From NCBI RefSeq assembly GCF_006345805.1, contig NW_021832231.1:248001-312000 (forward strand): a DNA stretch of 64,000 nt. The letters are read 5' to 3'. The position numbers and the translations under genes were made by a program. Positions 1 through 64,000 of this stretch are shown here, piece by piece. Numbering within the stretch: position 1 is the stretch's first letter; every line of letters begins with the position of its first letter. This DNA comes from Octopus sinensis. Its lineage: Eukaryota. The notes beneath the pieces are model-generated. The model was not told the origin of the DNA. It made no database searches and was given only the letters and a program-made list of their open reading frames with translations.

Positions 1-990
1 TCTCTCCCCCATCATCGTCTGATATCTTGACACACGCATTCGACTGTCTCCTAATGGTCAGTCAGCCACCCCACCGTATTTGGTCTATGCTCGCCCCCCT
101 CCGGCCAATCACACACCCCACCTGCCCATTCGGCACTATTATCTCCTGCCTGTACTCCCCTCCCAGCCCCCTTCTATCCCTACAAATATAATCACCACTA
201 CTTTATTTATATTATTTATAATAATAGAAAATTTAATATTATTTATAATAATTATATTTAATAAATAAAATAATAATACATGGACTGGTTTATAGTGGGG
301 GATTTGACCTACGGGAATATATAAAGGAATATCCAACATATTTCCAAATGAGTTCATAGCAGTCCACCACATTCCCCACCTGCCCAGTCACCACCAACAA
401 GACTTGTGCCGAAACCACGTGAGAAGAGAACTCTGCGAGTGTGGAGGAGGCCTGAATATGACACCACAACACCACATTCTCCATTTGTTTTAAATCACCT
501 ATTTTAATCACGTGCGTCCAGAAAGAGGGGACCAGGAAGGTGACCTTCAGTAGAAAAGTTGGTTTGTCTGATTCGACTTGATAGAGACGTGCCTGTGGAG
601 GGAGAGGGGACCAAACCTCAGCATTCATCACCGTGGAGAGGGTCATTCGGAGGGAACTGAATATTTGTGACTGGGAGTGAGTGAGGGTGACTATTCTCTC
701 CACACAACTCCCATCAGATATGGAAAGGCGGCCTTCTATCAGCTATTTTAGTAATTGTTTAAATAAACGTTTTTTCTTAGTGCTTGGATTACTGCCATTC
801 TACTAATTGTGGAATAAGGCATACTTTTCCTATCAGGATGCCGGCGAGCTAATAAAGTAGTTATATATTTATACTTGATCGAGTAGTATAAACCGAATGA
901 TGACCAACGAATCACTTTCGGAGGATTGGGGAGGCTCAGATCCTTCTTATTAACTACAAATTTGCACCTATATTTGTGCTAACATCACAT
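1..990 (-). CDS. PCBP: Poly(rC)-binding/hnRNP E-like triple-KH protein, micro-intron-split; 3' end runs off the window start
   Basis: Spliced translation gives KH1 ..IRFILLDQLAGILIGK..GRLSISDGSCVERIVTLT (cf. PCBP GARINISEGNCPERIITLTG), a degenerate KH2, and KH3 IIVPNGQVGCVIGRRGASIDQIRRQSNACVKIS. Start codon not resolved. Confidence 0.7.
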
Positions 991-1914
991 AAAGAATGAT
1001 CCATAAGAACTGATTAGTTAAACAATTTATTTGTTATTTTTAATATTAATAAATTATAAATTAATTATAATCTAATATTATATTCTGCCCCAAGTAATAA
1101 TTTTTATGCGCTCCCCTGCGGAAAATAATAGTATGAGTCTCGAGGAAGCGGGATATTTGTCTGTCGGGGTGTACGAAAGCACGGAAAATTGAGTGGTTAG
1201 TCCTATCGATGGAGTCAGGAAGATGCCTCCAGCTATCATCAGCGAGGTCGACGGCTCTGGATCTCTTACATTGTCGATGCTACTAAGCAGAGGCTTGGAA
1301 GAATTTCGAGAGGAGGCTGGAAACTTATTGTGAGTGAGTACAACAGTCGATACTTAAAGAACATGGACTTATCTAATGTCAAGAAACTGATGATTCCAAA
1401 GAATCAGCAAAAGCAAAAAAACGTGCAAGAAAATGTAGGATTTATTATCAAGTCTACATCGACGAGATTTCTGATATCTTGTATGCTGCGCAATCAGCGT
1501 ATCTGTCCTTAACTTATAAAACGAGGACTAATTCTAACTGGGTTTAAGCTACGGGGAAAAATTGCAACCCTAATGGACCATCAGAATATAGTGAAAATCT
1601 ACGGAGCACTCTAGTCCGAGGAGATTATATTCTGGGAAATGGTTTTATATTGGAACCACATATTTGATCCCAAAAAAGACATCTGTGAAACACCAAACGA
1701 TCCTCTGCCCATCACGGCCCCCTTGGCTGAAGCCTAAGCTATGGATAATGGATCTGGACAGTCGTGAGTTCGATTCCGAAGGAGGCTAGTTTCATCCTGG
1801 GGTCAATTCTCGTTATCGTTCCCCTGCCCGTGAGGCAACGAGTACTTTTGGCACGACACAGTTAAAAAATGGGGATCTCTTACCTTCTTTCCGGCCTTCT
1901 TTCCGGTCTTAACA

Positions 1915-2540
1915 CAAGTCATTGTCTTTGTAGGTTCCTATGGGGGCATGTTGGCCTCCTGGATGATAATTAAGTACCCTCTTTACATCACCAGGTGGAT
2001 ATCTTCTTTCAGTTTTAATTAATGAATCAGGTCTTCAGGCGTACAAGATCCCCCTTTATAATTGACAATGCTCTTGTTCACAATATTGGAATTAGTTGTA
2101 AAGCAGGAAGAAAATGTGAACTTTTACGATTGGCCCATATTCGGGGTCGAAAATATTATCCCATGACATCAAATTCCATTTTCAGTTAATCACCTAGTTG
2201 GTTGGGTGATTATTTCTAGTCACTGAGTAGTTTAGTTAAAGGCATAGATCACACTTTTGTTAGGTGGTCATTAACTGGCTAGCCAAGATAGGTTACTCTG
2301 ATTGTAGGTTCCTTCTTGTGACCAAGAGTTTCCAAAGAGAAGGGCCCAATTTACTCGAGAACATTAAACGCTGTGGAACATACTATGTGACCATGGTTTA
2401 TTTTACAGGTCCTCTCTTTGACTTTGCCGACACTCAGTAGACTTGGTCCCCTGGGGTTGTCATGTTGAGTAATATGACGAATTGATGTGTTTGAGGGAGG
2501 GTGTGGACAATATGTTCCCCCCAATGGAGTACAACAGAAG
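1915..2540 (+). pseudogene. Degraded S28 serine peptidase (PRCP/DPP7-like) fragments
   Basis: VIVFVGSYGGMLASWMIIKYP at ~1918-1980 matches the GGSYGG nucleophile motif, and EGVDNMFPPMEYN at ~2497 matches the later GVDDMF motif. Intervening frames carry stops. Confidence 0.5.
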
Positions 2541-3106
2541 TAGGGTCAATTAATTCCCTTGGTTAAGCGCAACAGATCACAGTTTTTCTTTGGTTAGGTG
2601 ACCACTATCTCACTATGTAAGGTAGGTTAGTGACCTTTATTTGTGCCTTTTCGCAAGCCATGTTCTACTGGTGTAAACGTATTTCACTACATTAAGCAAA
2701 GATTTTAGAGCTTAATTTAGTCAGCAATGCCAATTTGGCAGAGATAGCGACAGATAATCGACTTTATTGCAAACTAAAAAGAAAGGAAGGCGACTCAGTC
2801 CCTCCTTGTAGTCCTCCAACTGACACTTTCAGTCGTGGACTCTGAAATAGCCAGACTATGACTCAGTGATGATAGACTGCGCGGTAAGGAAACCCTCGCC
2901 AAACGGAAATAGCCTGTCTAGATCACGCTTTATTGCATACGACGTCCAGCACGAAACTGAAAATTCTAGTTTACAACAAATATGAGCTCCTTTTCTGAGC
3001 TCCATTGACAATATTGATATATTGTCAATGAACGACTGATGATTAGTGAAAAATGCAGTATCTAATGATTTGTTGGAGGTTCTCGTAGATACTACAATAA
3101 ATAGTT

Positions 3107-3329
3107 CCCAAGACACTCCGCTTCCTTCGCTCGCTCGGTCGACGGATTTCAAGGACTAGTCACGATCCAAGAGAGTTTTCTTGGCTCCTGGAACGTCTGT
3201 CGATTGCTGTGATCCGAGGGAACAGCTTCGCCATTCGCGAGGCTGGTCGGGTGTCTCGTGAGGCCTTTAATTAACTTAGCTATCTTTAATTTCTTTCTTG
3301 CTTTCAGAACATAAATTGTTGTAAAAAAA
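3107..3329 (+). mobile_element. 5'-truncated 3' fragment of the CRE-clade retrotransposon, with A-rich tail and 11-bp TSD
   Basis: Near-identical reverse complement of ~3925-4152, with a handful of mismatches in the coding part. Ends GTAAAAAAAAA. Flanked by AATAAATAGTT at 3096-3106 and 3330-3340. Confidence 0.9.
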
Positions 3330-3911
3330 AATAAATAGTTAAGTTTGATCGGAAACACAAATGAGTAATTATTGAAGAAAGTTATAAGCTGGAAGATGTA
3401 TTCGTGCAATGTGCTTTCCACCGAATTATTATTGAACAACCTCACAAATTTTCTTATTTACAGATATCTTATGAATAATATTGAGTTAGCCAATTTTTGT
3501 TCAATTTATAAATGATTTATTTACGGATTTTATGGAAGTATCCAGTCATTACTCGAAATGCTTCAGACGTAAAATATTTATACAATCCGGATAAAAAAAA
3601 TTGTTGTCATTACATCTCGGAATATATGTGTAAAGTAATATATATTAACAAAAACAGTTAAAAAAATATATCAATTAAATGTCTAACCAATGAGTTATTC
3701 ACAATAAAATATGACCTATATTTAGAATGGTTCCACTTGTTCTACTTTTTGTTGGCTCTGTGATTCAAAACGAATGTGACCTAACAGAACGGTCTTCGGG
3801 AAATTTTAAAAAAATTGAATTACAAAACTGTACATTTAATACAGAACACGTTTCGACACATACAAAACACCTTATAATTCGAGATTACGTTGAATTTCCA
3901 CATAGAGAAAT

Positions 3912-6272
3912 TTTTTTTTTTTTTTTATTTTTTTTACATAAATTTAATTTATACAAACAAGACAAAAATTACAGATAGCTAAGTTAGTTAAAGGCCTCAC
4001 GAGACACCCGACCAGCCGCGCGAATGGCGAAGACGTTCCCTCGGATCACAGCAATCGACAGACGTTCCAGGAGCCAAGAAAACTCTCTTGGATCGTGACT
4101 AGTCCTTGAAATCCGTCGACCGAGCGAGCGAAGGAAGCGGAGTGTCTTGGGACCGAAGATCCCGGAGGACTCCAAGGCAATTGGAGTAAAGAGCAGCGAG
4201 TTGGACAGGTGGCCGTACTTGAGAATCTTTCGCTCCTCGGCCTGCCTGGAAGCGTGCCCAGGATTGGCGGCGGACAGCGCGAGATTTCCCAGCGAGAACG
4301 TGTCCGAGCAGGTAGAATCCCAAATAAGGGATTTCCCCTGCTCGTAGGGGAAGGTGGACATGCCGTCAGGGCGTTTGCCATCCCCTCTATCCAATCCAAC
4401 AGGTTCAAGGATAGACGGGATGCCTGCTGAGGCGAGGGCTCTCTGTACGACTGAGTTGAGTTCACTGTGACGGGGGGCACGACCGGCACTCCGCCGGCAA
4501 GCGAGGGGATGCAAACCGTACTCGTCAACAGTTCCCCCACAACGGCATTTGTGCGACTGGCAGATTTTCAGCCCGACACGGAGGGAGATTGCAATTCTTA
4601 GGCATTCCTTGTCCAACAGGTTCCCGATGGAAGGGAGAGGGAGAGCCTTTAACCAGACACCGCTGCTTTCACAGCGACCTGCACGGAGGCAAGCGACACG
4701 GTGTTGATTGGAGACAGGAAGCAGGCCTTCGAAGATTGCCTGACAAGAGATTTCGTCCCATTGGCGCTGTACAGATTGAGAGTTGGGCAGCTTCGAACCA
4801 AACCGAGCCTCCCACCGACCACGGGCTGCAGAGTAAACTTCAGACAATTTCCGTTCGGGGAGGTTTCTAAGAACGATGTCTGAGAGAGTACGAGAAGCGT
4901 GATGAGCGGATAGGAATGCCGGGAGGGCAAGATCGGAATAGGATCTCAAGCCAAGGCCACCCCAGCGCACAGGCAGGGATGCCTGAGTCCAGCCTGGATC
5001 GTCGAAAGCCAGATTGCAAAGAGAGCTCGTACCGAGCCTGAGGATATTGTCAAGGTCGGAAAGAAGGTCGCCTCTTTGAAAGCAGGGTGCACATCTTAGG
5101 GTGTAAAGGATCTTAGGGACGGAGAAGTGGTTTCGGAGGAGGAAAAAAGCCACATGAGGCTCGATGACTTTAAGCTTGTCGATCATTTTGGATAAGTGGG
5201 AAATTTTTCCAGCGAGTGAGCATTCGAGGGCAGAAGGCCCCATGGGGGCACCGAGAATCGTAAGATTTGATTTGTCCGTAATCCGGACGTCTGAGAGAAT
5301 GCCTCGGCACGTGGAAATTGAAGCAGTGAAGTCACTCGGATTTAAGGCAATGTTCACGATTTCGGATTTATTGGCGTTTATAGATAGGCCGATGTCCGAG
5401 AGGGAAGGGAGGATAGAACGAAGGTCGTCGAAAACAGCGTCGGGGGGACCGCAAATGGTTGCGTCATCCAGATACCATATGTTAACTGGGGATCGAACAG
5501 AGTGAGCGATACTGTTAACGCCCAAGGCAAAAAGGACAGGACCCAGGGGATCTCCCTGTTGGACCCCGGTGGCCGAAGAGATGGGAACATCGTCGAACAT
5601 GAGGATACTCGGAGAAGCGTATGAGAGATGTACAAGGGGATAAGCGAACGGAACCAGTTCGCGACAGCACTCCAGCAGGTGGTCACGTCTGATGGAGTTG
5701 AAAGCGTTTGAGACGTCTAGTTTGACCATGATAGCCGACTGGGAAGATTCGATGAGTTCACGGAGAGAATGAACGGCCGCTTCGCAGCCGTTTGGGACAC
5801 CGACCCCGAGTTGGGCGGGGAGAAACACTTGAGACAAAAAGGGGACAATTGCGTGGCACAGAAGTTTGGCAGAGAGCCTCCGAAAGATATTCCCAACGGC
5901 AATGGGTCTCACGCCGTTGTCCTTTTTCCCGAGGGCAGTAAGGTTGGCGGAAAAGAAAATATCACGAGCAAAATCGGGGAGGGAACCGGAGATGAAGCGG
6001 TTCCACAGGTTGGTAATTGAGCGTAGGAGTTTTCGACCAGCTTCGGCGGTAGTGGGAGACGTCAGGTCTTTCAGATGACCTGGTCTCAGACCATCTACAC
6101 CACCACTGCTTCCAGGTGAAAAGTCCCTCAGGGCTTTCAGTACAAGAGTTTCCGAGACAGCAAAAGGATTGAGAGCGAGGGTGTCAGGGGACGGCTGAGG
6201 CCTGAAGTCGTTTGGCTGAGGGGGATGTTTTTCCCTGAGGGAATTCAAACAGCAGGGGTCGTGGGCAAAAAG
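3912..6272 (-). mobile_element. CRE-clade non-LTR retrotransposon (RT plus restriction-like endonuclease), 5'-truncated, recent
   Basis: 12-bp TSD ACATAGAGAAAT at 3900-3911 and 6273-6284, and a poly(A) tail (T-run 3911-3935 on +). Much higher GC than the flanks. ORF uninterrupted. Confidence 0.95.
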
Positions 6273-6416
6273 ACATAGAGAAATATTTTCGAATTTACCC
6301 AACTTGATATCATTGTAATAACATTTCATTAATACCAGTGAGTGTCGAGGAAACTCGTTAACGAGAATACTAAACAACTCATTTGATAGAGTGATTAACT
6401 TATTCTGGATGTACAT
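3984..6416 (-). CDS. 810-aa RT-RLE ORF; the first ~48 aa derive from host flank
   Basis: RT motifs GVRPIAVG, LDVSNAFNSI, GVQQGDPLGP and WYLDD; CCHC-like CRCG..HPLAC; RLE motifs RHSELN, DGKRPDG, WDSTCSDT and ERKILKY. Confidence 0.93.
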   Translation of the reverse strand: MYIQNKLITLSNELFSILVNEFPRHSLVLMKCYYNDIKLGKFENISLCLFAHDPCCLNSLREKHPPQPNDFRPQPSPDTLALNPFAVSETLVLKALRDFSPGSSGGVDGLRPGHLKDLTSPTTAEAGRKLLRSITNLWNRFISGSLPDFARDIFFSANLTALGKKDNGVRPIAVGNIFRRLSAKLLCHAIVPFLSQVFLPAQLGVGVPNGCEAAVHSLRELIESSQSAIMVKLDVSNAFNSIRRDHLLECCRELVPFAYPLVHLSYASPSILMFDDVPISSATGVQQGDPLGPVLFALGVNSIAHSVRSPVNIWYLDDATICGPPDAVFDDLRSILPSLSDIGLSINANKSEIVNIALNPSDFTASISTCRGILSDVRITDKSNLTILGAPMGPSALECSLAGKISHLSKMIDKLKVIEPHVAFFLLRNHFSVPKILYTLRCAPCFQRGDLLSDLDNILRLGTSSLCNLAFDDPGWTQASLPVRWGGLGLRSYSDLALPAFLSAHHASRTLSDIVLRNLPERKLSEVYSAARGRWEARFGSKLPNSQSVQRQWDEISCQAIFEGLLPVSNQHRVACLRAGRCESSGVWLKALPLPSIGNLLDKECLRIAISLRVGLKICQSHKCRCGGTVDEYGLHPLACRRSAGRAPRHSELNSVVQRALASAGIPSILEPVGLDRGDGKRPDGMSTFPYEQGKSLIWDSTCSDTFSLGNLALSAANPGHASRQAEERKILKYGHLSNSLLFTPIALESSGIFGPKTLRFLRSLGRRISRTSHDPREFSWLLERLSIAVIRGNVFAIRAAGRVSREAFN

Positions 6417-6751
6417 TCAAATATTTTAAATCACTAGACAACTTTATTTATGCAGTAATCTTCGTTACATTGATGTAAATGCCTTTGCAAGTCTACACAC
6501 TTTAACAGAGCTGTAAAAATCCTATTTTTGCATTAAAGTTATATGCCAACAGATATCATTTTTCTACCACCAAAAATCATTAGTTCGCTCAAAATTTTGT
6601 ATTTTACATTACTGACTGTGTAGTATTACTGAGAGAACGAAAATGTGCATGTACACGCCTTCATCAGTGCAACCCACTATGTATACTTTATTATTCTCAT
6701 ATAAGGATTACGAAAGTGACTAATGAACTAGGTTGGCTGTCCATTGAATTA

Positions 6752-7400
6752 GACACCAAAAGTGTAGAAATTACTACAAATCAAGTTAATGGAGTAATAC
6801 TAATCACAGCACAAGCAGATGGTGTGTTTGTTTACTCACAATAGATTGCAACCGCTGCCGATACCCTAATCCCAGCAATCTTCTATGCACAGAAGATTTT
6901 CCTTAAATTAAAAATTTCGGTGTTCTAATTTACTAACCTGATTATTTGTTCCAATTTTTCTTTGTTCCACTTTTTAGCTCTATTAGTGTTAGATGCGCTA
7001 GTCACAAAGATAAATCATAATTTGAAAAAGATACATGTCGAGCACTAAGATTTGACCCTCTGTAAAAAGACGTTCCCGATTGTAATCTCCATTGGTATCT
7101 TAATCCTGAAATGGACAGCTATTCAGAATTCTCTTAATATGACTTTATTGACATTAATGTGATTGATTATTCATTCTAATATTTCTTTGCTTCTTGCTCT
7201 GTCTGACAAAAGCGTAAAAATAAATGCAAATCGAGCTCGAGAGGCAGCACTAATCACGGAGGATGCCTATGGTGTGTTAGTTTACTCACAATAGATTGCA
7301 ATCCCTGCCGATATCCCGCATCAAGCAATCTTCTATGCGGAAGGGATTGTGCTTAATTTAAATATTCGGATGTCATTAATTAACTAACCTAATTATTCAT
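6752..7400 (+). repeat. Diverged direct repeat (~6752-6952 and ~7204-7400) duplicating the last two exons of the LRR gene
   Basis: Both copies share the 23-nt intron GTGTGTT..CACAATAG and a Cys-rich terminal exon (DCNRCRYPNPSNLLC vs DCNPCRYPASSNLLC), and the sequence downstream of the stop is also similar. Confidence 0.8.
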
Positions 7401-7792
7401 TCTTGTTCCTCGTTTGCGACACCACTTGCCAGAAATTCTTTCTTAGATGCTAATCATGGATAAAACACAATCTTCCCCCGCTTTAATAAATGTGGCATTC
7501 CTGTAAAAATGTAATTTAAACTACAATCATGCAAACAATTTAGTGTTCATATCCCTAATGAATAAACTAGTCGCTAATCCTGTGAGAGAAGAAGAATTTG
7601 TCAACTTGGACTTTTAACTACCCACTGAAAATCTCAAAGAATAGGAATCATCCCTCGTTGGCCAATACAAACAGTCTCAGCTTCTGAAGATAATGACGAT
7701 GGCTCAGATAAGCAAACAGAGCCAGAAAATATAGAGAAATTACTACGCACAAATGTTTAAAAAATGCTAAATCTGCCACTTTGTTTGCATTC

Positions 7793-8627
7793 AAGACCCT
7801 GCATTACTCGATCCCGTCGACAGACTGATTTATCCAAAAAATAAAACGAGTGCTAAATCGAGGCTAAAAACGAGGCAATCCTTATTGACAAATTTTTATT
7901 AATTTCACTTTGTCGTTATAAGTAAATTTGATGACTTGTGCAATATACCGGTCTCCCCTCTATAGGAATCTGTTTAGAGTGATTTGATTGTATATAATAA
8001 AATTATTTGTCACCCTTCGTCCCCTTTGTCCTATATTTATTTTGAAGGAATAATACTTAAGTAATAATGAAATGTTTTAATATTTTCGGCGACTCATCTA
8101 ATTTAGTTAACTTCTTAATTTCGCCCCTGATATAGAATTTTAATAAGTTTTCTTCTTTTGTTTATTAAATTTAACATTGTAATTTCTGTTCTGATTATTT
8201 TTTACTGCAGCTGTTTTTTTGCCAGTTTCATCACTTAAAAAAATGTGAAAGGATACATGTTTATCAAATTTTCGGTTGAGTACTTTTATTTGTATGTCAT
8301 TATTGTTTTAATCCAGAAGTTGTTTTTATTGTTACAAATTATAAAGTATACAATCCATAGTCGAATAATCACTGGCCAGATTATATATGTCGACTACGAC
8401 CTCAGTTGTTTGCCTGAATGTCAGTTCTAAGCAATGTTGTATAGGATTTGTGTGCGAGGGGAACAATCAAAATGAATATCGAAAGACCCTGTATTACTCG
8501 ATCCCGTGAACAGACTGATCTATCCAAACAATAAAACGATTGCTAAATCGAGGCTAAAAACGAGGCAATTCTTATTGACAAATTTTTATTAATTTTACTG
8601 TTTCGCTTTGTCGTTATAAGTAAATTT
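7793..8627 (+). repeat. ~140-bp direct repeat (7793-7929 and 8483-8627)
   Basis: AAGACCCTG(C/T)ATTACTCGATCCCG...TTATAAGTAAATTT occurs twice at high identity. Both copies keep an open frame, DP(A/V)LLDPV(D/N)RLIYP..SRLKTRQ..LTNFY*. Confidence 0.85.
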
Positions 8628-8699
8628 AGGAAAAAATAGTCAAAAATGAACATTTTATTGAACGGCAGAACACACAGGTGGCTAAGTCTGGCCAGGACC

Positions 8700-9670
8700 T
8701 GTTAGATGAGGGAAATGGAGGAAGCCAAGATCAAGCAGGAGGCTCAGATGGACCTTCTGACCAGCAGGGACAATCAATTGCGGTTTCAGAAGAACGGGGC
8801 AGTAACGCTCGCGATGTTCCTAAAATAAATTTACGAGTTTTACCAAATTGCCTTTTTAGCTTTCTCTTCGCTCGCATCCATGTGTTCTCAATATTTGAGT
8901 ATGGATGGAGCGGTCCAAAGGGTGAACAAAATGTTCGGAGTGATTTATCGCAGAATGTGAATAAATCCTTCGTCCAATGTGCACAATCCCACTATAGGCT
9001 GCCCAACCATCAGTAATGATATAGGTGCCGGGAAGTTCACGTCGAACGATAACTTCATTGAGTGTTTCCACTGTCTTGTCTAAAGGATAAATGGAAAAAA
9101 GAACCTGCAACTTCTTCAAAAAAGCACTTTCTAGTTTCCCTGTCTATTCCACCCAATACCCAATGGCCTGGTCGCCAATGACCTCGATGGTACTTTCTGT
9201 GAAAAAATTTGCACTCGTCGATTTCCACTATCGACTCTTCTAAAAATTAAAATTAAATGAATTACGTAATGTATCTTCATTAACCACGAGTCTCCCAAGT
9301 TTAATAGGAGCATTTGCAAGAGACACCGTAATAAGTTCTCTGCAAAAGTTCGTCCAATCTGTAATCGTATTTTGCGAAATTTCTAGTTCGTACGAGATGA
9401 GATTTTCTGGGTAATTTAATGCCCACATATACGTAAGCATCAAAATTTTCGCTAACAGTAAATGACTTCCTAAAATTAGTTTAAGGATGACTTACTGGAA
9501 AACCAGCTGTTCATTCTTATACTTCGAGAAGTTTTGCATGGAATGCATAACCAAATTGCGTTGTCCACGTTATCGCCGAAGAGCCTGTTATAGAGACAAT
9601 AACCGGTTATATTCCTGCATTATTTGCTCATCAGACTTGATTGCAGCCGCATCAACAATAGACAAACCCA
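8700..9670 (-). mobile_element. Merlin (IS1016/ISXO2-like) DDE transposase, frameshifted
   Basis: WLCIPCKTSRSIRMNSWF zinc ribbon; IVEIDECKFFHRKYHRGHWRPGHWVLGGIDRETRKC; GTYIITDGWAAY..INHSEHFVHP..HTQ. TIRs not identified. Confidence 0.85.
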
Positions 9671-9751
9671 TTTAAAATTAAACAATCCCGTTAAAATTAA
9701 CTTAAATTAATAAAAATAATTAAATCATTGCTTAACGTCGGGATTTATACC

Positions 9752-10669
9752 ATGACTATAAATTGGAGATTACTCAGAACGTACCCTGAAGAGTTATACT
9801 TGGAAGACCTCGATGGAGTCATATTAGAACGGACTATACATTTGAAACAACTCGAGAAACTGTCCACAAAATGCCCCTAATCCTGCAGATCTCAAGGAGG
9901 AGACGATGAGAACTCTCAGTCGAGTCTCAATGGACACAGACTACGACTAATCGTGGCTCAAAATGAAGACCGTTGTCTCACAACTCACCAAATCACTCAC
10001 CAATTAGACTAGAAAACGCGAATGTGACCTAAAAGTACAAGATAAATTAACAAAATCAAGGCAAAAAACCTGGCCAACTCTCGACAGGCACACGAGGACA
10101 TTCTCCTCAGAATAGGAAGGAGACCTCAAAACTGGGAGATCTCCTGTCGAAAGTATCCCTAAAAGAGGAGGAGTTGACAGTTCTGGAGTCAGAAAGGAAA
10201 GAAGGTGAGAGAGAAATAAAAGAATTAATGGTATAATAAATAAACTAATACCTGCGTGATGAATATGAGGAGATGGAGACACAGGTGATGGAGGGACGTC
10301 GGACATGTGACATCATCCGGGAGGAATATGAAAAGTATGACCAAGGACTGAGTAGTCTGTTCGACCAAATATATATAAAACACGCCAATTGGACCAACTA
10401 GTAGGCATTGGTCACATTTGTAGGACAGTAGGATTGCCAGTCTGGGTAGGATTTGTGGTGAGGTGTGGCAACTAAAGTGTAAGGACAGTCAACTGCGGGC
10501 ATGTGAGGAGATTGCCTTCCAGGACGTGTGTGAGAGGATAAGTGAGTGTGGACTGTCCATTAAGGAGGGCAGAGAACAGTCCATCCAACACCTTCACAGA
10601 ATTCGTTGTAAATTGAATGATTTGGAAAATGTATGCACGTTCACTCAATTAGATTTACTCGACCAATGA
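9752..10669 (+). CDS. Unidentified multi-exon coiled-coil gene or fragment (weak CEP290 N-terminus-like motifs)
   Basis: Higher-GC segments separated by micro-intron-like GT..AG tracts; peptides MTINWRLLRTYPEEL, LSKVSLKEEELTVLESERKEGEREIKELM, LRDEYEEMETQVMEG and WQLKCKDSQL. Exon joins not fully resolved. Confidence 0.35.
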
Positions 10670-11257
10670 GGACTGGGAGGCTCGTAGGCTCAACTCGGTC
10701 TCCAGTCAGTCCAAACGAGTAGCCACTTTTCATTATATTTAAGCCCACTCGTGACATGGCCTCTTACTAACCCTTCAATTATTTACTCAAAACAACCAAT
10801 TAATCTTTAAAATATGAATTATTATAAAGTCGTCATTATAATTTTCTTGTCCCAATCCTAGTATTAGAAGGTCTCCCTCGGTAGCGAGGAGTCCCATCAC
10901 ACAGGAGACTCTGAGTGGGCAATACGATCATGATCTTATTATTATCAATATATTAATAATATACTTTGGCAGGAAGAATCATTAGTTTTTGAGGATAAAC
11001 ACAATAGACAGACTGTAGGCCGCGGAATACCACGTTTCTCTGGAGTCAGCAGCCAAACGATTGAATCTACACATGTGTCCTCTCGTTGAATAAATGAATT
11101 ATTATTTATTCAAAGGGAAAAGCGAAAAAGAGAAAGAAAATTAATGAGAAAAGTATGCCTCTTCTGCGTGTTTCCCTCTTTTGTGTTTGACTCAAAATGC
11201 AAATTCTTTCTCAAGGACACTTCCAATTATTTTGGTCGCGTCTTCCATCTCCTGAGG

Positions 11258-11345
11258 CAGGTGTTCTCAGTCGGGGGCGAATACCCCCCTAGGGGAAAAA
11301 ATTCTGTACAGGGGGGCGATAATTAGGTCAAAGGGAGCGATAATA
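11258..11345 (+). mobile_element. hAT (Charlie/Buster-type) terminal remnant
   Basis: CAGGTGTTCTCAGTCGGGGGCGAATACCCCCCTAGGGG resembles CAGTGGTTCTCAACCGGGGGCG..CCCCCCAGGGG hAT ends and is followed by GG(G/A)GCGA subterminal motifs. Confidence 0.5.
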
Positions 11346-11349
11346 TATT

Positions 11350-11830
11350 TAATAAAATATTCGAATATAATACAAGTATTTATACATGTTAATTTTAATG
11401 TTTCAGATTTATTAACATTTCTTCTATAGTGTTTATCCTTAAAGCGATCAATTAAACAAATAAATTGCACAACGATCGCAGAATTTCTAGCCTCCAAATA
11501 TGGTATTGAGAGAATAGAAAGCATATGTGTGGAGTCTATCAAAACCGCCCAGAAGAATTGGTTAATCAAGAGGATCGAAGCTCTGCATTCCATATTATTC
11601 AAATGTCTAAATGACCAGAATATAGAAACTTCAAGTGGGTGGCTTTCGAGAGGAAATGTTTGAGGCACTATATTGCCTACTGCAGGACAGAAACCTGTTC
11701 TTTTCAACCAAGGGAGCATTGTGCAATCATTGCATAAGAAACAAAAAAACGATTGGGCATCAACACTGATTACCTCAGAAGACATAATGAGGTCGTGAGA
11801 TGTATTCATCTCCAGGAAGTACTCAATCAG
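11350..11830 (+). mobile_element. Degenerate RLE-type (R4/Dong/NeSL-like) non-LTR retrotransposon C-terminal fragment
   Basis: Across frameshifts on +: WLSRGNV, YCLLQDRNLF, CNHC..KTIGH, DYLRRHNEVVRCIHL. The 190-aa minus-strand ORF here is its antisense shadow. Confidence 0.75.
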
Positions 11831-11921
11831 CAAAATCACAAAATAGTTTTAACTTAATTAATACATTTTAAATTACATTTAATAGCATTTTATATTCTGC
11901 CCTTATTATTAGACAAAATAA

Positions 11922-12380
11922 TTAAAGTGGAATAGTTTGGTCGAGCATATGAGGGTAGTCTGCCCGTACTTTATCAACACAGGCCCTGAAAGTCTCCTCA
12001 AAGCCCAACGAATCGTCAAATTTGAGGAATTGGGAGACAAATCTACTCCCATTAAAACACACAGCACATTTCACACGCAGATTGACCGACTTGTCCACCC
12101 AGGAGATCTACAGGCTCACATTGGGCGAATTCCTTGTAAAATCGTCTACAGATTATGAGGAGGTCGTACTCTCGGATGTCATCGTGCACGAATTTGAGAG
12201 AAGGGACCCCCCTTGGCTGATTTACGATAACCCGTGGTCTGAAGGACGAGCATACGTTGTACCAGATGGGGATACTTGGTAGTAAACCACTCTTCACTAG
12301 CCCGTCCATCCTATATCCATGAGTGACCACAACCACCTTCTCATAAGGGGAGCCACCACATAATTACAACTCCCAACCAT
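11922..12380 (-). CDS. MRPS23: Mitochondrial ribosomal protein S23 (3 micro-introns)
   Basis: Spliced MVGSCNYVVAPLMRRMDGLVKSGLLPSIPIWYNVCSSFRP..VHDDIRERFYKEF..DLL..FVSQF follows the mS23 pattern MAGS..R..L..AG..PLWYDV..F.P..ED.IR..FY. Confidence 0.7.
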
Positions 12381-12450
12381 GATAAATATATTTATTATAC
12401 TTTTAAATATATATTATTAATAAAATTATTAGTAAAATAATTATTATCAC

Positions 12451-13315
12451 TTATTTATCCAAAACATTGTCAGATTTAAGTCGCTCAAATAATTCCCGCG
12501 CATCCTGTAACATAACCTTAGCCTTTTTAATCTCAGGAATATCAATCTTAACAACTTCAAAATGACCCCCCAAGCTAATCCCCAGCTTATCAAGACTCAA
12601 ATCCTCCAACGGCTTCCTTTTAGCTTTCTACAGTGCCAACAGTGACCAACCATAATATTGGGGAGAGTGGCATATCGGGGAGTATTCAGGCGGAGGTCTG
12701 CGGAAATGACACACGGAATAGGCACTTCCACTGTCTCCAGCCCACAATCCACTTCTCTCACAACCCTCACTGATTCAGGCGACGTGAATTCGATCTTTGA
12801 GGCCACAGTGGCCTAAAATGGAGGAAAAGTGGATAACTTGTGGCCAGTCCAAGAGGGAGGCAACCATGGGGGCAGTCTGGCCACTGTCCGAGTCAATTGA
12901 CTGCTTCCCCAGCAAAACCATGCCAATATTCTCACTTTTAACAAGTTTGGAGAATATTTTGGCAAATAAAAGTGACTCAGAAAGGGCCATTTGGGAGGGT
13001 TGGATGTTGACGTGGATTGCTCGGTCAGCCCCCATTGCCAGGGCTGTCCTCAGGGTTTCCTAGGCTGGGGGGGTTGGGAGGACTTTGCAATCTGGGGGAC
13101 CACAGGAGACTGCGATTATTTCCTTGGCTTTTCCACTTTCCTTCATTTTTATGGCTTCTTCGAGTGCTACTTCGTCGAATGGATTAAGTGAGTGTTTGAT
13201 GCCATCGGAGAGCACAGATGATTTGTCAGGAGTCAGTCGAATCTATTTTACTAAGGTTAGTCCCTACTTTCACGACATAATCAATCACTCTTTTACAGCC
13301 CACAAGAATTTTCAT
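12451..13315 (-). CDS. ETFB: Electron transfer flavoprotein beta subunit
   Basis: [81 protein letters not shown]; complete after splicing 22-26 nt introns. Confidence 0.97.
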
Positions 13316-13675
13316 CAAAATGTATTATAAAAATTTTATTTCACAAATTTATGCATATTTATAACCAAAAGTCATTAAAGTCATTTCAAAAGAATTGTTA
13401 GCTTATTATTTGCATCATTTTAAATTATTATATTTTTATTTACTTTCGATGTAGTTTTATAGGTCATTTAGAACAATCTTCGTCTTTTATGCCCCACTAT
13501 CATAGTCGGTACATAGAGGTCTTCGTCCGCACGTATTCCTGATTCACAAGACTCCTTCGGACACCCAATCACTGCCTCTTCGGGAACCGATATTCCACGG
13601 GAGACTTTATTGTTTAAAATGTTGTGTTCCCATTAAATATGGAAAATTTTCAACATTGAAGAATATCGTCCAACT

Positions 13676-14820
13676 TTGAAGCACAAAAAGAGATTAGAAT
13701 CAGTTAATGTCCGAATAAAGTTGATTTCTAAAAATGTTGTTTCCGAAGATTCTTTCGCAATTAGTTTGGTCGAAATGATGACCAAAACAAATATTCCGCT
13801 GTTCAAATTAAGGGATGTCCATTTTCAAACTTTTTTGAAAATTTGGGATTTAAACTGCCTAGTGAGACCATTCCAGAAATCTTGTTTCCACTATTTTTGT
13901 CAAACAGGTAGAAAAACTTTCAAATTTTCAAATTTCAAAGGGAGTCAAATATTAAAGGGAGTCAAATATTTTTAGTAATTGACGAAACCCAACATTTTTT
14001 AAAAAATATGTGAACATTATTGCTGGGAAAATTGACAACCCAACATATATTTATTTAATTGACTCTATTTGTGTTGAGACGTGTGATCCAAGATGATTGC
14101 TTACGAAATTACAAGTTGAGAGAAAAAAGTTTGTTTTCCTGCACCATATATGATGTCAGCCGTTTTAGCATACGTATATTTTATCCGAATATCATTCATC
14201 TTCTTTGTTCATTTACTTCATAATTGTGCACTAAAAGTGCTTTCTCACTATCAAGACATCGATTTCTTAATATCATCGATGAAGATTGTGACGCTTAAAA
14301 ATTGTCAAAAGTTTTTTTCAGAATTTGGTCTACCTTCAGATGTTGTTGTCACAAGTTTGGGGCAGCTGGCTTAATGCTGCAACATATTATTCAAAAAATT
14401 TGAACAAAATCTCCGAAAGATAGTTTCCTCGTTATCGAATTATTGAAAAATTATTTTGAATGCAAAGATGGCGATAAATTCTGATTGACTAGAGCGGAAC
14501 CAAGCAAACATAGCATCATACAACTGTCTAAGCAAAGGAATAAAGAAATGTGAAGATACTATTTATATTGTTAAAGATGTTATTCAATGTATTAATTCTA
14601 TCGAATTTGGGGAAGATCCATGTGAGATTGCACAATATTAAAAAAAGAACAAATTCAATGCCATGGAATAGCATTCAATAAGCTAATTTGTGAGATTTCC
14701 CTGCTGAATAATTCGTGTATTTATGGAAATGTCCGGGAACCACATTATCTGTCGAAAGAAGTTTCTCGATGCTAAAAAAACTATTAGCGAAAGGCAGAAA
14801 CTTCAAGGAGGAAAATATTA
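13676..14820 (+). mobile_element. Degenerate hAT-like (CGGBP1-related) transposase
   Basis: NIPLFKLRD..FQTFL, APYMMSA, HLLHNCA..IDFLISSMK, LP..VVT(R)WGSWLNAATYY. AAGGTCAT(A/T)T-type subterminal repeats near 13370-13470 and 15025-15060. Confidence 0.7.
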
Positions 14821-15176
14821 AACCTTATTAAATGTGTTATTTTAAAAAAATTTAATTCTTAATGAGATATAAGTTCCACTAGAACTGACGTAAGGTGAAT
14901 GATTTATTAACCATGTATTTTTGGGAAGTACGTGGTTGTGGGTTAAATCCCAGCCTCTTGGAAAATTTTATTTAAAATTTTAAATTGCTGAATTTATCTG
15001 GCTATAAAGTCACATTTTCTAACCAATAAGGTCATATATTCTAATTATAAGGTCATATTTGTGGTTGCTAAACAACCCAGTCCCAATTAATAGAAAAAAA
15101 TAAATAACACCATTCCTTGCTGATTAATAGGTAAATAACAGCATATAATAACAAAAAATGAATGTCTGACGCATCT

Positions 15177-16850
15177 TCAGACAAACTGACTGGCATACCT
15201 CATGGCGGGGACATTGGGGTGAGGCTATCAACATAATCAAACTACTCCCACCACAGCAGAGAAAGTAGAAAACTTAGGACTGAGATCATCGTGTGTGAGT
15301 GTAATATACGCCCCCAAATTGCCCACAGAGTCACTAACATTACCAGACCTACAAACCAATAGTTCGGGGCAGAAAATATTGTAATACACGCAGAGTCGTG
15401 CTCGATGTCGTACCCCTTCTCCTTCACCTCGTGACTCCGAATAATGTACCGCAACTGATTGGTCTCCAGAAACCGTTTAGTAACATCAGGACCGAACTGA
15501 ATCCCCACCCCTCGCTTGCTTTCCCCCACCCCCTCACACACCTGGGGGTCAGACCACAGAAGATCAGACATCAAACTCCCTAAAATAAACAACTCCTCCA
15601 CCAACCTTGATCAGGGGGCTGACAGACACGTTTTATGTTTTTAATATCCTCAATCGTCGTGTCAGTGGAAGACAGTCCTCCATGGACTACGAATACCTGT
15701 TGGTCGATGAGGTAGGCCAATGGGAGGTTGTTGAACAGATTAGTAAAACTCATCATCAAATCGGAGTTATATTTGTGCTTAACCTCCCCTTCGAATCCGT
15801 ACATTTGATTCATTGTCACTGTCTCGTGGTTGCCTGCACTCAGTCAGTCCATCAACCTCTGTTCAGGAAAAAACTGTTCGGGAATAACAAATTGTAGGAA
15901 ATCAGCAGGAGAATGCACTCCACTGAAAAAGACCCACGATCCACAAAATCTCCGTTAAAAAGCTATTTTTGATCAACCGATATTCTTACATAGGCATTGT
16001 CATCAGAAGGGGGTCCGTTCATTTCAAAAATGTGGAGAAGGTCGTAAAACTGGCCGTGAATGTCTCCACAAATAGTCAGTTTGGAATATTTGGACAAGTC
16101 AATTTCCCTCAGAGTGGGCAACCTTCTCTGCAATTCGGTCCCCAATTCGACCAACTATTTCCATTTAAATCACCTTCAAACCTGAAATGCATATTTTTTA
16201 TGTAAAAGTTTCTGATTTCTTAAACATTCAGTCAATTCTTCTACAAACTGGCCCGTCACTTGTCTCTGACTGAGAACTGGCCCGTCATATGTGTCCTCAA
16301 CCACTATAATTGTGATATATAAATAAACCAATCTTGTCAATGTCCTTTGTGGAAAAAGCTGAGTTCAAATCTATCGAATTGAGAGCCTTCAATGTCTTGT
16401 TTCGTGTGAGTGTTTTCTCACATTCGTTTCGTTTAGAAATAGCAAATTTATCTCCTTTGCAGACCTTAAGAACCTACAGACTGAAATCAGAAAAGATTAC
16501 GCTGTCAAAGTCTCTGAGAGCTTCTTTGAATTTTCCTAAGGCCATGTAAGCACATGCACGTCGGTAGTAGCCCTGCTAATTGGGGACATGGATAGACTTT
16601 AAGGAAGTTCTCGTTTTGTTGAATTGAGTTATTTGCGTCGGCCACAGCGGCTCCGTAGCATTCGAGTTTGAGGTGGGTTATGCTTCGATTGGCGTAGAGG
16701 ATGGCCAAATCCTCGCCAGGAGATGTGGCCTCGATTGCCTTGGTGTAGTATTCGAGAGCTTGGCTTAATTTATTATCTAAGATGTGCTTTCATTTATTGA
16801 CCTTTAAAAAATCCATTGGCGAGCCCACGTAGGCTAAGACCGTCTGACAT
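15177..16850 (-). CDS. PPP5C: Serine/threonine protein phosphatase 5 (TPR plus PPP catalytic domain)
   Basis: [32 protein letters not shown]; [11 protein letters not shown]; [10 protein letters not shown]; VVHGGL; DLLWSDP; [10 protein letters not shown]; IFSAPNY; C-terminus [15 protein letters not shown]. Confidence 0.97.
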
Positions 16851-16906
16851 GTGCTTTTTAAAACTGTATTAAATATTTTATTAAATGAAACAACAATTTT
16901 AATTGT

Positions 16907-18140
16907 CTAAAACAAATAGTAAAAATTATTTATCATCTTAACTCTACTGATTGAATCAAATGCTTTAGATATGTCAATTCTCATTATGTGATACTCCTCT
17001 TTATATTTTTGGCACAAAGCACACATCCATTTGTGGGTCCAAACAGCATCGGAATTTAATCTTCCAGAGACAAATCCAATTTGGCTAGGTCCTATAAATT
17101 CATGTAGTGGGCCTTTAATTCTCTCCAGAGCAATTAGTGATAAAATTTTACGCAGTGAGTTGAGTAGTATGATTGGTCTTAAGCTGTTTAGCTTTCCTTT
17201 TTTCTTCCCCGCTTTATGTAAGGGGATTAAATTTCCGATTCCAATGTTAATTATGGACTGTTCTTCAAAAGTTTTGTTCAAAATGTAAGTAATAAGTTTT
17301 TGAAGCTCTTCAGGAGCATATTTCATGAGCTCTGCATTAACATTATCTGGACCTGGAGCTTTTGAGTTGTTTGGTCTGGTCACAGATTTTTTAACTTTCG
17401 TTAAAGTAATTTTTTTTGATAGCTTTCTGGGCGCTCCATCAAAAGGATAAAGCGTTTCTTCGTTGTCAAAATTCGAAATATTTTTCAAAGTGGTCGGCTA
17501 TAGTGTCTGTGCGTGGTTCTTCCGAGTTCATCATGAACTGTTAGGTTTTCAGATTTCTTCTTTCGCGCTAGCATCTTTACAGATGCATACATTTGCGCTT
17601 CGTTTTTGTACTTTCCCACTTCATTTTCAAGGTTTTGTAGCCTTGTTTCGTAATTTTTCTGACATTTTTTCTTGATTTATCGCATGATTTTGTTTCTTTG
17701 GATTTTGAACTCATCTGCTTTCACTTGGTTGTGGGTGTTTATGTATTTGATACGTAGATCCTTTTGTAAATGAGAAAGATAATATATATCCGGGTCATGT
17801 ATTTCTTTGAAGGTTTTGGGAATTGTCCCAATCGTATGTTTAGCCACTGATTATATTTTGTTTGCGAGTTTATTCCATATACTTTCACCAGGTAAATTGA
17901 GATTGATCGATTCTATGGTTTGTGATATTTTAGTTGAGTAGTTATTTCTGTAGTCAGGATTGTTTCTTAAGAGTTCGATTGCAAATCTGGCTTCTCTGTG
18001 TCTGTTTTTGACTCTGTTAATCTAAAATCTTCTCTTTAGGAGAAGTTTGATTACCAATAGTTTATGATCACTTGATGTTATTTGAGAGCGATTTATTCTC
18101 TTTCAAATCAAAGTCGGATTATATAGCAGTTTAGGAGATT
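16907..18140 (-). mobile_element. RTE-like LINE fragment (end of endonuclease plus N-terminal half of RT), 3'-truncated
   Basis: SDHKLLV; KAPGPDNVNAELMKY; LRPIILLNSLRKILS; DISKAFDSI. Stops and frameshifts upstream. Confidence 0.85.
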
Positions 18141-18638
18141 ACGTTCTTTAAAAGAAAAACACAAACTTTGTTAAGTATGTAACTGTGACAATTGGCGAGA
18201 TTAAAAAATATAGAAGCTTCGACATAGACAGTCCACTTAATGACGCTCAAAGCTTCTTTAAGCCAACTTCTGAAAAATAATATCTCTTCTTTGCAGGAAA
18301 ATAAATCCTCTTAAAACTTCAGCTCACCTGACATTGTCCTGAAAACAAAATGATGTACGCAAAAACTGCTGTATAACACTCCAGATGTAATTCTGCCCTT
18401 GCTGATTAATTTTGCAGAAATACTCAGTTCCACTCTTACTTATTAAAGAAGTCAGGAAATAAGTGAAAATTAGTTTGTGTAGGAAATTACAAAGCCTAAG
18501 AAGAAAGTACTACTCTTTCTCTCCAACAACTATCTACCCTAGGCATTGATCAGCTGAAACATTGACAGCTTAAATTTCTCATGAAAACAGTCCTAATTTT
18601 ATTAATCGAATAAACAGAGGTTAGTGAGTATATATTAG

Positions 18639-19017
18639 TCATTCATCTACCTCATAGCCGACTCCTGGAATGGGGTTAACTTTGGGGTTGTGGAAAAGTG
18701 TGTGTTTCCCGTCTCCCCATGGGTAGTTCTACTAATTTTACAAATTGAATTTGCCCTCTTTCGGGTATACAGGTGATCATATGGAATGTACTCTGGTCGA
18801 TGATAGTGCTTCAGGTGCTCCATTTCACGATTGTAGACAAACACAGCCACAGCTCCCAGGGTAGGTAGGCCTATCAGAAAAGATATATAACCCCATTTTG
18901 ATCCATGGTCTGAATAGATACACAATGCATATTATTACGGTCAGATCCGCGGGCATATCTCTCATTGACATTAATAAAACGACTAAACGAATGTGTAAAT
19001 TGTTTGAGTCTCAACAT
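18639..19017 (-). CDS. COX6A: Cytochrome c oxidase subunit 6A
   Basis: Transit peptide, then KWGYISFLIGLPTLGAVAVFVY..HRPEYIPYDHLYTRKR|NYPWGDGKHTLFHNPKVNP. The second intron (18729-18754) must be GC-AG. Confidence 0.93.
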
Positions 19018-19134
19018 CACCAGAAACTATATTATTAAATTAAAATTTAATTAATTAAAATTATTTATTTATGATAAATTATCAAACGGTTATCGTTTGA
19101 AGAATTAATGACGCAAACCAATGTCAAAAAATAA

Positions 19135-20042
19135 TGTTGCATAATATGTGACATGAGCTGATAAATACGAATGGGCAACCGGTTACATTTTACCTTAAAC
19201 AAATCATACAATTTTAATCATTGATTAAACTTTGGCATATTTTATTTATTAAATAAAATTGCTTGATTTACTTCGACTTGATTATTTAATAAAATGTTAA
19301 TTATTTCAGCAATTGGATAAAATGGAGACTCAAATTTATCTTACCGGAACATAGAGTTTCTCTCATTGTCTGTTTTAACTCGAATTTATCTATTATTTTT
19401 ATCTAACTTTATCTCCGACACTAAATTCGCATTTAATTTTGTGGACATTCATTTTCCTATTTTTCCCCTCATTGTACGCGGTTTTTTTTCTTTTTGCGAT
19501 TCGGTGTGAAATCATGTAAACGATTTTTAATAATAATAAATTAATGGCAAAATAAAATGAATCATCTATTTGCCGAATATTATGGACATGGACAACGCTT
19601 AACGCATGAGAAATATTTGGGCAATTCTAATTGTTCAAGTTCAAAAATTTCAAACTTGATTTAAATCCGCTTGATTGAAACTCAGCTTACTACGAGTCAA
19701 TGAATAGGAATGAATGTCCACAATATTAAATAAGAATTTATTGTCGGAGATAAAGTATACTTATCTAAGTTATACATAGTCAAGTTAAAAAAGATTATAG
19801 AACGAACTCTTTGTTGCGGTTAGATAAATTCGAATCTCCATTTTATCTAAAAGTCGAAATAATTAACATTTATCAAATAATCGAGTCGAGATAAAGCAAG
19901 CATTTTTAAATAGAGTATTCTTTGAAAGTTAATCTATGATTAAAATATTATGATTTGTTCAAAGTAAAATTAAGATTTTTGTAAGGTAAAATGGAATTTT
20001 GCCAATTCGTATTTATCCGCCAAGTCACATAATACATGCAAA
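19135..20042. repeat. Long degenerate inverted repeat; the arms are head-to-head decayed paralogous genes
   Basis: ~19135-19470 aligns to the reverse complement of ~19700-20042, very roughly 70% identity by eye. Outward-facing starts MSTKLNANLVSEI (19448, -) and MSTILNKNLLSEI (19714, +). Confidence 0.8.
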
Positions 20043-20175
20043 TATCAGGATTCGACTCTCGGTACCGAAATTTGTATTATATTATTTGAAGAGTGGAATA
20101 TAATGATAAAACACAAAAATTGATTGTTAGTAACCGAAAAAATTAAAATTAGTTAAATAATTAGTAATATCCTGA

Positions 20176-21901
20176 TCAATAGGGGTTCAATTCAACAATG
20201 TAGTTAAAATTATTTTTGATACAGATTGCTTTCCCCTGACATTTAATAACAAGACATACCTGTACTATGTTATTGGAAACGGTCGGATAGACATTACAAG
20301 TATTGCCAGTAATGTTAGAAGATGTGAAATTATACGGACTTTTAGGAGCACATGCGGAAAGGTAATGGTCTGACGGACAAGTAACAGAAACGGAATTTGC
20401 TGTTCCAGTTTGTGCAACAAATGTAGCATTGCTATCAATTTGGAGTCCATAGGGTTCTAATATGATGATTTATCAATATACTTTCACATATGATTTTAAC
20501 ATTTTGAGTATTTGTTACATAGTAATAGCATTGATTATTGATGATGTACTGAGCGTTTAGGATCTGATTTGCATCCAAAATGCAGTTTAAAACACGTTCT
20601 CCAGCGGGACATGACAAAATAGATACACCGGAATTAATAACTTGATGCACGTAACTAATAACCGAGTGTGGAAACTCTTGGCAATAAGCAATAGTCTAAA
20701 ATATAACTCACATTCAAACCTTATCATTATGAGAAATGCATTGAGTTCCTCTGATAAAGCCAATAGCTTCTATCGAGTGGCACTCAACCAATTTAGTCCC
20801 GATAGGACAAGAGACATCGGCTGCCCCTCCTGTGGCACTGACTTGTCTTATTTTTGGAACAAACTATTAAAATAGCATATTTACTTATCAAAATTGCTTC
20901 GACGATACAGCCAACGCAAGGACTTATAAACAGGCATTTATTCGTTAGAATGTTCTTTATGCTCAAAAATGATAGGTTAGGAGGAAAACTAAAGTTCCTT
21001 ATAAACATGTAATACCTAGTTATGGTGCATCCTGTGACATAGTCAAGAGATGCTTGCTGAGAACTCGGAGTTACAACAACGGTTTTCAGTTCGTCGTCTT
21101 TTACACATTGGGCAATGGCCTTTTAATACAACAAAATATTGAACTTTAAATCCATTTTGAATTTCTGAAAAAGTGGCAATGCATTGGAAGCCAGTAACTC
21201 TAGTGGATAAGCACTTGTCGACTGAACTGCACTCACACGTCATTATTGTATATCCCGTGGGACAGACCACAGATGAGCTGTTTTTTCCATTGGAGGAGAT
21301 TGCTTGAAAGCCGGTAACATTCATATTAATTTCCTCTATTTTATATTCTAAACTAACAAACCAAGACAGGTTATTTCCGCGACAGTTCTACCATTGAAAT
21401 TTGGATTGGTGCGAGTAAAATCGCATTGGTTGTTTGTAATTTGTTTTGTATACAAATTTGATGCTATCCATCTGCAAAAATAGGCACATCCAATTCATAC
21501 GGGTTGTATATACGGCAGTCACTAATAACCGAATTTAGCGGACATGTCAATGTCATACTGTTAAACATATTTCTTCTTATCAAAATGGATTTGTATTTTG
21601 TCAAAGGGACGCATGTCCCCGTAATCTGAATAGAACATCTGATTTCGGGTTATTACCGTGTAATCTTGATTGTTAGCACCTTTTCCATAGCACATTGTTC
21701 CTTGCATGAATGTTCCGTCAGCCAGTCCAGTGAAATCACACTTTGAAAAAATCATAGCTGGTGGACAAAAAATTGTAGTCGCACGGTCGTTCCCAGAAAA
21801 TGTTGCCGAACTTATTTGTACTTCTCCAACGACTATAATTATAAAAATACATTTTGAATACACTGCTGTGTGATGTAAGATAGGAAAAGAATTAGAATCA
21901 T
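20176..21901 (-). CDS. Secreted protein with ~7 tandem four-Cys modules (resistin/PCSK9 C-terminal-like spacing)
   Basis: Signal-like MILILFLSYITQQ, then repeats of CP-x(7-8)-C-x(13-20)-C-x(7-18)-C such as VCPTGYTIMTC, SCPIGTKLVEC, SCPAGERVLNC and TCPSDHYLSAC. About 8 micro-introns; one junction near 20845-20885 is ambiguous. Confidence 0.75.
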
Positions 21902-22539
21902 GTCAATTTAGTAAAAAAAATTTTAATATATATACTACCTGGAAGTCATCTGCTTACACAATTTGTGTAAAAACAATTAGTGATTATTTATTCCAGATTT
22001 TATTTCTACAGATTAATTAGATTCACAGCATGTCAGTTAATTTTTATTAACATCACAATATGTGGAAAGAATTGCTTTGCTGTTGATGCAAAAAATGGCA
22101 ATTGAATTTTCTGTTAGAGTCATGCTGATTTCCGTGGTTTACTTCTATGGAGAGCAATTCTTCTTCCAATGTCGTGTTGTTTTTTAATATCTTTGGGAAT
22201 GATTTGAAATTTTCTCCTATTATAAGGACATTTTACCATCAACCACAGAAATATTCCAAAAATTCAGAGTCCTTTATATTTTGCAGCTATCTAATATTAT
22301 TCTTTGCAGGATTTGATTCGCTTCAATCTTATTCGTTCATAACAGTAGCATAGTTTTTGAAATTTCCTGTATTTGTTTGGGACGAGGAAAATTTCCTAGT
22401 TTTAGTTTTTTTTCTTTTCCAAAGCATTTCCCTTTCCACAACTATTAACTCAGGAAACTGTCTTTAAACAAAATCTTAAAGTTTGCATTAAATAATGTTG
22501 GAATTGTCGAAATTAAATATTAAAACATTAATGATTAGA

Positions 22540-22818
22540 CTAATCCTGTTTTGGGCACATTCCTCCATTGAGAATGGAAGGACTGTCATTCAAAAACCAC
22601 AGTGCATGTCCAATGAAGTAAGTCACAAGAGCCAATACACCCAACGTGACTACCACAAAGTTAAACATGACAGTGTCCATCACAATGTAGTCCTCCACCA
22701 CATTATGACCTCCCAAGACTCCCCTCTTCTCAATATTATGACTCCCCTCTCCACTTTGACTGAATATGACATGATTTGGAAAATGTCCCTCGATTTGGTC
22801 ACCCATCTGAGCTAACAA
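22540..22818 (-). CDS. Possible small single-pass membrane protein exon
   Basis: 92-aa ORF in a higher-GC island with hydrophobic run FNFVVVTLGVLALVTYFIGHALWFL; no homology recognised. Confidence 0.25.
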   Translation of the reverse strand: MLAQMGDQIEGHFPNHVIFSQSGEGSHNIEKRGVLGGHNVVEDYIVMDTVMFNFVVVTLGVLALVTYFIGHALWFLNDSPSILNGGMCPKQD

Positions 22819-23768
22819 AACAAGTCGACCTGCGCTATTTCACTCTCCACCAACGAGGGTTCGAAGTCGGTCACAACTTGAACATAAAACACCCCAAAAT
22901 CATTCTAATATAACACTAAAATTCAACATTTGTCAAAATATCTGATAAAACGTGATCGAAGTGGTCAGTCAGTTCGGAATACTAGAAATAACGAGGAAAA
23001 AAACATTGTTTGTTGAAATTGACTGGAAATGTGATTTTATTCCGAGAGTAGTCTCCAAAGTGTCATCAATCGTCCTCCGAAGAGAGCTCTACAAACTCCA
23101 CAGGCTAAAAAACTGACCAAATGTGACTGGTCGGTTCTTTTGGTGATTTGTACGATCACAATAGGCGACGGTTGAGAAAGAGACTGAGAGAATGTGATGG
23201 GAAACTTTGGGTAACATGTCATTTATACAGATTTTTCTTGGGTTAGGACATTCCAAAGAAGCTGAGGATCGTACAACAGGTTGGATCCTTTGCGATAGTT
23301 CACGGATATGAAAGACGAGATAAATAATCCAATTAAAAAATACATTTTTGTATTATTAAGTCCAAACCACAAATCCACCTGAACAAATTATTTTAAAATG
23401 AAATATTAAAATTAATTTATAAATTTAAAAATAATAAAACAAAAATGTCTGAAGATGCACAAATAAATATGGAGAATTCAACTTCTATTAGAGGTTTATC
23501 CATGTGTGACACAATGAAATACTTAATGTTGCTGACTGTCTTAATTCCAACAAAATAAACGTTTTGGAATGGCCAAGTTAATTTTCAGACTTTAATCCAA
23601 TTTAAAATTTAGGGAAAATTTTTAAAACCAAAAATGTTTAATGACACTTGAAGAATCTCACAATTTGAAAAATAATTTATGTTCGTTCTATGATTTTTCT
23701 GCTCTATTGTATAACTAGCAATAAAGAAATCGATTTACATTGGTTAAATAACTATTTTTAGTTATTAT

Positions 23769-24757
23769 AAGGGCAACATTTTTTTGACTTAAAAATACAA
23801 ATTGCCCTTAGAGAGTCAATTTAATAGACCGTAAAATTTCAAAAATTGACTAAACAAATTGAAGAAATTGACCTAAGAAATATTATTTACAACCTAAAAT
23901 TTGAAATAATTTTATACATTTTTTTTGTGAAATTAAGTCATTTTATAAAATAGTTCACTCCTATCGCCGTCGAGACTTCCGGCGTCATCGGCGAAAAGTC
24001 TTTTTCCTTTTTGAAAAAGCTAGGCCGCATGATTTCCCATAAACGGGGATTTCCTTGGCTATAGTACGTGGAAACTGTGTTTCCATTTTATACATTGTTT
24101 ATCAAGTTATTAACAATCAAGTAATATTTTACATTTTCCGATTTACAATTTCTATCCTTTGTTAAGATTTTGTTTAGAATCGGAAATGATTCTTCACTAC
24201 GCACGATATAGCTTAACATTCAATCAATACAGATTAATCCAAAGGTGAAATGATCGTAGAAATTCATCTTTTTTAATCATCTTTTTTAATCTAATTGTTT
24301 ATTCCACATACGTCTGAAATAATTAATATTTTTTACTCTTTGTGGTTTTATTAATAAAATGAAATTAATTGAAGTTAATCTTAATTCAAGGTCAATGTAA
24401 CAGGCTGCCCATAGGTATCGCGTGGCCCATGTGACATTATCGTCGTTAGATCTTCATGAAGTTGTTCATTAAATAAACATTCTTTCACTCTTTTAATAAG
24501 CAAAGGATTCCGTTCTAAGGTTTAAAATTAAGACCTAATTATATTTTTTAAATTTATATTTAAAAATTGACCTAATTACAAAAGTTGACCTAAAAATCCA
24601 AAAATTGACCAAATTGACCTGACAAACTTTTTTGGACATTTTTTTAATTAATCATCAGATAATCAGATAATTAAGTTATTATTATTTTTATGATTGGCGG
24701 ATTGCCATTATTTTTAGACTAAAATCGAAATTGACTTTATTGACTTATGTTGCCCTA
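23769..24757. mobile_element. Non-autonomous hAT-type element (~990 bp)
   Basis: TIRs AAGGGCAACAT (23769) and ATGTTGCCCTA (24747-24757); 8-bp TSD GTTATTAT / GTTACTAT with one mismatch; many subterminal AATTGAC(C/T)(T)AA repeats at both ends. Confidence 0.75.
23954..24120 (+). mobile_element. Diverged CRE-clade 3' fragment nested in the hAT element
   Basis: FTPIAVETSGVIGEKSFSFLKKLGRMIS..ISLAIVRGNCVSI, homologous to FTPIALESSGIFGPKTLRFLRSLGRRIS..LSIAVIRGNVFAI of the 810-aa ORF. Confidence 0.8.
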
Positions 24758-24941
24758 GTTACTATTCTCTTTTATAGATGCCAATCCTAGGCAAAATGGC
24801 ATTTAAAATCCATTTTATAAGGTCATCTTTTGTGATAAAATTTGTTATTTAATATGTAATTGTTTAATTAATTGTTTAATTATTTATTGGCTAACCTAAA
24901 ATAGAAATAAAAGAATTAACTCATTTGTTAAATATAGCAAC

Positions 24942-25770
24942 ATGAGGACTGTTCCGCGCCCATTCATAATCGGTGTGGCAGGAGGTAGTGCATCTGGAAA
25001 AGTACAGTTAACATATTTCCAACCAACAGACATACTTCTGCAACTTATTAACAGAAAAAATTGGCTCTCAATATGACTTGAACGACATCCAAATATTCAC
25101 TCTCGACAGCTTCTACAAGGAACTCAACCCCGAGGAATTAGCCGCAGCGTACAACGGTGACTACGACTTTGACAATCCAGGTCACTTTGTCCCACTTACA
25201 AATAGAAGCATTTGACATGGATTTGGCCATCGAGAAACTAAATGATGTGATGCAGTTTAAGCCCGTCGAAATCCCAGTGTACGACTTCAAGACCCACAGT
25301 AGGTTGGTGCTAGAATTTGACTGTGTTAGAGTCAAGGACAAAGTCAAGGAAATCCCGCCGTCGAGGGTGATCATCATCGAAGGAATCCTGACATTTCATA
25401 ACAAAACAATCAGTGAAGTGTGCGATCTTAAATTATTCATCAAATGTGATGCAGAAACTAGGCTTATTCGTAGAAGTTAATGTTCGTATATAATTTTGAC
25501 AGTTCGGAGAGACATGCAGTCACGTGGGAGGGACATTGATGGAATTTTAAAGGTCTATGAGCGGTTTGTCAAGCCCAACTTTGATCGGTTCTGCGCCCCT
25601 GTAAGAGTGTTTGTATAATTGATAGACCGAATCCAAGGCAAATCTCATAATTCAGTCCAACAACAGGATTGAAAGTTGATGTACATTTTAGGCATTGACT
25701 AGATTCAATTGACGTTATCGGGCAGCATATAAAATACAACCTGTCACAAAATAATGGAAATCATAATTGA
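24942..25770 (+). CDS. UCK: Uridine-cytidine kinase
   Basis: PFIIGVAGGSASGK P-loop; LDSFYKEL; DFDNPEAFD; IPVYDFKTHSR; IIIEGIL; RLIRRIRRDMQSRGRD; FVKP. Six introns of 25-28 nt. Confidence 0.95.
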
Positions 25771-26118
25771 TTATTAATTAATTAGTTGATTTTTTTAATT
25801 TTTTTAACATCGAGACTGAGGTAAAAACAGGAAAAATTAAACACGGGATGCACTATTAAGTCTTTTTGATTTTTCTCCTATTTTTTGATGATAAAAGCGG
25901 GCCCATGAAAATTTGAGTTGATAATAAAATTATAATTAAACAAATTATAACGTGCTTTTTCTAATTAAAAATTGCTACTAATTGATGCGAAATTATTATT
26001 TATTGAAAAATAATCATAAATTTTATTTCGATAGTATTCACCAAACTACTGAATAAATTTTATCCAAAACGATTGAAATCTTTTAATTTTATTTTCACGG
26101 CATTACTAAATTTTATAG

Positions 26119-26470
26119 CAGTGATTCTCAACTTTTTTTGGTGTACCAAAAAAAACGTCAATGTACCAAACCAAGTTATTTCGTGTACCAAAGAAACAAA
26201 GACTTATTTAATTTTTTAATTAATTTTATTGACTTAAAATCTTTTTTTAACTATTTAATGAGAGCCTTGGTTTTCTTGCATTTTAATTAGTTCCTGAATA
26301 TCAGGGTCCAAGCGTGTTAAAAATAATCTGACATCTCGTCGCGAGCAAATATTAAGCTTGTTACGTTCATCGCTCAATATTCAGTTTATTATGCTGAATC
26401 TTGATTCTACAAGATATGTTGTTGGAAAACATAAAAAAATTTTAATTATTTGTTCCCAAATCTTTGGAAT
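26119..26470 (-). mobile_element. 3' end of a hAT Buster/Charlie element (hATC dimerisation domain plus TIR)
   Basis: FPTTYLVESRFSII..RNKL..RLFLTRLDPDIQELIKMQENQGSH* (stop 26255-26257); TIR CAGTGATTCTCAAC at 26119. Confidence 0.8.
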
Positions 26471-27661
26471 TTTGTCTTAAAATTTTTTTTTTCGCCAAAA
26501 GGTAGACAAATCCTGGCTTTCAAACAAAATCTTGTAAGAATAATTATATTTAATTTCTATAAAAAATAATATAATAAAAAATGTCACAGGCTTGAAAGGA
26601 CCCCCAGGCTTGAAGGGACCTACCCTAATTAGATATTTCATATACTTAATAATAAAAATATCCAAAAGGAGCAACCGTACATACTTGATAGATAGATAAG
26701 GGTTTGTTTTGCAAAGGGATATCGGACATAAAAGAAATTAAGGGCCAGTAGTGGCCTTACACACAGGGTCGTCCGGAGCTATTTTCTTCTCTTCTCTAGG
26801 AACTTTTGGAATTGGGTTTCAACAAGCTCGCCAATCATAGGAAAGACTTTGCGCCAGCTCGGTATTTTCTCTCTTAGATTTACGCCGAAGGCCACCTTGA
26901 GCGCTAATCTCCTCGTTTTCTCCAGCAGTTTTATAATTCTTGCCTTGGAGGGGGACAAAATCCACCCTTCCAGCCCATACATCAGTACTGGAAGGATAGC
27001 TGCCTGGAAGATGAATAGCACAGTATCTGGGGGTAGGCGGAATTTGATCAGGCACTTGATCATTTGTGTGCACCGTTTTTTCCTTAGAATGATATCTTCC
27101 TCACACCTTCCGTTCTCGGAAAATTGGACTCCCAGGTACAGAAACGAGTAGGTCCTCCGGATGGATTCGATCGTATATGGTAACATTTTCGCAGTTCTTT
27201 TTGCCGACACTCTAGTGAGCGTGCATTTCTCGATTTACAGAGTCAAGTATTTCACTGCCATCCACTGTTGTATTTGTTCTAAGTAAATTTTTAGCTTCAT
27301 TTCTGACGTCGTCGGAAGGGCTGCTTCGTCCGTGATAATGACGCCATCTGCATAGATGAGCACATTCATTGAGATGAACACAGGTTTAGGGAAGTCTGCA
27401 ATATATACGTTGAATAGTAGCGGGCTTAGGAAGGGTTTCCGCATTAATGTCGCAATTCACAAGATTTTCCAGCAAAACTGAGTGACAGACACTGTCGAAA
27501 GCCTTCGATACATCCAAGCAGATAATACTGGTCGATAAGTCAGTCTCGTGCTTTAGATACTATCGAATTCAGTCGATAGATGCAGTCAGCACAGGACCGG
27601 CCCGGACGAAAACCCCACTGATCGTGGGAGAGCCAGTGATTCTTTTCTATGTGGCGTACTA

Positions 27662-29220
27662 CAGTACCGGTCATATGTTTTAGACATTCTGAAAAAATCC
27701 CAGTGTTTGATTTTTCTAAAGAAAAATCTTATTAAAAAATGCTTTTCATTAAGCATTATCCATTTTTTTTAGTTATTTATTTTTTCCCAATCTCATCGTC
27801 ACTGTATTTTCGACATCTTGATCTTTTTATAGATTTTGTCGAAACTGGCCCAGTCATATGTTTTAGACATTTACGATGCACATCCATAATCTGGAATTTT
27901 TAAAGTTAAAACGAGTTTTTATTAATTAAAACACAAGTTAGTATTTAGTTACATCTCCTTTTTTTTCGATATTACATCATGTATTCTATTTGGATCGACA
28001 AATACAAGTTTTGAATATAATCATCTCCCATCTTGTTCCATTCATCTTTTGCCATCTCCCATAGTTGCTTAACGTTCTGAGGGTTTCTATTTCTGATTTT
28101 GCTCTTTAAATAATGCCAGCAATTTTCTATTATGTTAAGATCTGGCGATTGTGCAGGCCAATTGTTTAAAATATTCACTCCTTTTTCAAGCAAATAATTT
28201 TTTGTAGACCGTGAAGTATGACATGATGCACCATCTTGTTGGAAAATAAAGTTATCATCATATATCTCAAAAAGCCCTTGTTCCAAGATTCGTTGATATT
28301 CTACGGAATCTACATTTCCTTCGCACAATATCAAGGCACTTTTTCCATCGTGTCTGATACCGCCCCAAACCATGATTGAAGGTGCGAATTTCTGAGTTTT
28401 CGTTGTGTAGTTCGAATTGAATCTATTTCCAGGAGGTCTCATTACGAATTCTCGTGCTTTCGAAATTAATTCGATGCGGCACTCGTCAGTAAAAATGACC
28501 TTATTCCAATCGAATGAAATGTTTCTAGTGCAGAATATTTTTCTCTTCTTGATATTATTAGTTGAAAGTCTAGGTTTTTGGCTGCTATTCTTACGAAAAG
28601 TTCATTTTTGCGTAAGATTCTTCGTACAGTTTCGACACTGACGTTTTCCGTAATATTTAGGTCTTTTCTGATTTCATTCGCTGTTTTTTTGGGAAAACGT
28701 CGAGACTCACGTACAAGATTCCTTTGAGCACGTGCCGAAAGAATACAATTTCTTCCAGATTTTGGTCTGTCGTAAAACCCATTTCCATCCAAATACCGTT
28801 GGTAAGTGTGATTTACGGCGCATCTGGATATTCCAAGTAAAATCGATATTTCCTGTACGGTATGACCATTTTCTCGCATAAAAACAATTCTATGACGCTG
28901 TTCAACAGAAAGTCGTGGCATACTGCTTTCAAATTAATTTAAAACACGTTTCCGATACGAAAAATAGAAAAAAAGTATAAATTTTATTGAAATATAATGA
29001 ATTAAATAAAATGTCTAAAACATATGACTGGGCCAATTTCGACAAAATCCTTAAACATATGAAGAAGTCGAAGATAAAGCGAAGATAAGATATGAAAATG
29101 ATAAATATATAAATAATATAGATAATACTTACTAAAAAACTTTTATTTTATTGGATTTTTCTTTAGAAAAATCAAACACTGGGATTTTTTCAGAATGTCT
29201 AAAACATATGACCGGTACTG
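27662..29220 (-). mobile_element. Tc1/mariner IR/DR transposon (DD35E), young
   Basis: TA TSD at 27660-27661 and 29221-29222; 67-bp identical terminal inverted repeats CAGTACCGGTCATATGTTTTAGACATT...; inner repeats at ~27832-27872 and ~29009-29049. Confidence 0.97.
27938..28921 (-). CDS. Tc1-family transposase with three apparent indels in homopolymer runs
   Basis: Paired-like HTH MPRLSVEQRHRIV..SGR; IFTDE, MVWGG, QQDGASCH, WPAQSPDLNIIE (35 residues between D and E); restored C-terminus KKGDVTKY*. Confidence 0.9.
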
Positions 29221-29559
29221 TAGCCTTCTGTAGACGATTCTCTCCATTATCTTTGATATAGAGCAGATTAGGCTTATGGGCCTATAGCTCGAGGCTTCCT
29301 CTTTAAGTTTCTTAGGTTTTCGAGCCATTCGAACTTCAGTTTTTTTCCATGATTTTTGGACGTACCCTCTCTGGAGACTGGAATTGAAGAGGTTTGTAAG
29401 CAAAGACACCAAACAGCTTGGTGCATGCTTGAAGCAGGATGCACTATTATAGAAACATAATGTAAAGAAAAACTAATTAAATCCCCACATGAGACTGTTG
29501 TTTGATCATATTTTTTCAGGATGCGGGGTTGCATGTTATACTCTTGCGATTATAAGGTC

Positions 29560-30850
29560 GTTTTTATTTTTCAGCTCTCTTTTAATTCGTCGGTATCCGA
29601 ATAGGCTTAACGGCTAATGTCTATAGTTACTGGTCTACTGTTTCAGATTTTCTGCAGTCAGTTGATGCTAATAGAAGTCTTAACTATCTTCTGTGGAACG
29701 CATCGAGGGATTTTAGTTCAGACTCAGATTCCCCCATGTTCCTTCGTTGTACAAAAGTATAGACTTAACATAAGAATTGTTTAACTTGACACGTAAGGCT
29801 GTTCCACCCTTGGGTTTGTAGCCATGTGGTCCGCAGGTTGTCAAGTGCAACAATCGAAACCATCTTTCTCCTCATAATGTCTTCACTATCTCTTAGGAGT
29901 GTTCCAACTTTTTTTGCGTTTCGCCATTTTTCGTTTATTCTGTTTGCCTCCCGGTTGATTTTTGCATGCGAAGTTTTTTTTCATCTTTACTTTCAAGAAT
30001 CATTCTTTCAGTGCATGAGAACAATGTTTGGCAGTTCTTTAAGTGTCGACTTATTATGAAACAAAAAGTCTACATCGTCGGAATAAATAACTTTAGTTAT
30101 TGACTTAGTCAACAAGCTTTCTTAGATCTTTTACCGCCGAAAGACCTTGATTCTACGTTCCCGATCTTCACTGTCAACTTGATGTTTATATGTAATAATG
30201 CTCGACGGAAACGGTTGGAAGTGTTCTTGAGAGCCTTTTCCTCTCGAATCTCTAATTAAACATAAAAAAGAAAGAAACAACGGAGAAGATGAATACGTTG
30301 TCTCATTAAATTTCTCTTTTTTTTCGGCTAGAAGGAGCACCGGGCAAATATGAGGACCTTCCTCAAAGAAGCCGGGATCACCTGATTAATTAGTTTTATG
30401 TTTTAGAGGGTGATCTTGGTTCTAATAATAATTATTATTATGATAAAGTCAACATCAAAAATAGTTTTGAGGACTTTTATTAGATTGTCTCTGCGGATTG
30501 TATCCAATGCCATGCTAATATCAATGTCTAATATTTTGGTAGCCATATCAAATTTCTGAGATTTGGCCAGATTTATCTATGCGCTCATATTACATCTGCA
30601 GTTAATTTCCTATATCTGAATCTACTTTGAATAGATAACAGATAGTCATTGACAGAATTTTTAAGGCGTTTTAGTGTTGCGAGTAAGAAGATATTGTGTC
30701 TAAAAGTATGATCGGTCGAATGTTCTTAAAGAAACTGGCGCCTTGTGTTTTTGAAGAGAAATCAATGTTATTTTTCTAATAGGTAATATGGTATTAGTAT
30801 GGAGTATCTCGTTCATGAAATTTGTGATAATAGTTGAGATGGGAGTACTT
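29560..30850 (-). mobile_element. Degenerate RTE-like LINE (same family as 16907-18140)
   Basis: KNIRPIILL..DISMALDTI at ~30450-30750; KVIYSDDVDF, WRNAKKVGTLL..DIMRRK and LDAFHRR at ~29600-30100; an unrelated ~300 bp lies between. Confidence 0.7.
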
Positions 30851-31064
30851 TATCATTTCTTTCATGGGAAACAAATAACTAATTTGTTTATGTCCTCGTG
30901 TTGTTTAATCAAAGAACTACTGAAAATTGTAAAGAAATCATATTTATGAAACATTTATTCAAATTCCATGTGTGGGAATTGTGGTTTTTAAGGTTTATTT
31001 TATTATGTGAATAACAAATTGATGTATAACGATTTAATTAGTTATCAAAATTTGTTGATATAGT

Positions 31065-32450
31065 TTATAATCTTTTGAATTTTGTATTGATATTTATGAT
31101 GGTGTCCGACAAGGATGAAGAATTTTCGGAATATGTTCCATCTTTGCAGTGTTCTGTGGCGTGAAGAATACAGACGGGCAAGGAACTAAATATAATTTTA
31201 CAAATTTCGCAAGAAAAGGCGATTTGTGCACCATTGGAGTCAATATAATTGACTTCGCTAATTAAACTTTTTGAAGGGAAGAAAGTTGTTTGTTTGTTTA
31301 ACACTTCACCCTACGTTTTATTCAATCAAAAAGCCTTTTGATTAGTATCAAATTTGCCCATGAAACCGATTTTGATATTTCTGTTATCAAACATGGTATT
31401 ATATCGATATGTCTCATAATCTTGGAAAGTCTCTCGTTTCTCAATTTTTGGAACATAAACATGCCCAGCATCATAAAAACCCTGATACAACATTTCCTTA
31501 CAGTCCCTCGTTCGACATCCGTTGGTCAGCAAAATATCATTTCCACAATTTCGTCTGCCATTTTGTAGTTTTTGAAATCGGTTTTCCCAGGATTTGCTTA
31601 AAGCAATTGGAATGTTGTGATCTCTCCTTAAGTGATATTTCAGCGTAGAAAAGGCCCTGAATTTGCATTTGCACAACTATTACTAAGGCCCTTATCTCTT
31701 ACAGAACAGCAGAAAGGTATCTCTCCAGTGTGGACTCTATTGTGGCGCTGGTATTCCGCCTTTTTGTGAAACGTTTTTCTGCACAATTCACATAAAAATG
31801 ATTTTTTCTTGTTTGGAATGTCTCTTTCTGGAGTTTTATCAAAACCAGAATTTGTCGTTGAGGTTTCATTTTCCTTATCAAATAAAAAACAAATCAAAAC
31901 ATTTGAAATTGATAGACATTCTATATCACAGGACAAACTATTCAGTAATAACAAAAAACAACTTCAAATGATTGTCATATTTTGGAATGTCATGATATTC
32001 GTTATTTCCTTTCGCATTCCCGTTGCATTCGTTTTTGTTTGAGTTATTTGAACTAATCAAATTTCTCTCTTTGAACTTCTTCAGTAGTTGCAATCGCTCT
32101 TCTTTAAATTTGTTCGAAATGTTTGTGCCGTCTGAGCATATTCCGTGGTGAATAAATTTGTGAATCTGGGCTGTCCTCTTGGCTTTGAACGTCTTATTGC
32201 ATAGCTTAATCAAATAAAAATTGACAAAATTAAACAGAACAAGAAAACGGTTTTTCACCAGTGTGCATTCTGATATGTCTTTTAAGGTCGGCCGGGGTCC
32301 TTTTGATTACCCCACAAAAGTGGCAGGTCTTTTGGCTGTAAGTTGGTCTATAAATATCGAAGATTTCGTCAGGGAACCTAGTCGGAGATGCGTCCATGAA
32401 TTCAGTCAAATGTGCTAAAATAAATTATACTAGTATCTACTGTTGTTCAT
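31065..32450 (-). CDS. Multi-C2H2 zinc-finger protein (apparent stop and frameshift in finger 1)
   Basis: [23 protein letters not shown]|LCNKTF..HKFIH; [22 protein letters not shown]; [20 protein letters not shown] linkers with micro-introns. Confidence 0.8.
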
Positions 32451-33699
32451 TTTTAAATATAGGTCACTTTCAGCTCAAATATGATTCAGCGGCAAACTTT
32501 TATGGTATTTCATTATATAGATATTTGTCTAACCGCATTTTATAGCGCATAAATTTACATAAACAATAAACCGATCTTTTAAGGTCGTCTGGCGTCTTTG
32601 GTCTCATAAATGTCTTAATTAGTTGTACAGTTCTAGAATTGCACGTTCTTTGGTTGTTGTTAAAAAATGTGTGTGGTTATAATTATTTCTTGCTTTTTAA
32701 CATCTGTACACATTGGCTGCATTGATATATTTTATTTGTGTACAAAAAAGGGAGAATCTCTTTAGAAGTTGAATTTATTTACTATCACTGAAAAAACAAA
32801 CAACAATGATTAAAGCAAGGTGATTCAAGAGATTACAAAACTATTTAATTATTAAAACGCGTTCACTTCTCACACCTGAAAGAAGGCTACTAAAGCTATG
32901 AAATTCAGTTCTTTGAGAGCACAAAACCCTCTCATTTATAGTCCTAGGTCATCAAATAGTACCTAATTTTGAGTGAAACATTCCCGGCTACACAGAAGAG
33001 ATTATTTTTAATAATGCTTACCAGCCTGAAAATGCAATTAAGCTGGATAAATTATAATCATTAAACATCAAAAATACAACTCGGAAATATATCCAAATCC
33101 CAATCCAATAAACTCGGGTCAGGAAATGTACAAAAAGCACGATCAGTTGCAATACAATCGCTTATCTTAATTTCACTCAAATAATCAATAATTTGAAAAT
33201 AATCGAATATTGTGGTAACACGTGCACAAAATATCTCAAAATTAATATTATTAAAAATAGACAAAGCTGTTAGGGGAATTATGAGTTATTAACATTGAGA
33301 GTTTGCTGAACAACGAGATCGACGACTTTATCACGAGTCAAGGAAACCACTGTGTCCAATTGCGAGATTTTCTGTTTTACCTGCATCAAAATTTTGTCAT
33401 CCTCAGATTTGATGGCATTTTTTATCTATTGATTAACTAATTTAATAACTAACTTTATTTTCATATTCTTTGAACTCGATTTCTCTATCTTTTTTATACT
33501 TTTCTGCTTCATTTTGAGACTCCTCTTTTGCCCGTTTTAGTTCACGGACTTTAACTAAAAGTATTCTCTGAGCAAAATACATTCACGTGCCTCAGCTATC
33601 TTTTGGCCAGCCCTTTTTTCGGCTGAAAGTAACTGCTGAATGCTCTCAGATTGTAAAACCATTACAACAGAATTCAAATAGCACTAACCACAATCAAAT

Positions 33700-34330
33700 C
33701 AAATGTAATTCTAATATTAGAAAAACTAATATTATATGGATATATAAATAAAATAGTAAAAGAAGACCAGGACAGCAGAATAGATAAGCAGTAAGTGTTC
33801 GTCAGCACAGCGAATGTTACAGAAGGGGGAGATCGAAATGTCCATTTTGTGTGCATAGTGGTTTAGTGAGTTGTTATGGTCAGAGCGGACACAAGCGATG
33901 TTTATCTGAGCGGAACGGTCAAGAAGCATTTCTGAGGGGTGAACATCTGGTGGCAATTTATTGAGCACCGTGTAAGGCGTCAGCTTGAAGATTGCCGACG
34001 TTGAAATCGAATCGTAAATTCTTTTCATTGGATGTAAACATCGGTGCAGGCCATCGATTTTAGCAAGGGTCCGGGAATATAGATTTGCCGGGGTATTTTT
34101 CAGTGAACGAAGATTTAAGCGAAACAAGGATGATAGGGATTTCGCGATGCAAATATGAATTGTGCTCCTCTCATATTTAAATGTTCTTGGGACATTGTCG
34201 TCTCAGTCAGATCATTGTGGGCAGATCATAAGGATTTCCTTTGCTTGCAACATGAATCGGGGATCACGGGGGATTCTAATTAACTGGCTTACCCTGGTCC
34301 TTTGGTCAATAAAATGTCTTTAAATGTTCT
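33700..34330 (-). mobile_element. Degenerate non-LTR retrotransposon 3' region (Ingi/Vingi/I-like)
   Basis: LPPDVHPSEMLLDRSAQINIACVRSDHNNSLNHYAHKMDISISPFC resembles the AQLRSGH..LN.Y..RI..CP.C zinc-knuckle region. Confidence 0.5.
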
Positions 34331-34589
34331 TCAATCGGCTTGTTTCACAGGTGAAATATTAAAAGGAAATTAATTTTACTATAGGATACTAGTATAGAAT
34401 TAAATATTGTTTTAAAAAAATTAGAACGAGCAAAGAAGAATTAAAATCAAGATATTTCGTAAAAATTGATTACCTATTTTGATAGTATATATTTGGAAGT
34501 ATAATTATATATTGGTCACCCATTATATATATATTGTGTTTCTAAGATAAATTTTTAAAATTAGTTACCTCTAATTCTGTAATTTTAAA

Positions 34590-37331
34590 ATGGAATTTTT
34601 AACTGTCCATGTTGATTCGGAAGATCCAAACGTGTATGGAAATTTAGTTTCACACAATTATAGTCAGAAAATGACAAAACTTGAGGAGGTCTCAGGAGTA
34701 TATTCCGTCGTCAAAAAGTACGCATCCAAAAGAAGAATGAGCGAATCATGTATATCAAAAATATAATTCTTAGCTAAAAAAATATTTTTTGGAGTTTCAA
34801 AAGAAAATAAGACCGAAACCAACTCAAAACTAATAACATATTTTGAAAGTTTTAACAAGTTTTTTTCAACATAAAAAAACCCTTAAAGAATGGAGTCTCG
34901 GCAGTCCGAAATTCCTGAAATTGATATTAATCTAATCGAAGCCGCTATTAACGCAGGTGCAGATGTAAATGAAGTGGATATCTATGGTCAAACAATAATT
35001 CATGATGTGATCGATTTTTGACAAAAATGGTTTCTAGGCAGCAAGTAACTGGTCGACTGACATAGTCGAATATTTGATACAAAATGGAGCAAAATTGAAC
35101 GTTCAAGATAAATTTGGGAGAACCCCTCTGCATGTTGCAGCCACTGCAGATTATCCCGAAATGATTGAATTTTTGATTCAAAATGGAGCCAACGTTGAGG
35201 CAGAAACTTTCATTGAAAAGCAAACGCCTGTTCACTATGCAGCAAAAAACGACTCTGTAAAATCTTTAAAAGCACTAATAAAACATGGCGCAAGCTACAA
35301 AACCGTGAAAGATTACAAAATGAGAACTCCACTTTTTTTGGCTGCAGAACTAGGTTTTTCCAGATTTGCTGAGTTCTAGATCGTAGCGAGGCAGCGCTTC
35401 TACTGCTTGAGTACGACGCTCCTGTCGAAGAACGTGACTACAACGGACAGACGCCAATAATTTGGATGGTCAATAAAATGCCTAAAATTGTACTTTTTGG
35501 ATTATTTTATTGTTTCCTAGGCAATTGAAGCATTGGAAAAACTCCATAAAAGGGATAAAAGAAAACGCCGACAGGAATATCGTTTAGACTGCCTTGAAAA
35601 TATTAAGAGTTAATTTAATATTGACAAAATCTAGACTCCCCAGACGACTTCTCACCACCCAATCTGGTTTGACATTCTTCTCGGAATAAAACTAGCAGAA
35701 CATAGATCAAGACAATTGTAAATAACGACATTTATGAATTATTTGAATGTCCAATAGTCAGGAAACTTATTCGGGTCAAGTGGCAGAAGTACGGACGGTC
35801 AGATTCCATTGTTTCTGTACTCCTATAGTATGATTGCGTGGATGAACATGATCATTACATTATTACTCAATATATTATGGACTGTACTGTTCTTTCTACT
35901 GCCTGGAGGAAATGTTTATAAGTATACATATCCAAAAGACTACGGAATTATCTTCATTTGGGTTTGTTCCAATTCAACATCAACAGGTTTTGGGATTGGC
36001 TTTTTTGTTTTGGACGTGGTTTAATGAGATACAGGAATACCTCGTTTCCAATAACTACAACAAGGTTTTGTGGCCACCTAAAGTTCTCAGAAATGGGAGG
36101 CGTGGCGGGAAAATGAAATAATGAAGGACAGAGAGTTCTGCCACCCACAATACCCAGAAGAGTCAACGTACTGGGACATTGAACTAGAAATTACAAAAGC
36201 AGAAAATCCGTCTTACTTTTCTGACAACAAGTTGACAAAAATTGTTAATAATTTAAGAAATATAATCGATTGGATTGTCTTTTTATTACTTTTATCCTGT
36301 TTTATTATTCACCTTATTGCCTTGGGTCAAAATGACGCAAATTTGGGATACAATCTGAAAAGAGTGTTTTCATTTGCTTTGATCTGTCTTTGGATGCGAT
36401 TTCTACTCACTGTTAAATTCTTCCATAGTCTTGGTAATTTAAACAATTTAAAGCATTCAAGGACCTTTTATTGTGATCATGACTCTCACTATCAAAGATA
36501 TCGTTCGCTTCCTCTTTATATATTTAATCCTCTTTATTCCATTTTGTAAGCATTTTTAAATATCATAATTAGATTGCGGTTTTTGGGTTTTTTTTGGAGG
36601 CTCTTCTGGTTATCCTACACACGTGAATAGGTTTTCGACTGGGAACGTCTCGCTTCTCTCCGTCAGTGGTTTTGACAGTGTGAGACAGGGAATATTCACA
36701 ATGTTCAGAATATCGATGGTGGACGATTATGATTATACTGTATTTGTACATTTTTTACGATATAGAACATGTATGCTATAGATCCGATCATGTCTGACAT
36801 TCTATTGGGCTGTTGGATTTTTTCTACGAGCATTATTTGCATTAATCTTCTTATCGCGTTGTTATCTGATACTTTCCAACGGTTTAAAAATATGAAACAT
36901 TGTTTAGAGTTTATGATAATGCAAATTCCAACTCGATCATGCAAAGAGCCAAGTTAATTCTTGCCGCAGAAGAAAGCCGACTTTTCGCAGTTCCAGTCTA
37001 CAAGTGTTACAAGTATCTAACAGAATACTGTAACCCTGCTGTTGAATTTTTTGACGACGACGATTCAAGTCAAACTAAAGATTTGCAGAAAGTGACGCTT
37101 ATTATCAGAGTTTGGTTTTCATGTATTCTCTTCTAGGACAAATTGGACGAAATGTATGACTATATGACAAATAACAACAAAACAGAACAGTCGAATGTGA
37201 GCTCAGAAACTCTTGAAGAAATTCTTAAAACTGTTAAAAGGTATGCAAATGTGATTATAAATAGAATGGATAACGACATTCAACGGATCAAGAGACATCT
37301 ACGAGCTTCTCGTTTGGAGAGGCAATCTTAA
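34590..37331 (+). CDS. Ankyrin-repeat TRP cation channel (TRPA/TRPV-like)
   Basis: About 5-6 ankyrin repeats (GRTPLHVAA, QTPVHYAAK, RTPLFLAAEL), LIRVKWQKYG pre-S1, hydrophobic S1-S6, and S6/TRP-like INLLIALLSDTFQRVYDNANSNSIMQRAKLIL. The 5' exons are uncertain. Confidence 0.85.
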
Positions 37332-37696
37332 GTGATTTAAAACTTGTTAACCCTGAATTGTTCAAACTAATAAAATTACATTGAAGTCTGATTTAAATTT
37401 TTTGTAATTAGAAAAGGATTTATTCTCAATATATTCCATTGTTTATTTTGTATTAGCACTTCTCATTTGGTTATTAAAAACAAAATTCGGCGTTATTGTC
37501 CCTCAAAGGAAACTTTAAATTCATCGGAAATAAAAATTCAAGAAATTCAAGTTTCTCTGAAAAATTATAATTTAAAAATTCTGAACAAACATAGAATTTG
37601 AGACTATATAAAAAACAACAACATAATTTATATTTAAATAAACTTTCCAAGTTCGTGAATGTTTAAAAAATGTAAAATTGTTACTATTGCAATTCC

Positions 37697-38733
37697 ATGG
37701 TTACCTCAATCTATGAAATAGAAATTCGCGGATTAATTAACTCCGAAAAGTATGCTAAAGTAAAATATACAGCTATGGTACGAGCATTATATAAAATGAT
37801 AAGGATCTGCATAAATATTTCAGTAAAAATGTGAGGAAACTAGTGACCAGAGATTACTTTGAATTTCAATGGACCGAATTTGTTCAAAAAACAAAATTGG
37901 CATTAAATATAAAAAAAATAACCTAATAGGCCCTGGGCGGTGAGGTTTGGGGTTTCAATAGTTCTGTTATGTGCTTTTGTAATGAGAAATACATCGGGGA
38001 TGAAGTCGATTTTAATTTCTGGGTCGAAAATAACTTTGATTTCAGTGATCCTCGAAATGAACTGGTTTACGAAGCTCTGGCTGACCACGACTATAAACAG
38101 GCTATTCAAAGAAATAGCGTTCGTCCCCTAATCAAAGTTTAGAACGAATTTGTTTATCTCGATATTGCAATAGACGAAGAATACGTCGGAAAATTAGTGA
38201 TTGAGGTTGCAGAACTTTCTACAAATATAGTTGTACGTTAAAAAAGTGCCAAAAACATGCAAAAATTTTAAAAGAATTTGTGTCGGAGAAGAAGAAATGT
38301 CGAAAAACGACTTTAAAATAACATACAAAAATTCCCTCATCCACAGAGTGGTTAGGAAGGGTTGGATTCAGGGAGGAGGTTTGGAATGATTGATTTGTTT
38401 AAGACTTTTGGTTTCAACAAGGCGATGGCGGAGAGTCCGTTTTTGGGACTACTTTCGAAGATGAAAATTATACTGTCAAACATGACCGACGGGGAGTGCT
38501 GGGAATGTGCAACAAAGGGCGACACTCCAACGGATCTCAGTTTTATTTTACTCTCGAACCATGTCCTTGGCTGAATAAAAGACATGTCGCCTTCGGGTGA
38601 TCACCATTTTTGTTATTTCAGGAATTTGATTGAAGGTTCGGGAGTGTTAGAAATGATTGAAAATCTTGAACTTGAGAACCAAAGACCAATCAAATCTGTG
38701 CAGATTATAGATTGTGGAATTTATGTTCCTTAA
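37697..38733 (+). CDS. PPIL6: Cyclophilin-like PPIL6 (cilia-associated)
   Basis: N-domain EIRGLINS..EFQWTEFVQK..VWGFNSSVMCFCNEKYIGD; FVYLDIAID, VPKTCKNF, GWIQGG, GESVFGTTFEDEN, GMCNKGRHSNGSQFYF. Contains a GC-AG intron at 37900-37929. Confidence 0.9.
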
Positions 38734-39933
38734 CAAACATAATTTTTCTAACATTTTTAATTTTAAATCAAATTTTTCTATTAATTATTAAGTACGAGTT
38801 TGTTTGAAGAATGTTTGTTCACCACACCCCATGCTTTTTTAAAAATTTTAAACTTTGACTTGGGCTTTTGGAATGGAGAAATTATGGAGAAAAATTTTCC
38901 TTACCGATAAATTCTAAGATTGGTATTTGAAGGAATAAAGTATTCGACTATAAAAGCACTGATATTGAATATTTTGGTGGTAAGGGACAGAGTAACATAA
39001 GAATGGTGAATTTTAAGATTTCCTGGTTATCTCCAAATAATTTATTTAAAGCCAACATAGTCAATAATGTGGACATTGCTCGGGGTCGTTAAAACAGATA
39101 TTATTTTTAATTCTTATAATAAGGAAGTCATTTGTGTGAATTTCATAGAAACTATCATAAAACATTTCCTATTTAACAAATCATTCCGAAAAATAACATT
39201 TTAAACAGTATGAGTTATTAAATCTAAAAGCATTATCAGCAAAAATACTATTGACTGGACTCGGACGTTTCTTCCTTTTAAATTTTATTTAAAATAATTA
39301 ACTTGGTTGTTGTTTTGCTCTTGTTCGGGTCTATAAATATTAGCTAGAAGAGACTCGTTTTGTTTTTCTTCGTTTGTTGCTTCTTCTTCGATTGATTTCC
39401 TAATTTTTGTATTGCCTAAATATATTTCTTTACATTTAACCCATCGATTTTGAACGACGAAATTTAAGCATTGTTAATTTTAACGAAAATTAATTTTTAA
39501 CTAGTTCTTTACGTTATATTCCAAGAAAATCCGTTTAGATATTAGGAAAATATATAATCACAGGATTTTCCCACAATAATAGACATCAATAAATTTTGCA
39601 AGTCATTATTTTCAATAATAAAAATATTATTCTTAAATTCGTCAAATACTCTGATTCCTAAGATGCTTTAGTTTTCAGTTCTGCAGAATGTCAAATCCTG
39701 TATCCTGAGTTCCCAATTGCTTAAAAACTGAAAAAGATGGTCGAAAAATTAATTAAAAACACAACTGAGACTCACATTTTTACCATGTTTATCTTCCTGA
39801 CTGAAAGAATAAGTTGGCTGAAGGTCTTAACTAATACTAAATAAGAACTCTCTGCCCTAGTTTGGAATATCAAAAAAATTATAACAAAAATCCATAAAAA
39901 TGTAAAAACCAAATAATATCCCAACAAAAACCT

Positions 39934-41068
39934 TCAAGAACAAGTTTCCTGAGCCATTCTTTTTAGTCTTTTGGCATTCCGTTTCCGCATAGAATTCTTG
40001 ACATAAATACTGATCCAGGACTTGACAATTTCAGGAAAAAACATATTCTACAAGTAATAATCCACCAAAACATATAAAGCATGACTCCAATAGCCATCCA
40101 CACTACTCGCACGTCCCACCATCGCCAAGTGGCTCTCAACAAAGGACTCTACGGAAGGCACGTACATCGACGGCTTCATCCTGGTCATAGAAGTAGCCAC
40201 AAAGGATGGACACACACTTTGAATAATGACTCCACTATTCGCATATTCTTGACAGAGCGCTTCAGAAAAGAACGAAACAAACGCCTTGGAGGCCGAGTAG
40301 AGTGCCAAATATGCAGAAGCAGGTTTATTTCCCGACTGAGAACTCATATTGAGGATCACCCCCCTCCTGTTAGCCAGCATGAGCGGGAGCACAATATCAG
40401 TCATCTACAGTCTAAAACATTACTTATTGCCATTAGAAGAGAAATATCATTGACAGCAATCATATTCTGACTTATATCGTTATGATAGTGCAACAGTTCG
40501 TGGTAGGACAACACAAACGGGTAGGAAATCCCCACGTTATTTACTAAAAGTGTTTAAAAATAGACAAACCGAGGACTCCGATGTCCAGGGAACTCAGGGA
40601 CTCCTTCAAATGATTTCGGAGGTTGTATCCTTCTGAGAAATCAGCAACCACAGTCATGGTTTGGACGCCAAATGTTTTTTCTGGAATTATTTTTTTAACT
40701 ACCAATGTGATCGGCCACGTTTTCTAGTTTTTCTTTATTTCGTGCAATAAGGACAATTTTCATTCCGATTTTTGCAAAAAAATTGGCGTATCCGAGACCA
40801 AGACCGTCAGTCCCCCCAGTTATCACTTTTGTAGGTTTTATTGAGTTTTTAAACCTGCCCATTCTCCGTGTTTATTAAAATCGACACTCTTCAAACGTGG
40901 AGCCATCACATACAGATAAATGAACTGCCAAATACGCCATAAAAGTTGGCAAATCCCACTGAGTGCACACACATAAAACACAAAGGATAATAACATATAA
41001 ATCATTCCCACAAGACCGTAGACCGAATTATTTATTGTCATAATTAAATTAGAGAAATCGTTTGGCAT
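39934..41068 (-). CDS. HSD17B12: Very-long-chain 3-oxoacyl-CoA reductase / 17-beta-HSD12-like SDR
   Basis: N-terminal TM; VITGGTDGLGLGYA; LVNNVG; GVILNMSS; YSASKAFV; IIQSVCPSFVATSMT. Confidence 0.9.
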
Positions 41069-41614
41069 TAATTAATTTAATTCTATTTTTTTGAAAATTT
41101 TTCCCAGAAAAGGATGATGCCAAAATTCGATGCCTTTTTCAAAGCCGCTGATTTAAAAAAATGAATTTGTGGAGATACAAACATGAGATGGTTGGTAGTA
41201 AAACTTCCTCCGTCATATTCAAAAAATACTTGTTTAAATTGAGCACTAAGGACTCTATTCAACGGTTCTAAGCAGTGGACGAATAGAAATGGAGATATGC
41301 TGTAATATGGCCCTCTTTTGCTTAATTACCCTTATTTTGCATTTGCTGGAGTGCAGATTCCACTTCCAAAAAATTTGAGCGATTCAAAGTATTATATTTG
41401 AAATAAACTCTTATCGTCAACTCTGCATAAAATTCGATACATTTTAAAAAAAGAAACTACAAACCTAAACGTCTCAAACTGGTGAAAATTTGCGTGATAT
41501 AAAGTTAACATTTCCAACTAAGCTGTAATCACTAATTCTAATTTTTATCTTGAAATATTGATGTAATCAACAGATTCCAAAAATTAAGAATGATGTTTAT
41601 ATTAACATGATTCA

Positions 41615-41690
41615 TGAGTCAGATAGGGGAATCTAACAGGGGATCTGAGAATTACAATTCCCATGCTCTGCCGATTGAGGTGAACAAGCT
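41615..41690 (-). pseudogene. Degenerate tRNA-derived sequence (tRNA pseudogene or SINE head)
   Basis: Minus strand CTCAATCGGCAGAGCATGGGAATTGTAATTCTCAG resembles the tRNA-Lys D-arm and anticodon arm (GCTCAGTCGGTAGAGCATGAGACTCTTAATCTCAG). The loop is 8 nt and the T-arm and acceptor are decayed. Confidence 0.35.
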
Positions 41691-41818
41691 TTTCTCAATT
41701 TATCTACAATATTAATGATCTCTAATTTGAAAACAAATTCATTGTATTAGAAATTGGAAATTATGAATTTCTTATATTTATTTTATTAAATTTTTAACTG
41801 ATTAATAAGTACTTGATT

Positions 41819-42672
41819 TCACAGAAATGTTCTACATAAATAATAAAATTGTACTTTCTGCGAGTTTTGTGATCAAAAAGCACGATTTGTAAATATTTAG
41901 TAGATGGAATGGAAATCCTTTTTGTAATTTCGCTGTTATTAGATCCCTACCAATAATAATAAACCGTCAAAGCCTTTGGATCTGTACATATTAACTTTCT
42001 GTCTTTTTTATTCTTAAAAAACAGACCACTGGGGTTATCTGTTATCACATTATAATTGGGAGAAGAATTCGAATAAGAAGCCTGTGTCTCCCAATTATAG
42101 AAACTGACATTAGATTTCTAAAAACCTAAGATCAGTCGGCTTGGGAAGTAATTTCTTTTTTCCAGAAAAAATTGGCTCAAAATCTTCATTGGCCAGTCTG
42201 TCCTGATAGTCAATGTATCCGCTGATTTCTTGTTTTTTGTTTTTATCCCGAATATATATGATGGTCTGCGTGTCTTAGGGTTACGTAATACGCTGAGTTT
42301 CCCACTTCTGTTGGCCTCTTCTCTTGCTGCCAGTTCCTTGAGAAACACGTCGCTTATTTCTTTATTCAAACTCGCAATTTTCCTGAGAAAATGAAAGAAA
42401 TTGTCAGACTTTGAGTTGAATTTGCTTGTTAGTTTTGCTGCTTCGTTCTCAGCTTTTCGCTGGTCAAATTCTTCTCTTTTGAGCACTTCCCCACTTCCTC
42501 GGTACCCCAATTCTACTAGCTGTCTGGCCAACTCGTCGTCCTGGATTAGAGGAGATGGTACTTCTAGGTAATATAGGTCGAGAGGGGTTATTTGGGAGTC
42601 GAGGAAGTCCTCGAATGTCTGAAATTGGGCGATTATTGTGTCGTCAATTCGGTTTTGATCTTCCGAGGCCAT
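41819..42672 (-). CDS. CFAP299: Cilia- and flagella-associated protein 299 (C4orf22)
   Basis: [43 protein letters not shown]; [20 protein letters not shown]; EISGYIDY; [15 protein letters not shown]; [11 protein letters not shown]. Confidence 0.95.
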
Positions 42673-42734
42673 TTATATGGAAACTATATTTATTTTAGAT
42701 AATAATGCCAAAATAATCAAAAAATAATAAATTA

Positions 42735-42870
42735 ATTTTTTTGTTCAAAAAATCATTATTATGTTTACGATATATATGTAACCTGGCGGATTGCCAAACT
42801 GTTTCCCCGGATAATGGCGATCGAGAACCGTTGCATTAGCCAGTCCACCTCCCGAGGATCGTGAGTGTGC
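42735..42870 (-). mobile_element. Short CRE-clade 3' fragment with 12-bp TSD
   Basis: Minus frame THDPREVDWLMQRFSIAIIRGNSLAIR matches SHDPREFSWLLERLSIAVIRGNVFAIR of the 810-aa ORF. A-rich tail; TSD AATAATAAATTA at 42723-42734 and 42871-42882. Confidence 0.85.
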
Positions 42871-45800
42871 AATAATAAATTACTTTGATAATTTAGCTAC
42901 TAGATTTTGTTTTCTGTGACTAGTCAAAAATTATAATTCAATAATTTTTATAGCGTTTATAACGAACATGAAACCCCTTATGCTCTTATATGGAGGAAGA
43001 TATAATAGATATAATGGAATCATGGAGACCAGGGTTTCACGTCCAAGACGGACTTGCATGGATTCACATGAGGATAATTTGGCAAATATGAGCGTGATTT
43101 TATTTGTTCCGTTTTTTGTGTTTCATTTGGGGAACAATAAAATAATTAAAAATCGCGTGTTTCAGTTGTCAACCTCTTTTTGGATCTGTTGAATTTGGAT
43201 TCGACACGATCATGATTTCTAAAATTTTTTAAATAGCTATTTTCTCTCAACAATATTCAATTGTTTCAGGCATTCTACTAATTTAAATCATAGGCCTATC
43301 CCATGTGATCACAATTTTGATGATATAGTAATTCCAATGATTTAGGTGGAAAATCATTTTTCCTAGTTTTTTTAATATAGGCTTGTCGTGGTTTTTTGTT
43401 AAGTTATTCCTATTTTAATCAATATTTTAATTTTTCTTTTTGTGCTTGAATCTGCACGTATCTATCTCGATATTGAATCGTGATATAGTTTGCTTTTCAC
43501 ATTATCTCCATAGATTATTTTTTTACATTTTATAGTACTTTGGTCCATTGTTTTTATTTCTTAAAGTAAAAGACATTTAGTCTTTTTTCCAAAAAATAGA
43601 TTCTTTTTTTCCTACCGAGGATTATTATTTTTGACTATCAAATGACAATAATTACTGTCCAGCGCTTTGAAACAAAAACATACACCACAAGAGCACACAT
43701 GAGGTCGACGTCGAAGGCCTTCTAAATGTCTGGGCTTATCCCGGTCCTGTATTTCCTATTTTAATGGCCTCTTTATCGACAAAGACAGTCTGCACACAAC
43801 TACCTTCTCTGAAACCTTATTGTACCAATAATCTAGAAAGAATTTGATACGACTAGATTTTTTCAATGATTGACCTTGTGGATATGAAACACCATAAAAT
43901 CGGATCTCCGCGAAAACCTGTTGGCTTTTAAAAAGCTCCACGAGAGTTCTTTGGCTAATTGCGAATATTGTTTGGCAGCAGTGGCCTCATTGGTTTGCTA
44001 ATTGCTAATTCTGTTGCTTGTTAATAAACCTTGATTTATCTTATCTGATCGTGAATGCTAAAACAAATTATTCTCAATACGACATGTCAGATGTAATTGT
44101 TTTAGTACAACCAAGGTTTATTGGAATTCTTCATTACAAGAAGATTCCTATGCACAATTATGAACTCTCTGTACTATCCAATACGAGTATAGGACTAATA
44201 GAAGGTGTTACTGATGTGACGGAGAAAATATTAGACTGTGTTGAATGAGTTTCTGAATAGTCGGTTAATATGAAATTTTTCATGGAAACTGATGTTTGAC
44301 ACCAAAAAATATTCATGGTTTATGGTGCTCTTCGTGTAACATATTTGATTGCAATCTAACTTCCTTTTTTACACCTTTTATATATTGATTATATTGTCCT
44401 TGCTGTCAATGACTACTAACCAATCAAAGGGTATGTTTTGTCATCGATATTAACTTCTGACTTTACAAATACCGAGCATAAAACTACAGATTGACTTTAC
44501 CGATAATTAAAAATCTTCATTCAATTTTTTTCTCCCATAGTTTCAGATGGTCACACAAACATTGGTTGAAATTAAGATGCCTGTTAAGGAATTAAAGAAT
44601 TAGTAAAAAAATCTGTCTATAGACTCCATTAGTCAGATAAAAATTCATTGAATAAAATTTATTCTAAATAAAAATGTGTTCTATTAACAAATATATGGGT
44701 CAATATCAAGGTCATTCATTAAATTAAGTTACTTATGTGGGAAGTTTTGGATTTTCTCATTTATTGTATTGGATAGAGATGATATTTTTACTTAAAATAT
44801 CAAACGAGAAAGAGTTGCCGAAGGTCAAAGATTCAAGGCCAATATGCCGCTTTTTGTGGAGTATAAATTCGTATTAGCGATGCCTGTACATCTCAGAGAT
44901 GGTTAAGCCTCCCTGGGACTTTGAGGTAAAACTCAAAATGTATTTTAGTCAAATAACACTCGAAATAACAACACGCACGACAATGCCAGGATAAATTCAA
45001 CAAATAACACTGACCAGGTTTATTTCTTACTTTAATGTTCAGTTTTCAACTCAGCAAAATGACGAGTTTTTTGGATTTAGTAATTACTTAGGTTTATTCG
45101 AATCTGTCTAGTTGATCCACTTGTTTTGTATGACTTAATTTTGTATTTCAGAGCCGAAGCGTTTTGTCCGATTAACATCTCCCCAGATGATCTTCCCCCT
45201 CTGTAAGTTATTAATTCGTCCATCTGGCAGACATGAAAATCCTCGTTTTGCGGAATTTATTGCTCGTTCACAAATGAATCGCCATCCTTAGTCATTCTTG
45301 CCTTTAATATTCTCATTATAACAACCTGTGTTTTTAGCATTCACTTAATGATTAGTTCCTCCGCAAAACCAAAAAGTTTTAAGGTCATTTCTGCTTTATC
45401 TTTTGTACTATTTTTATCAAGGTTGTGGTTTCTCTAATATCTAATTCGGCATTCATATTTAATCGAAGCAATCGTAGCCTAGGAACAGGTTTATAATAAA
45501 AATTAAGTTATTTTTGGTTTTTGTTTTAAAAATTTGATGTAGTCTGTTTTAGAAATTTGACCAACCTCATTTTTTTAGTGCCTACGTTCACTGCACGGGT
45601 GGCCAGATCCGTGTCGACTCGCAGTTGATTTAGCCCCCCCCCCCCCCCATCAACAGGTATCGATAATCCGTGCCTTCTCTCGGATTACATCCTCTGTAGT
45701 CTAGGAATAATGGAATTTATTCTTATTTTTTGCATGAACTTGAATTATTGACGTTATTAAATTTGAAAAATAGGCCAAGGACAGAGTTTAATAAGCTTTT

Positions 45801-46645
45801 ATTTTATTATTGGAAGAAAAATAATGAGTATTCATTTACTGTTAATAAAAATTCAGCAGGGGTTTTTTAAGTAAGTCGAATTTGAGGAACATCGAAATAT
45901 TATTAAAAAACCCAAATATTTTTTTTAATTAAAAATAACGAAAACAAAAAAAAAACTAGCTATTATGAACTGGCTCGCAGGACCCAAATATTGTAATTAA
46001 AATTTTTTTATTAAAAAAATTGATAACTGATTTTGTAATTCATTAAAATATCGGTTAATGAAAGTCTTAAGATTGCAAGAACGCCGACAAAAATTATATC
46101 GAATTGCGGCGCATAAGATGGCCTGGCTGTGCCCAGGGACGAAATTTAACTACTTTGGTAATTTCGAAAATAAATTCAATTTAAATTAGTTAGTCCGCGA
46201 CTCCATTAACGATCATAATTAAATTAAGAACACGATATTTCTCATTTTTATATTGGCAGCTTATTACAATCCAAAACTTGAAATGGTAAAAAATATCCCA
46301 AAATATTTACGGTTCTACTATTAAAGACTGACGCCACATTGTCCCAAAATAAATTTTTAATATTCTTTATTTAATTAAATGTGCACAAGAATATAAAACT
46401 GGAACAGACTACTGAAATCAGAAGACCACGCGAGAAAGCAACACAGTAAGGTAAATCCAAAATTAGTTATACTTTTTTTGTTCGTATAATTTAAGCAAAT
46501 TTAAGACAAAAATACACTATTTTAATATCTATAATTATTTAATTAAATATAATTTAATTAATAATAACATTTTAAAAATATTATTCTCACGCGTAGGATT
46601 GTTGCCTTGTGGTTAACTTGTGCTAGTTTAATTTTCTTAGTATAA

Positions 46646-47114
46646 ATGAAAAGAAACCCACTAGTAAGCTCTTCAAGAAGAAAATCAAGGAGACGTCACT
46701 TTCAAGCGCCAAATCATATTAGACAGAAAATGATGAGCTCCTCCCTTTCTCCAGAAATGCGCCAAAAATTCAAAAGAAGATCCCTCCCCATTCGCAGAGA
46801 AGACGAAGTTTCAGTATTTGACCATTTTGTTATAATTAAAAGATTGTCCGTGGCCGTCATCGTGGCACTCAAAACGCCAAGGTGACTCGAGTCTGTCGGA
46901 AAAAGTTTGTGGTCTATATCGAGAGGATTCAGCGGAATAAAGTGAATGGAGCCACAGCCAATATTGGAATACACCCCTCCAATGTTGATAATTCTGTGAT
47001 TAATTGCAGCTTGTGATTACCAGGGCCAAGGTGGATAACTACAGAAAGGCTCTCATTTCTAAGAGGGAGGAAATTCCATCGGATAAGTACACGGCTGCTA
47101 CTGTCACTGTTTAG
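46646..47114 (+). CDS. RPL26: 60S ribosomal protein L26 (uL24)
   Basis: [71 protein letters not shown]; two introns of 29 and 26 nt. Confidence 0.97.
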
Positions 47115-47379
47115 TTCATTCTCTATTAATTTTCTGGTTATTTCAGTATTTTAAATCTTTTTTGATTGTTTATTATTTCTCATTCATATTTCTATGAACT
47201 TAAGTTAATAGAGAAGCTGCGGGACTTTTGTAGATATTAAATGTAGAGTTTTGATGATACTTTTTATTGATATAAGATTGTCCTAATTTTGGTAAGGTTG
47301 AGATAAATATTCAATTCAAAGCTTTTTGCTTGTCAATGACGATCGAGAAAACTTTAGAGAATGTGTTGGTTTAACTCAG

Positions 47380-47830
47380 CTATGGCCTTATATCAAGTTG
47401 ACGGAGAAACAACAACGATGCCATTACTTCTCTCAAACTAGGAATGTCCGACAATTATGGCTGACGAGGAAAATAAAACATTTTGTCGAAGCGTGTAGCA
47501 TTTGTCGATTCGGGTCGGTTCCAATTTTGACGGGAAACCAGCAGAAAACCCTTTTGAACGACGTGGTTAAAAGAATAGTGTCGAGAGATTCTGACAGTAT
47601 ATATATGGTATGAGACACCGTAGATTATTTTGTAAACCAAAACTGGCAAATCAGAACGTTAGCGACGAGGGTGGCAGATATTTATTCCCAACAAACACCA
47701 ATTTGATCAGGCCGAGAAGATTTTGGAAGATTTAATAAGAATGGCAGAACAATTGGAGTACATTTATGTGCATCGTTTGTACTATAATTGGGGCTTCCTA
47801 CTTTTCTCATCTAAAACATCTTAGAACATC
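47380..47830 (+). mobile_element. Degenerate LTR-retrotransposon (Gypsy-like) integrase remnant
   Basis: HYF..W..IKHFVEACSIC (HHCC-like), SDEG, and W-like..LYYN..GF; heavily frameshifted. Confidence 0.45.
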
Positions 47831-47876
47831 TGATCGTTAAAAATGGCATGAAAATTGATAATTTTAGTTATAAAAA

Positions 47877-48782
47877 TGTCAGGGAAACAAATCTTCTCAT
47901 CGCTAGAGGAAATAAACTGCGAGTATCAGTTGACTTGTTAGATGAGTCAGCTTCCTTAATGGAATACGACGCGATAAGATGTCGAGACACGACGGTGTAG
48001 TTGCCTCAAAAAAGATATTAATAATGGACGTGGTACTTTGACCACCAAAACAATTCTGTCCAATGAGGACTTTGATGAATTTATGAAAGAATGCGAGCCA
48101 AAGATTACCCGCGAAGACATGAGCACAAATTATGTGTAGTCTGTCCTGAATTGCTCGATTACTTTTCCCGATTAAAGAATAAGGAACTGTATGAGGCATA
48201 TCTCAGACTGAAGAAATTCAAAGGAGTGGTTGAGGAGGATGGTTGTTGTGTGATATGGTTGATGCCAATTGCTGGAAGGAGGCGTTGGAAAAAGTGGGGT
48301 CCCTTTCAGAGACGGAGATTGGGTTTAATCCTGACCTCTACCAGGAGTGAGGTGTAAAGGTTGATTGTTGTGTGAGTTCTCAGAGCGAGGCATTGAAGAG
48401 CGAAAAAAACTAAACGGAAAATTGTGTGAGTTCATAGTGCTGACTCAAGTCATTCGAAGGTGGACTTATTAGTGAATGAGTGTGAGTTGAGTTCTGTGTA
48501 AGTGAATTGGTCAAGAATCAACGTCCGCTATTTGGGGGAGTCCACGTTGTGATTGACCAACTACACGTCAATCGAGTTGTGTTGTTGAGGCAGTTCTGCA
48601 CTGTCCTGGGAGTGAGGATATTGACTCATATTTATGGTCCCCTCCACATGATGGTGGTGTCTGCAGTGACATTGCTGGGTCGAGTGAACTACATCGTCGG
48701 AGAATTTGTGAATGCCTTTGCTTTGGCAATTCAAAATATTGCAAACCAGTCAAATAGAGCAATGTCCAGTCAAATAAAATAA
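47877..48782 (+). CDS. Unidentified multi-exon coding region, possibly decayed
   Basis: ATG at 47877, higher-GC charged or helical segments (DFDEFMKECEPKITREDM, NKELYEAYLRLKKFKG) separated by micro-intron-like tracts; no family recognised. Confidence 0.3.
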
Positions 48783-49321
48783 ATATTTAATAAAATAACA
48801 GTGTTGAGAAATTAAAAAAATATATATAAACAGATTATAGGAATAAACTCAAAAAATACCACATGATGAATTTTCAGATAATGTAGGCATTACAAAAATT
48901 ACATCACAGATTATTCCTTTTATTAAATCCATTTACATAAAAAATAAAGTGCGAATTAAAAATGAACATGATCAATTCCAACAAATAATTTATAAAAGGA
49001 TTATTCAAATAAAGGATTATTCAAACTACTCACAAAGATTAGTTCTTTTGGACGGATATCGTTCTCGATATTGCTTGGGAATTGCTTGTGGTTGTTCGAA
49101 CTTGATCCGTCCATTCTATTTATATTAAAATACTATTACATAATCGTTATTGCCTAATACTGATTACACCTTTTATTATTTCAAAAAACTTTGTCTATTT
49201 AGAAAAACCAAGCAAATTTGCCGTCTAATGGACACATCCAGTAACTACCACTGAGGGGTCTTAACTAAGCAATAGAAAGTGTGAGCAAATCCAAATAATG
49301 AAATTAGTGATTAATCAAATG

Positions 49322-50330
49322 TTAATAGTTCAGAGCACATATCATGGCCACTCTCCGCTTTATCCAGTAATCTGACTTTTCCCAACTAATAGATCTATCG
49401 AAAAAACAAAGTTAATGGAATGTCCCGTGGTGAACAGAGTTCCTATATATTTCTCCACCACATGACTCACCAGCTCTCGTCAGTGTCTTATAAACTGGAC
49501 ACACGTACAAGGAGTTGTCATAGTTTTTATTTTTTGTCGGAATCAGCCAGATTGGAGGCATTTCCACATACAGTTCCTTCGGTCTCGACTTCACCAGACG
49601 TCCCTCGTCCCATCGACCCTCCTCCATAAACAAGCCCATAATGTAACACCCACTCGAATGAGGACTGGATATATCCTCTCCTTCCAACACCTACACTGTG
49701 CTTCCGGCCATACTTTAAAGGAGAAACTTATTTTGTCAATTGAAATCACGTGCTTTTGGGCATAGTTTTGGAGAGTTCTCGTCAAGAAAGCCTGCGGAAA
49801 AAGAAACCCGAAATCAAAAATAATAAGCATATATCTTTTATGAGACCTTAGGAATCCCGCCATTTATCCAATCGCAGATGAACTTCGTCCGGTCCACCAA
49901 GTCCGTCATTCAGGCAAAGAGTGGTTTGAGTGAGGAATATCCTTAAAAACTAAAAAACAAAGAATACATATTTTTCCCACATCAAAGGAACTCTATTGGT
50001 GTACAAACTCTGTGCCATGTCCTCCAACTCCTGGGACATGACGACCAGTCCTTTGACGGGCTTGAGTAAGTCCTCCAAACACCTTCTAATGACACCAAGA
50101 AGACGAATGTAACTAACATATAATATTCTCCACTATATCTTCTTGGACGAAGACAGTGTTCATTGACTCTTCGTAAAGGACGGGCTACTTTGAGGATATT
50201 TCCACTATGTTGAATTCGAGAGGGAGAATGGCGAGGATATCCCTGGCAAGTTTGTCCACAACTTCAATCATAAACTAATAAACAGACATTTTCAGACGAA
50301 TATCCTTAGAACCAAATTATGGTCATATTT
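49322..50330 (-). pseudogene. DNAH1: Isolated 3' fragment of an inner-arm axonemal dynein heavy chain (DNAH1-like), introns retained
   Basis: PVLYEESMNTVFVQE, FLFPQAFLT..LQNYA, GLFME..RWD, CPVYKTLTRAG, TGHS.NFV, YWIKRRVAMICALNY*. In-frame TAG before PVLYEES; no upstream dynein sequence in the window. Confidence 0.8.
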
Positions 50331-51439
50331 TATAAACAACTAAAAAATTTTTAAAGGGTGAGACCGGCTACATTTGTAATCAAAAGAAGACAGAAACAAT
50401 TTGATGTTTCTAACCACATATCGTGGTACTAAAATTTCAAGGAATGCCAACATAATCTTGGTAAATAAATTACATCGAAAAAAGACAATGTTTAAAATTA
50501 AACAAGGTATTTTATAAGTTTAGTTTCTTTAGCAAAAATGTAGACGAGTAGTCCACTTGTGATAGATAGAGCAAGATACAATAACTATGATCAAAGCAAA
50601 TTAATTTTACCCAACAGGCGTGGATCATTTTTTGCTTTATAATTGGAGTCAATAAAAACAGAATTATCAAAGTGATTATGTTGGTGATCCACAAAATAAA
50701 AAGCACTGCTGTTTTCTGTGATAATTAAATATAAATATAAACAGCATAATCAACAAATTTCTGTACTCTTTCATGAAATATAACGGGCAAAGTAATGTGT
50801 AGTATGATTACTACGATCAACTCAATGATGGTATATTATTATGAAATAATTTGGACTTTCTCGCTCCTTGAACAGTATGACAATACAGGGCACAGAACAA
50901 ATCAGGAAAATCTATGAAAATAGAAAGCGTTTATAGTACATTTTCAACCAACATTATAACACTGATCTTTGATTTCAATTCAGAAAAATCAAACAGCATA
51001 TGAAACTGGGTTATCTCGGTCAATATATTCTATTTTCACAATAGTTAAAAAAGATATTATTCAAGTAATTAATTAAATGTATATTTATTGGCACTACTAT
51101 ATAGAGTTACATAAATGATCCCAAAAATGATATTTTGGATTTTTGCCGTTATTTGAGACCTTTTAAGCGTATTTCAAACCTTTAAGAACTGGCCACAAAA
51201 TGTATAAACAGAATGATGTCTGACCACATCACAAGGATAGAACACCAAAGTAGCAAAAGTTAGTAAAACAGAACGTGTATCGAATCGCATGTAGGAAGCC
51301 CAAAAACACGCCTAGATCTCCCCTGATTCAATTCACCTATTCGCCAATGAGTCTGCATTTTTCACAACCTTTATATTTTATATAGTTATCATTTCCACTG
51401 GAAAAAATATACAAAAAGTACCTGAAACGGATTCAGGCG

Positions 51440-51620
51440 AGGGAACATAAACTAAAATAATGAATTTAAACATAAAACCGGAAGATCACCAAATCTAGAC
51501 CATATTTCAATTGAACGAATAAAGTATGCTTCTGAGAACTTGGCATTAATTATTACCAAAATTGTTAATAAAATATTTGAAAGGTTAAATTGTACATAAA
51601 CTTCCTTTATACATACTAGC
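51440..51620 (+). mobile_element. RTE-like LINE remnant within a larger decayed tract (~50400-52300)
   Basis: RSPNLDHISIERIKYASENLALIITKIVNKIFER is homologous to KAPGPDNVNAELMKYAPEELQKLITYILNKTFEE at ~17270-17370. Confidence 0.55.
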
Positions 51621-52534
51621 AACAGAACTGAGAACTACCTCAAACTTTTTCTTTGGATTACGTGAAATACTATTTGGTTTTTAATCTTTGATATATTCTA
51701 TTCAGTACATTTAGCACAAAATGACAGAGAATAATTGTTATCAAAATTAAAAAACAAGATAAAAAATAGACTGAGTTTCTATTAGATCATAAAAAGTTCT
51801 CTACATAAACTGTAAATGAAGGAAACATACAGAAATGACATTTTCTCACCGTATAATTAAGATATTTGAATATGCTGATATAGTCTAAATCTTTATTGGT
51901 ATCAAGAGACAGTGTTTGAATAAAGCTCTCGTCAACAATTGTATGAACAGGTCGTATATAAATAAACTTATGAAAAGATAGTCATAATTTTTTTCTGAAA
52001 TATTGCAAAAATCAGAATATCCTAAATGGATCACAAAGTTTATGATGTTAGGGATTCCAAAATAAAGTCTCGCTTAAACTGGGGGAACTCAATATTAAAC
52101 AGAAAATATTATACTAAGAATTTTTGTTTTTAAATTGTCTTGAATCAAATAATAACAGGATTATGAAGAATTATGAGAAATTCTCGTGGAATAAAAATAT
52201 AGGTTTAAATTTAAAATAACTAGCAGAAATATAGGTATCTGAAACAAATTGCGGGGACAGAAATTAGTTTAAATTAAAAAATAATTTTGAATGCCTAGTT
52301 TTAGAAGTTAGATTGCTCCCTCGTGGATTACTTGTATTAATTTTTCTGGGATGAATAAAACAAAACCCACTATTCAGATTTTCGAAAAATCAAAGAGACG
52401 CCACTGGCCACCAGGTCTAGGCGGTGAGGCTCAGGAGTATTGGAATTGAATTCCATACTTTTAAAAATAGTCGCCCAAAGTGTAGTTGAATCCAAAGAAA
52501 CGGAAAAATTTTATTATCGAACAGCCAAAAGTAA

Positions 52535-53717
52535 TCAAAATAATTTATCACGTTTAGAGCCGTCAGAGATCAAATAAATGATACCACCGATGATACCGAC
52601 AATGATAAGGATGACGATCAAAGCAATTGAAAATCCCCGAGTTACTTTATCCTTGGATTTCGTCTCTATCTCACCTACTGTTGACTATACCAGTAATACC
52701 TACAAACTCGACATGTGGAACAATCCCATTCCATTCAGATTCAAACTCCCGAGAATCCTTAAATCTATAAAATCACAAAAACTTGTTCAGAATCCAAGTT
52801 GAGAATGCGAATTGAAAGCACATCATGATAATCTAAATCATCCCAAACAAATAAGCTACCAGTCAAGTCACCTGTGGCTGCAGTGACTCCAAAGTGAAGA
52901 TCAGAAGGAAGAAAGACATCCGACACGGAAAAACACTCCACCATCCCTTTATGCGAATAAATACTAGCCTTCGGGTCTCGAATATAAACCTAATCCCAAT
53001 AAAAAGACAAACTAATACAGAAAGTTTATTATCATCGTATATAACCAAGACTTGGGACATTGATTTCGGATTCCTGAAGTTATTACCACATCCTCCGATG
53101 GAAGTCTTACTCCCATCAGTAAGGTGGTCATACGGGTTGGTAGAGTCGTCCACGGAGGCGGACACATACGGATATTCGATCTAATCATTACGAATTGACA
53201 TACATTGTCCTGTCGGTTGTTGAAAGTATCAAAAAACACGCCCAGACCATAAAAGAGTTCTCCGTTCCCGAAGGCTTTCCCAGTCTGGTTAATGTCCCTG
53301 ACGTACCAAAAAGCCAATCCATCTCCAAATAAATCAGAGCCTTCGTTATGAACTTTAAATTCAAGTTGTACAGCCCAATAATGAGCTTTATTAGACTAAG
53401 ATTGTTTTTAGGGTGGTTTACCATTACTGACCAGATTCCGCCACTCTGAGACTTTTCGTTTGTAGTGAGAGATATTTTGTTGCTCAGAAACATTGCATCG
53501 CCCGTCAATCTCCACATCCGAAATATTTTCCAAGCTTTATATGTTTAGAGAGAAAAGTACATTCGAAGGGATAGTCGATTCCATAAATGTATTCGTCGTT
53601 GCTTTGCATTCGGTCCCAAATCTCGCTAAGAGAAGACTTGCCGAAAGATTTTTGCAATATTAGTAAAACAAATATAAAAATTTTCTAAATGTAAAGAACG
53701 ACACAATTGCTAACCAT
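52535..53717 (-). CDS. LMAN2: L-type lectin VIP36/LMAN2-like cargo receptor
   Basis: Signal MKIFIFVLLILQKSFG; WRLTGDA..ISLTTNEKSQSGGIWS; GDGLAFWYVRD; GLGVFFDTFNN; YDHLTDG..IGGC; TM plus tail KRDKLF*. Confidence 0.92.
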
Positions 53718-54039
53718 AAATTTTCAAACAAGAAAATAAAACTAATTATTACATTTATTTTTAAGCTTATTTTTTTAATCACTAAATATTTAATTTTTTA
53801 TATAAATCAAGAATATTAACTCTTTACTTAAAATAAAGTGTGTTCCTGCCTATGCAGGCTATAAAATACTATGGCCTTTGTGATAACGCTAATAATATAA
53901 TTAATCATATATCCTTTATCCGTGACTGTTTAGATCTGACTACTGTATGTAATTTGTTAAAAGCAGACTTAAACTCAGTGGCATTTTTAAAATTCTTATT
54001 TCCAAACCTTTCAGAACTTCAACTTTAGAGTATAGTTAC

Positions 54040-54900
54040 ACTTTCAGAAAAAAATTGAGAATAATCCATCGATAACATTGAAGGAATTACGAAAATTGGT
54101 AATTAATGAAGTTTGTATTGCGACAATATATAACCGACTTGATGGGCCTATTGATTACCTACAAAATGCTGCGAAGAGAACTAATTTCCAGAAATAGTCC
54201 GAATATAGAAAGATATTGCATTGGATTATCAACGTAATAAGTAAGTTAAGCCATATTCAACGATTCCGGCCATTGGCGATTCTGTAAGACAAGTCCCTCC
54301 ACGAAACTCTATCCCCCACCAGCTCTGCTATTTCCGACAAATGATGTCCGGTAGTTTCACACTTCAGATGTCCAGTTTAGTTTCGGTCTACCTGCTTCCT
54401 TTTAGCGAACGAGAACAGAATTGATTCAATACCATAATACAATCGAAATATAACAATGAAATTTTGGACAAAACAATTTCAATCTCTTTACATCAAAAAA
54501 ATTCGGCCGATTCTATATAGGATAACGTGCGATAGTTCCAGTAAGGGCAAGCAAAGGAGTAAATCTTAACGTCATTTTGGCAATTGATGACAATGAAACA
54601 ATTGTGAGATTTGAATCACACATTGGATCTATAAAATCAAAATTTAGCGATTTTATGACGGCATTATCTGACAGTTTAGCTGGAGAGGAAATTATTATTT
54701 ATATGGATAATTCTCCAATCCATAAAAACAAGGAAATTTTGAAGGCGTGCGAGTAGAATATACAATATGAAGATTTGATGCACCATATTCTCCGCAACTT
54801 ACTCCATGCGAAGGCTGTTTTTCGATTCTCAAGGCTAGGATAGACATTTATCCAATCACAACAATCCTCATAACAACGTTTATGCAGCAGGAAATCGTTT
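54040..54900 (+). mobile_element. Degenerate IS630/Tc1-like (DDE_3) transposase
   Basis: IENNPSITLKELR..ATIYNRL (HTH); MDNSPIH; APYSPQLTPCEGCFSILKA. Confidence 0.7.
54245..54400 (-). mobile_element. RTE LINE 3' end inserted into the IS630/Tc1 remnant
   Basis: Minus strand AGRPKLNWTSEV..AELVGDRVSWRDL matches the RTE C-terminal GRP..W....A.DR..WR motif. Confidence 0.65.
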
Positions 54901-55389
54901 TTAAACATTTTAAAATTGATTTTTGTGTCCTTTTTTAGTTTTTTAGAGTTGCGATAATTTTTGAGGAAAATCATATTTATTTATTCAACCTAAAGATCCG
55001 ATTTTGCAAGAGTACTTGAAATTTATTAACTAAAAATTAAAACTCTCAGCAGTAACGCATGAGAGTATACTAACACATGCTCAATTATAAATTATCCCGA
55101 CTACCTTCGGCTAATTTTGCCAATTACCTCGAAGTGTTTGAAATATTGTGTTTAATAGGAATTTAATAACTCCTGGATGAAGAGTGGATTAATCACGGTT
55201 TTATATTTGTATAAAAAATACCTTTTTTCTAGCTTTCTAAATTTTTTCAAAAATTTCTTAATTTATTAGACAATTAAATAATTTTAACACATGAATAAAT
55301 TCTGAGTGGTTGCAAAAGAAAATTCACGAATAATAAAGATTTTGACGATGGTTCAACAAAATCAAAATGATTGGAATAGAATCAATACC

Positions 55390-56654
55390 ACTCCAAAGAC
55401 AAGAAAATACTTTCCATCTTACTTATGTTAGGATTCACACGTATCTTGTTGATTCTATGGAAAAACCCCTCTGTTGCTTTGCCTCAAAACACTTGCAGCA
55501 GATAGTATGAGGCCATGCAAATTAAGAAGACATTTTGAAACGATGCATTCTGAACATGTCCATAAGTCTGAAGAATTTTTTAAAAGAAAATTAGAAGAGA
55601 GTTGATAACCAAACGAAATCGTTAAAAAAACTGGTTTGTCTCTTCAAATGCTTTACTAGCATCGTACAAAGTTTCTTACAGGATTGCAAAATGCAAGAAA
55701 CCGCACAATATCGGAGAAACTCTAGTTTGCCAGCAGCTATCGATATGGTTGAAGCAATGTTTGGCGAATCCTATGCAAAACAATTACAGCAAATACCGCT
55801 TGCTGATAACACAGTCGCTAGAAGAATTGAGACATATCTGAAGATCTTGTGATCAGTTGGTTTCTCGACTACGAACTGTAAATGTGCTATACAAGTTGAT
55901 GAGGGAGCTGACATAAATAAAAATGCACATTTAATTGCATATGTCAGATATGCTGAAGAAAGTACAATAATAGAAGATCTATTATTCTGCCAAACCATTT
56001 CCTGGAAGGAGCACGGCCAATGAAATTTTAATATAATTGATACTTTTTTTGAGAAAATAACATAGAATGGATCAATGTTGGACTTTGTACAGACGGAGCA
56101 CAGTCAATGTAGGAAATAAATCTGGTCTTCAAGCTCTTGTAAAAAACAAGAACCAGAAATTATCTGGACGCACTGCATGCTGCACAGATCAGCACTGTCT
56201 CAAAGAATATGAGTCCAGAACTGAATGATGAAAAAGAAAAATTGATAGAAATTGTCATGCGAAACATATTGAAACAAATTTGAGAGAGAACCGCTAATTC
56301 TTTTGGTTGAATGTAAGAACGGAATATGAAATTTGTCGAATAAAGCAATGCAAAGTTTTGTTGCCATTTGCTACTTCATATTTATGCGAAAACTGGATTT
56401 CTGCACTAGCTGCAATTAAATCTAAATATCGAACTCGTTTAGTAGTGACTAATGAGCTAAGAGTAGCACTCTCTGCGATGAACCAAGATTTGAAAAACTT
56501 TGCGCCAAGATGGAAAAAAAATTATCTCATTAACTTTTTGTTTTAAAAAATTGTTTTTGATAAAATAATAATTGTATTATATTATGGAATATAAAGGGAG
56601 GCGCAAGATTGTACTTTTTCTCTAAGGGAGGGCGAAAAAAAATGGAAACCTCTG
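55390..56654 (+). mobile_element. hAT Buster/Charlie (ZBED5-like) transposon, internally deleted and frameshifted
   Basis: RKYFPSY..GF, LAADSMRPCKLRRHFETMH, KKPHNIGETL, IPLADNTVARRI, QVDE, CTDGAQSM, WTHCMLHR, LLPFATSYLCE. Right TIR GGAAACCTCTG (56644-56654) followed by CTGTACAG, which fits the nnnTAnnn Buster target. Confidence 0.9.
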
Positions 56655-56662
56655 CTGTACAG

Positions 56663-57020
56663 GATGGAAGCGTGGTGCTACTCAAATTAACAGGAAATGC
56701 GAAAAAATCCGGCGCTATGCTCTGAAGCTAGCTTACAGGCTTGACCCACGAGGCCCGGTCCCAAGCTGGGCGAAAATCAGGTCCCCAGATATACGGCAGG
56801 TCATTGAGAAACCTATCCGGTCTTTCCGGAGACGATCTCACGTGACCGACCTATTTATCAATCGGGACCAGTAACGCCCAGCTTTCTCCAGACAGCAAAT
56901 AGACGTTTCCTCATAAGAGTTCGACTGCCTAGAGCAGTCGTCTCGTTGTATCAAATGTCAAAAAATTCTGTCCAAGTCTCTTGTTTTTTACAATAAAAAT
57001 TTCTGTCTGTCTGTTTCTGT
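56663..57020 (+). mobile_element. 3' fragment of the Jockey/I-like LINE family with (TGTC)n tail
   Basis: EKIRRYALKLAYRLDPRGPVPSW resembles EKTRRLALKVAFGVNLREKIPSW (~26850-26920); ends TCTGTCTGTCTGTTTCTG. Confidence 0.65.
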
Positions 57021-57817
57021 AAGAGTGACGTAAATTATTTCCAAATCTCATTATTTTTATTGTTCTTTTATTAATTGTGATTTGCTCCTATTCTCAGATG
57101 ATTTCAAACTCCGAAAAAAAGAAATGTTAATAATATATTCAGCCAAAAATATTTTCATCGATTGCAAGCAGTTTAGAAACTAACACAAATTGATAAAAAA
57201 GTCTCGAGAGAAAAAAATTAAAAACAATGAACCAATAACCTCAGTCAAAGTGGCTAGTAACTGTTTTTAAATTGAATACTTAATATATTTTATTTTTAGA
57301 TGATTTAATAATCCCACTTGGATGGAGAATTGATTAAATTCAAATTGATTAAATGATAATCTTTTAAGTTTTTATCCAGATTAATTTTAATCGAATTTAA
57401 TCATAGAACAATAAATTCAATTCCCGTCAACAAAAATCAAAAAAATTAAAAAGAAAATAATTAAAAACAGAATTATAAAACATAACTTGTTACTTTCAAA
57501 ATGGACAAAATATTGTATAAGAAAAACTAAGTTATGAATATACAAGAAGCTACTTCCTTTATATTCTGATCAGAAAAGCAATTCATCACATGAAGTTCAA
57601 AACCAGACACTTGAAATAGAACAAGTGCTCATTCTATCGAATTTTCAACCCTCCTCGATGAAGATCCCTCCAAATTCCAATTGAGTATAGAATACAGCTA
57701 AATGAACTGCATGACATATGCGAGATAAAACCGATTCTACATTTTCGGAATAAAAACAATAAACTTATAACTATCCTTAAGTAACCAAAAACTAAAAATT
57801 GAATAATATATTCAAAT

Positions 57818-60800
57818 CTATTTTGTTTGAAAAAGAGCAGTATAAAATGTTTCTTCTGTCATCTGAAGCCTCCACTTCTTAATAAATCGGTCGATATGAC
57901 TAGTCCTGGTCACATGAGGAAGTCGATCCCTCAAAATAAGCATATCCATCATTACTTATCCCGGATTATTCTAATCCGATGTCTATATATTCCGAGGACA
58001 GTCTTGCGGACAAGAGTCCCCAAATTATGAGGATTAACGACCATCCCATCACAAAGAGGTGAGGTGGCACTCAATGAAGCAGATCTGCAATTAATCGTCT
58101 TTAAACAACCTCACGGAATGAGTTTTGATATACACTCTACACAAACCCGACTTTAGAGGACATAAACATATCCCAACCACGTCTCTAATCTTACAACGAC
58201 AGTCGTAGGAATCGCATATCATCACTCCCAGGTCACCTGCACTCAAAATAAACAAACTCACTCAAAGGGAATTTGTTCACGTCGTCCGAATTTGTAAACC
58301 AGGCTATGATGACTACTGGCTCCATTGGAGTTCCAATCAGAGATGAAACTTCGTTGACTGCTTGTTAAGCACGTAGGCATACGAGGGGCAACAAAATTGG
58401 AGAAATAACTCGCAATAGCTTCAGGAGTGTTGTCGAAATATTGGAATTCCCCATCCTCCTCTCCGTGGAAGTCCGTCTTAAATGGATCGTGAGAATATTT
58501 TCTGTGTCGACCGGGCACGACGAATGCCAACTCATTGAGAACGTCAGTCCAATGTAAAATTTTTCCTCTTCCGTCAAATTGACTCAACAAATCCGAGTCC
58601 GTGGAAGACGAGACAAACCTCTGTTTCCAACACTGATAAAAACAGCCGAGAAACCCCGGCGAATCACGACATTCTTCCAATTTAATGCACGTTCCCAGCG
58701 AGAATAAAAAGTCCCCAAAACTGCCGAGTCTGGACAGTGGAAGTGCCTAAACCGTGGAGAAACAAAACCGACCGAATTCCCGACAATGTCATCTGCCCGT
58801 GACTGTCCATCAGTTACATAACACACAAATGCAGTGTTGTACAACTTAGATGGCAACAAATCCAACATTTTTAGTTCTTGGAAAAAATCACTTCTTGAAG
58901 AGTCGAGGTAAAAAAACGCTTCGCTGGATGACCCTTTCCCGCTCTACAGTAAAGAAGGAGAAATACCCGAATACAGTCATGAGATATCAATCCCAAATTC
59001 GACAAGAGTACACGAGTCGAATAGAAATAGTGATTAGTCCCCGCACAGGACGAAACACTTTCCATCGACACTCCATCCTCCACTTTCTTGGGACCAATAT
59101 CCGAAACTGTGTTTGCCGCCACTCTGTTCTCCAATTTGACCTGAGTATCCACCAATTGAGAAATTGCAAGCGACTTGGCTTTGGCTGCCACTTCGAGCAT
59201 GGCGGGAATGCTCATTTCACTGCACGTATTATTTATCGAATACCATTCCAGGTTATTCTCCCGAGTGGCTACAAAACAGGCAGGTTTGGGATAGTTTCGG
59301 AGAACTGGCAATTTCTCAGGACAGCAAGTCCTGGTTTTGTACGTTTCAGTGAGTCGAGGACTCGGAATTGCAATTTTATATAATTTTCTGGCGAAGGGCG
59401 TCCGGACTATGCAAAAAACAGAATCTGGGATTATTTAAAGAAAGAAACCTGTTGTGGTTTGCTGGACGACAGAAATGACCGTAGAATTGTCCATGGCGAA
59501 GAATTTGATATTTCCCTGCCTGTCTAAACCAACCACCCGATCCACCGAGCCTTCGTCGAAATCATTTTTATTCTGATCGACCTGAAGATAGAAACAAAAA
59601 CTCGAACGGGGTACGACATGACCAAATTCACCAGGAGTTCTCCAATATGACATAATCGAGTAATCCGGGGATCCACGACCACCACAGACTTTAACTTTCG
59701 AGCTGACGTAGGTGGCTGTTGTCGAGACGTCTTGCGAGGCTCAATCTGAATAAATGGGCGACATTACAGTTTGTGAGTTGGCAATATACTCAACAACTTC
59801 CATTATTAGCCTAACGCAGTAAGAATCACTCAAAATGTGCAGAGACGTCGAAAGCCATGCGAGAAGACAGTTATAAATGGCCAGGAGTATCGAGGACATT
59901 TCCAACCATCCATTTCCAGAGGACAAATTGTACTGAAATAAACGCAGGTGGATACCCTCATCTTTATAAATCCACATATCCACATGAGAGTTTTCCTTCT
60001 TTCATTCCTGTAGGACCAATTGAACTGAATTCTCCCCAACTCGGCCAAAGCATCAATTCCCAGTTGAATTTTGGGATTGGAACCACGCCAACTGTCAGTA
60101 ATACAGCCAGTCAGTTTATGAGAAAAGAAATCTATTCGGTCAACTGTAGTCCCTGGAAATGTCTGAGGAGATCCACCTTTGTTGTAAAACACAAAATGCT
60201 GTCCACGACTGGCCTCACTCAGTGAGATCTCGGTGACGGTGACAATAATCATATCTACCATAATCCACCCACATTTACTCAGAATCTGAGAGAGAGTGTC
60301 AATCTCCAATTTCATTGTGAGTGAACTGACAAGAATATCCACGACAAGACTACTAATGTCAATCCATGGCACAGAATTGTTCACATTGGGCCACGAGAGA
60401 CCTACTATTGATAACACAGCCAACTGAGGAATGACATGTCGTGGTAATAAGTCGGGATAGACACCACCGACAGGAGAATATCAATTATTCCTTCCAGTGC
60501 TTTACCCCCATCCAGTGCTCTGCCAAATCAGTCATTTTCCTTACGAGTAGTGGTCGTCATATTTCAATATAAACTCAGAAATGGAAACGAGAAAACGTTC
60601 CAAAATTATATTTGTGGCTGGAAAATTCAGAAGAAATAATTTTCCACAATTCGAGAATATTTGAACAAAAACATTGTCAAATTTCTACTGAATTAGCAAA
60701 TTTGGGCACCTCACAGCCTTCTCCCATGATTCTGAGAAGTGTGCAGTAAAACCTCACCAAATAAACAGGCAGAATGCACTCGGTAGGCTTCTTACTGCAA

Positions 60801-62225
60801 ACCAGTCGACACAAAGTCCCACAAGCGACAGAAATACCATTGACAAGATGTGAGGACAGTTCATTCAACAGCGGCATACTTTGCTCTCCAAATTGTTCCC
60901 GATAATTGGAAAATATCTCCGAAATGGACTCCCCGGAGAATAGAGAACTATATGAGGACCCATCAAACAGCCACACTCCAAAAAGGTTAAGAAGAGTGTC
61001 ACAATTAACCACCACATCACCCCGCGGTGACTCCCTGCAATACAACATGGAATCTGGGATATTAAATCAGATTACTTATAAATAAGTCGACTAACTGAGA
61101 TACACTCCTCATCGAGGCCTCAAAGTTCTTTGCAATACAATTTATTGTCTTGAGGATGACCGAAGACTCACAACTAGTTTTGGAGGAATTCATAATTTTG
61201 TCGGGGGAGGCCAGTCTCACTGGATTTCCCAAAACATGCAGATATCTGAACCAACAGTGGCCCAATACTCCACCAGGCATTGATTTAAAAAGTCTCCTAA
61301 CAATATCCAATTCATCTCCAAGAGAACGTGCTGAATTGGTAAGAAAAAAGTACCAATTAAGTACCCTTCGGGCAACATGTTATTCCGTCGGAGTAGTTCA
61401 TATGATGCTTCCATAGAAATAGAGTTCCAGATCTCGACCACAGCACCTCGGTCTATCCACAGCACGCAGAAATCGAAAAGAGTCTTCCACATTTTGGGAG
61501 AGGGGAAGTAGTGGAGAGCGACAGGGACCAAAATGTAAACAAATGAGCCAAGAGTGGTCTGTTGGTGACCGCGGCCTCTGAAATTGCTAAAAGACAAATA
61601 CGGATGTGCCAATCACGGAGTAGTCGGATTTCCGTCGTCTGCAGATAAAATTTGAGTGCAGCCTCCCAAGCTGGACAGTCCAGGTTAAACGAGTTTTCCA
61701 AAGCAGAGAACACTTTTGTGAGGACTGTGAAACACAGGCGGTTGTGAGAGGGGTAGAATCTAGCCTGATCTGTCATCATATTCATAAGGGGGTACCCTTA
61801 TCCTTTCGGTGGTGCATTAAATTAAGGAGATGGGAAAGAAGGAGTTGAAAGTACTGCAGTCTGTTTGTAAGAATGGGCAAAGGGACGAAATGGCCTTTGG
61901 TGGTGGTAAGAGAGAGGCCTTCAACCCACCTTAAATAGAGATGGACGACATCGGAGACCAAATTGTTGTCCCCGATGTTTAATGTGAGACAGTAACACAT
62001 TACTTCGAGCATCCATTGCGATTCTCGTTCATTTGTTAGCATCGATTCTGAGAAGATTATAACAGTTTTGTCACCTTGCTGGGTTTTGGAGGTTTCGAGA
62101 AGTTGTCGAATTGAGATTTGAGCAATTTCCTTCGCTGCCACAGGGTTTAGTTTGTCTAGAAAGGAGGGATGTGACAGCGAATCCATCAGTTCATTCGTGC
62201 AGGAACACCATTTCCGGTACATCAT
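57818..62225 (-). CDS. RALGAPB: Ral GTPase-activating protein subunit beta
   Basis: MYRKW..QWMLEVMCYCLTL..VPLPI..PSPKMWKTL; DTFSQILSKC; SVEGILEELII; NSLFHLFGVW-like; C-terminus PLCDGMVV..LVRKTV..PHVTR..FYTALF*, collinear with RALGAPB. Confidence 0.92.
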
Positions 62226-62438
62226 CAGTCCACAATAACTTAAACAAATTGAATTAAATACGATAACAATTTAATTTCCCACCCAAACTAGTTTATTAAA
62301 CAAATAAAGAAATGTCGAATTTTATTAGGAGATGACCCCGCCTGAGAAAAGGATTGACTAGGCGAAGGCATGCTACAATTATCAATAATCATGATAAAAC
62401 AAGTTAAATTAAGTCATAACAAAGAACAGAAATATGAA

Positions 62439-64000
62439 TCAAATAAAGCCAAATGTCTTGACTGAAATAGCGGATAGCAACTTTGATTTGAGCATTGCTT
62501 TGGAAGAATAGAGAGGGAGATACAATCTACAAATGCACGTATTGGCAGTGGGGTAGCGACAGTCCTCCACTGGACGTACACTGATTGAAGGAATGGAAGG
62601 AAACCCGTCATTCGAGGATGGGAGGAAAGGACTGGAAGTCCAGAAATAAAGCTGCATAAAAAACAACACTCAAACCAAGTCATGTTTGTCAGACGTGTCC
62701 ATACGCTCGAAAATATTCCAAAACCAGGAAACAAAAGTATCCACGTTGGACGTGCCTGACTCGTTGGCAATAGTGGTGACGGAAATAAGAAAGGAGAGAT
62801 CCAGTGCACGCACACCCGACAAAATCAGACTCAGATCTTCAGAAGAAAGATGGTCAAACAAATCAGCAGGAACAACCTCCAACACTCCTTGTCGAATTTT
62901 CTAAACAAATGACATGAAAACGTGACTTGGAGAGCAGGTTCGCAACAAGTGACCATACAGTACATGGAATACAGACGGACATACTCCCTCACATTCTCGA
63001 CAGTCACAGGCTCGTCCTCTGATTTGAGTTGTGCGACAAATGAGGTCTACTGAGTAAGTGGGAATGAGTGCCTTATTAATATCAATGCTGGCATTGAATG
63101 TTAGACACAACGAATCCATCTCCTCACATGAAAAACCACACATTTTACGAAGTGACTCGTATAAAATGGGATTGTAAAAGGCAAAGTCGTGCCATGATAT
63201 TTCCCGGTTGATAATATATTTGAGAACATGCCGACACAGATGAATGGGGAGGACTCGACTGAAGAGAAGGCATAGTCCAATAATCCTAAACCCAGTCAAT
63301 CCAAAGCAAACCTCCCCACGTTAAGGAAGGCATTCAATCTGAGAGTGTCACCCTTACCCAAGAATGGAGCAAACACACCAGCCTTGCCCGGCTGCCAGAA
63401 CAGAGGAGAATTGTCAAAGTCAGGTTCGGACTGACTACCAAATAGACGCAGATCAATACTAATTATCCGACAACATATTTGCTGCCTCTTCAATGAAGGA
63501 ATCAAACAATGTCCGCAACATGGACAGACGTTTCAGTTGGACGTCCGGAACTGCAGCAACATTCCAGTAATTTTAGTGGCCAAGGCCTATAACATAATCA
63601 GCCCAAAAATGCCGGGTATTTGTGTCGGACACGTCTGTATATCGTTTTAGCCATTTCGACCATTTGTCCCGTGCACCCATCGGGGTCAGGATTATATGGT
63701 TCTGCGTTCACATTAAATCTACAAATATCACAACACACTCACATTGAGCGTATTTCCTCCGGACGGACTGAATTCTTTTTTTGATGTGACCGAACCAGTG
63801 CCCCTAAACGTGACATACATCGAGCCAACCCAAAGAAACGAGACTGAAGGCAGGGAGAGGCTCATTGGAAGTAAGCGCCTTTGGATAACAAAAAAGGCAT
63901 ACATCAGCCAAAATAGTGAAAAAACTGCGGACTACGCCTTCTCCCCTGCCCGGTTCATTCTTAAAAATGGCGTCGATTTTATTGAGAGTGAACAACTGGG
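62439..64000 (-). CDS. UBR5: HECT E3 ligase UBR5/EDD/hyd, 3' part (continues beyond the window)
   Basis: [25 protein letters not shown]; [10 protein letters not shown]; [25 protein letters not shown]; [24 protein letters not shown]. Confidence 0.95.

What the first reader, a model, noticed from the sequence alone, without database searches (positions are those of the whole stretch)
3900..6416. Truncated CRE retrotransposon regains a start codon from the antisense strand of the gene it knocked out
The TSD places the element's 5' end at 6272, yet the ORF continues stop-free for 48 codons into host DNA to an ATG at 6416. That flank is the antisense strand of exons and introns of the disrupted LRR gene. 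The result is an intact 810-aa chimeric ORF: a host-derived leader plus complete RT and RLE domains lacking the usual N-terminal DNA-binding region. One event thus inactivates a secreted LRR gene and creates a potentially translatable RT-endonuclease, which is how retroelement domestication or a new master copy could begin. The in-frame leader could also be chance.
Basis: partly seen in the sequence, partly recalled or inferred. Interest (0 to 1): 0.8.

Follow-up and report, generated by a model that had tools for sequence, protein, structure and literature searches.

The report
Truncated octopus LINE with chance start codon
This is a young, 5'-truncated copy of a jumping gene (a non-LTR retrotransposon with a restriction-like endonuclease) in what is probably an octopus genome. 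Its reading frame happens to stay open into the neighbouring DNA as far as an ATG; that is expected by chance, and the "LRR gene" it was said to have knocked out could not be substantiated.

Summary
The sequence observation is correct. An 810-codon ORF lies at 3984-6416 on the minus strand. An 11-bp target-site duplication (3900-3910 and 6273-6283) and a 25-nt poly(A) tail bracket a 2,362-bp GC-rich element at 3911-6272. The first 48 codons are AT-rich flank. The element is an RT plus CCHC/restriction-like-endonuclease LINE. It lacks the roughly 180-230 N-terminal residues that relatives carry, so it is 5'-truncated.

The interpretation does not hold up.
- In this window's own DNA, 24% of random junctions and frames meet an in-frame ATG before a stop. 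8.8% stay open for at least 48 codons, and 3.2% have an ATG that far out.
- The plus-strand "secreted LRR gene" is a 72-codon ORF followed by four in-frame stops.
- Its only Pfam match is a sub-threshold LRR_8 hit (18 bits against a cut-off of 27).
- It has no homologue in a 5.8-billion-protein word search or a 1.84-billion-protein phmmer search.
- No protein carrying the leader exists in those databases.
- An Octopus sinensis copy of the same family is also truncated and also keeps an intact frame, without an ATG.

Verdict: an ordinary dead-on-arrival LINE insertion of low interest. One loose end is that three independent copies end within about 70 bp of each other.

The parts
3911..6272 (-). 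5'-truncated copy (2,362 bp) of an RLE-type non-LTR retrotransposon, including its 3' UTR and poly(A) tail
   Evidence: Bounded by the target-site duplication and poly(A) tail. GC is 0.52-0.57 against 0.32-0.38 in the flanks. It is 86% identical over 2,243 bp to an Octopus sinensis copy.
3984..6416 (-). 810-codon chimeric ORF: 48 flank-derived codons plus 762 element codons, stop codon included
6273..6416 (-). Host-derived leader (48 codons, about 31% GC), with ATG at 6416-6414 and a second in-frame ATG (M30) at 6329-6327. Both ATGs have T at position -3.
   Evidence: There is no homology to relatives' N-termini.
6417..6419 (-). In-frame TGA immediately upstream of the ATG; this is the limit of the open frame
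6273..6283 (.). Target-site duplication, 5' copy (ACATAGAGAAA on the plus strand)
3900..3910 (.). Target-site duplication, 3' copy
3911..3935 (-). Poly(A) tail, 25 nt with one T at 3927
3936..3983 (-). 3' UTR (48 nt)
5316..5927 (-). Reverse transcriptase domain (aa 164-367); YLDD lies at 5463-5474
   Evidence: Pfam RVT_1, E=3.9e-18. Invariant columns are shown.
4215..4562 (-). CCHC zinc knuckle plus restriction-like endonuclease (aa 619-734; KRPD...D-S-T...K)
   Evidence: Invariant or near-invariant columns C619, C624, H636, C640, R649, H650, E671, P683, D684, D700, T702, K730.
3727..3910 (+). In the empty site it continues through 6284-6315 and then hits TAA TAA.
   Evidence: LRR_8 is sub-threshold and no homologues were found.
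3107..3329 (+). Second, much shorter 5'-truncated copy of the same family (93% identical). It has its own target-site duplication, AATAAATAGTT, at 3096-3106 and 3330-3340.

Best explanation
A LINE-type retrotransposon that encodes an RT and a C-terminal CCHC/restriction-like endonuclease inserted recently by target-primed reverse transcription into AT-rich, apparently non-genic DNA of what is probably an octopus genome. Reverse transcription or 5' joining stopped inside the conserved GDxxAAVRxxASDD...KHP block. The copy therefore lacks about 180-230 N-terminal residues, including the PHD-like finger seen in relatives, and is a dead-on-arrival copy. Its 762 element codons are still intact because the copy is young and descends from a lineage under purifying selection. 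The frame runs on for 48 more codons into the flank to an ATG purely by chance. No functional host gene was destroyed.

Shown here: the element boundaries, the truncation, the intact catalytic motifs, the host origin of the leader, and the chance rate.

Inferred: that the copy is not expressed and is non-autonomous.
For: - Insertion hallmarks: an 11/11 target-site duplication, a 25-nt poly(A) tail and a sharp GC break at the boundaries.
- Truncation: homology to 120 relatives starts at aa 49-60, and they carry a median of 179 further N-terminal residues. Cephalopod-type relatives and the O. sinensis copy in L004 contain the missing block.
- Host leader: it scores -3.3 bits against the N-terminal HMM.
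- Chance rates from the window's own DNA: 24% for any in-frame ATG before a stop, 8.8% for at least 48 open codons, 3.2% for an ATG at least 48 codons away.
- Comparison copy: a same-family O. sinensis copy (L001) is independently truncated. It keeps a 764-codon open frame that runs 22 codons into its flank with no ATG. Between the two copies dN/dS is 0.14 and dS is 0.51, so intactness reflects selection on the element lineage plus youth.
- No daughter copies: no protein with the leader exists among 5.8 billion sequences, and the window holds no second copy of the leader DNA.
- The plus-strand 'gene' fails every test.
Against: - Nothing here measures transcription or translation, so expression of the chimeric ORF is not excluded.
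- The window's own genome is not in the searchable collections. Daughter copies at the DNA level and empty-site alleles could therefore not be sought.
- A 48-codon extension ending exactly at an ATG is in the upper 3% of the chance distribution.
- Three related copies end within about 70 bp of each other, which is odd for purely random truncation.
Confidence: 0.85

Rival explanations
1. The chimeric ORF is transcribed from host sequence upstream of 6416 and translated into a leader-RT-RLE protein. It would represent nascent domestication or a new master copy.
For: - The 810-codon ORF is intact with all RT and RLE catalytic motifs.
- There are two in-frame ATGs in the leader.
- An NCBI gene model in O. 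sinensis (P0011) likewise fuses host intermediate-filament exons to a truncated copy of the same family, so such chimeras do get modelled.
Against: - An in-frame ATG is expected in 24% of random insertions.
- Both ATGs have T at -3, which is a poor metazoan initiation context (sequence; general knowledge).
- The first element-encoded Met is only at aa 231.
- The N-terminal region that longer relatives keep is missing.
- No leader-bearing proteins or DNA copies were found.
- The sister copy in O. sinensis is equally intact without any ATG.
Confidence: 0.03
2. The insertion did hit LRR-coding sequence, but it was an already decayed LRR pseudogene or a lineage-specific orphan gene rather than a working secreted LRR gene.
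For: - In the empty site a single plus-strand frame reads M-hydrophobic leader...HREIFSNLPNLISL**...LYLCSNLRYIDVNAFASLHTLTEL, and LRR-like spacing persists across the stops.
- LRR_8 matches at E=0.0024.
Against: - The score is below Pfam's cut-off (18 against 27 bits).
- With roughly 900 comparable six-frame segments in the window, such an E-value is expected once or twice by chance.
- There are no relatives among 1.84 billion representative proteins or 5.8 billion proteins, although real LRR domains usually hit thousands.
- No LRR-pattern cluster occurs at the locus.
Confidence: 0.1
3. The 5' end at 6272 is not a random truncation. It reflects a preferred end, such as a short RNA template, an internal start or processing site, or a template-switch hotspot. 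Copies of this lineage would then habitually lack their own start codon.
For: - The window copy starts at 'LFAHD'.
- The O. sinensis L003 copy (61-68% aa identity) starts about 8 nt further 5'.
- The L001 copy (86% nt identity) starts 58 nt further 3'.
- Their upstream flanks are unrelated.
- The first element Met is only at aa 231.
Against: - There are only three copies, chosen through a search that favours long ORFs. The rough chance estimate is 0.02-0.05.
- The ends lie inside a conserved protein block, not at a domain boundary.
- There is no Rfam ribozyme or other RNA family hit in 3000-7500.
- Other copies end elsewhere: the 223-bp copy 2, and the L002 copies starting at aa 199 and aa 400.
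Confidence: 0.08

Closest known systems
RLE-bearing (early-branching) non-LTR retrotransposons: the R2, CRE/SLACS/CZAR, NeSL, R4 and HERO clades
   Same: - It has a single ORF with an RT followed by a CCHC motif and a PD-(D/E)xK-type endonuclease, and no APE domain.
- The nearest solved structures are R2 proteins (E=6e-9).
- A 43%-identical barnacle relative is auto-named 'Retrotransposable element SLACS protein'.
- CRE, R2-Hero and R4-Dong types are reported in cephalopod genomes (PMC10294476).
   Different: - Classical CRE, SLACS, CZAR, R2, R4 and NeSL elements are mostly target-specific (PMC4640811). The two copies here sit in unrelated AT-rich sites with 11-bp target-site duplications, which resembles HERO behaviour.
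- Relatives carry PHD or USP N-terminal domains.
- Clade assignment by RT phylogeny was not done.
Dead-on-arrival 5'-truncated LINE copies (for example L1 or R2 truncations) and host-TE chimeric ORFs or gene models
   Same: - Truncation at the 5' end, with the 3' end, poly(A) tail and target-site duplication intact.
- An ORF that runs open into the flank.
- The O. sinensis model LOC115229886 (P0011) fuses host exons to a truncated copy of the same family.
   Different: Here the flank happens to supply an ATG 48 codons upstream. There is no evidence that this is used.
Domesticated reverse-transcriptase genes (for example rvt genes and telomerase-like co-options)
   Same: Only that an intact RT ORF sits outside a full mobile element.
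   Different: Domesticated genes are single-copy, syntenic across species and under selection at the locus. None of this is shown here, and the copy looks days-old in evolutionary terms (perfect target-site duplication, nearly pure poly(A) tail).

Membership tests
Non-LTR (LINE) retrotransposon copy made by target-primed reverse transcription | 3' poly(A) or simple tail, and a target-site duplication flanking the copy | tested here: met
   25-nt poly(A) tail at 3911-3935. The 11/11 target-site duplication lies at 3900-3910 and 6273-6283.
Non-LTR (LINE) retrotransposon copy made by target-primed reverse transcription | Reverse transcriptase domain with a YxDD active site | tested here: met
   RVT_1, E=3.9e-18. 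Y315-L-D-D318 is invariant in the alignment.
Non-LTR (LINE) retrotransposon copy made by target-primed reverse transcription | 5' truncation relative to full-length family members | tested here: met
   Homology starts at aa 49-60. Relatives have a median of 179 aa more at the N-terminus. No same-family full-length copy was available.
RLE-bearing LINE group (R2/CRE/NeSL/R4/HERO) | C-terminal CCHC motif plus a PD-(D/E)xK restriction-like endonuclease, and no APE domain | tested here: met
   C619, C624, H636, C640; R682-P683-D684; D700-x-T702; K730 are all conserved. Pfam reports only RVT_1 and no Exo_endo_phos. R2 proteins are the best PDB matches.
CRE clade (CRE1/2, SLACS, CZAR) | RT phylogeny grouping with the reference CRE elements | not tested
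   No reference CRE, NeSL, R4 or HERO sequences were available. The only support is an automated 'SLACS' name on a 43%-identical barnacle protein.
CRE clade (CRE1/2, SLACS, CZAR) | Site-specific insertion (spliced-leader RNA genes in the founding members) | tested here: not met
   Two copies in the window lie at unrelated AT-rich sites (TTTCTCTATGT and AATAAATAGTT). The O. sinensis copies have unrelated flanks.
HERO clade | RLE-type LINE with mostly non-specific insertion (PMC4640811) | tested here: inconclusive
   Non-specific insertion is met. Phylogenetic placement was not tested.
Leucine-rich-repeat protein gene (the alleged host gene) | LRR domain match above the curated threshold | tested here: not met
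   LRR_8 at 18 bits against a cut-off of 27, E=0.0024, one repeat only. A relaxed LRR regex finds no cluster at the locus.
Leucine-rich-repeat protein gene (the alleged host gene) | Uninterrupted coding frame in the pre-insertion allele | tested here: not met
   The empty-site frame has TAA TAA after 72 codons and two more in-frame stops within 139 codons. The apparent 'intron' between donor-like and acceptor-like sites would be only about 24 nt.
Leucine-rich-repeat protein gene (the alleged host gene) | Detectable homologues | tested here: not met
   0 hits in the 5.8-billion-protein word search. 0 hits at E<=0.001 in the phmmer search of 1.84 billion representatives.
Domesticated or expressed chimeric RT gene | Transcription and translation of the ORF, and conservation at the locus | not testable with these tools
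   No transcriptome, population or orthologous-locus data were available. The window's genome is not in the look-up collections.

The most novel reading that the evidence does not exclude
The truncated copy is transcribed from host DNA upstream of 6416 and translated from the borrowed ATG. That would give an N-terminally re-headed RT-endonuclease which is either being co-opted or can still retrotranspose. If so, the clustering of 5' ends in three related copies might mean this lineage routinely depends on flanking sequence for its start codon.
Probability: 0.03. Interest if true: 0.5.

Novelty: new member of a known kind. Interest (0 to 1): 0.12.

Why it matters
It matters little as it stands. 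5'-truncated LINE copies whose frames run open into flanking DNA are a routine by-product of target-primed reverse transcription, and about a quarter would pick up an in-frame ATG in DNA of this composition.

The practical value is negative. The locus should not be annotated as a disrupted LRR gene or as a candidate domesticated RT without expression data.

Two points are of mild interest to transposon specialists:
- This is a young, non-site-specific RLE-type LINE family in cephalopods with intact catalytic motifs, which implies recent activity.
- There is a possible preferred 5' end.

Tried and rejected
1. I checked whether the leader is really diverged element sequence. BLASTP extensions into aa 28-48 showed a 'KC..DIK' match to relatives' 'KCADGDIK' at the right spacing. 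A profile HMM of 94 relatives' N-terminal regions scored the leader at -3.3 bits, below random six-frame decoys, so I rejected this as chance.

2. I looked for the exact 810-aa and 781-aa (M30) products, and for a neighbouring 190-aa ORF, in public assemblies in order to find the source genome, an empty site or an orthologue. None is on record.

3. I looked for a same-family full-length copy. The best available was an 86%-identical O. sinensis copy that is itself truncated. Other O. sinensis loci belong to more distant families.

4. An Rfam scan of 3000-7500 for an HDV-like or other ribozyme that could define a 5' end found nothing at E<=1.

5. I attempted a Pfam scan of raw plus-strand frames by window reference. 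It was replaced by the X-masked peptide and a regex scan.

6. Literature searches for USP- or PHD-bearing CRE-like LINEs and for octopus CRE elements gave only general clade definitions (PMC4640811) and the note that CRE, R2-Hero and R4-Dong types occur in cephalopods (PMC10294476).

7. Clade assignment (CRE versus HERO and others) could not be tested for lack of reference sequences.
Full report
**What is there**

- On the minus strand an ATG-initiated ORF of 810 codons runs from 6416 to 3984. It is the only ORF longer than 200 codons in the 64-kb window.
- Read in element orientation, the sequence ends in a 48-nt 3' UTR and a 25-nt poly(A) tail (3935-3911, one T). The 11-mer TTTCTCTATGT follows directly (3910-3900).
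- The same 11-mer lies at 6283-6273, 11/11 identical.
- GC content is 0.52-0.57 between these repeats and 0.32-0.38 outside them.
- The junction at 6273/6272 falls exactly between codons 48 and 49. An in-frame TGA lies immediately upstream of the ATG.

**What the element is**

- Pfam finds only RVT_1 (aa 164-367, E=3.9e-18).
- A search of 5.8 billion proteins returns more than 1,000 relatives. The best long ones are 50-53% identical and 885-985 aa long. One barnacle relative is auto-named 'Retrotransposable element SLACS protein'. The closest hit is an Octopus sinensis protein, 85% identical over half the query. The host is therefore probably an octopus.
- In the alignment the RT motifs (K232, D234, Y315-L-D-D318), a CCHC knuckle (C619, C624, H636, C640) and a restriction-like endonuclease signature (R682-P683-D684, D700-x-T702, K730) are invariant or nearly so.
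- The nearest solved structures are R2 retrotransposon proteins (E=6e-9).
- It is thus an RLE-type, early-branching LINE.
- RLE LINEs are divided into the CRE, R2, R4, NeSL and HERO clades, of which HERO is the mostly non-site-specific one (PMC4640811). Among molluscs, CRE, R2-Hero and R4-Dong types are found almost only in cephalopods (PMC10294476).
- I could not run a reference phylogeny, so 'CRE' remains a plausible but untested label.
- The element is not site-specific. A second, 223-bp copy of the same family (93% identical) lies at 3107-3329 on the plus strand. It has its own target-site duplication, AATAAATAGTT.

**Is it 5'-truncated, and is the leader host DNA?**

- Local alignments to 120 relatives begin at query residues 49-60 (mode 57). 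The relatives have a median of 179 residues upstream of that point.
- Those upstream residues include a conserved IPKxAR block, in some a PHD-like finger, and the block LRxxVNxKLxxGDxxAAVRxxASDD.
- Cephalopod-type relatives and a degraded O. sinensis copy (L004) carry that block in full.
- The window copy starts in the middle of it ('LFAHD' corresponds to 'LVASDD').
- A few BLAST extensions reached into the leader through a 'KC..DIK' coincidence. A profile built from 94 relatives scores the leader at -3.3 bits, below random decoys from the window.
- The flanks of the different copies share no similarity.
- The copy is truncated and the leader is host sequence.

**Is the start codon remarkable?**

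I walked upstream in-frame from every position on both strands of the window, with the element removed. That gave 120,234 junctions.

| Outcome | Share of junctions |
|---|---|
| An ATG is met before a stop | 24% |
| The frame stays open for at least 48 codons | 8.8% |
| An ATG lies at least 48 codons away | 3.2% |

- Both leader ATGs (6416 and 6329) have T at -3.
- The first Met inside the element is at aa 231, inside the RT.
- A same-family copy in O. sinensis (L001:8745-10986, 86% identical) is independently truncated 58 nt further in. It nevertheless has a 764-codon open frame that runs 22 codons into its flank with no ATG.
- Between the two copies dN/dS is 0.14 with dS of 0.51. The intact frames therefore reflect selection on the active lineage plus the youth of the copies, not selection at these loci.
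- No protein carrying the leader exists in the database. The leader DNA is single-copy in the window.

**The 'knocked-out secreted LRR gene'**

- Joining the flanks at the target-site duplication gives a plus-strand frame that begins MVPLVLLFVGSVIQNEC... at 3727. It reads across the site as ...HREIFSNLPNLISL and then meets TAA TAA (6316-6321). Further in-frame stops follow at 6427-6429 and 6514-6516.
- The stops cannot be spliced out plausibly, because the only donor-like and acceptor-like pair is about 24 nt apart.
- Pfam gives one sub-threshold LRR_8 match (18 bits against a cut-off of 27, E=0.0024).
- The X-masked 138-aa peptide has no hit in the word-indexed 5.8-billion-protein search. It also has none at E<=0.001 in an exhaustive phmmer search of 1.84 billion representatives.
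- A relaxed LRR pattern scan shows no cluster at the locus.
- At most this is a badly decayed LRR-like remnant. There is no evidence that a working gene was inactivated.

**Conclusion**

The best explanation (about 0.85) is a young, dead-on-arrival, 5'-truncated RLE-LINE insertion in non-genic AT-rich DNA, whose frame is open to an upstream ATG by chance.

The rivals are:
- expression or domestication of the chimeric ORF (about 0.03);
- insertion into a decayed LRR pseudogene (about 0.10);
- a preferred rather than random 5' end (about 0.08).

The last rival rests on an unexplained observation. The window copy, the L003 copy (a 61-68% identical family, starting about 8 nt further 5') and the L001 copy (58 nt further 3') all end within about 70 bp of each other, inside the same conserved block. 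No ribozyme or other Rfam family matches the region. With three copies chosen by a search that favours long ORFs, this is suggestive at best.

None of the decisive tests can be run with the collections available, because the window's genome is not in them. Those tests are transcription across the junction, daughter copies at the DNA level, an empty-site allele, and the family-wide distribution of 5' ends.

Noticed in passing
window 3096-3340 (+): A second, 223-bp 5'-truncated copy of the same LINE family (93% identical to the 3' end of the main copy). It has a short poly(A) tail and its own 11-bp target-site duplication, AATAAATAGTT. It lies tail-to-tail with the main copy, 570 bp away. Together the two copies show that the family is not site-specific.
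   Followed up: yes
window 6272; L003:~5453; L001:8745: Three independent copies of related octopus RLE-LINE families have 5' ends within about 70 bp of each other, inside the conserved GDxxAAVRxxASDD...KHP block. Their upstream flanks are unrelated. This may be a preferred truncation point or a template end; no Rfam ribozyme matches the region.
   Followed up: partly
L001:6001-11231 (Octopus sinensis VCDQ01003444.1): The NCBI gene model LOC115229886 (P0011, 901 aa) is a chimera of intermediate-filament exons (PF00038) spliced to a truncated copy of the same LINE family. That copy keeps a 764-codon open frame and is flanked by a direct repeat of about 47 bp rather than 11 bp.
   Followed up: partly
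relatives P0016, P0041, P0054, P0058, P0064, P0066 and others; P0018, P0020, P0031 and others: Many relatives of this LINE carry an N-terminal ubiquitin-specific protease domain (PF00443/PF13423) or a PHD finger (PF00628) fused to the RT-RLE ORF. Some barnacle ones are annotated as 'ubiquitin carboxyl-terminal hydrolase'. I found no paper describing this architecture.
   Followed up: no
window 27972-28921 (-): A Tc1/mariner-type transposase split into two ORFs: DDE_3 (E=1.6e-16) and HTH_23/HTH_Tnp_Tc3_2.
   Followed up: partly
window 16907-17488 (-): A 193-aa ORF with an RVT_1 match (E=2.5e-9). It is a fragment of a different LINE family.
   Followed up: no
window 8856-9443 (-): A broken ISXO2/IS1595-like transposase remnant (DDE_Tnp_IS1595, E=1.5e-5, just below the cut-off) spread over three short ORFs.
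   Followed up: no
window 42118-42672 (-), with 42768-42866 (-) and 23954-24061 (+): A 184-aa ORF with DUF4464 (CFAP299-like, E=8e-22). Next to it, and at about 24.0 kb, lie weak C-terminal fragments of other RLE-LINE families (53-58% aa identity to the main copy).
   Followed up: no
window 6757-6946 / 7207-7397, and 7793-7929 / 8483-8627: Two pairs of dispersed direct repeats (75% and 89% identical) lie just beyond the insertion, presumably short interspersed repeats. The first pair contains a spurious 'HNRLQxLPI' LRR-like motif in one frame.
   Followed up: no

Follow-up and report, generated by a model that had tools for sequence, protein, structure and literature searches.

The window, as we call the 64-kb (64,000-nt) stretch of DNA analysed here, carries an intact, unannotated protein-coding gene with ultra-short introns, and the product of this gene is built of tandem modules that are distantly related to the resistin head and to the CHRD of PCSK9. 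The explanation that we favor, and to which we give a probability of roughly 0.8, is that of an intact gene, probably of a dicyemid, that encodes a secreted protein of seven such modules with a proposed binding role. This module has hitherto been studied only in vertebrate resistin/RELM and PCSK9, and the present gene would extend it to a very reduced parasitic animal.

Gene structure and the module array

A single ORF of 480 to 481 aa runs through eleven exons joined across ten GT-AG introns of 29, 31, 29, 26, 25, 27, 40 or 43, 24, 25, and 24 nt (in order). The start ATG lies at 21901-21899 and the stop TGA at 20178-20176 of the minus strand, which agrees exactly with the gene limits given in the initial annotation (20176-21901). 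The GC content of the exons is 38.4% versus 14 to 38% (mean of about 25%) in the introns, and a TATA-like box that presumably serves as a promoter element precedes the ATG. Because one frame stays open through ten GT-AG introns, and because of the exon/intron GC contrast and the TATA box, we consider the gene intact. The plus-strand ORFs overlapping it had no Pfam match, and Rfam had no match in the entire window. The features are listed below in window coordinates; scores in bits refer to the foreign-module HMM described in the next section.

20176..21901 (-): entire gene from ATG to TGA, with 11 exons, 10 introns, and about 481 codons (bases 268176-269901 of VCDQ01002408.1, GCA_006345805.1)
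21921..21934 (-): TATA-like box TATATATATTAAAA, visible in the sequence itself, 20-33 nt ahead of the ATG
21863..21901 (-): N-terminus MILILFLSYITQQ, most of exon 1 (21901-21862), presumed signal peptide
21861-21833 (-): intron directly after exon 1, 29 nt, phase 1
21611..21862 (-): module 1, aa 14-77, 11.2 bits
21656-21626 (-): module 1 intron, 31 nt, phase 0, four codons before the last Cys
21366..21610 (-): module 2, aa 78-149, recognized by the repeat test and the foreign-module HMM
21500-21472 (-): module 2 intron, 29 nt, phase 2, after Cys2
21361-21336 (-): intron after module 2, 26 nt, phase 1, second codon past the last Cys
21105..21365 (-): module 3, aa 150-219, best preserved, 42.4 bits over HMM positions 7-63
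21144-21120 (-): module 3 intron, 25 nt, phase 0, four codons before the last Cys
20907..21104 (-): module 4, aa 220-276, degenerate, -1.5 bits
21015-20989 (-): module 4 intron, 27 nt, in frame, phase 2, nearly matching the module 2 intron in its position within the module
20842..20903 (-): splice junction between modules 4 and 5, two frame-keeping options
20681..20906 (-): module 5, aa 277-330 in the 40-nt model, 14.6 bits
20719-20696 (-): module 5 intron, 24 nt, phase 0, four codons before the last Cys
20486..20680 (-): module 6, aa 331-395, entirely inside exon 9
20481-20457 (-): intron after module 6, 25 nt, phase 1, second codon past the last Cys
20221..20485 (-): module 7, aa 396-467, 34.6 bits over HMM positions 7-63
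20259-20236 (-): probable module 7 intron, 24 nt, phase 0, four codons before the last Cys
20176..20220 (-): 14-aa C-terminal tail IKNNFNYIVELNPY and TGA stop

Two splice sites deserve comment. At the junction between modules 4 and 5, which the initial annotation had flagged as doubtful around 20845-20885 and which is indeed ambiguous, we enumerated every frame-keeping GT-AG pair and derived the protein for both resulting models. The intron is either 20903-20864 (40 nt, GTCGAA..AATAG) or 20884-20842 (43 nt, GTAAAT..ACAAG); each option combines one good with one poor splice site, and an alternative 21-nt intron, GTAAAT..AATAG, would truncate the protein after module 4. The tenth intron (20259-20236) is in frame and stop-free, and it is probably real: the homologues all show a gap of 8 columns that coincides with VCLVIKCQ, its read-through peptide, at which the pLDDT of the exon 10 model also drops.

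The predicted product has a mass of about 50 kDa and contains six potential sites of N-glycosylation; it is likely to be secreted and soluble, judging from its two ends. Its first 11 residues have a 9-residue Kyte-Doolittle mean of 2.3 to 2.8, and the putative signal peptide lacks a basic n-region. Since the C-terminal tail is not hydrophobic, no membrane anchor or GPI-type end is apparent; residues 262-280 are moderately hydrophobic in splice model A (KD of 1.58).

To evaluate the repeat, each unit was scored by a leave-one-out HMM against 1,000 shuffles of the omitted unit. No shuffle equaled the real score for units 2, 3, 5, 6, and 7, while 9 did so for unit 1 and 226 for unit 4, which is therefore not significant. 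The protein consists of six real modules and one degenerate module, in keeping with the earlier count of about seven modules with a degenerate fourth. Their constant core is C-P-x(7-8)-C ... C ... C, and the 30 cysteines fall four to a unit, with two more in unit 3. The extra pair typical of the family (C-E-C-SSVDK-C) is kept only there, and in the other modules both of its cysteines are missing together. In module 4, the first Cys-Pro (Cys1) is lost and the spacing is altered. The period of 45 to 60 aa proposed in the initial annotation has to be corrected to the measured 54 to 72 aa, and of its pattern C-P-x-G-x(2)-L-x(2)-C the Cys framework stands, while the Gly at +3 occurs in three modules only and the Leu is merely a hydrophobic position. 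Its view of highly diverged modules is borne out by the identity of 14 to 24% between sister modules, which illustrates that a sequence can drift until it is invisible to Pfam and still keep the four-Cys framework.

The array probably grew when a block of several modules was duplicated in tandem. The odd modules 1, 3, 5, and 7 have in common a phase-0 intron placed four codons ahead of the last Cys, modules 2 and 6 a phase-1 intron at the second codon after the last Cys, and modules 2 and 4 a phase-2 intron just after Cys2. This signal is carried by the intron positions only, and pairwise z-scores between the units gave no indication of which modules duplicate which. Neither tblastn nor a motif scan detected a paralogue elsewhere in the window.

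Homology to the PCSK9_C/resistin-like family

Exhaustive sequence searches were performed with single exons and alignments of them, including a profile of the window modules alone (A2). Against 1.84 billion protein representatives, A2 yielded 28 matches at an E value of ≤1e-3, among them P0002 (3.9e-14), P0003 (5.2e-12), and P0004 (4.8e-11). On inspection, about 24 of them were uncharacterised eukaryotic proteins with the same module; the remaining 4, including the top one, were bacterial repeat proteins that appear spurious and thus indicate that the summed E values of repeat proteins are inflated. When ten A2 matches were scanned against Pfam, nine contained PCSK9_C3 and/or PCSK9_C1 (E values of 7e-34 to 7e-5) and two also gave a weak Resistin match (E value of 0.02), with PAN, WSC, PA14, Laminin_G_3, EGF, and M12 metallopeptidase as partner domains. 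It should be noted that the intermediates linking the window to PCSK9 were themselves chosen with the window profile.

Alignment of the window units with 40 foreign modules by hhalign gave a probability of 98.1% (E value of 1e-13) with all four cysteines in register, and the match of approximately 57 columns included hydrophobic strand positions and not the cysteines alone. The foreign-module profile, in turn, retrieved human PCSK9 as its sole match in the PDB (E value of 3e-17). Within the six-frame ORFs of the window it retrieved six exons of the gene (E values of 5e-10 to 8e-3; next match, 0.78), and the spliced protein scored 109 bits against it, compared with 10.6 bits for the best of 2,000 shuffles. 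The framework C(P)-x8-C ... C ... C is kept in six of the seven modules, module 4 lacking Cys1. Direct searches were negative. The spliced protein matched no Pfam family at an E value of ≤10, including PF18459, PF18463, and PF06954; among PDB sequences, phmmer with the protein and hmmsearch with the module profile found chance matches only (a cytochrome subunit and a capsid protein, each with an E value of 0.77); and hhalign against two human PCSK9 modules (M1 and M3) alone was not significant (probability of 1.3%). When a collection of 5.8 billion clusters was searched by word index with the mixed alignment A6, only two short PCSK9_C1 fragments were returned. Because the direct Pfam and PDB searches were negative, the homology link is transitive. 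Collectively, the A2 matches, the hhalign comparison, and the PDB and reciprocal profile searches support the reading of the modules as remote homologues, via intermediates, of the PCSK9_C/resistin-like family, and the likeness to resistin and PCSK9 put forward in the initial annotation is upheld at this level.

Structure models were obtained from single exons, namely, exon 9 (module 6) and exon 10 (module 7). The AF2 model of exon 9 (pLDDT of 71.6) has six strands, and Foldseek ranked resistin (1rfx/1rgx) and RELM-beta (1rh7) at positions 1 to 3 (probability of 0.93 to 0.97), followed by PCSK9 (probability of up to 0.98, TM score of 0.62 to 0.66, and rmsd of 2.5 to 3.1 over 62 to 65 columns), with E values that were all weak (0.05 to 2). 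The resistin/PCSK9 fold suggested earlier was thus ranked first for module 6, but module 7 retrieved neither protein and matched only Ig-like and other generic beta-sandwiches. The exon 10 model includes the 8 aa probably encoded by the intron, plus the tail. The AF2 alignments included PCSK9_C-like homologues, and the two models are not independent of the family. Each module is predicted to form a small six-stranded beta-sandwich, which would be held by two disulfides, or by three in module 3, with module 4 decayed.

Origin of the DNA and alternative interpretations

A parasite origin of the DNA is plausible, and the gene most probably comes from a dicyemid mesozoan, the DNA of which ended up in the assembled scaffold VCDQ01002408.1 of Octopus sinensis. 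Dicyema japonicum, which has O. sinensis as its host, is described with mean introns of 38 bp, 36.7% GC, and 49% repeats (PMC6736024), and introns of <30 bp are found among animals only in dicyemids and myxobolids (PMC13644364). It is very unlikely that the gene truly belongs to the octopus, although the scaffold was deposited as O. sinensis and the neighboring CFAP299 was named accordingly by NCBI. Introns of 24 to 31 nt occur in the gene, and the neighboring PP5 gene has one of 26 nt, that is, of the size reported in animals only for dicyemids and myxobolids, and in GC content and repeat load the DNA agrees with D. japonicum. Furthermore, the CFAP299 exon matches an 'Octopus sinensis' protein of the same scaffold at 100% identity but shares only 53% identity with the protein of the cephalopod Argonauta, against 54 to 61% with vertebrate, cnidarian, and hemichordate proteins. 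A ciliate origin, considered on account of the 25-nt introns, was rejected; the standard code leaves the frame open, TAA/TAG stops occur in the introns, and the neighboring genes are animal-like. An exact-sequence look-up of an 810-aa RT ORF returned no record, and we found no literature report of dicyemid DNA in the O. sinensis assembly. A scaffold that looks like parasite DNA filed under the host matters to users of the assembly, and for dicyemid biology the gene represents a candidate secreted or host-interface protein missed by the current annotation.

The empty NCBI annotation at the locus could also be taken to mean that the gene is decaying or silent, a pseudogene whose frame is open through ten introns only because its death was recent. 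The degenerate module 4 is compatible with this, as is the junction at 20842-20903, which has no clean solution and whose 40/43-nt intron is an outlier against 24 to 31 nt. Likewise, a word-indexed search of 5.8 billion clusters (E value of ≤1) returned no matching protein or transcript-derived ORF for the spliced product, and thus no identical or near-identical protein. Nevertheless, we regard such decay as unlikely, given that the frame is open in each of the eleven exons, every intron is of the GT-AG type, a TATA box precedes the gene, the 30 cysteines are even in number and placed in the family framework, and a profile built from foreign modules still gives modules 3 and 7 scores of 42 and 35 bits. 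The missing annotation is itself to be expected, as introns of 25 nt would be hard for a pipeline that was trained on octopus genes, and only one gene was called in the 23 kb around CFAP299. An intact gene may still be misread as to its repeat, which could belong to another extracellular class (EGF, VWC, TSP1, furin-like, CCP, or chitin-binding) and resemble PCSK9 and resistin by convergent spacing. Short Cys-rich motifs such as C-P-x-G recur across many families, the direct Pfam, PDB, and human PCSK9 comparisons were negative, and the module 7 model matched Ig-like and other beta-sandwiches. We nonetheless consider this highly improbable: no Pfam family of any kind was matched at an E value of ≤10, the search of 1.84e9 proteins returned, the four bacterial repeat proteins aside, a single module type, the one named in the initial annotation, the match extends over strand positions, the reciprocal search was specific to the gene within the window, and resistin and PCSK9 were the top structural matches for module 6.

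Proposed role and comparison with known systems

The PCSK9 CHRD is a non-enzymatic partner-binding domain. By analogy with this domain and with the resistin head, both of which work through partner binding and without enzyme activity, the array may bind or recognize partners outside the cell in a multivalent manner and would gain avidity from repetition, likely at the parasite surface or at the interface with the host renal sac. The initial annotation had put the protein forward as a candidate adhesin, lectin, or host-modulating effector. We offer tentatively a broader scenario that we ourselves find doubtful. In it, stand-alone resistin/PCSK9-CHRD-like arrays would make up an old, widespread, and unstudied group of binding proteins outside the cell, with members among protists, hemichordates, and nemerteans and in a dicyemid. 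Resistin of vertebrates and the CHRD of PCSK9 would have branched off late from this group, and the two-disulfide, seven-module dicyemid copy would be a surface or secreted factor with octopus renal epithelium or host molecules as its target.

With the PCSK9 CHRD (M1 to M3; PF18459 and PF18463), the window protein shares tandem modules of approximately 65 to 75 aa, a C-x(8)-C ... C ... C framework, the register of the hydrophobic strands, and, as predicted here, the six-stranded beta-sandwich module. However, PCSK9 has a subtilisin-like catalytic domain and a prodomain, whereas the window protein has neither. In agreement with the absence of a protease domain noted in the initial annotation, neither Peptidase_S8 nor any other Pfam domain was detected in the spliced protein at an E value of ≤10, and module 1 begins at residue 14, straight after the putative signal peptide. 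PCSK9 also has three modules, arranged in a pseudo-threefold unit, instead of seven, its modules have three disulfides versus two in all window modules but one, and its terminal Cys-Cys doublet and His-rich surface are missing from the window protein. The resistin/RELM head (PF06954; 1rfx, 1rgx, and 1rh7) shares the motif S/T-C-P-x-G-x-x-h-x-x-C followed by C ... C, seen in module 3, as well as the small disulfide-rich beta-sandwich and secretion, the former predicted and the latter presumed for the window protein. Resistin, in contrast, has one head per chain and an N-terminal helix that forms coiled-coil trimers and disulfide-linked hexamers, whereas the window protein has seven heads, no helix, and fewer cysteines per module.

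The closest relatives found are uncharacterised stand-alone PCSK9_C-like arrays of marine eukaryotes, such as XP_006818615.2 of Saccoglossus kowalevskii, XP_074659567.1 of Tubulanus polymorphus, an MMETSP transcript (P0004/P0029), and the Tara and other metagenome proteins P0002, P0003, P0010, and P0017. Literature searches yielded no paper dealing with PCSK9_C-like proteins of non-vertebrates, and we know of no such marine array with a known function. Protease-free arrays are common in marine eukaryotes, and their presence there bears on the origin of resistin and of the PCSK9 CHRD. Like the window protein with its presumed signal peptide, they combine a signal peptide with 2 to 6 or more tandem modules and no protease, and some of them (P0002 and P0004) also have the two-disulfide variant. 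They are, however, better conserved, with 40 to 60% identity among their own modules; most keep the signature D-D-A ... C-D-G-A ... G-V-x-A-x-A-x-C, which the window protein has lost, and many are fused to PAN, WSC, PA14, EGF, TSP1, or metalloprotease domains. The higher repeat number and the missing protease, both stressed in the initial annotation, are real but not unusual: stand-alone arrays of 3, 6, or more modules were already in the databases. The window protein is a distant new member of a known domain family in which stand-alone multi-module arrays were already known.

Gene model and repeat architecture

Three-frame translation of the minus strand between window positions 20100 and 22000 revealed a chain of open segments with C-P-x(7-8)-C motifs, split by short, frame-shifting, stop-containing stretches. 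Joining the segments at GT-AG sites produced a single ORF, the ATG and TGA of which fall exactly at the limits proposed in the initial annotation (20176-21901). The refined model, coding for 481 (or 480) aa, has eleven exons separated by ten introns, which are, in gene order, 29, 31, 29, 26, 25, 27, 40 (or 43), 24, 25, and 24 nt long. The GC content is 38.4% in the exons and 14-38% (mean, ~25%) in the introns.

Features of the gene
21901 (ATG) to 20178-20176 (TGA), minus strand, whole gene
20-33 nt upstream of the ATG, minus strand, TATATATATTAAAA box
21015-20989, minus strand, in-frame intron without a stop codon, length divisible by three; retention adds 9 residues only
20259-20236, minus strand, in-frame intron without a stop codon, length divisible by three; retention adds 8 residues only

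Because neither of the last two introns shifts the frame or contains a stop, their removal is not provable from the sequence alone. Both match the positions and phases of unambiguous introns in sister modules. For intron 20259-20236, all 40 homologous modules from other organisms (here referred to as foreign modules) are gapped for 8 columns that coincide exactly with the read-through peptide, where AlphaFold confidence also dips. Given the 24-30 nt introns of this genome, harmless retention or alternative forms could occur at both sites. Enumeration of all frame-keeping pairs at the junction of modules 4 and 5 left two credible options, each combining one good and one poor splice site and giving an intron of 40 or 43 nt; the ambiguity suspected there was thus borne out. 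NCBI called one gene only in the 23 kb around CFAP299, and a word-indexed search of 5.8 billion clusters with the spliced protein gave no match at an E value of ≤1; the gene is therefore effectively unannotated.

The protein comprises MILILFLSYITQQ, followed by seven units of 54-72 aa and a 14-aa tail. Of its 30 cysteines, every unit has four and unit 3 an additional two. A leave-one-out test compared the score of each unit, under a profile of the other six, with the scores of 1000 shuffled versions of that unit. For units 2, 3, 5, 6, and 7, none of the shuffles scored as high as the real sequence, compared with 9/1000 for unit 1 and 226/1000 for unit 4. The array thus has six real modules and one degenerate one, in line with the earlier count of about seven with module 4 decayed. 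The modules had also been described as highly diverged, and the identity among sister modules is indeed 14-24% only.

Intron positions provide independent support for the repeat. In modules 1, 3, 5, and 7, a phase-0 intron precedes the last Cys by exactly four codons; modules 2 and 6 are each followed by a phase-1 intron, placed in the second codon past the last Cys; and in modules 2 and 4 a phase-2 intron lies four or five codons beyond Cys2. This alternating pattern suggests that the array grew as a block of several modules, in the simplest case two, was duplicated in tandem; pairwise similarity between units is too eroded to show which module copies which.

Relationship to resistin and PCSK9 modules

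A Pfam search with the spliced protein returned nothing at an E value of ≤10, and PDB sequence searches with the protein and with the module profile yielded nothing meaningful. We then considered the profile of the seven module segments, each an uninterrupted exon translation, which matched 28 of 1.84 billion representatives at an E value of ≤1e-3. Four of these (P0001, P0014, P0025, and P0026), including the top match, were judged spurious, as they come from bacteria and carry many short repeats containing T-C-P, which accumulate summed partial matches. Their E values against the 60-position module profile reached 1.5e-17, a warning that summed scores are misleading for repeat proteins in such searches.

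The remaining ~24 matches share one common module with the consensus ..S....DDA.S...CP.G..LTGC.C.S....CDGA...GN.C.A.N..GG.GV.A.ARC. Pfam PCSK9_C3 and/or PCSK9_C1 was found in nine of the ten scanned matches (E values of 7e-34 to 7e-5), two of these nine also matching Resistin weakly (E value of 0.02). Partner domains in the scanned proteins include PAN, WSC, PA14, Laminin_G_3, EGF, and M12 metallopeptidase. Alignment of the six good units with the 40 foreign modules by hhalign gave a probability of 98.1% (E value of 1e-13) over 57 columns, with four Cys in register, and in the PDB the foreign-module profile matched nothing but PCSK9 (E value of 3e-17). In a reciprocal test, this profile, which contains no window sequence although its members were picked with the window profile, was run against all 1589 ORF segments that the window yields in six frames. 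Six segments matched, all of them exons of this gene (E values of 5e-10 to 8e-3; next match, 0.78). On the spliced protein the profile scored 109 bits, compared with a maximum of 10.6 in 2000 shuffles, and modules 3 and 7 matched end to end (42 and 35 bits). The extra Cys pair of the family is retained in module 3 only; both partners are gone together from the other modules, as expected for a disulfide. The window units compared with two human PCSK9 modules only gave no significant match. The proposed likeness to resistin and the PCSK9 C-terminal Cys/His-rich domain (CHRD) is thus supported through PCSK9_C-labelled intermediates, and it is this sequence-profile evidence that carries the conclusion of remote homology.

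Structure models were made for single exons and are not independent of the family alignment used in folding. The AlphaFold model of exon 9 (last strand of module 5 and complete module 6) has six strands, a pLDDT of 71.6, and a pTM of 0.57. Foldseek against the PDB placed resistin (1rfx, 1rgx) and RELM-beta (1rh7) first, at probabilities of 0.93-0.97, with many PCSK9 chains close behind (probability up to 0.98, TM of 0.62-0.66, rmsd of 2.5-3.1 over 62-65 columns), all E values being 0.05 or worse. The exon 10 model (module 7 with the tail and the 8 aa probably encoded by an intron; pLDDT of 72.9) matched generic beta-sandwiches only. The predicted structures, favorable for module 6 and not for module 7, are consistent with a resistin/PCSK9 fold but weak.

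Genomic setting and probable origin of the scaffold

The window corresponds to bases 248001-312000 of GCA_006345805.1 VCDQ01002408.1. It contains animal genes for PP5, uridine kinase, CFAP299, RPL26, an L-type lectin, and a HECT ligase, a segment resembling ETF-beta on visual inspection, a weak COX6A match (E value of 0.002), and mobile elements.

Other features of the window
29675-52672, annotated CFAP299 locus on VCDQ01002408.1, 100% identical
15567-15592, minus strand, 26-nt GT-AG intron (gttggtgg...attttag) of the PP5-type phosphatase, directly after ...QPPDQ
3984-6416, minus strand, intact 810-aa reverse-transcriptase ORF (RVT_1, E value of 4e-18)
16907-17488, minus strand, second reverse-transcriptase fragment
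~26780-27460, minus strand, possible third reverse-transcriptase fragment, by eye
27972-28921, minus strand, Tc1/mariner transposase (HTH plus DDE_3), split over two ORFs

The CFAP299 exon matches 'cilia- and flagella-associated protein 299-like [Octopus sinensis]', encoded on VCDQ01002408.1, at 100% identity. Yet this protein is only 53% identical to that of the cephalopod Argonauta, compared with 54-61% to those of vertebrates, cnidarians, and hemichordates. The scaffold, deposited as Octopus sinensis, has introns of 24-31 nt and an overall GC content of ~34%, and the 26-nt intron in the neighboring PP5 gene indicates that ultra-short introns are a property of the genome and not only of this gene. 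Dicyema japonicum, which has been collected from O. sinensis renal sacs, has introns averaging 38 bp, a GC content of 36.7%, and 49% repeats, and is LINE-rich (PMC6736024); the only animals for which introns of <30 bp have been reported are dicyemids and myxobolid cnidarians (PMC13644364). Since the scaffold is in these respects unlike octopus DNA, it most likely represents DNA of a dicyemid kidney parasite that entered the host genome assembly and was annotated with it. Myxozoans are not known to possess cilia. Our literature search found no paper reporting dicyemid DNA in the O. sinensis assembly.

The Tc1/mariner element and the reverse-transcriptase fragments fit the high repeat load reported for Dicyema. 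The 810-aa ORF lies in a 2-kb block of 54% GC, compared with 31-44% elsewhere in the window, and may be a retroelement of recent or foreign origin; an identical product was not on record in the protein collection searched.

Putative function and comparison with known module arrays

The resistin head and the PCSK9 CHRD are both non-enzymatic and act through partner binding. The foreign relatives pair the module with adhesion or carbohydrate-binding domains, and the window protein has a signal-like N terminus, lacks an anchor, carries six N-x-S/T sites, and has an even number of Cys. The best-supported reading is that of a putative secreted, disulfide-stabilised, multivalent binding protein, whose modules might form either a rod or a pair of PCSK9-like trimers with the decayed module 4 between them. 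A function at the interface of parasite and host is reasonable conjecture and not a finding, and the earlier designation as a candidate adhesin, lectin, or effector goes beyond the evidence.

One relative, P0017 (1251 aa), carries many PCSK9_C-like modules in alternating subtypes. It is encoded by an intron-free ORF at 3001-6756 of L002 (ENA ERZ25073835 contig ctg56889, 277 kb), a large eukaryotic metagenomic contig on which it adjoins a Kringle-domain gene.

The number of repeats and the lack of a protease had been taken as an unusual architecture, a claim that exceeds the evidence, as protease-free arrays of 3, 6, or more modules are already in databases, although uncharacterised. Stand-alone arrays occur in Saccoglossus (XP_006818615.2), Tubulanus (XP_074659567.1), an MMETSP transcript, and Tara and other metagenome proteins. 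The domain family is therefore already known; what is new here is an unusually divergent member of it in an interesting organism, together with a model for a previously unannotated gene.
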